Source: Selaginella moellendorffii
Lineage: Eukaryota > Plantae > Lycopodiophyta
Direction: 5' to 3'
NCBI RefSeq assembly: GCF_000143415.4
Contig: NW_003314326.1
Location: forward strand, 879,609-943,608
Length of the DNA stretch: 64,000 bases
The notes under the pieces are model-generated. The model saw nothing but the letters and a program-made list of their open reading frames with translations. It did not search any database and was not told the origin of the DNA. The position numbers were made by a program, and so were the translations under genes. The stretch's first letter is position 1; the number at the start of each line of letters is the position of its first letter. Positions 1 through 64,000 of this stretch are shown here, one piece after another.

Positions 1-139
1 ATCAACTGGCTGAACCACAACACGTGGACAAACCTTATGAAACTTAAAGGCTTGATTCCATTCCACAACTTATTAGTGTCAAACATTTTCACAAAATATT
101 TAATATTTTTTATGTAAAACATGATTAAAAGGTTGCACA

Positions 140-460
140 ATTTTTTTGGTTTGCTTAAGCAAACTTATAGGGGGACTAGGATGGTATTGAATATACCTAG
201 AATATACTTGGATATTCTAGGATATTCTACCATCTAACGGTTGTTATTCATTTAGATTAATTTTGTATTTATAATTTATAAACATGTTTATAATTTATAA
301 ACTTTCTTAAACCTTTTCTAGTATATTCTTTTTAATTCTACCATCTAATGGTTGATATGCAATAAAATTAATCTTGTATATATGAATTACAAACATGCTT
401 ATAATTATAAACTTTATTTGATCAATTAGATTAATAAGTAATAATAACACTAGTATTAAG
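140..460. repeat. AT-rich repeat, left arm of a degenerate long inverted repeat (partner about 4440-4900)
   Basis: The reverse complement of 141-240 (ccgttagatggtagaatatcctagaatatccaagtatattctagg...gcttaagcaaaccaaaa) matches 4811-4900. The reverse complement of 250-455 matches 4441-4625. Confidence 0.7.
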
Positions 461-1178
461 CAAACCAAGCGTTGCTACATGCAACACGTAGCAATTTATT
501 TATCAAACATTCAAAATATGACAGATTGTTACCTCTTATGAAAGGTGCTCCTTGACTAGTTTCTCACCATTAAGTGCCAGCTTTCAGTACAACTCCACTT
601 TTTCCTTAACTTCCCCTGAAATCCTATGTGATCAACAGATGCAAAAGCTGCCACCAAGTCTGCATCAAAATAGGTGCCATATGCGCCTGGCTTTGCAGCC
701 TCCATAAACAGTGATCAACTTTGCTAGGCGGGATAAAAGAAAGATATAGGTCCTTCAATTCAGAAACCATGACCATCCAATACCTCTTCACTTCTACATT
801 AAGCTTAGTGATTCTCATTTATAACCATGCCATTGTACAAATCCTAAGTGCCAAGCTCTTCCACTTCCAGCATTTCCTCATCATCAATATTCAAATCTGC
901 TGGTGTATCTTCCTCATACCCCTGGTTGGTGAGTGTTTTACAAAGTGACACTGGTAGTCACAATAAGCAACCCACGCGCATACTTTGGGTTTGTCTTTGA
1001 TCCTGGTCCAAAAGCTCTTTAACATACTATCCAGCAATGATTCATAAGTTTTTTTTGGTGCATGACAACTCATTAAATTTCAAACCATACATTACAGTCC
1101 AGAGTACGCATATAGTTATAGTTAATTGTATCCGTCATGAAGACATCCCTGAACTCGATGCTTGTTCTCAACCAGCTC

Positions 1179-2600
1179 TCATATCTTGTAGTAGCGAATG
1201 TCCATATGCTTGCTCCTGGCATGGTAACGATCTTCCTTGGTCAGAGCCAGTGCACTCTGATTATCTAAATAGAGGAGGAGTGGACCATCCCCCTCACACA
1301 GCAGATCCTTGGATAGGTGTTGCAACCAAAGGGCTTCTTTAGCAGCTTCAAATAGTGATGAATTCAGCCTCTGTGGAAGACATTGCCTACGACTAGACCA
1401 ACTAACTGAAGCACCATAGAGCATGAATGCATAGCCAGTAGTGGATTGTCGGGTGTCCAAATCACCACCATAATCTGCATTGCAAAAGCCAAGCACTGTA
1501 GAATTTGCAGAAGCCTTGTACCTTAGAGCAAAGTCATGTGTGCCTTGAAGATAGCACAAGATGCGCTTCATCCAATGCTTGGGGCCAGGATTTTCTAAAA
1601 ACATGAGCTATATCAGGCCTTGTAGCAACGGCCAAATAAACCAGGCTCCCGATAGCTTGCTGATAAGGCACACCACTCATTGCTTCACGATCACTTGTGG
1701 ATGATGGAGAGGAAACAACAAAGAGCTTGGTGCCTAGCTCAATAGGTGTTGGCACATATTTGCAATCAGTCAGATTGAACTGGCTGAGCACTTCTCTCAC
1801 ATAGTGTGCATGTGAAAGTGAAATTGTGCTTACTTGACGATCACAAAATACTTGAATACTGAGGTAGAAGTGAACTTCACCCAAATCAATCATCTCAAAC
1901 TCAGCAAAGAGCTTGGACTTGAGAGTGAGCAGCATAGCTAGAGCATTAGCAGCCATTATGCAATTGTCAACATAAAGTGCGACAATCACAAACAGCTTGG
2001 CCACTAAATAGGGGTGCACATTTCCATCAGCAGCACCTTTCGTGTAGCCAAGGGAGCAGAAGAAAGTATCAATCCGCTTATACCAAGCTTAAAGACTCTG
2101 TTTTAAGCCATAGAGGGTACACTTTAGTTTGCAAACTTGATGTTCCGTACCTAGCTCCACAAAGCCAATGTAGATGTCCTCCTCAAGTTTGTTGTTCAAA
2201 AAGGCTGTTTGCACATCCATTTGGTGAAGTTTGAGGTTCCAAGCAGCTATAAGCGTCATGATCATGCAAATAAAAGCTAGCTTCATAACTAAAGAGTAAG
2301 TCTCTATGAAATCCAATCTAGCCACCTGAGTGAAACCTTGTGCCACTTAACATGCCTTGAATTCCTTCATGCTCAAATATTAATTGTAAAAAACTGAGAA
2401 CACCCAATAGGTGTCAATCAAATGACCATCAGTTGGCAGCTCTGTTTTGATAAAGGTGCCCTTCTTCTCATGAGATTGCATCTTATTTTGCATAGCAGCT
2501 AGCCACTTGTCTACATAAGGGCCAAAAAGTGCTTGCCATGCATTATGAAGAATTGAAATTGGTTCAACTACAATAGTGTGAGCAACAAAGCCCACAAAAT
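1179..2600 (-). mobile_element. Degenerate Ty1/copia pol remnant (RT + RNase H)
   Basis: Fragmented ORFs carry copia motifs: AQGFTQ..DFIETYS, HQMDVQTAFLN, LYGLKQ, ALYVDN(D), FEMIDLGE, YQQAIGSLVYLAVATRPDIA, ADYGGDLDTRQSTTGY, DNQSALAL, HARSKHMDIRYY. There are multiple stops and frameshifts. Confidence 0.92.
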
Positions 2601-4439
2601 GAGTTTGGTTGGTTTTATGTCACCTTCAATTAAAGAAGTCAAAAGACTCCAAAGCTTCTAAAGCATGTTGCATTTGTTCTGATGATTCTTTTTCTAGTGG
2701 TTATTAATTCTTCTTGATGTTTTAGAAGATCTTCTTTATAATTAGATAAAAGATTATTACTGATAAATCTAATATCATCATCCTGCTGTGACACAATAGT
2801 AGTCACATCTTGTTCCCCCTTACATTCAATTTTTGATGAATCTACTAAATCAGCCATAGTAAAACTTCTCTGATTGTGAAAAACTTAGGCAAAGAGAGAC
2901 TTTTTTGATGAACACAGCTAATAAACTTATAAGATCACAAATTTTAATAATATCTGTAATAAAAATTATAAACTGTATATGATACTTTTAACCTTATGAC
3001 ATACAGAAACATGACATATAAAAAATAAGTTTCTAGATTCTAGTATATCATGAAATTAATTTGGATTAGACGAAGTCTAACATTAAGGAATTCAAACTAG
3101 AATATACCCAACAAATGCTTACTAGTTGACAAAGCCATTTATTCAACACCTGTTAGATCTCCTCTCCTTCCACTCTAGTGGTGCTTGTTAGAAAAAATTG
3201 ATGTCCACTAATAGATATTTATATAATATATTCACAATCTTGACTTATATTAGTTTTTTATAGTTTCTTTAGAATGTGTCAAGCTCTACTGATGACAAAT
3301 CCAGAAAGTTGAGAGCTCAGATTGTTCTTGTTCTTTCTATCTCAAAATCCACCTTTCGAAAAACAAAAATGTTGAAATAAAACATTCAATGATTTTACCA
3401 AAGAAAAGTCTACTATACTTGCTCTAGTTCTCCTATAAGACCCTATGCCAGAATAAATGTTGTTTAAAACAATTAAGAAATAAAAAGGACTTCTCATCAG
3501 ACATTTATGAGCACATCATGTATTTTAGCATCGCTTCTCCATTTGAAAGAAAGTAATTCACTTGCTTGCATCCTTGTACCTGTTCCCCAATGATTCTCTA
3601 ACCAATTCACACAAAACTAGAAGCTGAAACACCCTTAGTTGTGTTAGCTTCTCTCCACCAAGGTTTGCTAATCTACTAATCTCCCCTTGATTTTTATCAC
3701 ATGACCTGCTCACATTCCCCTAGCAATGCTACTTTAACCCAAACCAAAGGGTTGAATAAGGAGTGCACACTTCTGTCTTCTCTTGCCTCATCCAATAGCA
3801 AACAAAGGTGTGTTGCCATGCTATTGGATGCCAATACGTCATCCTGATTTTTTTTCAAACCATAGCACCTAAAAATTGCTTAGCAAATAATGATTAGTTG
3901 ACAAAGCCTTGGGGTCCCAAAGATGAATATGTTTCTAAGAGCTAACCTCACCAACTTAGAAATCTATAGTATCATAAATTTCGTGCACCATAAATGGGAA
4001 CTCAAACCTTTTTATCACATCCTTTGAGACTGAAAGATTAATTACTTTCAAAAATACTCTTACAAAATCCATGTCTGAAAGATAAAACATGTTAACACAA
4101 AAACTTGTTAGGACAAAGTTTACAATGCCTCCACTTTTACTTCATGAAGTTGAAGTTCTTGGACAATGCATAGTTCAAACAAAAAATGATTAAGTTAAAG
4201 TAAATTATAAATGAAGTGAATTTTTAACACAAACTTTCGCTTTCCCTTCCATTCTAGGTTGAGCTTAACTATCATTGAGAACATCATTTAAACCTAGAGA
4301 TGCAATAACAATTGTGATTGTTGGGAAGAGAGAATAGATATAAACAGAGTCTATGCTTTAAATCAGAGAAAATTATCAAAGGCCTTCAAATTTTTTATAT
4401 TTAACTTAATTGTAAATAATTTTTTCTGCATTGAAAACA

Positions 4440-4900
4440 GTAGTGCTTATTATTTATTAATCTAAATGATTAATTAATTATAATTAATAATAATTTATTA
4501 ATTAATTTATAAGCACAAGATTAATCTTCTTATATATCAACTATTACATGGTAGAATAAACTAAAATACACTAAGAAGTGTTTAATAAATTATAAACATA
4601 TTTATAAATTATAAATACAAGATTACATGAGGACTATTTATGGTCTGTTATATGACCATCCACAGCCATGTGCTGAGTTTTGTGACCAAAATCTAGAATT
4701 TCTTAAATTCATTAGCTTGTTCAGAATTTAGTAGCAAAAACACCATAACTCATTTGGATGGGATAAGAGTTTTAGCAGAGAATAAAAGCCAAACTCTCTT
4801 CTTAAAGTGATCCATTAGATTGGTAAAATATCCCAGAATATACAAGTATATTTTAGATATATTCTAAAACCTTTTACAAGCTTGCTTAATCAAACCAAAA
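4440..4900. repeat. Right arm of the degenerate long inverted repeat (partner 140-460), with an extra segment of about 180 bp at 4630-4810
   Basis: Reverse-complement similarity to 140-460, read by eye. Confidence 0.7.
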
Positions 4901-5570
4901 GGCCCCAATTTTGTATAAAAGCCCTGTGAAGTTTTAGATAAGCCCCCTATATTATATTTATAACTAGAAATCGATAGAAAAGTTATAAGTAACTTCAAAC
5001 TAATCATCAATACTTTTTGGAGCTACATTTGATTTATCCTCCACTTATTACTTCAAGCAATGTTAATCATTAATGCATCCTTGTTTCCCAAATATTTCAT
5101 CTCACCATATGAATGCTAAACCATCTCAAACCTATTGTGGGCTTGGAGATTGTTAATTGTTCACGAATAAAGCTCCTTTCAAAGTAACATATAGAACCAA
5201 GTGAACAAAGGTGTGTTCCATTCTCTTACAGCAACAACATCTGGAAATGTCTTGGGACCAAACATCTACTCCTGAAATGTGTTCAGACTAGTGTCGTGAG
5301 CTGTAAGAAAACTGTGGATTAAACCTAAATTTAATCTTCAAGTAAACTACACTCTCGGAAATGCACTGTCAATTCTAGGGTTACCAAGGAGTACTGAGGC
5401 ATAGATTGGAGTGAGGATGTAAGTTTCAATGTTTAGCTTGACTTTTCTGTTTTGTGTTCCAGCTTAGTCCCAAGGCTAATAGGAGCTGCAAGACTCCATG
5501 GCCAAGTGGACAGGACATAATAATCATGGACAGGACATTGGGTGAGGAAAGATCCAGCGAAATGTCAAGT

Positions 5571-6401
5571 GGAGCCATTCGCACTTGCTCTTTATTCTTG
5601 AAATGTGTTAAATTTAAGTGATGAATACATTCGCACTATGTTTTAAAATAAAGTAAATTACTTTACATTAAAATTTAGGATATTTTTTTTAAACATTTTG
5701 ATTCGCACATAGTGTTAACTTTAACACAATGTTTTCACTTTTTAAAACATTCAGACTGATTTTAAAAGATGGGTGGGGGGGGGGGGGTTCTTTTAAACTT
5801 AAAATATTTTTAAAAGGAATCTCTATGATTCCTTGAAGATTCCAGTGCCCTGATTAGGGCATTTCAGTTTTTTGCCGCAAGCTGCCATGAGGTTAGGCAT
5901 TTTATGGTGGGGGAGCCAACAGCAATCATTGCCCTAGGGTTAGATCATGTTGGGGATTTGGTGGAGGAAGGAGGAGTAGCTGATTTTGGGGAAGGAGGAG
6001 CTGTAGGCTTTGACGAGGAGATGGTGTGGGTTTGGGGCAGTGGCATCTAGTGAAGAGCAACTGTGGTGGAGGAGCATTTGGGGCTGGAAGACGAGCACTA
6101 GGTCCAGCTGTCGCTCGAGGAGGTAGGCTGCCTTGGGGCTAAGGCCGTGGAGATGCCGATTTCTTGAATCTTGGACATATTCAAATGCTCTTTTGAAGAC
6201 ATTTTAAAGTAAGTCAGGTGTGAAGTCACTAGTGTTTTACGTTAAATTTTTACCACAAAAACTTTTGCAGGTGGGACTTAAATCTTAAAACAACCTAAAA
6301 ATTACTAATGCAACAATCACAAAAATCAAAATACACATTTTAAAATATTTTTATATAAAGCGCAAGTGTGAATGGAGCCATTCGCACTTGCGAATGGCTC
6401 C
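5571..6401. mobile_element. Putative non-autonomous TIR DNA element (MITE-like)
   Basis: Left end GGAGCCATTCGCACTTG at 5571-5587. Inverted copies taaagcgcaagtgtgaatgg (6356-6375) and tgcgaatggctcc (6389-6401). No clear TSD. Confidence 0.5.
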
Positions 6402-7284
6402 AAATCATAAATCATCCAAATGGCTCCAAATCACAAATCATAATAGTTTATGATTTGTTTTAAATTCCAAGCCTAGCTTTGTTAACCACCCAACATTCTG
6501 CTCTAGTTATGCAATACTAGTCATAAAATATTTTCTGTTCTGCCAGACCAGGTGAGAATCAATGGTCCACGAGGAAGGAGTTAAGAATCAATGGCCCTGA
6601 GTGACGATTGAATGAGGGCTTTTATTTCATTTCCATGCATTCCCCGCCCTCTCTACTGTAAGTAGGGTTTTCATCGTTGCCTGCGCGATGTGCCAGAGAG
6701 TGAAAGCGCCCCGCGGCCCTTCAATGGCACTGCGATTGCTCCACCACTGCAAAGCTGTGGCGCCTTGTTGGCGCTGGCGGAGGACGCGGCCAAAGAGCTT
6801 CAATGTGGCGCAGAGGCATTGTGGTCGGATCCAGGTGCGCCCTAGCCTCGTGGATTTTGGAGTCGAATGCAAGCAATTCATCTCGTGTTTGTGGCATTGA
6901 CAGGCAAGGACTGGTGCTCTTGAGATTAAATTGAGGAGCTCTTGCTTTTTCGCCTTTGCAGATCTCTGGTTGGAAGTTGGGACCGAGAAAAGGCTGGCTG
7001 GTTGGTGAGAAAGGAAAATCTTTTGGAAGGCTGCATTGGCATCTCTTCTCCTGGTAGGTTGTACGTTGGTTGTGTGCTTTGATTCTAGGAAACATAGCTA
7101 GGAGGTGTTGTGGTGTTTCTTACTCTCCGATTGAGCTGAGTTTTTTTTTCTCTCTCGTGTTCTCGCAACACGAAACGATGCAGGACGGTGAGAGTCGACG
7201 AGTACCGCTAGAGAAGGATGCGAAGCTGCGGTATGAGTTCGTAGAGCTGAGGCTTGACAGCTCGAGAGAAACTTATTGGGGAAG

Positions 7285-10200
7285 ATGTTCAATTGCACTA
7301 GGAGGGCGTCCAAGAAGGTCAAGGAGAAAGTGGACTTTAGTATCCATTTTCACGCGACGCAGGTAAGTCTTTTGTTTCCGCTCTTCGTGAATTTCTCATG
7401 TCTATTGTAGATTCATACGGCATGGGATAAGCTGGCTGTGTCCCTTGTCTCCTTGGATTCTGGAAAAGTGACTGGGAAAACTCGCAAAGCTTCTGTTCGA
7501 AATGGTCAGTGTCATTGGCCAGATGCAGTTTTGGAAACTGCCAAGCTTATACTGGACATGAAGACGCATATGTATGACGAGAAACTATACAAGTTCGTCG
7601 TGGCCAAGGTAATTCCTTTGCTTTTCTTAGACGTTCTCACTGGTACTTGATGTTGCAGGGGTTTTCTCGCTCTTGTGTTCTGGGAGAAGTCATTATCAAT
7701 ATAACCGAGTATGTCACCGCCGCTTCCCCAACGTCAGTAACTTTACCCTTGCGGTTCTGCTATGCAGGCACTCTTTTACATGTAAGTTGCTAGATCCCGC
7801 AAAAGAACTCTTCTCACGAAGGGCGCTTGTTGGCTGCAGATTAAAATACAGTGCTTGACTCCTAAATCCATAAATAAGCCGCTTTCATGGATTCACTCTG
7901 GACATGTTTCCGATACCGAAACAGAAATGTATTCTGCATGTGGAACGTCGTTACCATGCACAAACAGCCCCGCTCATTATCTTTGTCGGACGGTACGCAA
8001 CGCTTCTTTTCTTTAGTACTTTGAAGATCTTAAGTTGTGTTGTTTCCTTAAAAATCTGCAGTTCAGTGTGGGAACCCAGTCACCAGTGGCCTCCAGTGCA
8101 ACGGGCGAGTGCAGCCGCGTACTACCGTCATCTCCCACTCAAAATGCAGAGAAGAAGTCAGGGATGATAGCCATTTCGTATATCTCTCTGTCTTCTCCTG
8201 CAAGGGCTGTCACCCCGCCGCCACGGGATAGAGATCATCCGACACGCAAGGATTCCGGGAGGGAACTAGAAAACTGGAAAAACATAGCGGAGGCGTTGAA
8301 GAAGGATTTAGCGGCTCAGAAGCAGGAGCTTGCGAACTTAAAGATGGATGCGGATATTGACAGATCGTCTTACTTGGCGGAACGGAATGTTCTCCACTCA
8401 GAGCTGGAGGATTTAAAGAACCGGAGTGCCGAGCTTACGAAGAGATCTGACTGCAAGGAACACATATACATCATTGACGAGCTCAAGGAGGAGCTGGGGT
8501 TGGAGAGAGACAAGAATACCAGCTTGAACATTCAGCTCCAGAATCTGCGGAAGTCTAATATGGAGCTGCTTTTGGTTGTCCGTGACTTGGAAGACTCGTT
8601 GGAAGAGCACACCAGAGACACAGAGCGCTTGCTGAAGTGCAAAGTGTACAACAATCCTTGCGCAGAGGGCGATGCAACGCTTGAAGGGGAGGAGAGATAC
8701 AGCGAGTACAGCTATGCAGCCGAGACGAAGAATATAGACAAGATCCTCGACCTCAGCAGGAACAATGATCAGCATATGGATGACGAGACTCCAAGGCTTA
8801 AGATGTTTATTTCGGCAGTTTCGGAGGACTTGAGCAACATGAAGGTCGTGCTGGACGAACTTAACAGGCACACACAAGTTGGCGACTGCTATGCGTCCGT
8901 GAAGGAACAGCTTCTTTTCGATTTGAAGGCCCTGGTACAAGGCTCTGAAGATCTTATCGCTGAGCTCCAGAAAGATAGTACCACAGGAGCCAGCGAAATC
9001 ACAAACAGAGGCAAGTCGACGACCGATGGTGAGTCAGAAGAAGTAAAAACTTTGAACGCGAAGATCATGGAGCTCGAGAACTTATCAAAGATGCACCGAG
9101 AACAGGAAGTGTCCAGGCAGCTGAAAATCGATCAGTTGGAGTCACAGTTACTAGAGTTCGTACAGGAGCTGGAACACGTGCAGAAGTCCAACGAGCAGCT
9201 TGAATCGCTCCTAGGCGCCGCGAAAACAGAGAAAGAACACTTGGAACAGATGGTCGAAGATGCTGAGAGCACTGAATCCCTTTCGCAAAGAGTGGCAGAG
9301 CTCGAGGACCAAGTGCAACGCCTGGAAATGGAAAGAGAGGACTACCTGCTGGAACGATGCGTGGGAGAAAATCTCGCAAGGGATCTGTGCAAACGGGTGA
9401 AAAGCATCGTGTCCGGCTCACAAAGTGATTCCGACGAGAAGGAAAAGTTGGACTTCATGTGCCATATGAAGGAGCTGAGACGTTCTTTTTCGCTACTTAT
9501 GATCAACAGGCGAAACTCAGAGGACGAACTTGAAGCTCGCCAGCATGACGACAATGGATCATCACTCGAAGAGGATGAGATGCCATTGACAAACAACGTG
9601 GAGCTTGTGGATCCTGGTGAAGTTCTCAGGCTTCAAGAAGAGCTGGAGAAGAAGGCTGTGGAGCTGGAGGTCTTGGATTCAAAGGTTGTGGAACTTACGG
9701 TGGAGAAGGGCAAAGTTGACGGCATGCTAAGGAGCTATATGGACCAGGTAGAGGCCAGGGAGATCAGGATGGACCAGCTGGAAGCTAAACTAGTGAACTT
9801 TTCCCAGGAACTGAACAGCATGCAGGAATCCAACGAACAGCTTGAGTCGGTTTTGGAAGCAACAAAAGCTGAGAAACAGCGGCTGGAAGTTTTGGTCCAA
9901 GATGCGCACGAAGAGAGTAGGAGAGAATTGCAAGACTCGGAGGCTCTTTTACAAAGAGTGACAGAGCTCGAAGCACACTTGAAGCGCTTGGAAGGGGAAA
10001 AGGAGGCCTACGCCCTCGAAAGAAGCGTGGCTGAAAACCTCGTTCGTGACTTATGCGAGAAGCTACAGGCTGTTACATGCAACGTCGGCAGGGCTGAGTA
10101 CCAAGAGGAGGGCGACTGCAAGTTCATCTCTCATGTCAAGGAGCTGAGGATATCGTTCAGTTCGCTTGCTCAAATGGCACGGCACTCGGAAGGTCGCCTT

Positions 10201-13200
10201 CAAGAACTTCAGTTCACATGCGGCTCGCTGGAAGATAGGCTGGTGAAAGAATACGAGAAAACATTGGGTAGCATCGCGTTCCTGGACGAGCAGTTTGGCC
10301 AGCTTTCGAAGGAGTCGGACCAGCGGATCGAAACTTGCAATCGAGAGCTTGAAGTGCTACTGAGTAAGCTGCAACAGGAGCAAGAAGAGAAAAGATCGCA
10401 AGGTTTCTTAAGGGTGGCGCTCGAGGAGAATTCATGCGAGATCGCATATCTAAGAGACGAGTTACGACGGCTGAAGGAGCAAAACGCGGCCATGATTCGG
10501 GAGAGAGAAGCTTTTAAGGCGGAAATTCAAAGTCTCGAAGCTGAGAGTGTTCAATGGCAATCAACGTTGGAGGAGTTGCAGGAGCAGTTTGAACACTTGC
10601 AAGGTGTTGGACGGACCAAGTCTCAACTGGCAACGACCGAGGAGGCGTTGAAGGCTCTTGTGTCCGAAAACAGAAGCTTGGAGGAGGTGCTGGAGAGAAA
10701 AACTACTCAGCATTGCAAGGACAAAGAAGAATGGCAGAGAAAGCTCGCAGAAATGCAGGAAAAGGTTGGACGACTGGAGGCGTCCACAAGAACAGAGGAA
10801 CAAGAAATTCTCCTGGAGCTTGAGGTGTTGAAGGCCGACTTGGAAAGTACCACGAAAACGTTGATCGGGCTCCGAACAGAGAAAACATCGTTGGACGGGC
10901 AGGTGAACAAGCTTCAGATGGAGGTCGCAGGCCTCACGGGACAAAATGTTTCTACAGAGCTGACGCTGACGAATCTGGAAGCCGAACTTGAGCAGTACAA
11001 GACGTTGATTATCAGCCTGAAAGAGGAGGTTGCAAGTGCTGAAAAGAAACTGCGAGCTGAACGTGATCACCGAGAAGACACTGCGAATAAGTGCATGCGA
11101 CTTACAGGCGAGATTGAAGATTTAAAATGCAAGTTGCTCGAATGCAGCAATTTGGATTGTAAGCTTCTAAGCTTGCAGGAAATGATAGAGGTATGTTCAC
11201 CTTCTTTTACTATAGATGTAACGATCTGATTTTATTTTTATGTTTTGATTTACAGAGCAAGACCTCCTGTTTAGAACTTCACTGGAAGTCGGCACATCAA
11301 GGCTTCCAAGCCAAGGAATCAGTGATATCGGAAACTCTTGGGCACCTGGAGGAAGCTTATAAGCAGACGACGATTTCCTTTGATGCGGTCGTTTCCGAGC
11401 TCGCAAAATGCAAGTGCCTGAATTCCGAGCTTGAGGAGAGCCTCAAGACGCAGACGGAGGCAAAGAAGCGAACAGAGGAAGAAAGCTGGCATTTAAGGAG
11501 GGAATATAAAGCCATGGAAAGCAGATTATCGACGCTGAGTGAGGAAAAAGAAGAAGAGGTTCGTATCCAGCTAGTCGAAGTAAGGAACCTTCAGAGAACA
11601 ATCGCGCAGCTGGAGGTACAACTACGACAACTTAGTTTATCCATGCTCACGTGAGTGCATTGCGTGTAGGATGACATTACGAGGAAGCTGTGCGAACAAA
11701 GAGAAAACAGTGTTTCAATATCGACGCAGACAGATTGTAGCCAGGGGCAAGAGGTACTAGTTTCTATTCACTATTATTTTCTCCTCGTAAACTATGTGGA
11801 AAATAGACAGCAGAAAGGAGCACCGAGAACAGTAACGAAGTTCAGGACATGAAACATGGTCGTCGCAAGTGGAAACAACAACATGACGACCAGGACATAG
11901 AGCTCCGTTCAAAGATTGCATCGTTGGAGGTAAGCTAAAGTCACTGCACGTTTTACATAGCTAACAATGTCTATTCCAGGCCGAGCTTCATTCGAAAGCT
12001 GTCTGTTTAAGCTCAACGCTGGAGAAGTCACAAGAAAGGGAGGCTACGTTGTGTGAAAAGATTGTCCATTTGGAAGCTGCCAAGAGGACCCTTGAAGACG
12101 AAGTCGGCAACCGGCGTGATGAATCTGGACTTATGAAGGCACTAGCAGAAGTGGAAGAATGCAAGCTCGCCAGGGCCAGCCTCGAGAAAACAATCTCTCA
12201 TCTTCAATCACAAGTGGAGAGCGATAAACATCTGCTGGCGGAGAAGGAGTTGGAGTGTGCACTTTTGAAGGAAGAATACGGAAAACTAAAACTTGCAATC
12301 GCCGAGTTGCAAGAAAAGCATGCTACACTGGTGAAGATGGTTGCTTCTCAAGAGGTAAGCCTGTTTTAAAAAATGAAATTTCTGTGCTCTAACCAGGAGG
12401 TACTGTACGTTAGGTGGAAGCTTCTTCAAATTCTCCTGGCTTGGAGCTTTTGAGGTTCGAGTTTCAAGAGAAGGAAGCGTTGCTTTGGAAGAAAATAGAA
12501 TATCTGGAGCTGGCTAATGAGCAGCTCGCTGGTCAACAAGTGGATTCTGGACTGGAGCAACTGAAGAGAGAGGTACGTGTCGAGATGTAATGGTTTTATC
12601 TGATTTATTTATCTGATCGTCGCTGCAGCTCACTCGCTTGCAAAATCACAATTCAGAGCTAATCCGCCGGGAGCATGAGCTAACGTCGAAGCTGAGTGCG
12701 TACGAGCTGTTGCAGCTTGAATTACAGCGTTTGCAAGAGGTCGAGTTCATTCATTCTTTTTCTCTTGCTCTCCTTCGCTTGAAAGCATTTGTCCTGTTTT
12801 TTTTTTTTTTTCTTTTTCCAGGACAACGAGCAGCTAGAGCAGAAGTTTCTGAAACTCAAAGATGCCTCGCTGTGGGGGGACACACTCGAGCGGCTTGTGT
12901 ACCTGGAGACGGAATTGGCCGAGGCATTGGAGGCCAACACCATGTACAAGCTGCAGCTCCAGAGGTAAGGCAAGTTTTCCCGATTGGCTGCTCCAATTGT
13001 CTGCTCTGGATGGATGCAGCGTCTTTGCCAAGAGCGTCTCGGGTGCTGCTGCTCAAGGTACGAGTGAAGTTGAGGGAATCATAGCCAACCTCGTGAGCTT
13101 CAAAAAGCAGACACTGTTCCTCGAGGCAGAGCTCAAGGAGATGCAAGAGAGATACCTGAGCATGAGCATGCGATACGCGGAGATACAGTCGGAGAGGGAG

Positions 13201-13245
13201 GAGCTCGTCATGACTGTTAAAGCGCTGAGATCGTCCAAACAGTGA
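7285..13245 (+). CDS. NT-C2 (EEIG1/EHBP1-type C2) domain, long coiled-coil 'myosin heavy chain-related' protein; multi-exon
   Basis: ATG at 7285. Exon 1 is MFNCTRRASKKVKEKVDFSIHFHATQ, followed by a 48-nt intron (7363-7410). Then WDKLAVSLVSLDSGKVTGKTRKASVRNGQCHW...YKFVV, LGEVIINITEY, LPLRFCYAGTLLH|IKIQCLTPK. A coiled-coil exon of about 3 kb follows. The C-terminus has the family-typical LETELAEALEANTMYKLQL and LEAELKEMQERYLSMSMRYAE. TGA at 13243-13245. Confidence 0.9.
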
Positions 13246-14155
13246 CTTGCGTGTCTGCCTAACTCGTAGGAAGATGTGACGTTACAAGCGATGTAGGTAC
13301 TTTCTTTCTTTGCTTGTTTTTGTGCTGAACCTCACTTTGTGTGGTGGTTTTTGTTTCATCCAGATACGAGAGGATCCTCATCTCTCTGTTTCTTTTGTGG
13401 AGGTTATTATAAATAAGAGAGGTGGTGATGTTGCTTTTCTTGTTCTTGTTCTTGTTGTTGACCATAACTTTTAAAAGACGTTTATGTTCTCGGAACCTTC
13501 GGTGCCGTTACAGATTCAGTGCTTAAGTGTGTTTTTTGATGCGAGCACGGAGCAGAGTGAGAGCAAAGGTCTGCTTTTGTTTCTTTCGTTCTCAAGATTG
13601 TACTAGCTACTGAGGTTTGCTTTTCTTTGTCCGAGCGATCTCATGAGGACACAGGGAATGTATTTTGGGGCCCAGCGGAATCTCCCAAACGGGCTATATA
13701 GCTACTTAAAAATATCTTTACTTCCTATGGACCCCGAGAAAGAGACCACCTCTTGCCAGCCGTCGGGAAAACGTGGCGAACCACACAAGCACAAGGTAGC
13801 GTTGCTACAAAAATCTGGCATATATACTTACTTATATACACAAGACTTGCATTTGCAGTGCCACCTCGCGGGGAAGAATATCTAACGTCAGTGGGAGAAC
13901 GCGTGTCATCAAACGCTGACGACATGGGAAGTGGTTTCCCAGATCTGGATGATTGATGAGAGAGGCGATTAAGTTAACAGCAAGTGGCCGGCTTCTAAGA
14001 TGGAACATTTGATCCTCTGGGAGCAGCAGCGCAGTGAAAAACCCAGGAGTTGGATGAACAGTGAACTGGGATTTAAGGAGGACAAGTGAGCTATGATGAT
14101 ATACAATTCCACGATCTAAGAGTCAGTCAAATATTTGAGGATTAGAGGAGTTCCG

Positions 14156-15384
14156 TCAGTGATGATCGCCTTGGTGGGACTGTTGCGGAAGAACAGGACG
14201 GAAACCATGTCGGCTAGCCGGTTGGAGAAAGGGACTTGAGAGCGGAAGTGGAGGCCTTTCCGGAAGAGAAAACGTCGACGACGTCGATGAGGAAGAAGGC
14301 CTGGAGGACGACGATGACAGGTTTATAGCCGTGGACGCGGCCACGGCGCCGATGAGAAGCTGGAGGCCGAAGTTGTTTAGAGTCCAGGAAGTTTGCTGGA
14401 TGAACTGGTGCTGCTCGCGATTATCCGCGAGCTTGTTGGATCCCTGGACCAACTTTGCCGGGGGTTTTGGAGCGGTGCACTCGATGGCTTCCACGACTTT
14501 GGCGAAGGTATCGACGCTGGCAACCGCCTCGTCCGAGGCTCCCTTGCCCGTCGCGGTGGCGGCGGTGACGTGCTTGCGGTTGTTGATTGCTCCCTTGAGG
14601 AGCGCTCGCGAGAAGAGCTTGGCGATGGCGGACAGGCGTCGCGCCTGCTGGACTCTCTTCATCATCCGGGGGCTGAGAGACAAAGGCTTGTGAGACCCGG
14701 AACTTGTGAAGGCTTGCTGGATCTTTTGCTGCTCGCCAGCGATAGTGCCAGCGCCAGCTCCAGTTCCGTGACGCAATGGAACCGATCTAGAGTTTCTTTC
14801 CGCCCAGGCGGTTGGGAGCCCGGAGCAAATCATCTCGACTTTACCTGCGGCGTGGTTCCAGAAATCCACTGCAGCGCCCTCGTCGCGTTGATCCCAGTGG
14901 AACCTGGCTGAGAAAAGGAAAACAAAGATGTGATCTCTTCTTTCTCGATCCAATCGAGCTTACCTCCCACTTCCTTGGAGCGATCCTCGTACGTGCAGTA
15001 CTTCTCGAGGAAAAGCTCCAGCTGGTCGATGGCACCGGAGAAATCGTCCGAAGAAGACGAGGACGAAGACGAAGCCGATGCGTCGGGCGTGGCGCGATCG
15101 AGGAGGAGGCCGTAAGAGAATCCGGGCAGGCAAAAGCTATAGCATCCCCGGCCGAGCTTGAGAACCGGGCAGTCCTTTCCAACGGGCCACTCCACATCCT
15201 TGACGGTCGCCACCACCGCCGCCAGCGGCGAATGCAGCTGCTTGGTGAGGACCAGCTTGAAATCGCCGCGCTGCATCGCGACGCTCTCCTCCTGATCCAC
15301 CAGGAAGAGCTGCGCGTTCTTGAGAGTGAGGAGCTCGATATCATTGCCGCGATGATCGCTTCTGTCTGAGGATTGTCCACCCAT
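14156..15384 (-). CDS. Senescence/spartin-associated (ERD7-like) protein, 2 exons
   Basis: ATG at 15384. N-terminal LLTLKNAQLFLVDQEESVAMQRGDF...VEWPVGKDCPVLKL..YSFCLPG.SYGL. GT-AG intron 14908-14963 joins in frame to SPRMMKRVQQARRLSAIAK...ASVDTFAKVVEAIE (senescence-domain-like). Confidence 0.82.
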
Positions 15385-15831
15385 TGCCGCTACTCGACAC
15401 AAACACTGCTCGATTGATTGATCGAGAGAGGAAATTTTCCTCAGAATAGAGAGGAGGAGATCGCCAAGAATTCTCTGGCATTGTATTCGCGTGCTATTTA
15501 TATGGATTTGCGAGGCTGCCAAGAGGAGAGGAAACCGGCTTTCTTTACAAACACATGGGTCCATGGATGTCTCTACACGGTTGGCCAGGAAGGACGCGTG
15601 GCAGTGCCCGCTGAGGTGGCACGACGCTTGACCCACACGTGTCACGAGGTCGTGCCAAGGGACTTATGGATGTCTTGCTTATCTAAGTACATGAGTAAAC
15701 AATACGTTGTAGTAAAACAATCAACCCCTTAAAAAAACAATAGAGATGATATCTTTCATTTGAAGAATTTATTATTTGTTGTAGCCTTCGAGTTCTTCTT
15801 CACCACCTTTAATTTGTTATTGTAGCCCATG

Positions 15832-17207
15832 CTACAAAATCTTGATGTTTCTCGCAGTAGCCATCAAGCTCTCGATCTTTTGCCTTGGTTCTTCCATGGC
15901 TCGCCGGATCAAACCCTCGATGCTGTGCCTGGATAGACGATCCGTGCTCGTCTTGGACACCCTCCACGCAACCTGGAGCTCTTCCACCATCCTCGAGTTT
16001 AGAGCCTGGTCCGAAAAGGATGGCAGCGTGAGCATGAGCACCCCCATGCAAAGGCCCTCCAAGACCGAGTTCCATCCACAGTGCGTCAAGAACACCCCGG
16101 TGGATTCGTGTCCCAGGATGGCCAGCTGAGGAACCCACGAATCACGAACTACGAGCCCCCGCTCGCCTCTAAATCCCTCTGGAAGAACTTCTCGATCCGC
16201 CGATGACGAGTCTGGCGATCGCAAGACCCACAGGAACCTCTGCTGGCTTGCCTCCAATGCAAACGCGAGCTCTTCGATCTGATCCAGGCGCAGCAGCACT
16301 ATGCTTCCCAGTGAGATGTAGACGACGGAGCGGCGGGGCTGCTTGCTCAGCCACAGCATGCACTGCTCTTCCCTGGACACGAGCTCTTTCGCTCGCCTGC
16401 TCAAAACTTCTTCCCTGGGGAGTAAAGGACCGACCGGAAGGATGCGTACCGAGTTTGGATTGAGTAGCCTGTTGTCTCGAACTGCCGCGAGTGCTGCCCC
16501 TTCCAGAGCTTCGAAGGTGTTGATGAGAATTCCCGCTGCTTCGTGCACTCGCAGGCAGTTCTTGATGTAGAAGTCCTGAATAGACTTTGGAGTACTGTCG
16601 AAGAGGGCGCTGTGTATATCTCTTTGCTCTCGACGAAAGCTTCTTCTCCTTCCACAGTCGAAGCTGGCAGTGGAAGCCGAGACTGAGAGAGGAGGGCTTT
16701 GACGTGAAACGCTCCAGCCAAGATGGAAGCCGGAGATGGGTAGAAGATGTACCGGGGAACCCCCAGCCTGTTGGCGACGTCTTGAGTCCAGCTGACTAGC
16801 ATGTCGCTCACTATACACAACCGAGTCGCCGGAGGAGAAGCTCTCTTCATACTGCCCACCATCTCCTCAAACTCTGCCTCGGCCTCCAAGCACTGGGGCA
16901 GCATGAAGTGAAGAGATTCGGCGTTGTCGTGGCCAGTCCTGCTAAAATTTTGTGGAGGGAGTTGCTGTCCACGCAGAGCCACAACTCGCAGCGAATTTCC
17001 ATCGGCTTTGATCCCGAAACCTTCCAGAGCCTCGTAGACGCGGGGAAGACGGTCCTCGAAAGTCACGAAACTTACAGTCATCCCGTTCTTCTCGACCAGC
17101 CGCTGAGCAAGCAGCAGTGATGGACCTACATGTCCCTGAGCTGGGAATGGAAACAATACCGCATGGACCTCGACCTGCTGCTTCTCTCCCTCAAACGAGT
17201 ACTCCAT
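15832..17207 (-). pseudogene. Family-1 UDP-glycosyltransferase with an internal frameshift (pseudogene or sequence error)
   Basis: The N-terminal HAVLFPFPAQGHVGP and CIVSDMLVSWTQDVA are in one frame. INTFEALE, VGPLL, SVVYISLGS and the PSPG box WVPQLAILGHESTGVFLTHCGWNSVLEG...DQ are in another. The frame switch is at about 16620-16640, with no intron-sized GT-AG interval. Confidence 0.85.
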
Positions 17208-17296
17208 TGTTCTTCCACAAAAACCCCTTCAGCGAGTCGTGAGAGGACTTGACTGTCGAGCTTTTGCCCTTTCGAAAGACGATGATTTGTCCTTGC

Positions 17297-19633
17297 TTAT
17301 TCCGTAGTCAGGCTTCTCATCAGCGAGAAGTATGTGGCAGCGTCCGGATTGCAACCCTTCTCCAGCATCAGTTGCATCACCTCGATCGCCTTCTCGACGT
17401 TTCCAGACTGACAGAAGCCCGAGATAAGAATGTTGTAAGCAAGCTTGTCAGGCTCGCAGCCACTGTCTCGCATCGTCTTGAAGCACTGATACGCCGCATC
17501 CATCTTGTTGATCTTGCAGAAGCCATCGATCAAGCTGGTGTAAGTAGCCACGTCCGGAACGCATCCTTTCTCGAGCATCACGTCGAGTACGTTGATGGCA
17601 TCCTCCACTCTTTTCGTCTTGCACAGCCCGTTGATGAGAATGCTGTACGTGTAGAGATTCGGCTCGCAACCTCTCTCGCTCATAACCTGAAGCATCTTGA
17701 GCGCCTCGTCTCCTCTCTCCACGTCGCAAAGGCCACCGATGATAAGTGCGTAGTGCGAGCTCGTCGGAGGACACCCTTGCTTTGTCATCAGATCCATAAC
17801 CTCCTGCGCTTCCTCCACTTTCCCTGTACTGCACAGCCCCTCGAGCATACTGCTGTAACTCGCCTTGTCCGGAGAGATCCCAAGGATGGCAAACGCGTCC
17901 TGCATCCGGTTGGCCTTGCAGTAACCATCGATGAGAGTGCTGTAAGTCACAACATCCGGGGTGCACGAGACCTCCTTCATCAGCTCCAGCACCTTGTGAC
18001 CTTCATCAACTTTCCCAGCCTTGCAAAACCCGTCGATCATAGTGTTGAAAGTCACCAGGTTCGGCTGGCAGCCGCGCTCGAGCATCATCTCTAGAAGCAG
18101 CCGAGCGTCGTCCACCTTCCCCAGCTTACACAGCCCGTTCACCAGGATCGAGTACGTCACCACGTCCGGAGCACAGTCTTTCTCAACCATCACCTCCAAG
18201 AGCTCGTGCGCCTCCTCCAACTTCCCGGCCTTGCAGAGCCCATCGAGGAGGCAATTGTAAGTCACCAAGTCGGGGGAGATCCCCGCCTTAAACATGTCCT
18301 CCATGACCCGGTACGCATCCGCTAGCCTGTCCGCTCTGCTGAATCCGCCGATGAGCGTCGTGTAAGTTATCACGGTCGGAGCACACCTTCTTCCAACCAT
18401 GTCTTCCAGCAGCCTCTCAGCCTCGTCCATCTTGGAAACCTTGCAAAACCCGTCCATCAGGCTGTTGTAAGTCACCACATCCGGCCCACACTTCTTCTCT
18501 ATCATCTTCTCGAGGATCTTGCCAGCCTCTTCATACTTCCCGGACTCGCAGAGACAAGCCACCACAGTGTTGTAGCTAAACGTATCCGGCTCCCGTCCAG
18601 CCTCCACCATCTCTTCCAAGAGCTTGCTCACCTCCTCGAGCTGGTTTTGCTTGCAGAGGCCATTCAAAAGCGCGTTGTAAGCCACGGTATCCGGCGTCAA
18701 GCCCGACTCCTTCATCTTCTCCATGAGCTTCCTTGCTTCGTCCAAGGCATTCGTCTGGCAGCACCCAACGATCAAGGACGTGTAAGTGATCACGTCCGGA
18801 ACGCACGATCTCTCCAGCATCATCTTCAACACATTTCTGGCAGCGTCGATCTTTCCCATCTTGCAAAGCCCAGCGATCAAGCAATTGTATACCGCAGCGT
18901 CGGGGTGGCAGTCCTTCTGGATCATCTCGTCCAGGAGCTGGTAAGCTTCATCGATCCTCTGGCACTGGCAGAGGCCATGGATGAGAATGCAGTACGTGAA
19001 GGCCGTGGGAGAGCACCACATCTTGCCGCGGAAATGCGAGAGTGCTCGATCCAAGTCGCCGATCTGGCAGTAGGCCTTGAGGATGGTGTTGTGGGTGATC
19101 ACGTCGGGGGAGAATCTCCGCGCCAGCATCTCGTTGGCGATCTCCAGCACCATCTTGGAGTTGCCAGCTCGAGAGAACCCTGTGATCAGCGCACCATAAG
19201 TCGAGTTGCTGGGCTTGGAAGGATCGCTGAATCTCTCCCGGAAGAAGGAGTAGCCCTCGAGGGGCCTTACCTTCATCAGGAGGCGAAGCATCTGGTTGCA
19301 AGTGAAGGTCGTGTGCTTGAAAGACCGCTCGCGTTCCACCCATTTGAAGAAGAGCATTCCGGCATCGGGATTCTTGACGCTCCTCAGCACATCGGCCACG
19401 GATTCAGCCGCAAAAACCCCTGGAACGTTACCCAGCGCTTCCTCCAGATCCTCGATGTCGTAATCCTCCACAATCCCGAGCAGCTGATGCGATTTCACGA
19501 CCTCGGGCGACTTGGCGCCACCGACATTTCCACTCCACGCTCGCATTCTCCCCGGCGCCGTCGCCTTCGGTCCTGCCAGCGTCTGGAGCAACCGTCTCGA
19601 CGCTCCAGGGCGGCGCAAGGCGCTTCTCCTCAT
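17297..19633 (-). CDS. P-class pentatricopeptide repeat protein, intronless, about 19 motifs
   Basis: 778-aa ORF with tandem 35-aa motifs (PDVVTYNSLMDGFCK...). The Arg/Ser-rich N-terminus suggests organelle targeting. No E/DYW domain. Confidence 0.95.
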   Translation of the reverse strand: MRRSALRRPGASRRLLQTLAGPKATAPGRMRAWSGNVGGAKSPEVVKSHQLLGIVEDYDIEDLEEALGNVPGVFAAESVADVLRSVKNPDAGMLFFKWVERERSFKHTTFTCNQMLRLLMKVRPLEGYSFFRERFSDPSKPSNSTYGALITGFSRAGNSKMVLEIANEMLARRFSPDVITHNTILKAYCQIGDLDRALSHFRGKMWCSPTAFTYCILIHGLCQCQRIDEAYQLLDEMIQKDCHPDAAVYNCLIAGLCKMGKIDAARNVLKMMLERSCVPDVITYTSLIVGCCQTNALDEARKLMEKMKESGLTPDTVAYNALLNGLCKQNQLEEVSKLLEEMVEAGREPDTFSYNTVVACLCESGKYEEAGKILEKMIEKKCGPDVVTYNSLMDGFCKVSKMDEAERLLEDMVGRRCAPTVITYTTLIGGFSRADRLADAYRVMEDMFKAGISPDLVTYNCLLDGLCKAGKLEEAHELLEVMVEKDCAPDVVTYSILVNGLCKLGKVDDARLLLEMMLERGCQPNLVTFNTMIDGFCKAGKVDEGHKVLELMKEVSCTPDVVTYSTLIDGYCKANRMQDAFAILGISPDKASYSSMLEGLCSTGKVEEAQEVMDLMTKQGCPPTSSHYALIIGGLCDVERGDEALKMLQVMSERGCEPNLYTYSILINGLCKTKRVEDAINVLDVMLEKGCVPDVATYTSLIDGFCKINKMDAAYQCFKTMRDSGCEPDKLAYNILISGFCQSGNVEKAIEVMQLMLEKGCNPDAATYFSLMRSLTTE

Positions 19634-21047
19634 GATCGCCGTGCCGCGCCATGCATCCTAGAACCTCTCAAGAACCCTAGAATCTCAAGATTTTAGGGCT
19701 ATGGCCGGGATTATTATGAATTTTAAACGCTCAACCTAATTATCCGACAAAGGTATGGGCAAAGTGGATATACCACAGGACAAAAGATGATACGATGCCA
19801 AATGTAATGTGAGACAAACTAGCATGTACAAGACAATTCTCATCCTCCACTCTGGCCTTCTCCCTTTGGAGGTCCTAGCATAGCAGTAGCAAATTCACAC
19901 ACCAATTACTCTAGAACGATTTAGAAACAAGAGTTACCTGCTTAAATCTTTGGCAAAGTAAGGCAGATGCATCTCCATGCTGTGCTGAACGCTCGACGTT
20001 AAAACCAACACTATCATAAAATGCCAAACCAGGGAGAGAGAGGTTGCAGGCTTTACCGTCTTCACGGCCACACAGCCTGGTGCTCACCCATGCCAGTTCC
20101 AAGGACAAGAAGAGGATGCACAGTTTTCAAATGGTAGCCCAGGTTCGCAAGTAGGGTGTCATGCCACAGATGTTTAGATTTGATGAAATTGAGGCACAGC
20201 AAGTATTGGAAAGGGAGTTGCAGCTACGTATGCTATCGGAGGTTGAGTGTAGTCATGTGGATTTCAGCGCTATGACTTCTTTTTGAGCCTTTCACTGCCG
20301 TTTGTCTCAAGGATGGCACTGACAGCCTCTAGTACTCATCTCTTTCGCGAAAGAAGAGATTTTTTTATGCTGTCCGTGAGATATCCAAGCTGCAAAAGAG
20401 TACTTAAAACACGAAAGAAGGTGGTGGCTTGCTTACCAAAATGCCAAGAACTATAAAGGCTTCTGTCAAAGGTGTTACATTAGATGGTGATGTCTCAGGT
20501 ATGTAAATTGATACTCCAGGTTGCAAAGAAGAAAGATGACAACCTTCTCAGAACATTTTGAGAGACCTTGTGTGTTTTGCTCACCTCATGGCGTTTCATC
20601 TCAAGATGCAAGAAAGAAAACACGCTATGGTGCATCACCTCAGCGTTATGCTTTACTTTCAGCATAGCATTCTAGTTTGAGATCTTATATTCAATGCTCG
20701 TGTAGCTACTCCTCCGCCTTGGCAAGCTTGGAGTTCTACAAAACAAGATGCCGTTGTCGAGAATAGGAATTGGAAGTCAATTTCCAGGTCACTCTTGACG
20801 CAGGCTTATTCTTGAAGCGATCAAGGGACAAAGAGCCCACATTCCTGGCATAGATCGCTTGAAATGTCACCTGCTGTGCGCTTGAGAAAGTTCCTTGGGG
20901 TTGGTGATATGTGCATGCCGTATCCCTCCTCGTGAGGAAGCGTCGTGCTGCGCTGGTGGGCGGGCAGCAGGAGGAGCATAGCGGCGGTGGTGGGAGAAAC
21001 ACATTTCTTCTAGGGTTTATAGGGAATGAGGATCCAGGCGGGATGAC

Positions 21048-21116
21048 CAAATCTTGCGGCTATGGTATTCGGAAGTGTGCAACACTGGTATTGTGTTTTC
21101 CTTGCACGATCCAACT
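21048..21116 (-). repeat. Inverted copy of part of neprosin exon 3 (22132-22199)
   Basis: caaatcttgcggctatggtattcggaagtgtgcaacactggtattgtgttttccttgcacgatccaact is the near-perfect reverse complement of 22132-22199. Confidence 0.9.
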
Positions 21117-21763
21117 AGATTTTGATCGTTGAAAGCGATGCTACGCTCTCGATCTGACAATCAAAACAACTCTAGGAAGATCCCTGCAAAAACCAGGGGA
21201 AGTGCATGAGGTACAGCAGTCGCACTTTAGGACGTGACCGATCGTCGCCAGAAAGCAGTAAGTTGAATCTCCTACGGCATCGCACACAAACCTCTGCCAG
21301 GACGCGGAGAAGTTGTGCAAAGTACTCGATCACATCCGCCCCGGAAGATGGGTATCGAAAATTGAACTCAGGACCTGTCGCACCCTAAGCGAGAATCAGA
21401 TCACTAGGATCAAAATAATAAACGATTTACTATGCAAATCTTTTGCTACTTTACAAGAAATAGTTTACGAAAAGCACCAAAAGTTGCGGTTATACACGGC
21501 ATATTTAAATTGGATAAGGTGCTTGCTCAACACAGTCACATTCAAACCAGTCTACACGGAACATTTCAGTCTTTGGGCGAGGTCACGGGGATTGTTGTTA
21601 ACGATGGGGTCGCAAGCAAACCCGTGCTGCACGATAGACCAGTTTTCTCTTCTTTGATTTCCATGTCCACACGTTACGAAGTCATTTAAAAGGAACCTCA
21701 TCGATCTGCAAATCAAAGAGTTTCTCACTTGATTAATTTTTTCTTCTTTTTCCACTTCGAAGA

Positions 21764-23275
21764 ATGTCAGAAACAGAAGCATTGCTGCTGATGGTATGCT
21801 TCTTACTTGCTTATGCAGCAGCAGATCTCAATGAGGAGATGAGAGATTTTCTCCGAGACGTGAATCCTCCGTTTGTCACAAATCATACGGTTTGTTTCCT
21901 CATTTTCAGACCCATGTGAACACATAGATTCCAACTTGCAGTTATCAAATGGAGACATCATCCTCTGCGTCCCAATTAAAAATCAACTGTCTCTAAGAAA
22001 CCAGACACTGCAGCTTCTGGTAAGCTGTCCAACATGGATGAAAACTAATGATTTCTCGTCTAGCCTCCTCAAATGATGAGCAAACAAGAGCACAATCGAT
22101 CAGAAAATTCCGGTCAGCTGTTTGGTTTAGAAGTTGGATCGTGCAAGGAAAACACAATACCGGTGTTGCACACTTCGAATACCATAGCCGCAAGATTTGA
22201 TTCTGTGAGGAAGCTAACCAAAAAACATTCCTCTGGAAAAAATCGAGTGCCATTGGCTGATGAAGAACCTGGCGTAGAAACTCACGAGGTAATACAGTAA
22301 TCTAGCAGGATCTGATCAAAACTCTCAAGAGTTGATGATACTTTGCATGACCATGACAGCATGGCTACAACCAGTTGAACGGCAACTTCCGAGGGATGGA
22401 AACAACTATAAATGTTTGGGAGCCATACGTGGAAAAAACTTCCGAGTTCAGTCTGGCACAGTTATGGATCATCTCAAAAAAATTAGGCCCATTGAACACA
22501 ATTGAAGCTGGATGGCAGGTATGTACGCACTTCTAGAAATCAGTCATATTCTTATTTACTGAACCTTTCTTGAAGATTTATCCTAAATTCTATGGAGGAA
22601 CAGGACCTCGACTCTTTGTCTACTGGACGGTAAACCAGACTGGTAATAAAACATTGTATAAGCATTGTCAATGGCAGGCTGATGGCTACGATAAAACTGG
22701 CTGTTATAACCTGCAATGCCAAGGCTTTGTACAAACAAGCAACAAGTACGTACTAGGAGGATCATTTTCGAGCGTATCCACTCCAGACTCTACACAATAT
22801 GAGAAAACCTTATGTGTTTTCCAGGTCCATAGTCCAGACTACGTAAAAAACATGCATAAAAGCTATTAAATGGTTTTGAATTTTTCAGGACGATAGCTCA
22901 AAGAATTGGTGGCTACAAATTGACGGGGAAAGTATTGGATACTGGCCTGCAAGCCTTTTTCAATCTCTACAGAATGGTGCTGAGACATTGGAAGCTGGCG
23001 GTGAAGTCTGCTATGATAAAGAAAGTGGAGTAAGACACACAAAGACTGGTATGGGAAGTGGAGAATTTCCATCCCAGGGATATCTTAAAGCTGCATACCA
23101 GAGAAGAATACAGTACCTGGATTCCAATGGAGTAATGCAGCCAGCAATTGGGATGAAAAGTGGAGCTGAAGTACCTAAATGCTACACTGCTACTAGTGTT
23201 GCTGCTGACAAGGGAGATAACTGGGGTGCATATTTCTTCTTTGGAGGCCCTGGATATAGCAACCAGTGCCCATAA
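21764..23275 (+). CDS. Neprosin-family glutamic peptidase (Neprosin_AP + DUF239), 7 exons
   Basis: Signal-peptide-like MSETEALLLMVCFLLAYAAA, then NGDIILCVPIKNQ, INVWEPYVE..SEFSLAQLW, NTIEAGWQ, RLFVYWT|ADGYDKTGCYNLQCQGFVQ, NWWLQ...IGYWPASLF, GGEV, FFFGGPG. Short GT-AG introns. TAA at 23273-23275. Confidence 0.92.
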
Positions 23276-24060
23276 ACCTTGCAAAAGGCAAAAAAGTGTA
23301 TAAGCTGAAATAAAAAAAATTATGAGATCTACATAAGTTGAAGAGTTGAGTTTAAGTTTTAATTGTAGTTTAAGACAAACATTATAAACTTTAAAATATT
23401 AAAGTTATAGTGAACTTAATAATTTCACAAACTCTCTACACATTATATATATCAAAATGTTATCAATAACACTTCTCTCTACACATTATATATATCAAAT
23501 GTTATCAGTGACACTTCTTGTTCTAAGGAACTCCAGATGCAAAAGCTTTATTAGCTGTTCCAATAGTTTTATATAATGCAGATTTTTGGTGGTGGAATTG
23601 GCTTGAGGAATTTTATATTGCAGATAAGAAACCACTAGTGTTTACCATGGATGAGTTTGAGGTTGCTTTTTGCTTACATTTTTCCCCTCACTATGACATG
23701 GAGAATGCTCACACAAAACTTCAATATTTTTAACAAGGGAAAATTATGCTTAAGGACTATATTAAGAAGTTTATTTGCTTGATTAGCCATATTCTAATGA
23801 AGGATCTAGATCAGAACAAATCTTACTTTATGAGATTTTAGTTTAAATCTACCTTTTGCATTGTTTAAATCTTCCTTTTCTTATAGTTTTTTTTAACTTC
23901 TTATCTTTCACTCTTTCCTTTTCATTCACCTTTATGGTAGAGTAGTAACTTCCTCCTCTTTTGACTCTAGAACAACAATTAATGCAATTATTTGATGTTT
24001 TGTAGTTGTAGTTGAACAATGAAACTCAATTGATAGCAACATTCACAGTGTAGAATACAG

Positions 24061-25834
24061 TGTAAGCAACTAATTTTTCCATTCTACTTTAGTCATTTAA
24101 CCACACCTTTAACCACTTGGAGGAGTCTCATTCACAACCTCCTTAAATCCAATTTAGGACTTGGGACTTGCTAGCCCCGAGAATGGCATCCATACCACTC
24201 ATCCCTTGCACTTAGTCCAAGTGCTCCACGTGTCCAGTCCCAAGACCAACACCCAAAAGTACCATTAACATATCGGCCCGTTATGCTAAGGCCATGCCCA
24301 TTCACCTTTGCCGCACTAGTGGTCCAATACCACTTGCATCACAATCCTGTCTCTCCAAGACTGGGCCATCCGTCCATGAGTGGTCATCCCAGATCCACTC
24401 CTTAGCATCCTTAGGATGCCCACAGACATAGGGAATAGCCTTCCCCAATATCCCTTTGTCAGTTCCTACCAAGTCCCTTTTCTGTCCATGGCCATGTTCG
24501 CCAACACTGCCACTATATCAAGGCCCACAGGCCCGACCACTAAGTCCCATGGTCCTCTGGGACTTCCTCACCATGTGACTGTATCTTTAGTCACTACACT
24601 AGAGGACTGTTCCTCCTCCTTTCCCCCATTTGGGACTCCGGGACAACATTTCGGAACACTGTGGGCCTATGCGAGCCCCGTGGGTACTCTCCCCACCTTC
24701 TGCCTTTAGGTACTCTAGCCATGGGCTTAGAGCGAGGTTCCGTTGAGCCATGCCTGGTATCCAAGTAGGTAGTGCCACCCACATTTGGACAGGGGGCATC
24801 GGCCAGTCGATCTCCCAGGGGAATTAGAGCCGGCTCTTGAACACTTCACCAAGCTACCCCGTTTGTCAGTCCGTATTCACTCTAGTCTTGGACTTCCCAG
24901 TGGTTAATTCATCACCCAACACTGGGTCTAGCCTTCCTGGGCCAAACTGCCAAACTAGCTCCACTGTAGTCCTCCCCCTCACTATACTTTTGGAGCTCAC
25001 CAAACCCCCCAGGGTCTGGGAGATGAACGCTTTGGGCTTTCACCCTCTCAGACTCGGACTCGGACTCGGACTCGAACTTGGACTCGAACTCGGACTCGGA
25101 CTCGAACTTGGACTCGACCTCGGACTCGGCTTCGGTCTCGGCCTCTGCCTCGGTCTCAGCCTCTGCCTCGGTCTCGGCCTCTGCCTCGGTCTCGGCTTCT
25201 GCCTCGGTCTCGGCCTCGGCCTCGGCCTCCGCCTCGGTCTCGGCCTCGGTCTTGGTCCTGGTCCCAGTCTCGGTCCCAGTCTCGGTCTCAGTCTCGGTCC
25301 CGGTCTCGGTCCCAGTCTCGGTCTCGACCTCGGACTCCATCTCGGGTCCTTCTCAGACTCCATCTCGGACTCCGTCTCGGTCCATCTCGGACTCCATCTT
25401 GGGTCCATCTCGGACTCCATCTCGGACTCCATCTCGGACTCCATCTCGGACTCCATCTCGGGTCCATCTCGGACTCCATCTCGGGTCCATCTCGGGTCCA
25501 TCTCGGACTCCATCTCGGACTCCATCTCGGGTCCATCTTGGACTCCATCTCGGACTCCATCTCGGGTCCTTCTCGGACTTCATCTCGGACTCCATCTCGG
25601 ACACTTCCACGTGTCATATGTTAGTCTCTTTTGGGTCCCTTTTTAGAGCCTCGCTTATTGCTCGCGTCGTGCTCATTCCTCGAGCACTTTGTTGGGAGTT
25701 CCACTCCCGCTCTCGACCTATCAAGTCGGAGCTTTTAGTCCAAACTTGTTACGCTCGTTTGGCTTTCGCTTCGGCCACTACCACATGGCACCCTTCCGGC
25801 TCCACTTTGGGGCCTAGGAATTTTGTGTCTCACA
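24061..25834 (-). mobile_element. Solo LTR (subtype B) of the local LTR family
   Basis: TG...CA termini. Reverse complement of the LTR at 43611-45093. Flanks TACAG/TATAG (5-bp TSD, one mismatch). Internal 6-/12-mer tandem array. Confidence 0.9.
25050..25600. repeat. LTR-internal tandem array of CTCGGN hexamers and CCATCTCGGACT/CCATCTCGGGT 11-12-mers
   Basis: Directly visible. Related arrays of different length occur at about 31765-31965, 36470-36890, 37985-38425 and 43835-44095. Confidence 0.9.
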
Positions 25835-27378
25835 TATAGCTCCTCCTGCTCTTGCTGCTAATACTTGCATGTCCTTTAACTCCACTTCTTATGGAAGATG
25901 GTCATATTCCAATGGAGGTTGATGCCACTATTGCCCAAACTCAAGGACAAGAGCAAGGACGTGGTTATAGCTATAATATTTATTATTGAAGCTCTATTTC
26001 GTTAAAGTGGGAATTGTCATTATCCCACTTGTAAAATAAGGTTTCCAAACCTTTATATAGTATATAAATATAACAAAATTCAACTGCATTGAGGCACATG
26101 CCATTTTATTTTAAACAAGGAAATGTCTACTCAATCACTTCTCCTCCCCCTGCCACTGCTTCACCTCTCTCTTCTCCTTGTCATTGTCGTCCAATTTCTT
26201 TCCATCCTTTTAATATTGGCTCAGTTGCTCCGAGTCTAGGTGGAGCCCAAGTCCCCATTCAATCTTTACTTTCCCCTTCTTGCATGGAACTGCATGGAGT
26301 GTCTGTCACTTGGATGAGGATCCCCATGCATTCTTTTCTCCCACCATCTGTGTTGTACAGCCTCAGATCCTCGCCTTCCATCCCGAAAGTCCAACTGGTG
26401 AGCTCCTCCCCCTTCTCTGCATCCACATTGACAGTGGCTGGAAGAAGAACGCAATTCCTCGCCTGTTCAGAAATGCACAACAATTAGAGCTGACAGATGA
26501 AAAGCTAGCAGCTGGAAATAACGTGAGGCCACACGCCATTCACCACTGCATCAGATGTCTTGAGGCTGCATCCTAAGATGGCGTGAGGCTACACGCCATC
26601 TGTAACCGGACTGCACTCGAGAGCCCAATCGGTGCATGCCAATGTTGCTACTGAATGGCATGTGGCCTCATGCCATTTTCTACTTGGCCTAAAAGACTTA
26701 CCATTTGAAGCCGAATGGAGGCGTGACAATCGAGGCTGGACTCGCTGGCGAATGTGCACTGTGTGTGCAGCGGATCGTAGCAGCAAGGCTACTCTGCCAC
26801 TTACAGTTGGAGAGTGGCGCTGAAATCTCCCGGGACGCCAAGTGGGCTGCGTGTGGGTGGCAGAGTGGGCGGCGGAGTTGGCGGCGAAGTTACAAACTGG
26901 GTGTGTCTTGAAGTGGACGCCGATACACACGAGCGTGATGCGAGCGCGAGTGTGATACAAGCGCGAGTGGACGCCGATGCACACGAGAAACCTGTAGAGA
27001 AGGTAGATGAGCGCGAATGTGAGTGTGATTGCGAGTGGGAGCGCGATGCGAGCGCGAGTGTGCGAGCGCGAGTACGAAGCAAAATGCAAAACCTAACCTC
27101 ACACGCGCGAAATGTCACGACGGTTGGTAATCCCGCAACATCATCATTCCTCGGACTTGGCGCCACCATTAATTTCTGGATCGCCACGCACATGCATGCA
27201 CGTGAAATCCAAAAGAAATCCGCAACGTCATCATTCCTCGGATTGCATGCACGCAAAATCCAAAAGAAAGATCATGATTGGGATATCATTTAATACCCTC
27301 GCTATATTTATACCATGCATGATTGGATATTCCAAAGCATCTTGTATTTCCAAAAATGCCAGATGTTCAGCTAAATAA

Positions 27379-29303
27379 AGAATGGTATACAATGTCCTTC
27401 TTGATGACCCAGCAAAGAAGCATCTCGATCGGACACCACATGAGACCACACGAGCCTTACAATGTTTCAGGGGCATTTGCCATAGATCCGACCGTTATTT
27501 TGCTCCAAGATTTTACAGTTTGGTGTGCATTGACCTTTCCATCGACACTGCAAAGGGACATCACAATCAGATGCGGGATCACAAGAAACCAACTTCACTA
27601 ACTCTGGTTTCACCAAGATCTACGTAAGGAGTTATGAAATGAAAGGACCCTCTCTATTGAAATGTGTTTATGGTCCTAGGGGCATTGTGACATATCAAAG
27701 GATTTTGTATCAAGTTCTGTATTTGCATGTTTATCAAGCTACTGAATTGCTAAACCCTAAACCCTCCCTAAATATGTGGCAAATGCTGCATGAAGAAAGA
27801 TGCCTTTTCTGGGCAAATGCTGTAAGAGGCAGATGCCGAGCAGTTACACGGCGAATAATCTTGGCGCGGATTGCTGACATGGCATGGCAAAGTTCGAATC
27901 ACTGACATGGCACAGCTGGATCGAGGCAAGGACATGATGTGACAAAGTTCAACGTTCGACAACAAAGTCTAGAAGCTACTCAGTTTGAAATTTGTCAGAG
28001 GAATTATAAGATCTGGTTTGTCAGAGGATTTGATGTGACATTCAAGCGTGTGGGCTCATGCAATTTTGATCCCAAAAAATGCACCAAAAAATGCTTGGCG
28101 TCATCTGGCATTATCTCTTGAATGGCATGGGGCCGCATGCCATTTTAAGGGGCACATAGGATTATATTCCTAGAATATTCTAACACGCGCGAGATTTTTT
28201 TGAGTTTTCTGGAGATCCAACCGTTAGATTGCAACTAGATTTTATAGAATGGTATACAATGTCTTTCTTGATGACCCTGCAAAGAAGCATCTCGATCGGA
28301 CACCACATGAGACCACACGAGCCTTACAATATTTCAAGGGCATTTGCCATAAATCCGACCGTTATTTTGCTCCAAGATTTTACAGTTTGGTGTGCATTGA
28401 CCTTTCCATTGACACTGCAAAGGGACATCACAATCAGATGCGGGATCACAAGAAATTAACTTCACTAACTTTGGTTTCACCAAGATCTACGTAAGGAGTT
28501 ATGAAATGAAAGGACCCTCTCTATTGAAATGTGTTTATGGTCCTAGGGGCATTGTGACATATCAAAGGATTTTGCATCAAGTTCTGTATTTGCATGTTTA
28601 TCAAGCTACTGAATTGCTAAACACTAAACCCTAAACATGTGGCAAATGCTGCATGAAGAAAGATGCCCTTTCTGGGCAAATGCTATAAGAGGCAGATGCC
28701 GAGCAGATGTATCTCAGGCTAGCGAAGGGGACAAACGAAAGCTAGCTATAAACATGACGGGATGCAAATAGATTACTAGGTTGGTCCTGCGAAAATCAAA
28801 ACCCATAATTGAAAACATTGAAAATGCAAAAAGAAAAGTTTATAATATTTTTGAATTTTAAGCAACCAAAGGAATGTAAGTAGGGCATGTGTTTGTAAGT
28901 TTAAAAATGCCTCAACCACTTAAATTCCCAAGTAAATAAAGCTGTTTCTATTTTTGGTACAGGTAAACTTTATGGGCTCATGCAATTTTGAACCCAAAAA
29001 TGCACCAAAAAATGCTCGACTAGCATTATTCTTTGAATGGCGTGTGGCCTTATATTGCCATAAATGGACGTACACACACAGCATAATTATTCCTTTACAC
29101 GGCAAATAATCTTGGCGCGGATCGCTGACATGGCATGGCAAAGTTCGAATCACTGACGTGGCACAGCTGGATCGAGGCAAGGACATGATGTGACAAAGTT
29201 CAACGTCCGACAGCAAAGTCTAGAAGCTACTCAGTTTGAAATTTGTCAGAGGAATCATAAGATCTGGTTTGTCAAAGGATTTGATGTGACGTTCAAGCGT
29301 GTG
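27379..29303. repeat. Internal direct duplications in the DNA transposon (modules A-B-C ... A'-C'-B')
   Basis: A: 27379-27843 vs 28246-28706. B: about 27845-28052 vs 29096-29303. C: about 28051-28134 vs 28973-29049. Confidence 0.88.
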
Positions 29304-29813
29304 TTATTTTTGAATTCTCGAACTCATTCCTAGGTCTATCATTTTTGTGCGCCGTGTTCTTGGTTCCGCTGAGCGCAGTGAGCGCTGCTTGTGTAAGCGG
29401 CGTTGTGAGCTGTGGTTTATGCGTCTACGAGCGGTTGCGGCATTGCGAGCGCCATTGCGAGCGGCAGTTTATGCGAGTGGCAGTTTGTGCGAGCGGCGCT
29501 ACGAGCAGTTGCGGTGGTGCGAGCGGCGCTACGGTACCACTAATGGTATGAGGGCTCATGCCATCTTGGGGCTTGCAAGTTCATCACTAGCATATTGCCA
29601 ATAGTTTCTTTACCTGCCTGTAGCTGTGTGTTTATCAAGATGGCATGAGGCCTCATGCCAATTTTGTGAATGCGAAATTTCACGTGGGTGTCAATAGCAT
29701 GTTTGAATAATGGCATGTGGCCTCATGCTATTGAGGTTGTTTGGTATGTTATGATTTAGGCCATTCTCCAATCATTTTTTGTATGGTCTTAACTTCTTTT
29801 CTGCACTTTCAGA

Positions 29814-30578
29814 ATGGCCTCCGCAAGTGCGACACATGTTCTCTTCGTGGATCTTAAGAACCGTGCTACATGGATTCAGGCAAAGGTGTTTCTAAACAAC
29901 CCCGAGGGGGAGGTGGTAGTTGAGGGCTTAGCCACAGTTGTCGATCCAAGAGATGCGGTTGCTAATCAAGAATTGGGTTGGGATGATATTGGAGTTGCGA
30001 TTTTAGAGGTTGTTGACACAGAAGAAAACAGTCTGACTATTGGAAGCATTGTGCGGTGGAAATTGAGGCACTTAGTGTTTGAGAATGTGAAGGATTCACA
30101 ATCAAACACCACTACAACTGATGACAGAACATCTCTTCATGGGAAAAGAAAGTACACCTTCCTAAAGTGCAGCCAAAGGGATCTGAGCAACGAACCGAAA
30201 AGGCAGAAAATGGAGATGGAGGTTCGAATGGTCTCGACAGTTGCTTGTTGCAAGAGGAGGTGCTGTCAACATGCTGATTGGGATGCTATTGAAGAGGAGA
30301 GAGTCTGGAAGGCAGCTCGCAATTTTGTGTATGAGGCATTACGGTCATCTGTTGATGCTTCAGAACATCAGGTGGGGGGCATGGTCTTCCAGAGGGGTTT
30401 GGTCTGCATGAAGGCATGGAGAATCATTTATGGAGTCCCTCGAACCACATTCTACAGAATCAAAACTGAGTTCGAGGAACAAAGGGTTCAACAGGCAGTC
30501 CATGGGAACGACAGTATTCACAAAACCAGGGGTCATGTTGTATATGGAGAGGCAATCTTCAAGAGGAATGTTATTTAG
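29814..30578 (+). CDS. Truncated transposon protein: Tnp1/En/Spm-like small domain followed by a Sola-type transposase N-terminal region
   Basis: ATG ORF of 254 aa, immediately preceded by a pyrimidine tract + AG (possible exon). Motifs VVVEG...DP..V...LG...V.I..V...IG..V.W, then CCKRRC...VCMKAWRIIYGVPRTTFYR...HGN. No DDD/DDE core seen. The family assignment is from motif recall. Confidence 0.55.
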   Translation: MASASATHVLFVDLKNRATWIQAKVFLNNPEGEVVVEGLATVVDPRDAVANQELGWDDIGVAILEVVDTEENSLTIGSIVRWKLRHLVFENVKDSQSNTTTTDDRTSLHGKRKYTFLKCSQRDLSNEPKRQKMEMEVRMVSTVACCKRRCCQHADWDAIEEERVWKAARNFVYEALRSSVDASEHQVGGMVFQRGLVCMKAWRIIYGVPRTTFYRIKTEFEEQRVQQAVHGNDSIHKTRGHVVYGEAIFKRNVI

Positions 30579-31098
30579 TTGCATGAAAATACACTAAGGG
30601 TCAAATGAGTTAAATGACTTCTCCAGACTAGCAATGCCTCTTGCTACACTTTCACAATTAGATTCGTTAGAAAAAGATAACATTGAATAATATCTAAATG
30701 TTCTCACCATTAAGTTATATGTCTGGCTAATAGGAATGACGTTCATCTTGGAAAGCTCACTACACGCTCAATGAACAAACAAATAGTGTGTGCGTGCATG
30801 CCATCGCTCTTCTTTAGCTTCAGATTCGGTTTGTTCACCTTGACAATGAAATTTATTATATAACCAGATGGACTCAGTCTGGACATAAAGTCACCGCGCT
30901 AGTCACCATGCCCCAGATATGTCTAGCCCCTGGACAAAAAACATATAATTTCACGTCATTTTCAAATACTTGAAAATTTGTACCTAATCCCATTTTACTG
31001 AATAAATCCCACTTTAACGAAATAGAGCTTATTGGATATATGATAAAGTTAGTCACACTTATCGGTGTTGCCAACATTTTCTAGAATAGAGACCTCCA

Positions 31099-31495
31099 TT
31101 TCCCAGGTGGAAACCTTGACATCAACAACATCCTATTGGTGCTAATGTAGTGGAAGGTTTAGACATCGAGATGCTTTCGAGAAATAAGGAGTCATACGAG
31201 TAGTGGAGGATCTTTGTGCAAATAAGTCAATGACCCCTCCTTTTTTCGGGAGTAAAATCAAGAGGTTCACTCAGCACCAATTCATTTAGCATTTCTTAGA
31301 TGGAGAGAGATCTTGGCATCAACAATATCTTGTTGGTGCTGCTGCAATGGAAGATCTAGACACTAAAATGCTTTCAAGAAATGAGGAGTCACAGGAATAA
31401 TGGAGGCTCCTTGCACAAAAAAGGTCAGTGACCCCTCTATCTTTCTTTCAAGAGTATCATCAAGGGGTTCACTCGGCACTAATTCATCCAATATT
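31099..31495. repeat. Two diverged tandem copies of a unit of about 190 bp
   Basis: cattt..gatgga..cttg(a/g)catcaacaa...atgctttc(g/a)agaaat...gacccctc...ggttcactc(a/g)gcac..attcat occurs twice. Confidence 0.8.
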
Positions 31496-31530
31496 TACTT
31501 TCCAAACTTGTATTTATAACAAGAAGTCTC

Positions 31531-32795
31531 TATGAGACACAAATTCTAGAGCCCTAAAAGTGGAGCCGAAAGGGTGCCATGTGGTAATGGCCAAAGCAAA
31601 AACTAAATGAGCATAACATGTTTAGACTAAAAACTCCAACTTGAAAAGTCAAGAGTGGGAGTGGAACTCTCAACAAAGTGCTCAAGGAACAAGCATAAAG
31701 TGAATAATAAGTAAACCTCTAGAAAAGGGACACAAGAGGACCAATATATGACATGTGGAAGTGTCAAGATGGACTCAAGATAGAGTTTGAGATGGACCTA
31801 AGATAGAGTCTAAGATGGAGTTTGAGATGGACATGAGATGGAGTCCGAGATGGACCTTAGATCAAGTCCGAGATGCATCCAAGATGAAGTTTGAGATGGA
31901 CCTGAGATGGAGTTTGAGATGGAATCGAGACTAAGTCCGAGTCCGAGTCCAAGTCTGAGTCTGAGTTTCAATACTAATACAAACTATTGGGTGAAAGCCT
32001 AAGCCCAAAGTGATCGTCCCCCTGGGGGGGGGGGGGGGAGTACAAAGGGTTCCAAAAAAATATAATAAGGAGAGTGTGGGGGTTAGACCCCAATGGAACT
32101 AGTTTGGCCAAAAAAGGCTAATATGGCTTAGGAAGGCCATGCTCTTGTGTTGGGTGATGATATAACCACTAGAAAGTCTAAAGCACCCATGAGGCTCATA
32201 TAGGGCCGTGGTGTTTCAAAATGTCATCCCAAAATCCCAAACTATGGAAAGAAGAGAAGCAATCCCCTTGTGTGGTGACCAAAAATGTGGTCATGTGGCA
32301 AGGAAGTCCCAGAGGTCCATGGGACATAATGGTTGGGCTTTCAAACCCTGACTTAGTAGCAATGTTGGCGAATATTGTGACTTGGTGCGGACTAAAAAAG
32401 GGATATTGAGGAAAGTTGTTCCCTATATCTATGAGCATCCTAAAAATGCTAAAGAGTGGATTTGAGATGATCACTTATGGACGGATGGCCCAGTCATTAG
32501 GAGACAAGACTGTGATGTAGGTGGTGTTAGACTACCATGGTGACAAAGGTGAATGGGCATGGCTTTAGCATAATAGATTTATATATCGGTGGTACTTTTG
32601 GGTGTCGGTCATAAGATCGGACATGTGGAGCACTTGGACCAAGTGCAAAGGTTAAGTGGCATAGATGCCATTTTCAGGGCTAGTAAGTCCTCAAGTTTGG
32701 AATAGGACTTATGGAATTTGTGAGTGAGACTTCTCCATGTGGTTGAAGGTGTGGTTAAGTGACAAAAAGTAGAATGAAAAATTTAGTTTCTTATA
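31531..32795 (+). mobile_element. Older solo LTR (subtype A) with decayed TA...TA termini
   Basis: Starts tatgagacac and ends tttagtttcttata (family ends are tgtgagacac...cttaca). Perfect TSD GTCTC at 31526-31530 and 32796-32800. Has an internal deletion and many transition mutations. Confidence 0.88.
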
Positions 32796-33704
32796 GTCTC
32801 TTATTATTCTCTTTGTATTAGTTGATACAAGCTTGAGTTTATCTTCTATTGCTTAGCATATTACCACATATTAGCATCTATATTTGCATTGTGTAGTAGA
32901 GCTATTTTTCATTCTTTATGGCAAAAGCCATACACACACATGTGTACAAGATGAGGTAGATTTAGTTGTGTATGTGGGTTATTTCGAGCTTGAGTTGCAA
33001 TCATTGCAGGTGGTGCTAAGTCAAACTTTTAACCTCATCTTTGGTATGGATTGGTTGCCCTATAATTATGCCAAGTGTGATTTTGAGGCTTCTCCTTCTT
33101 TTATACTTTTTTATATTTTTTTTATTCCTCTCACTTTTATTCTTTTTCGTTTCTTTATTTCTACTTCTACTTTCATCATTTTTGTCTCTCCATTACTTCC
33201 TCTTATGTTCTATTTTCCTTTTAATTGTCTTTGTGTTGCAATGGTTGATTAGCTTATAAAGGAGTATGCTGATCTCTTTGATTTTGACCTATTGTTTAGG
33301 GCTAAGATTGCAATGCGTCATCGTATTCCAACTAGGGATACTTGTCCAATCAAGGTTTTTATTCATCGTCAGTCACCTAAAGAGATCAAAATTTTACATA
33401 CAAACATCAAGGAGATGTAATTATTCAAAAATTACAGAATCTTTGGGTATGTGAACCTCATTTTGTGACAAAGTTTAATGGGAGTATTTGTTTCTACATC
33501 AACTATCTTTTGTTAAACGAAGTGACAATCCCAAATGTGTACCCTTTTCCTCACACTATTGATCTTTTGGATAGTCTAAGGTAAAGTCATTGGTTCACCA
33601 AGTTAAATTTTGCTTTTGGGTACTGCAAGTGCTGATAACTGAGGAAGATATTCCTAAGATTGTTTTTTGTACACCATTTTTCTTATACAAATTTTTGGTG
33701 ATGC

Positions 33705-34808
33705 TGTGAGGTGTTGTAGACTAAAGGATCCCCGAAAGCATGACTAAAATGATAAAGAGTTCATCGGATGAGATCAAATTCAAGATCGAGTGTGAAATTG
33801 ACTCTAAGACTGAATTCGAGACTGAGTCTGAGACCATGTCCGAATACTAATATATGTTGTGGGGTGAAAGCCCAAAGCATGTGTTTTTTAGAGGGGGGGG
33901 GGGGGGGGGGGGGTTCACGGGCCACTTTTTTGGGTTCCCAAAATTAAATAAGGGGAATGGGGGCCCCGAAACAATCTTTAAAGAAATTTTTAAGGGGGGC
34001 TTCCAACCGGATTTAGGGTAAAAAAAGGGGATTAGGGGCTTTGGGGGGAAAGGACAAAAAATTTAGGTGGGCCGGGGGGGGCCCCNNNNNNNNNNNNNNN
34101 NNNNNNNNNNNNNNNNNNNNNNNNNNNNNNNNNNNNNNNNNNNNNNNNNNNNNNNNNNNNNNNNNNNNNNNNNNNNNNNNNNNNNTATTAAGGGAAGGGC
34201 CATGAATAAGAGTGCATCTCGTTTTCCATCGGTTAAGGGTCTTGGGATACTTGGGGTTAAGCATCCTTGGGTTTGAATAGTACTGAGTTGAGTGACCTCC
34301 CAGAACAAGAGCTTACAATTACTTTGTGGCTCATTGGTCCTCATGCTTCCTAGGGGCTTCGAGCTTCCCTTCAGGATCGAAGTGGGGGAGTAAGTAAAGG
34401 TACCCATACCAGGCTGTTAGACCATGGTGTTTCCCCTTTGTGTCCTGAAACAAATGTTGCACCCAAGGCTTGGGATTTAAGGGTTTTATAATTAAGTCTT
34501 GTTGTACCAAGGGATGTTAGGAACCTTGAGGTTGGTGTGCTTAGTTGTTTATGCTTACAAAGAATGTAGTCGAACCTTAAGTCCAATCTAACCTAAGGAG
34601 GGGTATTGGAAGAGAATTTGGGAATCTATGGATAAATGGCTAACGCTTTGTTGCTTGTGCAATAAGTTGCTAAAACCAAGTAAGACCAAGTAGGAGCTGG
34701 TACAATAGGTAGGAACCTTGGCAAAGGAACTTAACTAAGGCCAAGGCTATAATGGTCAGATAGACAAGGTAAGCTAGCAAATGGGAGAGGAAAAATTTAT
34801 AGTTTATA
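33705..34808 (+). mobile_element. Diverged LTR-like insertion interrupting the gypsy RT; contains an assembly gap
   Basis: Begins tgtgag, contains gagactgagtctgag..gaatactaat..ggtgaaagcccaaagc and ends aaaatttatagtttata. No TSD found. Confidence 0.5.
34086..34185. other. Assembly gap (100 N) preceded by low-quality-looking homopolymer-rich sequence
   Basis: Run of N. Homopolymer-rich stretch 33890-34085 follows a poly-G tract. Confidence 0.97.
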
Positions 34809-36987
34809 TGACTGTTGACTTCATCAATAATATCTTAATACACTTGGAGGGGATGTAGGAGAAACATGTCTGTGATGTTTGTAAAGTGTTAGATTAACTA
34901 TAGGAAATTGGTTTAAAGTTCAAGCGGTCGAAGTGTGTGTTTAGGTCCAAGGACATAATATTTCTCGTGAGGGTTTGTAAGTTGATATTGACAAACTTGT
35001 GATTGTTCTAAAATTCCTTACTCCGAAATATATAAATGATGTGTAACGCTTTTTGGGCAAAGTGTAATATCTTAGTTGTTTTATTGATCATCTTTTTTAT
35101 TGCATTACACCATTGCTAGTATTATTGAAGTTGTCAATGTCATCTTTCATTGGTCTATACATTATGAGTAGGCATTTACAAATCTTAAAGAGATATTGAT
35201 GATTCGTCTGATTTTGGCATATCTTAACTAAACTTAACTTTTTATTTTGCATGTGGATGTTTTTGATATCGGTTTTGGAAGTATGTTAATGCAAGAAAGC
35301 CAAAGTGTGCCTGGTCAGTGCCATCCCATTGCATATATCAGTTATACACAACTAGTGGAGGTGAACTACTCCACGATAGAGAAGGAATGTTTATTAATAG
35401 TTTGGGGTTTCAATAAACTTTATGTTTATCTACATAGTTCTTGGACGTTATTAAAAGGTGATTATGCTACAATTACTTCATTATTGAAGTAGAAAATCTT
35501 AGTTGGTCGTACTGCTCAATGGGCTTTGAAGCTTCAGATATATAATTTTGATATTATTTATTGCTTAGGGAGTTTTATGGTTGATGTTAATGCCTTTTCT
35601 CGAGCTCATTCTCTTCTTATATTTTTAACAAGTCTATTTTTTTAGCATTTATAGATTTTTTGGATGAGGATTCTGTGCTATTAATAGTTGTTGTACTTGA
35701 CATTTAATATTCATAAGGTGTAGAGCAAAATTTACCTTCTTTGAGTTTATGAAGCTCAAAAGATTAAACTATAAATTCAAAGGCTTTGCAATGGGTTTAA
35801 AAATTTTGCATCATTTGTTAATAACTTGCCATTTCAGCATTTACATTTTCAATATCGCCTTAAAGACAGCCTTCTTTATTTTTTAGGGTGGATTTTGATG
35901 ATCATTTATAGCTAGTGGTGCCTTTGATCTTTATTTCACAATTTTTCCATGCCACCATGATTCTCCTATTCTAGGTGCATATATAGGAGATTATTGTATA
36001 ATCGAGAAGTTGCATAAGTCTTTCTATTAGCTAAAAATATGATGTGATATTATTTAGTATGTGTATAATTGTGTTTGGTGCCAAACTTGTAATACTCCTC
36101 ATGCTACAAAAGAATAGTTGGAATCAATTATAATTTCCCGTTTATTTAAGTTGGTGGTGTTTAATGTAATGGAGACTTTTCCACAGGGCTCCTTGCACAA
36201 TGAAAAGGATCATATCAGGTGTTGTGGTAAATTGGACCACAAGTTCATGAGGTTTGACGTAACATCCAATAGGCTGATTTTCCTAAAATTATCCATGTGT
36301 AACAGTTAAAATGTTTTCTACAAAGGGATTATGAACAACTTGCGAGACACAAAATCCCTAGGCCCTAAAGTGGAGCCGGAAAGGGTTCCACGTGGTAGTG
36401 GCTGAAGCGAAAGCCAAACAAGCATAACACGTTTGGACTAGGACTAACATATGACACGTGGAAGTATCCGAGATGGACCCAAGATGGAGTCCGAGATGGA
36501 CCTGAGTTGGAGTCCAAGGTGGACCCAAGATGGAGTCTGAGATGGACCTAAGATGGACCCAAGACGGAGTCCAAGATGGAGTCCGAGGTGGGACTCAAGA
36601 TGGGACCCGAGATGGAGTCCGAGATGGAGTTCGAGATGGACCCGAGGTGGAGTCTGAGATGGACCCGAGTTGGAGTCCGAGGTGGACCCGAGGTGGGACC
36701 CGAGATGGAGTCCGAGATGGAGTCCGAGATGGACCCGAGTTGGAGTCCGAGGTGGACCCGAGATGGAGTCCAAGAGGGACCCAAGATGGAGTCCGAGATG
36801 GACCCGAGATGGAGTCCGAGATGGAGTCCAAGATGGACCCGAGATGAAGTCCGAGATGGAACCAAGACCGAGACTGAGTCCGAGTCCGAATACTAATACA
36901 GGCAGTTGGGTGAAAGCCCAAAGCGATCGTCCCTCAGGGGCGGGGCGGGGGGTGGCTGCGGGGGGTTCCAAAAGTATAGTATGGAGA

Positions 36988-50851: not shown

Positions 50852-52248
50852 TCAAATGGTGTTGAGAGAACACAAGGTGTCCAGCGGAAGCTTTGGATCG
50901 AAGTAGTTTCCACTCAGTATCTGCCTGGTGATGATCCTGTTCGCGGCCTCGGTGTAGTGAACTCCATCCCAGTTGAGATACTGAGATGGATCCTTGCAAG
51001 TCGTGGACACCACTGACTTGCCATTCACGATCTTCGACTCCCCGCACTGGACCCCGAAGTTGTAGTTGTAATCGCCTCCTGTGCCGCAGCAAGCCCGAGT
51101 CGCGTATTGGAATCCTGGAAACACGAAACGAGAGAATCACTGGAGTTTGTAACTTTGCTCTTACCGTAGCTGGCAGCGTTGAGCGTGAGAGCGTATTTGA
51201 TATCGTAAGAGTTGAGGTAGACAATGGTGGTGCCTGTGAAGGCGGCTCGCATGAGTCTCGAGGCCTTTCGAAGGAGCCCGTTGTAGTACTGCGTCACCGC
51301 GTTGAACTCTCGAGCGCATCCGGCCGAGTCGTAAGTCACTGCCAAGTTTGGGAAATTGGTGAGGAAGTATGGGACGCAGCCTTGCGGGCCGACGTCGGAG
51401 ATGATGAACGTCTTGCCTCCTTCGGCATACACTCCCTGGATGAAAGAACAAAAGGGAAGAAGCTATCAACGCATTGAATGGATTACCTTCACGAGGAAGA
51501 TGATCCCGTCCACCACTTGATGGATGTACCCCTTGACTTGATCGAACGTCATGTTCCTCGTGTAGCCGTAGCTAAAATCATTCCCACCAATGTCCACATA
51601 GTAGATGGCTCTGGAGAAGACGCTCGGCGAGGGAAGAGCATTCAGATTTCTTGTTCCTGGCAAAGAAAGCATCCGTCAGATTTCTATCCAGCTGAGGCTC
51701 ACTGTCACTACCATTGCTCGCAAGGACTCTCTGCTTGAATTCCCTGAACTGGTTGAGCTGAACGTTGAGTGAGAAGGGGCTGATGTATGTCACGGCCTGC
51801 GATGTAGCTCCGGCTGTTGCGAAGTTGACACCATAGGTGTAATTCGATCCAACAGACTGGAAGTAAGGACTGAGGTAGGGAATCCCAAGAGCTTCAGCTG
51901 AAATCCACATGTAACAGAACACCACCATCAGATCGAAACGAAACGAAACGAAACGAAATCTAGAAGCGAAAACTTACAGAGGAAATCAACACCGAGCCGA
52001 CCATCGCTGTATCTTAGAAACGGCTTCCCAGGGAACGTCATGCCATAAGGAGCAAACTCCGCCTGGCTGAAGGTCGGGAATGCCGCCTGGATTCCTCCAG
52101 TATCCGAGGTCGAGTCTCCAAAGTTGAAGAGCGCAGGGAAAGTAGCACACTCCGATGCCACTCTCGAGATTTGGCCAAGCGACACGAGCGCAACGATCAC
52201 GACTGGAATAAGCGTGCTCTCCATTCTGACCGCTCTCATCCTTGGCAT
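50852..52248 (-). CDS. GDSL esterase/lipase (SGNH), multi-exon
   Basis: Signal peptide, then FNFGDSTSDTGG, RYSDGRL..DF, GVNFATAGA, IGGNDF, GPQGCVP, ACCG.GG.YN, WDGVHYTEAAN. Start at 52248 or 52224. Confidence 0.95.
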
Positions 52249-52687
52249 CGGACAAAACTGGCTAAATGGTCCTCCCCTGCCAGCATCGCTAGCTGTGAAG
52301 AAAGAAGAGACAAGAAGTTAGAGTTGTATATCTAGAACACCCGGTGCTTTACCCGTACCGAGCAGTAAACCTCGGTGATCCAGTGGCGGATTCCGATGGT
52401 TAGGTGGAGAATTCGTTCTTTATTCAAGACGACGAGAGCCACGGTGATGGTATCTGCACAGAAGCACGAGTATCATCAAAGCGCGGAGCTTGAAAAACTT
52501 ATTTTCCATACATTACCTTAAGAAGCAGCCTTGATGATTGCAAATCACGAGGAGCACGTAGACTTTGTTGCTGCTGGCTGGCCGCATAAAGCTACTGAGA
52601 TTTCTCCAATCCAGCTTCCAAGAGTCAAGCGAAAAAAGCCGAGCGACATGCTTTCCCGGAAAGCAAGCGAAGCAGCTCTTCAGCTTT

Positions 52688-54472
52688 TTAAGCACCACCT
52701 CTCGACTCCCTCTGTGCTGTTTCCCTGTCGACAGATTTCCTCAGCTCTTTCCAATGCCTGATGACTTCCCACGGAGGTGTCGGGCTCGGCCTCTTGAAAA
52801 AGTCGTGCTTCATCGACAACACCTGCTTGCGGCTCGGGAAAGGCCGCTTCACCACCGTCCCATCCTCCTCGTCAACTTTGATGATCAGATCCTTGGTGTA
52901 GTTCTCTATAGTCCATGGCAGCGTCTTTTGGTGCTTGCCTGTGATGGTGAGCAGGCACGAGTACCTCAGGTGGTAGTTCACCAGCAGCCTCACTTGAGGA
53001 AGATTGTTGGCACACCTGTAGTACTTGAGGATGCTCAGCGCAACGTGAGCGTACAGCAGCACAATCCCCTCGTCGGTCATGTTGAACATATTCCCGACGT
53101 GAGTTTCCTTTCCTCGCTTGAAAAACCCGGCTTCCTCCAGTAGCTTCTTGAGCTCGTCGATTGGAGCAAGCAGGTCCACGCTCGAGAACCACGTATTCCC
53201 CGTCCACATGTTCTGTATCAGCTTTGCATCGACTTTACGACTCTTGCGCGCGTCCGCTTCCGCTCGCAGGACTTTCTGGTAAAACCCTCTCAAAGTCCTG
53301 TCGATGTCCAGCGAAGCTTTCATGACCTTCGGCGGTAAAGCTCGGCTGGCCAGCTCGTTCAGCAGAGTCGAGCTTGGCCTGGGGTGGTAGGCGTCCTTGT
53401 ACTTGGACTCTTTGATCATCTGCTTCAGAGCTCCCAGAATCTTGACGGAGTTCGTTTGCAGCCCCCTGATCTCGCTGCCGGTTGCCTTGTTTGAGATCTC
53501 CATCCTCATGCGCTCCCAGTGGAGATCATCCTCGAGTTTCGCGTCGATCCTGATCTGCTCGGATCTGATACCGGGAGGACACATCCCTTTCTGCATGCTG
53601 TCGTCGAAGCTTTCCTTCAAAGTTATCCCGATGGCGTGTGAAACCGCATGTTGAAACTGCCGGTTGATGCGATCGATGTGCTCCATCCGGGTCTGGATAA
53701 GAATCTTGCAGGCTCTCTTCAGCCTCTGGAGATGAACCTCACCCCTGAAGCTCTCCGGCTGGAGTACAGGCTTGTAAGAAACTCCAAATCCCAAGTAGTC
53801 CACCTTTCGAGTGTAGTGCCTAATACCAGAGCGGAGTGAATCCACTATCAGGCCCTGCTCGGACTCCACAAAACTGGAAACTTTGTTGTAAAACTCCTGG
53901 CAAGCCACTCGATCAGTGCCGCTGTAGCCAACTAGCAAATTTCCTGCGTGCCTCACGTACTGTTTTCTCTGTTTCTTCTTTGCTGCGTCTGCGTCTGTGC
54001 CTTGGAGGTTTTCGAGCTCCTGCCGGACGAAGCTGTCAACTCGATGCAAGCAGATGTTGGTCCACAAGAACGAAAGGCCCTTGCTCAGGATCGATCCATC
54101 ATGCTTGACGGGCGTTTTCCACTGGAGCTCGAGATGCCTGTAGTCCACCATCTGTTGCAGAAGCTCTACGAGTGCACCATCGTTCACGAAAGCTTTCACA
54201 GCTCCTGATGCCTCACTGCTTCTGTCGGCCTTGACATCCCTCACCGTCAGCTTGACGAAGAAAGAAACGTCTCTCCAGTGACGCAAATCTTGCAGAGCTG
54301 TGTGAAACCCGCGGCCAGGCCGGAACGAGTGGCAGCTGGGCAGGAACAAGTCCTCGAACACCCTCTGGAGCACCAAGAAAACCGCCTCCTTGACAACTCT
54401 GCCATCGAAGCCGGGAGAGTGCCGGCGAAGGATGATGTGCTCGTCGTGTGGAAACTTGCCTTTGGGTGCCAT
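52688..54472 (-). CDS. Free-standing group II intron maturase-like protein (degenerate RT + domain X); nuclear maturase candidate
   Basis: 594-aa ORF with RVVKEAVFLVLQRVFEDLF..SCHSFRPGRGFHTAL (RT2), GSILSKGLSFLWTNICLHRVDSFV (RT4), YVRHAGNLLVG (RT5; YADD replaced) and VDYLGF (RT7). Domain X: LLAPIDELKKLLEEAGF...SILKYYRCANN...LRYSCLLTITGKHQ. The 5' end is uncertain. Confidence 0.88.
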   Translation of the reverse strand: MAPKGKFPHDEHIILRRHSPGFDGRVVKEAVFLVLQRVFEDLFLPSCHSFRPGRGFHTALQDLRHWRDVSFFVKLTVRDVKADRSSEASGAVKAFVNDGALVELLQQMVDYRHLELQWKTPVKHDGSILSKGLSFLWTNICLHRVDSFVRQELENLQGTDADAAKKKQRKQYVRHAGNLLVGYSGTDRVACQEFYNKVSSFVESEQGLIVDSLRSGIRHYTRKVDYLGFGVSYKPVLQPESFRGEVHLQRLKRACKILIQTRMEHIDRINRQFQHAVSHAIGITLKESFDDSMQKGMCPPGIRSEQIRIDAKLEDDLHWERMRMEISNKATGSEIRGLQTNSVKILGALKQMIKESKYKDAYHPRPSSTLLNELASRALPPKVMKASLDIDRTLRGFYQKVLRAEADARKSRKVDAKLIQNMWTGNTWFSSVDLLAPIDELKKLLEEAGFFKRGKETHVGNMFNMTDEGIVLLYAHVALSILKYYRCANNLPQVRLLVNYHLRYSCLLTITGKHQKTLPWTIENYTKDLIIKVDEEDGTVVKRPFPSRKQVLSMKHDFFKRPSPTPPWEVIRHWKELRKSVDRETAQRESRGGA

Positions 54473-54919
54473 ACACAGATGCCGTGTTCTTAGTGTAGAG
54501 CAAGCGCTGCAGCATTGCGTCCTGGCCTGCGCAACAAGATGGCAAAACCTGAGGAGAGCAACTAGAAAAGAATGAGAATGTTACTCACTTGTAAACGCCT
54601 CCATCCGGAGAGCATTGCCCTTTAAACCCTAAACCCAGAACGAACGAAAGTGTCTAAGAACTTTACCTCACTGAGGTTCCTGGAGATGCTCAGCGAGCTA
54701 GAATCAGTTTCTGGAAGTATAAGAAAGAGTTGATTCCTTAGTTCCAAGCAATCCAGTTCCCAATAAAAGTAGCTTCCACAGTCCGTGCGAATTCCTTTCC
54801 ATCACCACAGGCGTCCATAGTTCTCAGCTTTCCTCCTCTTCTTCGTCCCTTACCTCAAGCTATCCCTGTCCAAGGCGTCCTGCTCTACCCGCTGGCCGGC
54901 CGCTACAAGCTTCTTCCCC

Positions 54920-56030
54920 ACTGCTGCTGGAGGTGGACCAGATCTATCACCTTGCGTGCCCAGCTTACCCCGTGAAGACGATCATATCTTTTCTTGGCAA
55001 TCTTTTCTTTTGCTTCTTGCTCTTGTTTGCTGCTTGCCCGCGGCCCGGTTTGGTTTTTGTTTTTGGTGTTGTTGCTCGTCCCTTGGTTTGTCCTCGACTT
55101 AGGCATTTACAAGACCAACGTGATGGGAACCTTTCACATGCTCGGGTTGGCCAAGCGTGTTGGTGCTCGTTTTCTTCTCACAAGTACCAGTGAAGTTTAC
55201 GGAGATCCGATCGAGCACCCGCAGAAGGAGGACTATTGGTAAGATCGATGTTTCGGTTCTGCTTATTCACTTGTTCTTCGTAAGTAGTGACTTCTAACTT
55301 GGTTTTGGTACTTGCGTTATTAATGTAGGTGTTCGGAGTTGCTATGATGAAGGCAAGCGTGTTGCTGAGACGCTGACCATGGATTATCACAGGGATGATA
55401 GTGTCCATGTAAGATATAACTAAGCATGATCTTTTTTTTTTTTGTGGTGAGATTACAACTTGCGCAATCACTGATGATCAGGTGAGGATTGCCCGAATTT
55501 TGGTCCACGAATGTGCATCGATGATGGCCGCGTAGTGAGCAATTTCGTTGCACAGGTAAGAAGGCTCTTTCTGCTCATACCTTGTAATTCACAACAGCTT
55601 TGAACTTAGGCTCTACGTAAGGAGGCCATGACTGTTTACATGGAAAGCAAACTTGGAGCTTTCAATGTGTCAGATCTGGTACCTTGCGTTTTTTTCTTCG
55701 ACCGAAGCTTACACGTTTAGCATGCAGCTTATCAGCTTAATGGAAGGTGAGCACATCGGACAATCCCGGAGAGTTCACCATGTTGGAACTTGCACAGGTA
55801 CGTCCAAATTTCCACGCCATCGTTTGCAATCGAAAACCATGCCACAGGTGATACGAGAGACGATTGATCCAGAGGCAAAGATATAGAGTTCCGGAACAAC
55901 ACGGAGGACGATCCACACAAGAGGAAGCCAGACATCACCAAAGCCAAGAAACTCCTTGGCTGAAAGCCCAAAATCTCCCTGGGGGAAGGGCTGCCTCTCA
56001 TGGTGGAGAACTTAGGCGGCGAGTGTTTAA
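54920..56030 (+). pseudogene. UXS: UDP-glucuronate decarboxylase (UDP-xylose synthase) pseudogene
   Basis: Exon remnants [111 protein letters not shown]. Several micro-deletions and frameshifts, a TGA at about 55961, and no N-terminal NAD-binding motif found. Confidence 0.9.
54984..55110 (+). other. U12-type AT-AC intron
   Basis: Splits ...PVKTI|KTNV... exactly. 5' end ATATCTTT, branch-like TCCTCGAC at 55091-55098, 3' end TTTAC. Confidence 0.85.
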
Positions 56031-57429
56031 TGGTGAGAACTCGAGGTAAAAGAGGCCACGGTTTTTGGAACAGGAGAGTTACAACAAGGCAGGCTTGCAG
56101 GCTGTCCTGTACACCTATCGAGCCACAGGAGAGAAAAAACTACAAAAGAAAGAGGCAACACGGAATGGCGGTGAAAAGTTTCCAGCTTCTCAGCAGCTTG
56201 TTTCCATGGTGATATTTTCAATCTAGGAGAGAATAAAGTTTGTTGTTATGATTCTTAGCCAGTAACAGCGATGGTGGTGGTGTATGTTTCACTAGGAATT
56301 TGCCGGAAGAACAGCGAGCTTCCTGTGGTTTTGGAGGATTTTGTCCATGATGTTTGAATTAACAGCCATGAACTACAATGGAAGTTTAACGCTCTCTTTT
56401 CGTACTGTCGGTCCGATGACTAGAGACAAGGTAGTGTCTGCATTGTTTTGTAATTTTTTACTTTGGATCTAGCATCAGCATCGTATGTGCAAGATTTTGA
56501 CACCCCAGTGACGAGACGAGCGACTCATTCATAAATTCTAGATTGTGATGTAAAAAGTCGAGAAGATATTATAAATATATATCGTAAAGGAAATTTTTCA
56601 GATGTGAAATCGAGTGGAATTTTTTCAGCTGTGACACCCTTCTACTCGGACACGATTGGCCCAGGAGCGACCAATTAAAATCGTTGTTCCTTCAGAATTT
56701 CAAAGCCGACTCCAATCGTTAAATTCTTTGCATTGAGCTTTGTTGGTGCTCGTCGTAAAGCTCCAAAGCTCGCTGGTTATCATACCTATATAGGTATGGT
56801 TATCATACCATAGCAATCAAGTGAAAGCGGGTGAGCGAGCATAGGCAGATTGTTCATTGCAAGAAGCCTGCAACGTTCTCTAAAGAAACCGGTGCTCGAC
56901 AACAGAGCAAGGTGCTTGTCAACAACGCTTGAAGAGGTTGAAGACACTTTCCTCGGCTGTAGAGATTGTGATCAAGCTTTTGCTAGGGGCTTCTTCACCT
57001 TGAATTTTCTCCTAAAATCTTGTAAACAGCCGATGTATTTCTGCTGAGATGCTTTGAGGTACCTGAATGTTAAGCTATCAAGAACAGCACTCACAGCTGG
57101 AAATAGTTTAGCACTAAGTATTTACTTTATGTTTTCTTCTCTAGATTTTCATGTTCGAAACAAGTTTTCTTGTCAAAATTTTGATGTTCGGAACCAATTA
57201 TTTTTCTCCAATAAAAAGTTCTGCTACTAGAATAATACTATCAAGGCTCAAAACTAGACTTGTGATGGCATCAGGCTGTGTCATTTAAAAAACGGGAAAA
57301 AATCATTCTCATCCTCAAACTCATGCTTGAGATCTTGAATCTCCCAGCGGCCTTCTCACTGCCTAGACGAAGAAACTCTTTTCTGCATTATAATGATTCT
57401 ATAGAATATGCCTGGTTTAACATAAATAG

Positions 57430-57881
57430 GACAGCACGGATTTTTGTGAAAGCATCTGTGTGCCACAGGTGGAGAGCAGTGATTGACAGTCATGCTGGAG
57501 ATTTCCTCCTCTGGTCCTTGAATACACAAAAGATCAGTTACAGCACCACTACCTTTCAGTAACGACGATGCAACTGTTTTGCCACTGCCAGATCCGGATT
57601 CGGTCCGCTACTGGGAGCCCGTTGCCTCTGCCGGGGGCCTGCTTTGTTTCTCCCACCACTTTCTTGCTGGTGCAAAGTTTGCGGTGTGGAATCCGGCTCA
57701 TTTGTGGTGCTGCCAGGTAAAACACTCATTCGATTTAAAGGGCGCCTATGGTGGTGGAGGCTTTGCGACTGGCGGTGGTGCTTACGGCGGTGGAGGAGGC
57801 GCTTACGGAGGTGGCGACGGTGGTTACAGTGCTGGCTACAGTGGTGGCGGTCAAAGATGGAAGTCTAAAGAAGGGCATTGA
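57430..57881 (+). pseudogene. F-box/F-box-associated gene fragment fused to a glycine-rich segment
   Basis: SVCHRWRAVI (end of an F-box), a frameshift, PVASAGGLLCF...VWNP, then GAYGGGG repeats ending GGGQRW. Confidence 0.6.
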
Positions 57882-58456
57882 CGTGTTTGACTCGTTGACC
57901 TAGTCGTGGCGGCGTCACCAGGGTTGGGTGGAGGGCGGTCAACAGATAGGCTATGACTTGGGATCAAACCGGTGTTGGATCGAGCATGAGAGGAATGTTG
58001 CTCCAGGCTGATAGAATGGAGTTAATCTAGGCTATTGTACAGCATGACAATGGTGATATGATTGTTTTTCTTTGGAACACAGGGTTTGTTTCCAAGGCGT
58101 GGTAGTTTGGAGAGGGTGCACAATTTCAATTATCCTAAAGACTTCTTGTATAGATAACAGTTTTTACTGGGATACAACACAAGTTCCTCTACTTGTGTGC
58201 AACTCATTTCAGCTTTAGGAGCGTAATATCTGATTATAGAAACAAAGTCAGAGAATTAGAATCACCCAAGGAGCGTTTTGTTTTACTTTACTTTGATCTT
58301 GAAGTCCATCTCTTTTTATTTTAAGAAAATTTGTAGAATTTTCTGGCTTAATCAAGTGGTGTTGGTTTGAAAACCTGACGAAAAACTAGCTCTCCCTACT
58401 GGGAACTAAATCAGCTCTGTGGATCCATAGTGTTGTGCCTTTCAACTGTATTATGC

Positions 58457-59257
58457 TCATGGCTTATCCAAGCTAGGTATAAAAAGTTCATAATACTGAG
58501 CAGATTTTAGTTCTACTGTTTGGAAAGTGTCCCAAGTGTCATGAACCAAGTCATATGCCATGTAAACTCCGTGGAACATGAAGCTGCAAATCACCATATT
58601 CCCAACTAAACCGCTAAAATGCAAGGGAGGCCTCCGATTGAAACGTCTCACCCATTCATCGCGGAAAGGGAATTTTGCCACCAGTCTCCGAGGTTCGCAC
58701 TTCCATATATACAGGGTACGTATATCACCAGGTCCAGAGACGGTAGTTGCATAGTCAACTTTGCCCAGATATCTTTTCTTCATCTCTGACCACTCCCCTG
58801 TCTCAGATTTGTAAACCATCACATTGTCACTCTCGTGCCCATAAATCCACAGCGTGTAATTCCGTGTCACTGGATCCACTATAAACTCTTCTTTAGTAGT
58901 TTCTTTGTTGGGAAAAACCTTGCGATGGTTGGTCAAAGGGTTCCATACAAAGAGATCAGAAGGGCTTTCTGACAACCATCCGGCAATCAATCCATTTGAT
59001 GCTATAGCAGGCAATGAGCGACATATTTGATCGTACCCAATGTTTAATTTGAAGCTAGGCTGTGATCTGGAGAATGGGAACCATACCTCCGTACTGCTTG
59101 TAAAGAACACCATGACCGCCGGCTGATCGCCATAAAACCGGGAGAAGTTGTGGGAGATGAGAGAATCCCATGCTTTGCACACAAGCCTACAACGAAGAAG
59201 ACTTCGGAGATCAAGATGGCAGAATATTTCCCACAGCATCCATCCAGAAAGCTCCAT
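58457..59257 (-). CDS. F-box protein with F-box-associated region, intronless
   Basis: MELSGWMLWEIFCHLDLRSLLRCRLVCKAWDSLI (F-box), ASNGLI, LFVWNPLT, VYKSETGEW. The ORF extends to 59410, but the start at 59257 is preferred. Confidence 0.88.
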   Translation of the reverse strand: MELSGWMLWEIFCHLDLRSLLRCRLVCKAWDSLISHNFSRFYGDQPAVMVFFTSSTEVWFPFSRSQPSFKLNIGYDQICRSLPAIASNGLIAGWLSESPSDLFVWNPLTNHRKVFPNKETTKEEFIVDPVTRNYTLWIYGHESDNVMVYKSETGEWSEMKKRYLGKVDYATTVSGPGDIRTLYIWKCEPRRLVAKFPFRDEWVRRFNRRPPLHFSGLVGNMVICSFMFHGVYMAYDLVHDTWDTFQTVELKSAQYYELFIPSLDKP

Positions 59258-60079
59258 TGGATTGGAGTACCCTAGAGCAAATGTTAGACGTGTCGAGATG
59301 TCAGTCTCGATCAGCTGACGTGGCATGTCCACGTGGTCATGAGTCATGTCCCTTGAGTCATGTAAAAAGAGTCGGAACACAATGAACGAGCTCATGAGTG
59401 TCATGTCCATCCCTTTTCACATCACAACGAGACGTTGGAAGTAAATCAAGCCAGGGGAGGCTTTGACATTGAAAGATGAAAAGCAGCAATCCTTAAGCGA
59501 TTTGCACATACTTCTCGAGCGTGACTGAGCCAACGAGATCGTTTTGGAGGCTCGCCCAGCCAAAGTGGGACGAGTTGCCATGAGCTCACGTGGACTTAAG
59601 AACACACTGCTGCGAGAAAGAAATAACATAGTCTTCCATTCTCACAGTAACAATCAAGTCAGCTAAGTATCTTGAATTATAGGTTACGTTGTTCCTTGCA
59701 GCCAGACTGTGATTTATACAGGAAGCGTAGAAGCACAGTTCGATCTGCCGCGAGTGGACGAGAGTCTGGTCGCGCAAAACCAGTTAGAAAAACCCGAGCA
59801 AGATGGGCTTTTGAGTTTCTGTTCAAGCATTTGAACACGAAGAGAGAGTTTGTACGAACGCCTCCAAGAACAGATTCTCTTGATAAGAGAAAACTAACAA
59901 GGCGAGCCTGATTTGTGTTTGGAACCACGCTGGATGGAGATCCGCTAGGGGATACGTCGCGGGCGTGCTGCTGCTGTGGCCAACGTCAACGATCATCTTC
60001 TTTTAGGCGCAAGAGAAGACGAGCCAGAAAAGAATCACCACAAAAGCGTTTGCATTGATCAAACTGCATTGCTCCACAC

Positions 60080-60665
60080 TCAATGTAGCTCCACCTCAAG
60101 TAGAAAGTCGTACACTCCCAGCTTGCTGAGCGTTACCATGCGTCCAGCTTCAAGGTGGAGATGATCTACCACAGGCTTCCAATTGAGAAAGTAATTGCTC
60201 CTTCCCGCTTGGAATCTCATGCCGAGTGTCCACTCGAAGTTCCCATGGTGCAGTTTCACGTCTTTCGCCACAGCCTCGCCTTGGTCGATGGCCTCGTCGT
60301 CTTCTTCTTCCGTGAAGAAACATGTGTAATTCTTGGGTATGGTGAGGCGATTTTGCTGACTAACATCCGTGGCCGTGAGGCGTTTCGAAAACCTGCAAGA
60401 AAAATGGATGATCAAGTGCCTAGAAGAAAGAATGAAAGAATGGAATGAAAGAAACACAAGCACAAATGAAAGAAAGAATGAAAGCATGGATGATGAACAA
60501 ACGAGAAAGAAGCTCGCTTTACCTCTGACCTCCAGCTCCTGGCACAGCTCCAGCTCTCAGCGCACCATCTCCCGGCGCAGCTCCAGCTCTCAGCGCATCA
60601 TCTACCGGCGCAGCTCCAGCTCCCGGTCCCGGAGCAGCTCGAAACCGCCTAACGCATCCAGACAT
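60080..60665 (-). CDS. Small B3 DNA-binding-domain protein, 2 exons (60665-60523, 60392-60080), about 151 aa
   Basis: FSKRLTATDVSQQNRLTIPK...W.L.MRF....NYFLNWKPVVDHLHLEAGRMVTL (B3). A phase-2 GT-AG intron joins an upstream exon MSGCVRRFRAAPGPGAGAAPVDDALRAG... Confidence 0.8.
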
Positions 60666-62164
60666 TCATGAAAGGCGACCTCAAATTTCAAAAGAGAAAG
60701 AAAGCGATCTCGAAATCTACCGATTCCGTGGCTGCTCTTCCTCATTCTGGGCTCCATTGCCAGCTCCAGAGCCTCGAGATCTCTTCCCTCTTGCCCTGGA
60801 ACCATGGAATTACACATCAAGATTCAAGAACAAGCTAATGCTCTCTCAATCTGTCAATGCTGATGATTCCAAGTAGCGAAATTTCGATCCTTTGTACCTC
60901 GATGCTTCTTGATTCTTTGCCATGGCAAGGAAAACCCTAGCTCTGGATGGAAAGGAGAGCTCAAATCAATCGCGACGCGCTCATACCTTGCATGTAATAT
61001 TCCAAAGAATCCTTTTGAACATGATGGCGGAATGGGCCCACCCGACAGCATTAGAGCTTTCATTTCCCACGTCCTGCCCGCGGGTATTTGAGAGGACGCT
61101 CTAGACCGGGCGCTCCCGCGAAAGAACGACAAACAGTACGGCATCTGCACGGATGAAAAGTGAAATACGAAAGTCTTGAACCGGCACGGTACGGACCACT
61201 GAACCAGCGGCCAGGATTGGCCCACGGTTTGGACCATAGAACCAACGGCCACGATTTCCTCATGGATTACGTGAGGAAGAAAAATGGAATCACTAGCAGC
61301 GGGATGGAATCTCCACGTGGTGAGTTGGTTTAGCAGCAGCCGAGTCCATCAAATTCTCAGGATTGTGAGGGCATTGTTCAATCACTCATCCTCAGCTCCA
61401 GCAGGATGAGCTGGGATTTTTCGAACTTCTTCTGCACAGCAGTGGAGTTTCACCCATAGTTTCACAGGTCCATGCCTTGTTTTTGTGTGGCTTTTGCTCC
61501 AGCTCCACACCAACAGCCGAACTGTTAAATGGCTTGCCGATCGTGATATCCGGGTGGCAATGACACAATGGAGAAGCTCGTGCACTTCTCACTCGAGAAC
61601 GTCATGCTCATGGAGCCCCCGTCCCAACAGGCAATCAGCCTGGTTGGAGCGGCTGGCAAGAACCAAGTGGAAAGGCATTGATCTACATTGTAAAGGTAAG
61701 CTATTGGATACAATTTTTTTCCCTTTTTCTTTTATGTTTGAGATTTAGGAATGTGTGGAAGAGATGGACATTATTTTGAGAGAATCTTGGAGAAAACTTT
61801 GAAATACCATACTCTGAGTAAATAATGTCAAATGCAATTCAACCCATTTGAAGTCAATACTAATGTATTGACACAATACCATCTACTTTGAAGGAAAACT
61901 AAATCTCTTAAAGATTCAGATCTACAGTGCCCAGGTTCCTCAGAATGAGTCAAGAATTAAAAATCTATTCTATGCTAAAGGAATATAATTTGAAAATTTG
62001 TATTTAATACAATAAAATAACTGTACTTTTAATATGAGGTAAAGATGTTTTGAAGTTTTATTCAGATATACCATGTCTAGAAATTTTTCTCAATCTCTTA
62101 TTGAGATTAGTATGGAAAAAATGTCAATTTATTTACATATAATTTCCACTTATGAGTATTATTA

Positions 62165-62168
<4 letters not shown>

Positions 62169-62205
<37 letters not shown>
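62169..62205. repeat. (TA)n microsatellite
   Basis: Visible dinucleotide run. Confidence 0.95.
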
Positions 62206-62208
<3 letters not shown>

Positions 62209-62299
62209 TAATAATTGTTGAGTGTGCCACCTCAAGAAAGTTGCCGAAGACCTCTCAACCTGATTCTCTGTTGATGATGACTATCTGCTCATCACAGGA

Positions 62300-62950
62300 A
62301 TTAGAAGCTAAAACTCTCTAGATGGATTCAGGGACTTCAATGCACATCGCAGCTCTCAGGTCTGCCTTCCACACTTACACAGCGTTGAAGACCTTGAAAT
62401 AAGTGTACATGGGGAACAAGAGAGGCCTCATAGTTTTTGGGCATGGAATAGTGGTCATCAAGCTTCCGGATAGCTCACGCAAATGCCTCGAGAGGATGTT
62501 CAGTAGCTGGTCAAATAGTTCTTTCTGTTGGCATAGCATCAGACCCAGGCTTCTCAACTTTCTTCTTCGCTACTAGCTGCACCATCTTTGGAACAGATGG
62601 TGATCTAGTGGCTAACGGCATCTGGTATGACACTCTACCATCTTAATGTAGAATTGGTGTTTCCTTCAGCTTTTGAGAGGCAGCTCCTCCCTCAGCAAAA
62701 TGGCGTTGCCGAGCACGCCAATAGAACTCTTGAGGAGAACACACGCTGTATGCTTCAACACTCTGAACTTTCTCATGTGTCTGGGGAGAAGCGCATAAAA
62801 TTTTGGGTGTGTGGCATATGCCCACATTCCTGATGTACACAAGAAACTTGATCCCAAGAGAAGGAAATGCTTCTTCCTGGGGTACCATGATTAGATGAAG
62901 GCTTACAAGCTTTACAACTTTGATTGCCAAAAGCTCATGAGCCCAATGGC
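62300..62950 (+). mobile_element. Degenerate Ty1/copia protease-integrase remnant
   Basis: MDSGTSMH...VYMGN..IVFGHGIV (protease), PQQNGVAEHANRTLEENTRCML (integrase), FGCVAYAHIP..KKLDPK..KCFFLGY. Stops and deletions present. Confidence 0.85.
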
Positions 62951-64000
62951 AAGGTATAACTTGGGGATCAATCAAGGAAAAATCCCTTGTGAAATTTGAG
63001 ATCAAATTTGATGAAGAAAGATTAAGATCTCTCTAGGCTGTCGAAGTTATACAAGGTTGTGAATGAGAAATTCCTGATTAGAAACCAAATTCTTTACTTT
63101 CAAGGAAATGTTCAAAATCTTGGCCCAGAAATGTAACAAAGCTTTGATGAAATTCGTCAGGGTATATGAACAAAGTACCCCACTGCCTCTTTCTCATTTT
63201 GACTAGGTGGTGGATCTTTCACTTATCTTGGACGACATTCCTGAGCCCCTAGCACTGCCCATTTCCCTAGTAATCAAGGAGGGGTCCTTATCAATCCAGC
63301 CGCCATACCTAGTGGCTTCGTCAGGATATCGGCCACCATCGATTGGAAAAACACTCTGATTTCTTCCGGCCAGGAACATCTCGTCAATCTGCCACACCTG
63401 GATCGATCACTACTCCTGCAAGCCTACGCAATTCCACCAGAATCCACCCCACCGGAGTTCCAGACCGAGACTCTGCCCTCTCCCGACTCCAGCTATGTGG
63501 AGTGAGTATTCCTCTCCTTCATAAGCAGCAGCATTCGATCGCTGCTAGAGAGCGAAAACACCGCGGCTTGATTCGAAATGCTGGCAGCTCACCTCTGGAT
63601 CGCGATCACCTGCGCTAGAACCGACCTCTCGGTTCTTCAACCGCATGAAGAAACAAAGCAAGGGTTCGCGGTGGATGGGAGAAAACATTTCTTTCCTCGG
63701 CTTTCCAATGGATTTCATGGTAATGTAATCTTTGTTGCAACCGCTTCCTCCACCGTTGAGCAGCTGCTGGCAGGACCGATTGACCGTGCTGTGAATATCA
63801 TCCAAGAAGCCAAGGGCAAGATCACGCACCAACACATGCTATCCACAGTGGCATGGATTGCATCTGGCGAGAGCCCGCTAGAGATCTCGCTCTCCTTCCA
63901 CCGCTCGGATCTCATGATCTCGAGCTGGCAGCGATTGGAGATGGCTGGCACGGATTTCGGAAGCGGCAAGCCGGCATTCGTTAGAACCAATGGAATTCCA

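Follow-up and report, generated by a model that had tools for sequence, protein, structure and literature searches.

Nuclear maturases with a dead reverse transcriptase (RT) are a described group of plant proteins. A dead RT, loss of the RT0 motif and lack of the D/En domain are the norm among plant maturases (PMC9321910), and RT-dead members work as splicing factors (PMC9321910, PMC3927076). All plant maturase homologues that have been characterised act in organelles (PMC9321910). For Selaginella, Guo and Mower reported several lineage-specific nuclear maturases in 2013, as summarised in PMC3927076; seven nuclear maturase loci were published in that year, and the gene described here is possibly one of them. 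The mitochondrial DNA of S. moellendorffii contains 34-35 group II introns, and nad4L occupies the place where matR is expected (PMC5654404). RNA editing is extreme in Selaginella mitochondria, and the nuclear helpers for splicing of their approximately 35 group II introns are known only as a list of loci.

We have analysed a window of 64,000 nucleotides from Selaginella moellendorffii scaffold GL377630.1, in which a first-pass annotation had pointed out an intron-free, RT-dead group II maturase gene among nuclear genes. In our preferred reading, to which we assign a probability of about 0.6, this is a functional nuclear gene that derives from a group II intron ORF of the mitochondrial type and serves as an organellar splicing helper.

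Nuclear setting and gene model

The maturase ORF (52688..54472, minus strand) is intact and codes for 594 aa, from an ATG at 54472 to a stop codon at 52688-52690. None of the other five frames is open over a long distance (7-30 stops), and the annotation of GCA_000143415.2 also calls a protein of 594 aa. The ORF is flanked by a spliced GDSL lipase gene (ATG at 52248) and a U6 snRNA gene. Its GC3 is 0.70, which exceeds that of the first exon of the neighbouring gene. The region 48000-59000 was searched with Rfam at E-values up to 1 and did not contain group II intron RNA, so that none occurs within 4 kb of the ORF, and the gene is not encoded inside domain IV of a group II intron. The first-pass annotation was thus correct with respect to the uninterrupted 594-codon frame, the GC-rich, nuclear-like codons, the nuclear neighbours and the missing group II intron RNA. 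It had extended the gene to 54620, a position which lies in the 5′ leader and not in the ORF.

A protein family of mitochondrial origin might also be encountered in a recent mitochondrial insert, i.e. a NUMT or a remnant of a group II intron with a frame that is open by chance. However, this reading is already refuted, and we give it practically no chance. The GC content of the gene is 54% versus 68% for the mtDNA (PMC5654404), and the frame does not depend on RNA editing to be open. Besides the nuclear genes on the flanks and the lack of intron RNA domains, there are spliceosomal introns downstream of the ORF and, probably, in its leader, and the nearest relative is itself nuclear and only 25% identical.

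The gene probably has a spliceosomal intron of 62 nt near its 5′ end (Table 1), and "intron-free" is therefore valid with respect to group II RNA but not in the general sense. Contig X6 ends with 16 loose letters which match 54604-54589 with one change and then join 54526. The size of the intron is in line with that of neighbouring introns (51-82 nt). When it is spliced out, an upstream ATG comes into frame and adds 27 N-terminal residues, for a total of 621 aa; in the computed spliced frame, the first AUG of the mRNA is that of the maturase. The extension, a model that rests on one contig end, contains five R/K and no D/E residues and thus looks presequence-like. When the intron is retained, three upstream ATGs precede the ATG at 54472, one of which opens an overlapping frame of 100 codons. 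The 594-aa form begins with MAPKGKFPHDEH and has three acidic residues among the first 27, unlike a presequence.

Table 1. Features of the maturase gene and its surroundings (window positions; aa numbering of the 594-aa form).
Feature	Position	Strand	Evidence
Proposed coding part of exon 1: ATG 54615-54613 and first 9 codons (MLSGWRRLQ)	54589..54615	-	end of contig X6
Probable 62-nt spliceosomal intron, GT..AG	54527..54588	-	spliced in contig X6, retained in contig X1
Main exon including stop codon	52688..54526	-	contigs collinear over 52517-54526/54625
Degenerate RT fingers/palm, RT2 to RT7, aa 18-235	53768..54421	-	LtrA alignment, multiple alignment, AF2, Foldseek
RT3 site KLTV; the family's catalytic Asp (FDI) is Thr76 here	54242..54253	-	alignment
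RT5 active site, HAGN replacing YADD, aa 175-178	53939..53950	-	alignment
Long RT7-X linker, aa 236-429	53186..53767	-	alignment; AF2 predicted helical, low confidence
Domain X (thumb), aa 430-530, best conserved part	52883..53185	-	PF01348, E 2e-12; pLDDT about 90
Post-X tail, aa 531-594, motif in common with Selaginella paralogues	52691..52882	-	alignments
63-nt intron, GT..AG, downstream of the maturase stop	52454..52516	-	transcripts continuing into the GDSL gene
66-nt intron, GT..AG, second of the two that separate maturase stop and GDSL ATG	52293..52358	-	transcript contigs
U6 snRNA gene	48496-48598

Domain architecture of the protein

In a Pfam search of the 594-aa protein only domain X was detected (aa 431-525, above the gathering score) and RVT_1 was not reached. 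The remainder became visible by comparison with LtrA (phmmer, E 2.5e-17), where aa 20-151 correspond to LtrA 103-235 (RT2-4), aa 169-234 to LtrA 300-364 (RT5-7), and aa 430-525 to LtrA 382-482 (X). The AF2 model has a pLDDT of 85-94 over aa 170-230, and the best structural match in Foldseek is again LtrA (8h2h_D, E 5e-11), the further matches being other group II RTs. With a domain X and the RT2-RT7 fingers/palm fold, the protein is a member of the group II IEP superfamily. Since the catalytic aspartates are replaced, by Thr76 in RT3 and in HAGN, it is a homologue of group II IEPs and not an active RT. RT4 has lost its PQG as well.

Both RT0 and RT1 are missing. The first-pass annotation had considered only RT1 as deleted; this loss is real but extends to RT0, and SPGFDGRVVKEAV represents a shortened RT2 that aligns to LtrA PTFTDKLIQEAV. 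An upstream exon with RT0/RT1 was not found anywhere in the window by tblastn with 11 homologues. Neither Pfam nor the alignment revealed a D/En (HNH) domain, which agrees with the initial description, as does the exchange of YADD for HAGN.

RT7 and domain X are separated by about 195 aa, with 17% identity to the Selaginella paralogue in this stretch. A long, helical, MatR-like insertion had been described here; the length and, with low confidence, the helical nature were confirmed, but this gene has not acquired it as an insertion of its own. Linkers of similar length are present in the MatR of seed plants, in the maturases of Coleochaete and Zygnema and in the Selaginella paralogue, so that the linker is a family trait and is ancestral to the clade. 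Domain X is 35% identical to that of the paralogue, and over the matched stretches, mainly X, identity to MatR is 37-39%. Twelve residues (R51, H57, N139, D146, R174, G185, G228, P437, I470, N490, S505, T509) are invariant across 17 aligned maturases, the query included, and they are located in the RT2a, RT4, RT5, RT7 and X motifs.

The loss of RT0 and RT1 together with the shortened RT2, the acidic start of the 594-aa form, and an extreme divergence, with at most about 30% identity to all maturases, are features that might be expected of a neofunctionalised RNA-binding protein. Such a protein would be made from the ATG at 54472 without leader and would act away from organellar group II introns, e.g. 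in the cytosol or nucleus. We consider this improbable. In the spliced mRNA, the AUG that comes first is in frame and gives the presequence-like leader, the paralogue has a typical presequence, and the plant homologues that have been characterised are all organellar (PMC9321910).

Transcription, alleles and constraint

Stranded RNA reads at the maturase locus are exclusively from the sense strand. Expression is low (runs with 1.4 Gb of reads each give a depth of 0-4x), and transcript contigs that cover the gene come from three studies. It is thus an expressed nuclear gene, as had been anticipated except for the transcription itself. In contigs from two of the studies, the maturase ORF is followed by two introns and then by the GDSL exons. 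The gene might be a relic, a once functional maturase copy that has become redundant with its paralogues, is transcribed only within an extended 5′ leader on the mRNA for the GDSL lipase and is translated little or not at all. The low read depth and the three upstream ATGs of the unspliced leader would fit, in particular the one with the 100-codon overlapping frame. However, a two-gene contig does not prove that there is a single transcript, and read depth dips to 0.25-0.86 between the two genes, at 52402-52568.

Allelic variation was taken from RNA runs; the scaffold of the second haplotype is GL377580.1. Among seven SNPs there are three synonymous ones and four that lead to conservative changes, all four within the RT part, and neither a stop codon nor an indel was encountered. 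The resulting pN/pS of 0.38 is not significantly below 1 (p 0.19, 7 SNPs). The terminal branch of the maturase is very long (about 1.6 changes per site), and no other species yielded an orthologue; like the non-synonymous SNPs, this might be taken as a sign of decay. On the other hand, all observed alleles have an intact ORF, its GC3 is high, and the family-invariant residues coincide with conserved motifs of the RT and X parts. As 4% of the point changes would give a stop codon, the long branch itself indicates that the frame has been held by selection for most of its history. We therefore regard a mere relic as unlikely.

According to the preferred reading of a functional splicing helper, a group II intron ORF of the mitochondrial type would have moved to the nucleus. 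The scaffold of RT fingers and palm was kept, as was the thumb (domain X) in intact form, whereas the three catalytic aspartates are all gone, together with the N-terminal RT0/RT1 part and the DNA endonuclease. We propose that such a protein could still bind RNA but could neither reverse transcribe nor support mobility. RT0 is a main intron-binding surface in LtrA, and its loss could mean that RNA binding is weak or altered. The small 5′ exon, attached via the 62-nt intron, most likely provides a basic, acid-free leader of 27 residues, and we infer that it directs the protein to an organelle, probably the mitochondrion. There, the protein would assist in trans in the folding and splicing of one or several of the group II introns, like MatR, MatK and nMAT1-4. 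This is favoured by the higher conservation of X as compared to the linker and by the confidently predicted RT and X folds with LtrA as best structural match. It is weakened by the fact that the leader is derived from the end of one contig while another contig retains the intron.

Relatives and comparison with known maturases

The closest relative is a paralogue from the same genome, LOC112343197/LOC112345680 (XP_024522058-60, XP_024528727). In the preferred reading the two form an old Selaginella-specific family, in agreement with the suspected lineage specificity. In a domain X tree, the query and this paralogue group with P0108, a nuclear gene which codes for domain X only (SH-aLRT 86). When the paralogue was omitted, the query took a basal position in the mitochondrial-type group, with a support of 29. 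P0035, a fragment of 151 aa, shows 40% identity in domain X. The supplements of PMC10012718 do not contain Selaginella accessions.

A mitochondrial genome without matR, together with the identity to MatR in the matched stretches, raised the possibility that the gene is a matR that was transferred to the nucleus. AU tests spoke against this and rejected a grouping with seed-plant MatR (p 1e-4) and also with MatR plus its Zygnema and Coleochaete sisters (p 0.0034); these tests involve long branches and groups that were named after the tree had been seen. A grouping of the query pair with Nepenthes P0049 and its Selaginella orthologue P0089 was likewise rejected (p 1.3e-4), and the free tree also separates the query pair from this angiosperm nuclear lineage, which is joined by Acorus P0119 in a later tree. 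From their nuclear location, their mutual identity of 64% and their degenerate En tail, though not from their name, we take P0049 and P0119 to be probably nMAT3/4. The topology tests cover MatR and this presumed type II lineage, and type I sequences (nMAT1/2) were not found among the matches that were looked up (30 by name, 8 by encoding contig; most matches are nameless). The gene had initially been proposed to be distinct from nMAT1-4, with a phylogeny including MatR and the nMATs as a check; as far as the tests reach, this is supported for MatR and for the presumed nMAT3/4 half.

The query, LOC112343197 and the X-only neighbour might represent a separate, Selaginella-specific transfer from mitochondrion to nucleus, independent of nMAT1/2, nMAT3/4 and MatR and outside the seven published loci. 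Depending on whether the 62-nt intron is spliced or retained, the mRNA would then yield an organelle-targeted protein of 621 aa or be blocked by uORFs and act chiefly as a leader for the GDSL lipase message. As a whole, we regard this scenario as a long shot.

Among the known systems, the paralogue is the most similar one. It is a nuclear gene, named "nuclear intron maturase 3, mitochondrial-like" by NCBI, and can be aligned end to end (E 2e-48). It shares the dead RT (its site being YVRHGTQF), the long RT7-X linker, the post-X tail and the lack of an En domain, and again only X is seen by Pfam. Its MRLLAIVRRYSK... leader, a typical presequence, is coded on small 5′ exons, as proposed for the query. 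It differs by its low identity (25% along the whole protein), by about 100 more N-terminal residues and by its location on scaffold GL377574.1. P0108 (243 aa; GL377630.1 946840-947633) is located 12.8 kb away on the same strand and probably belongs to the same old Selaginella-specific family. Its domain X is 34% identical to that of the query and 41% to that of the paralogue, but it has no RT part whatsoever.

MatR (mat-nad1i728g2) and its Coleochaete and Zygnema relatives are also of the mitochondrial type, with a long RT7-X linker, loss of RT0 and no working endonuclease (PMC9321910), and MatR has the highest identity to the query in matched stretches. In contrast to the query, MatR is encoded within a mitochondrial intron, and YADD-like motifs are kept in the aligned sequences. 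The type II nuclear maturases of angiosperms (Nepenthes gracilis P0049, Acorus calamus P0119) and Selaginella P0089 (GL377612.1) combine a degenerate RT with an intact X and are presumed to act in trans on mitochondrial introns. They retain RT0/RT1 at the N-terminus and, at the other end, a degenerate D/En tail, however, and together with Coleochaete P0025 they make up a separate clade (99*), which already includes a Selaginella orthologue. MatK from the plastid trnK intron, a generalist splicing factor without RT0, is likewise reduced to a partial dead RT and X (PMC9321910), but it is plastid-encoded inside an intron, has kept only RT5-7 and is related to the query at the family level only.

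In summary, the query and its paralogue show to what extent the stripping of a maturase is tolerated (no RT0/RT1, catalytic residues or endonuclease), and they illustrate how an import leader may be gained through a small 5′ exon. As both nuclear maturases with a dead RT and, in Selaginella, lineage-specific transfers have already been published, this is a useful data point on maturase evolution which leaves the general picture unchanged: the gene is a further, very divergent example of the known RT-dead nuclear maturases of plants and not a new kind.

Locus, neighbours and transcripts

The maturase gene, annotated as a 594-aa gene on GL377630.1 (assembly GCA_000143415.2), occupies a region where each of the other five frames has 7 to 30 stops. 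Both of its neighbours, a spliced GDSL lipase gene and a U6 snRNA gene, are nuclear genes, as the first-pass annotation had claimed for the flanks of the ORF. It had also reported no group II intron RNA, and an Rfam scan of 48000-59000 (E up to 1) likewise gave no hit to any domain of a group II intron.

UDP-glucuronate decarboxylase (UXS)-like exons are present at 54918-56300 on the plus strand. The abundant RNA reads on these exons show fixed differences from the window sequence and extend upstream into an exon (FELIRHDVVE) which is absent from the window, and thus they derive from a paralogue. The UXS copy looks like a 5′-truncated fragment or a poorly expressed copy.

Raw reads from two stranded RNA-seq runs cover the maturase ORF in sense orientation only (0-4x), and contigs assembled from transcripts in two other studies follow the genomic sequence without a break over 52517-54526/54625. 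One contig (X6) stops at 54526 and is followed by 16 extra letters which correspond, with one change, to 54604-54589. The intron defined in this way is similar in length to the introns nearby (51-82 nt). Upon its removal, the ATG nearest to the 5′ end of the mRNA (54615) falls in the maturase frame and adds the leader MLSGWRRLQARTQCCSACSTLRTRHLC, with 5 basic and no acidic residues, for a total of 621 aa. The paralogue LOC112343197 is built in the same way, with two small 5′ exons, encoding MRLLAIVRRYSK..., joined to one large maturase exon. The other contig (X1) keeps the intron, and three upstream ATGs are then found ahead of ATG 54472. If the intron is retained, an overlapping 100-codon frame that begins at one of these ATGs would compete with the maturase ORF for ribosomes. 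The product of this frame starts with MLQRLLYTKNTASVYG... and is presequence-like too, but the frame is probably due to chance. We consider the two-exon 621-aa form, which rests on the end of one contig, more likely to be the coding form.

Both long contigs pass the maturase stop, splice two introns and enter the GDSL exons. A read-through or dicistronic maturase-GDSL transcript would account for this, but we favour, without considering the matter settled, that overlapping UTRs have been merged by the assembler, as raw-read depth dips between the two genes (0.25-0.86).

Features of the maturase locus and segments of its protein (window coordinates unless stated otherwise)
Feature	Position	Strand	Remarks
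Maturase ORF	52688-54472	minus	ATG start, 594 codons
5′ GT..AG intron, 62 nt	54527-54588	minus	defined by X6 contig end
Overlapping out-of-frame 100-codon frame	54213-54515	minus	starts at ATG 54515, in intron-retaining mRNA
GT..AG intron	52454-52516	minus	spliced out in contigs
GT..AG intron	52293-52358	minus	spliced out in contigs
Maturase-GDSL joined contig span	51486-54625	minus	two studies
GDSL lipase gene	ATG 52248		short GT..AG introns; immediately 3′ of maturase ORF
U6 spliceosomal snRNA, full length	48496-48598	plus	Rfam RF00026, 110 bits, E 1e-28
X-only maturase gene P0108, 243 aa	GL377630.1 946840-947633	same as maturase	12.8 kb away, 3232 bases past window end
RT2-4	aa 20-151		LtrA 103-235 (phmmer)
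RT5-7	aa 169-234		LtrA 300-364 (phmmer)
Domain X	aa 430-525		LtrA 382-482 (phmmer)

A reduced protein

Pfam recognizes only domain X in the protein (PF01348, aa 431-525, E 2e-12), with no match to RVT_1, while phmmer against PDB sequences finds LtrA (E 2.5e-17). The AlphaFold prediction, for which 17 sequences were aligned, reaches a mean pLDDT of 69, and 85-95 in the palm (aa 170-230) and in X (aa 430-530); Foldseek ranks LtrA first (8h2h_D, E 5e-11) and then other RTs of group II introns. Judged by these comparisons, the RT part is degenerate yet recognizable.

The catalytic residues are absent. The replacement of YADD by HAGN, noticed earlier, is found at aa 175-178, the RT3 aspartate is replaced by T76, and the PQG of RT4 is lost. 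RT1 had been described as deleted and is indeed missing, but RT0 is missing as well, and SPGFDGRVVKEAV is a shortened RT2. No RT0/RT1 exon was found anywhere in the window by tblastn with eleven homologues as queries. The protein stops about 60 residues past X and lacks the Cys/His endonuclease tail of its Coleochaete and metagenomic relatives, which agrees with the initial failure to see an HNH endonuclease.

By prediction, the stretch of 195 residues that leads from RT7 to X (aa 236-429) is helical, albeit at a pLDDT of 41-72. What had been taken for a MatR-like helical insertion is a long, predicted helical stretch that does resemble MatR, but it is not an insertion of this gene. Linkers of similar length with shared motifs occur in seed-plant MatR, Coleochaete and Zygnema maturases, atp1-intron ORFs and the Selaginella paralogue, and many matches of an exhaustive search align from about aa 345-370 onward. 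For these reasons, the linker is an ancestral trait of the mitochondrial-type clade and not peculiar to this gene.

Relatives and constraint

With a cut-off of E 1e-3, this exhaustive HMMER search gave 1045 proteins; at 1e-30, only four remained. The best non-self match is LOC112343197 (allele LOC112345680), named 'nuclear intron maturase 3, mitochondrial-like' by NCBI. The alignment with it covers the full length (25% identity, E 2e-48), and a dead active site, the long linker and the post-X tail are common to both; again X alone is seen in it by Pfam. Mitochondrial maturases of Zygnema and Coleochaete, atp1-exon-fused ORFs, metagenomic sequences and seed-plant MatR come next. No orthologue from another species was found in the two protein databases searched, and the nearest relative being a Selaginella paralogue is in line with the original suggestion of a possibly lineage-specific gene. 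P0108, the nearby X-only gene, clusters with both in a tree built from domain X (SH-aLRT 86). It has an allele on GL377580.1, which is thus the second haplotype scaffold of the region. These sequence relationships place the maturase in a pair or trio of genes specific to Selaginella.

A tree of 61 maturases, without type I nMAT1/2 sequences, was computed from a trimmed L-INS-i alignment (LG+C20+F+G4). The maturase and its paralogue are sisters (SH-aLRT 99), both with long branches, within a large mitochondrial-type group with a poorly supported backbone; when the paralogue is left out, the position of the maturase has no support. Among the matches are two angiosperm nuclear genes, P0049 (Nepenthes gracilis; BSYO01, bioRxiv 10.1101/2023.06.14.544965) and P0119 (Acorus calamus; GCA_030737845.1, bioRxiv 10.64898/2026.04.27.721116), which are 64% identical and both have a degenerate endonuclease tail. 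Their sister (support 99) is P0089, a single-exon S. moellendorffii nuclear maturase of 852 aa on GL377612.1. This fits the nMAT3/4 lineage as published, in which Selaginella has one member (PMC3927076), and P0089 is probably the Selaginella nMAT3/4 orthologue.

AU tests, in which p-values are indicative because groups were chosen after seeing the tree and long branches are present, rejected a clade of the maturase with seed-plant MatR (p 1e-4), also when the algal sisters of MatR were included (p 0.0034), as well as a joining of the maturase pair to P0049 and P0089 (p 1.3e-4). The phylogeny with MatR had been proposed as a check at the outset, and the claim of being distinct from nMAT1-4 is supported for its type II part. 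The maturase is orthologous neither to MatR nor to nMATs of type II.

Seven sites of the ORF vary between the RNA runs and the window. Three of these variants are synonymous and four are conservative replacements (N97D, S147T, N196D, S200N), with neither stops nor indels among them. The resulting pN/pS of 0.38 is not significantly below 1 (p 0.19, seven sites), and function may have been lost recently. A stronger argument is that the terminal branch carries about 1.6 replacements per site, while 4% of point changes in the ORF would give a stop. An unconstrained frame could not have outlasted so much change. Residues invariant across 17 aligned maturases, including this one, lie in conserved RT and X motifs; identity to the paralogue is 35% in X and 17% in the linker.

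Comparison with known maturases

The gene is a real, expressed and strongly reduced nuclear maturase. Its first description as an RT-dead maturase gene among nuclear genes is borne out, with the corrections given above. The best-supported role would be that of a trans-acting organellar splicing factor, to which we assign a probability of about 0.6. The mtDNA of S. moellendorffii has 34-35 group II introns, and its nad1i728g2 holds nad4L at the place where seed plants have matR (PMC5654404). Seven nuclear maturase loci, from shared and independent transfers, are attributed to Selaginella in the summary of Guo and Mower (2013) in PMC3927076, and the gene is probably one of these. While it is new or little-described, nuclear maturases as a kind are already known. 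Across the class of plant maturases, X is intact, and the RT and D/En domains have degenerated and no longer function; RT0 is missing from MatR and MatK, and D/En from nMAT1/2 (PMC9321910).
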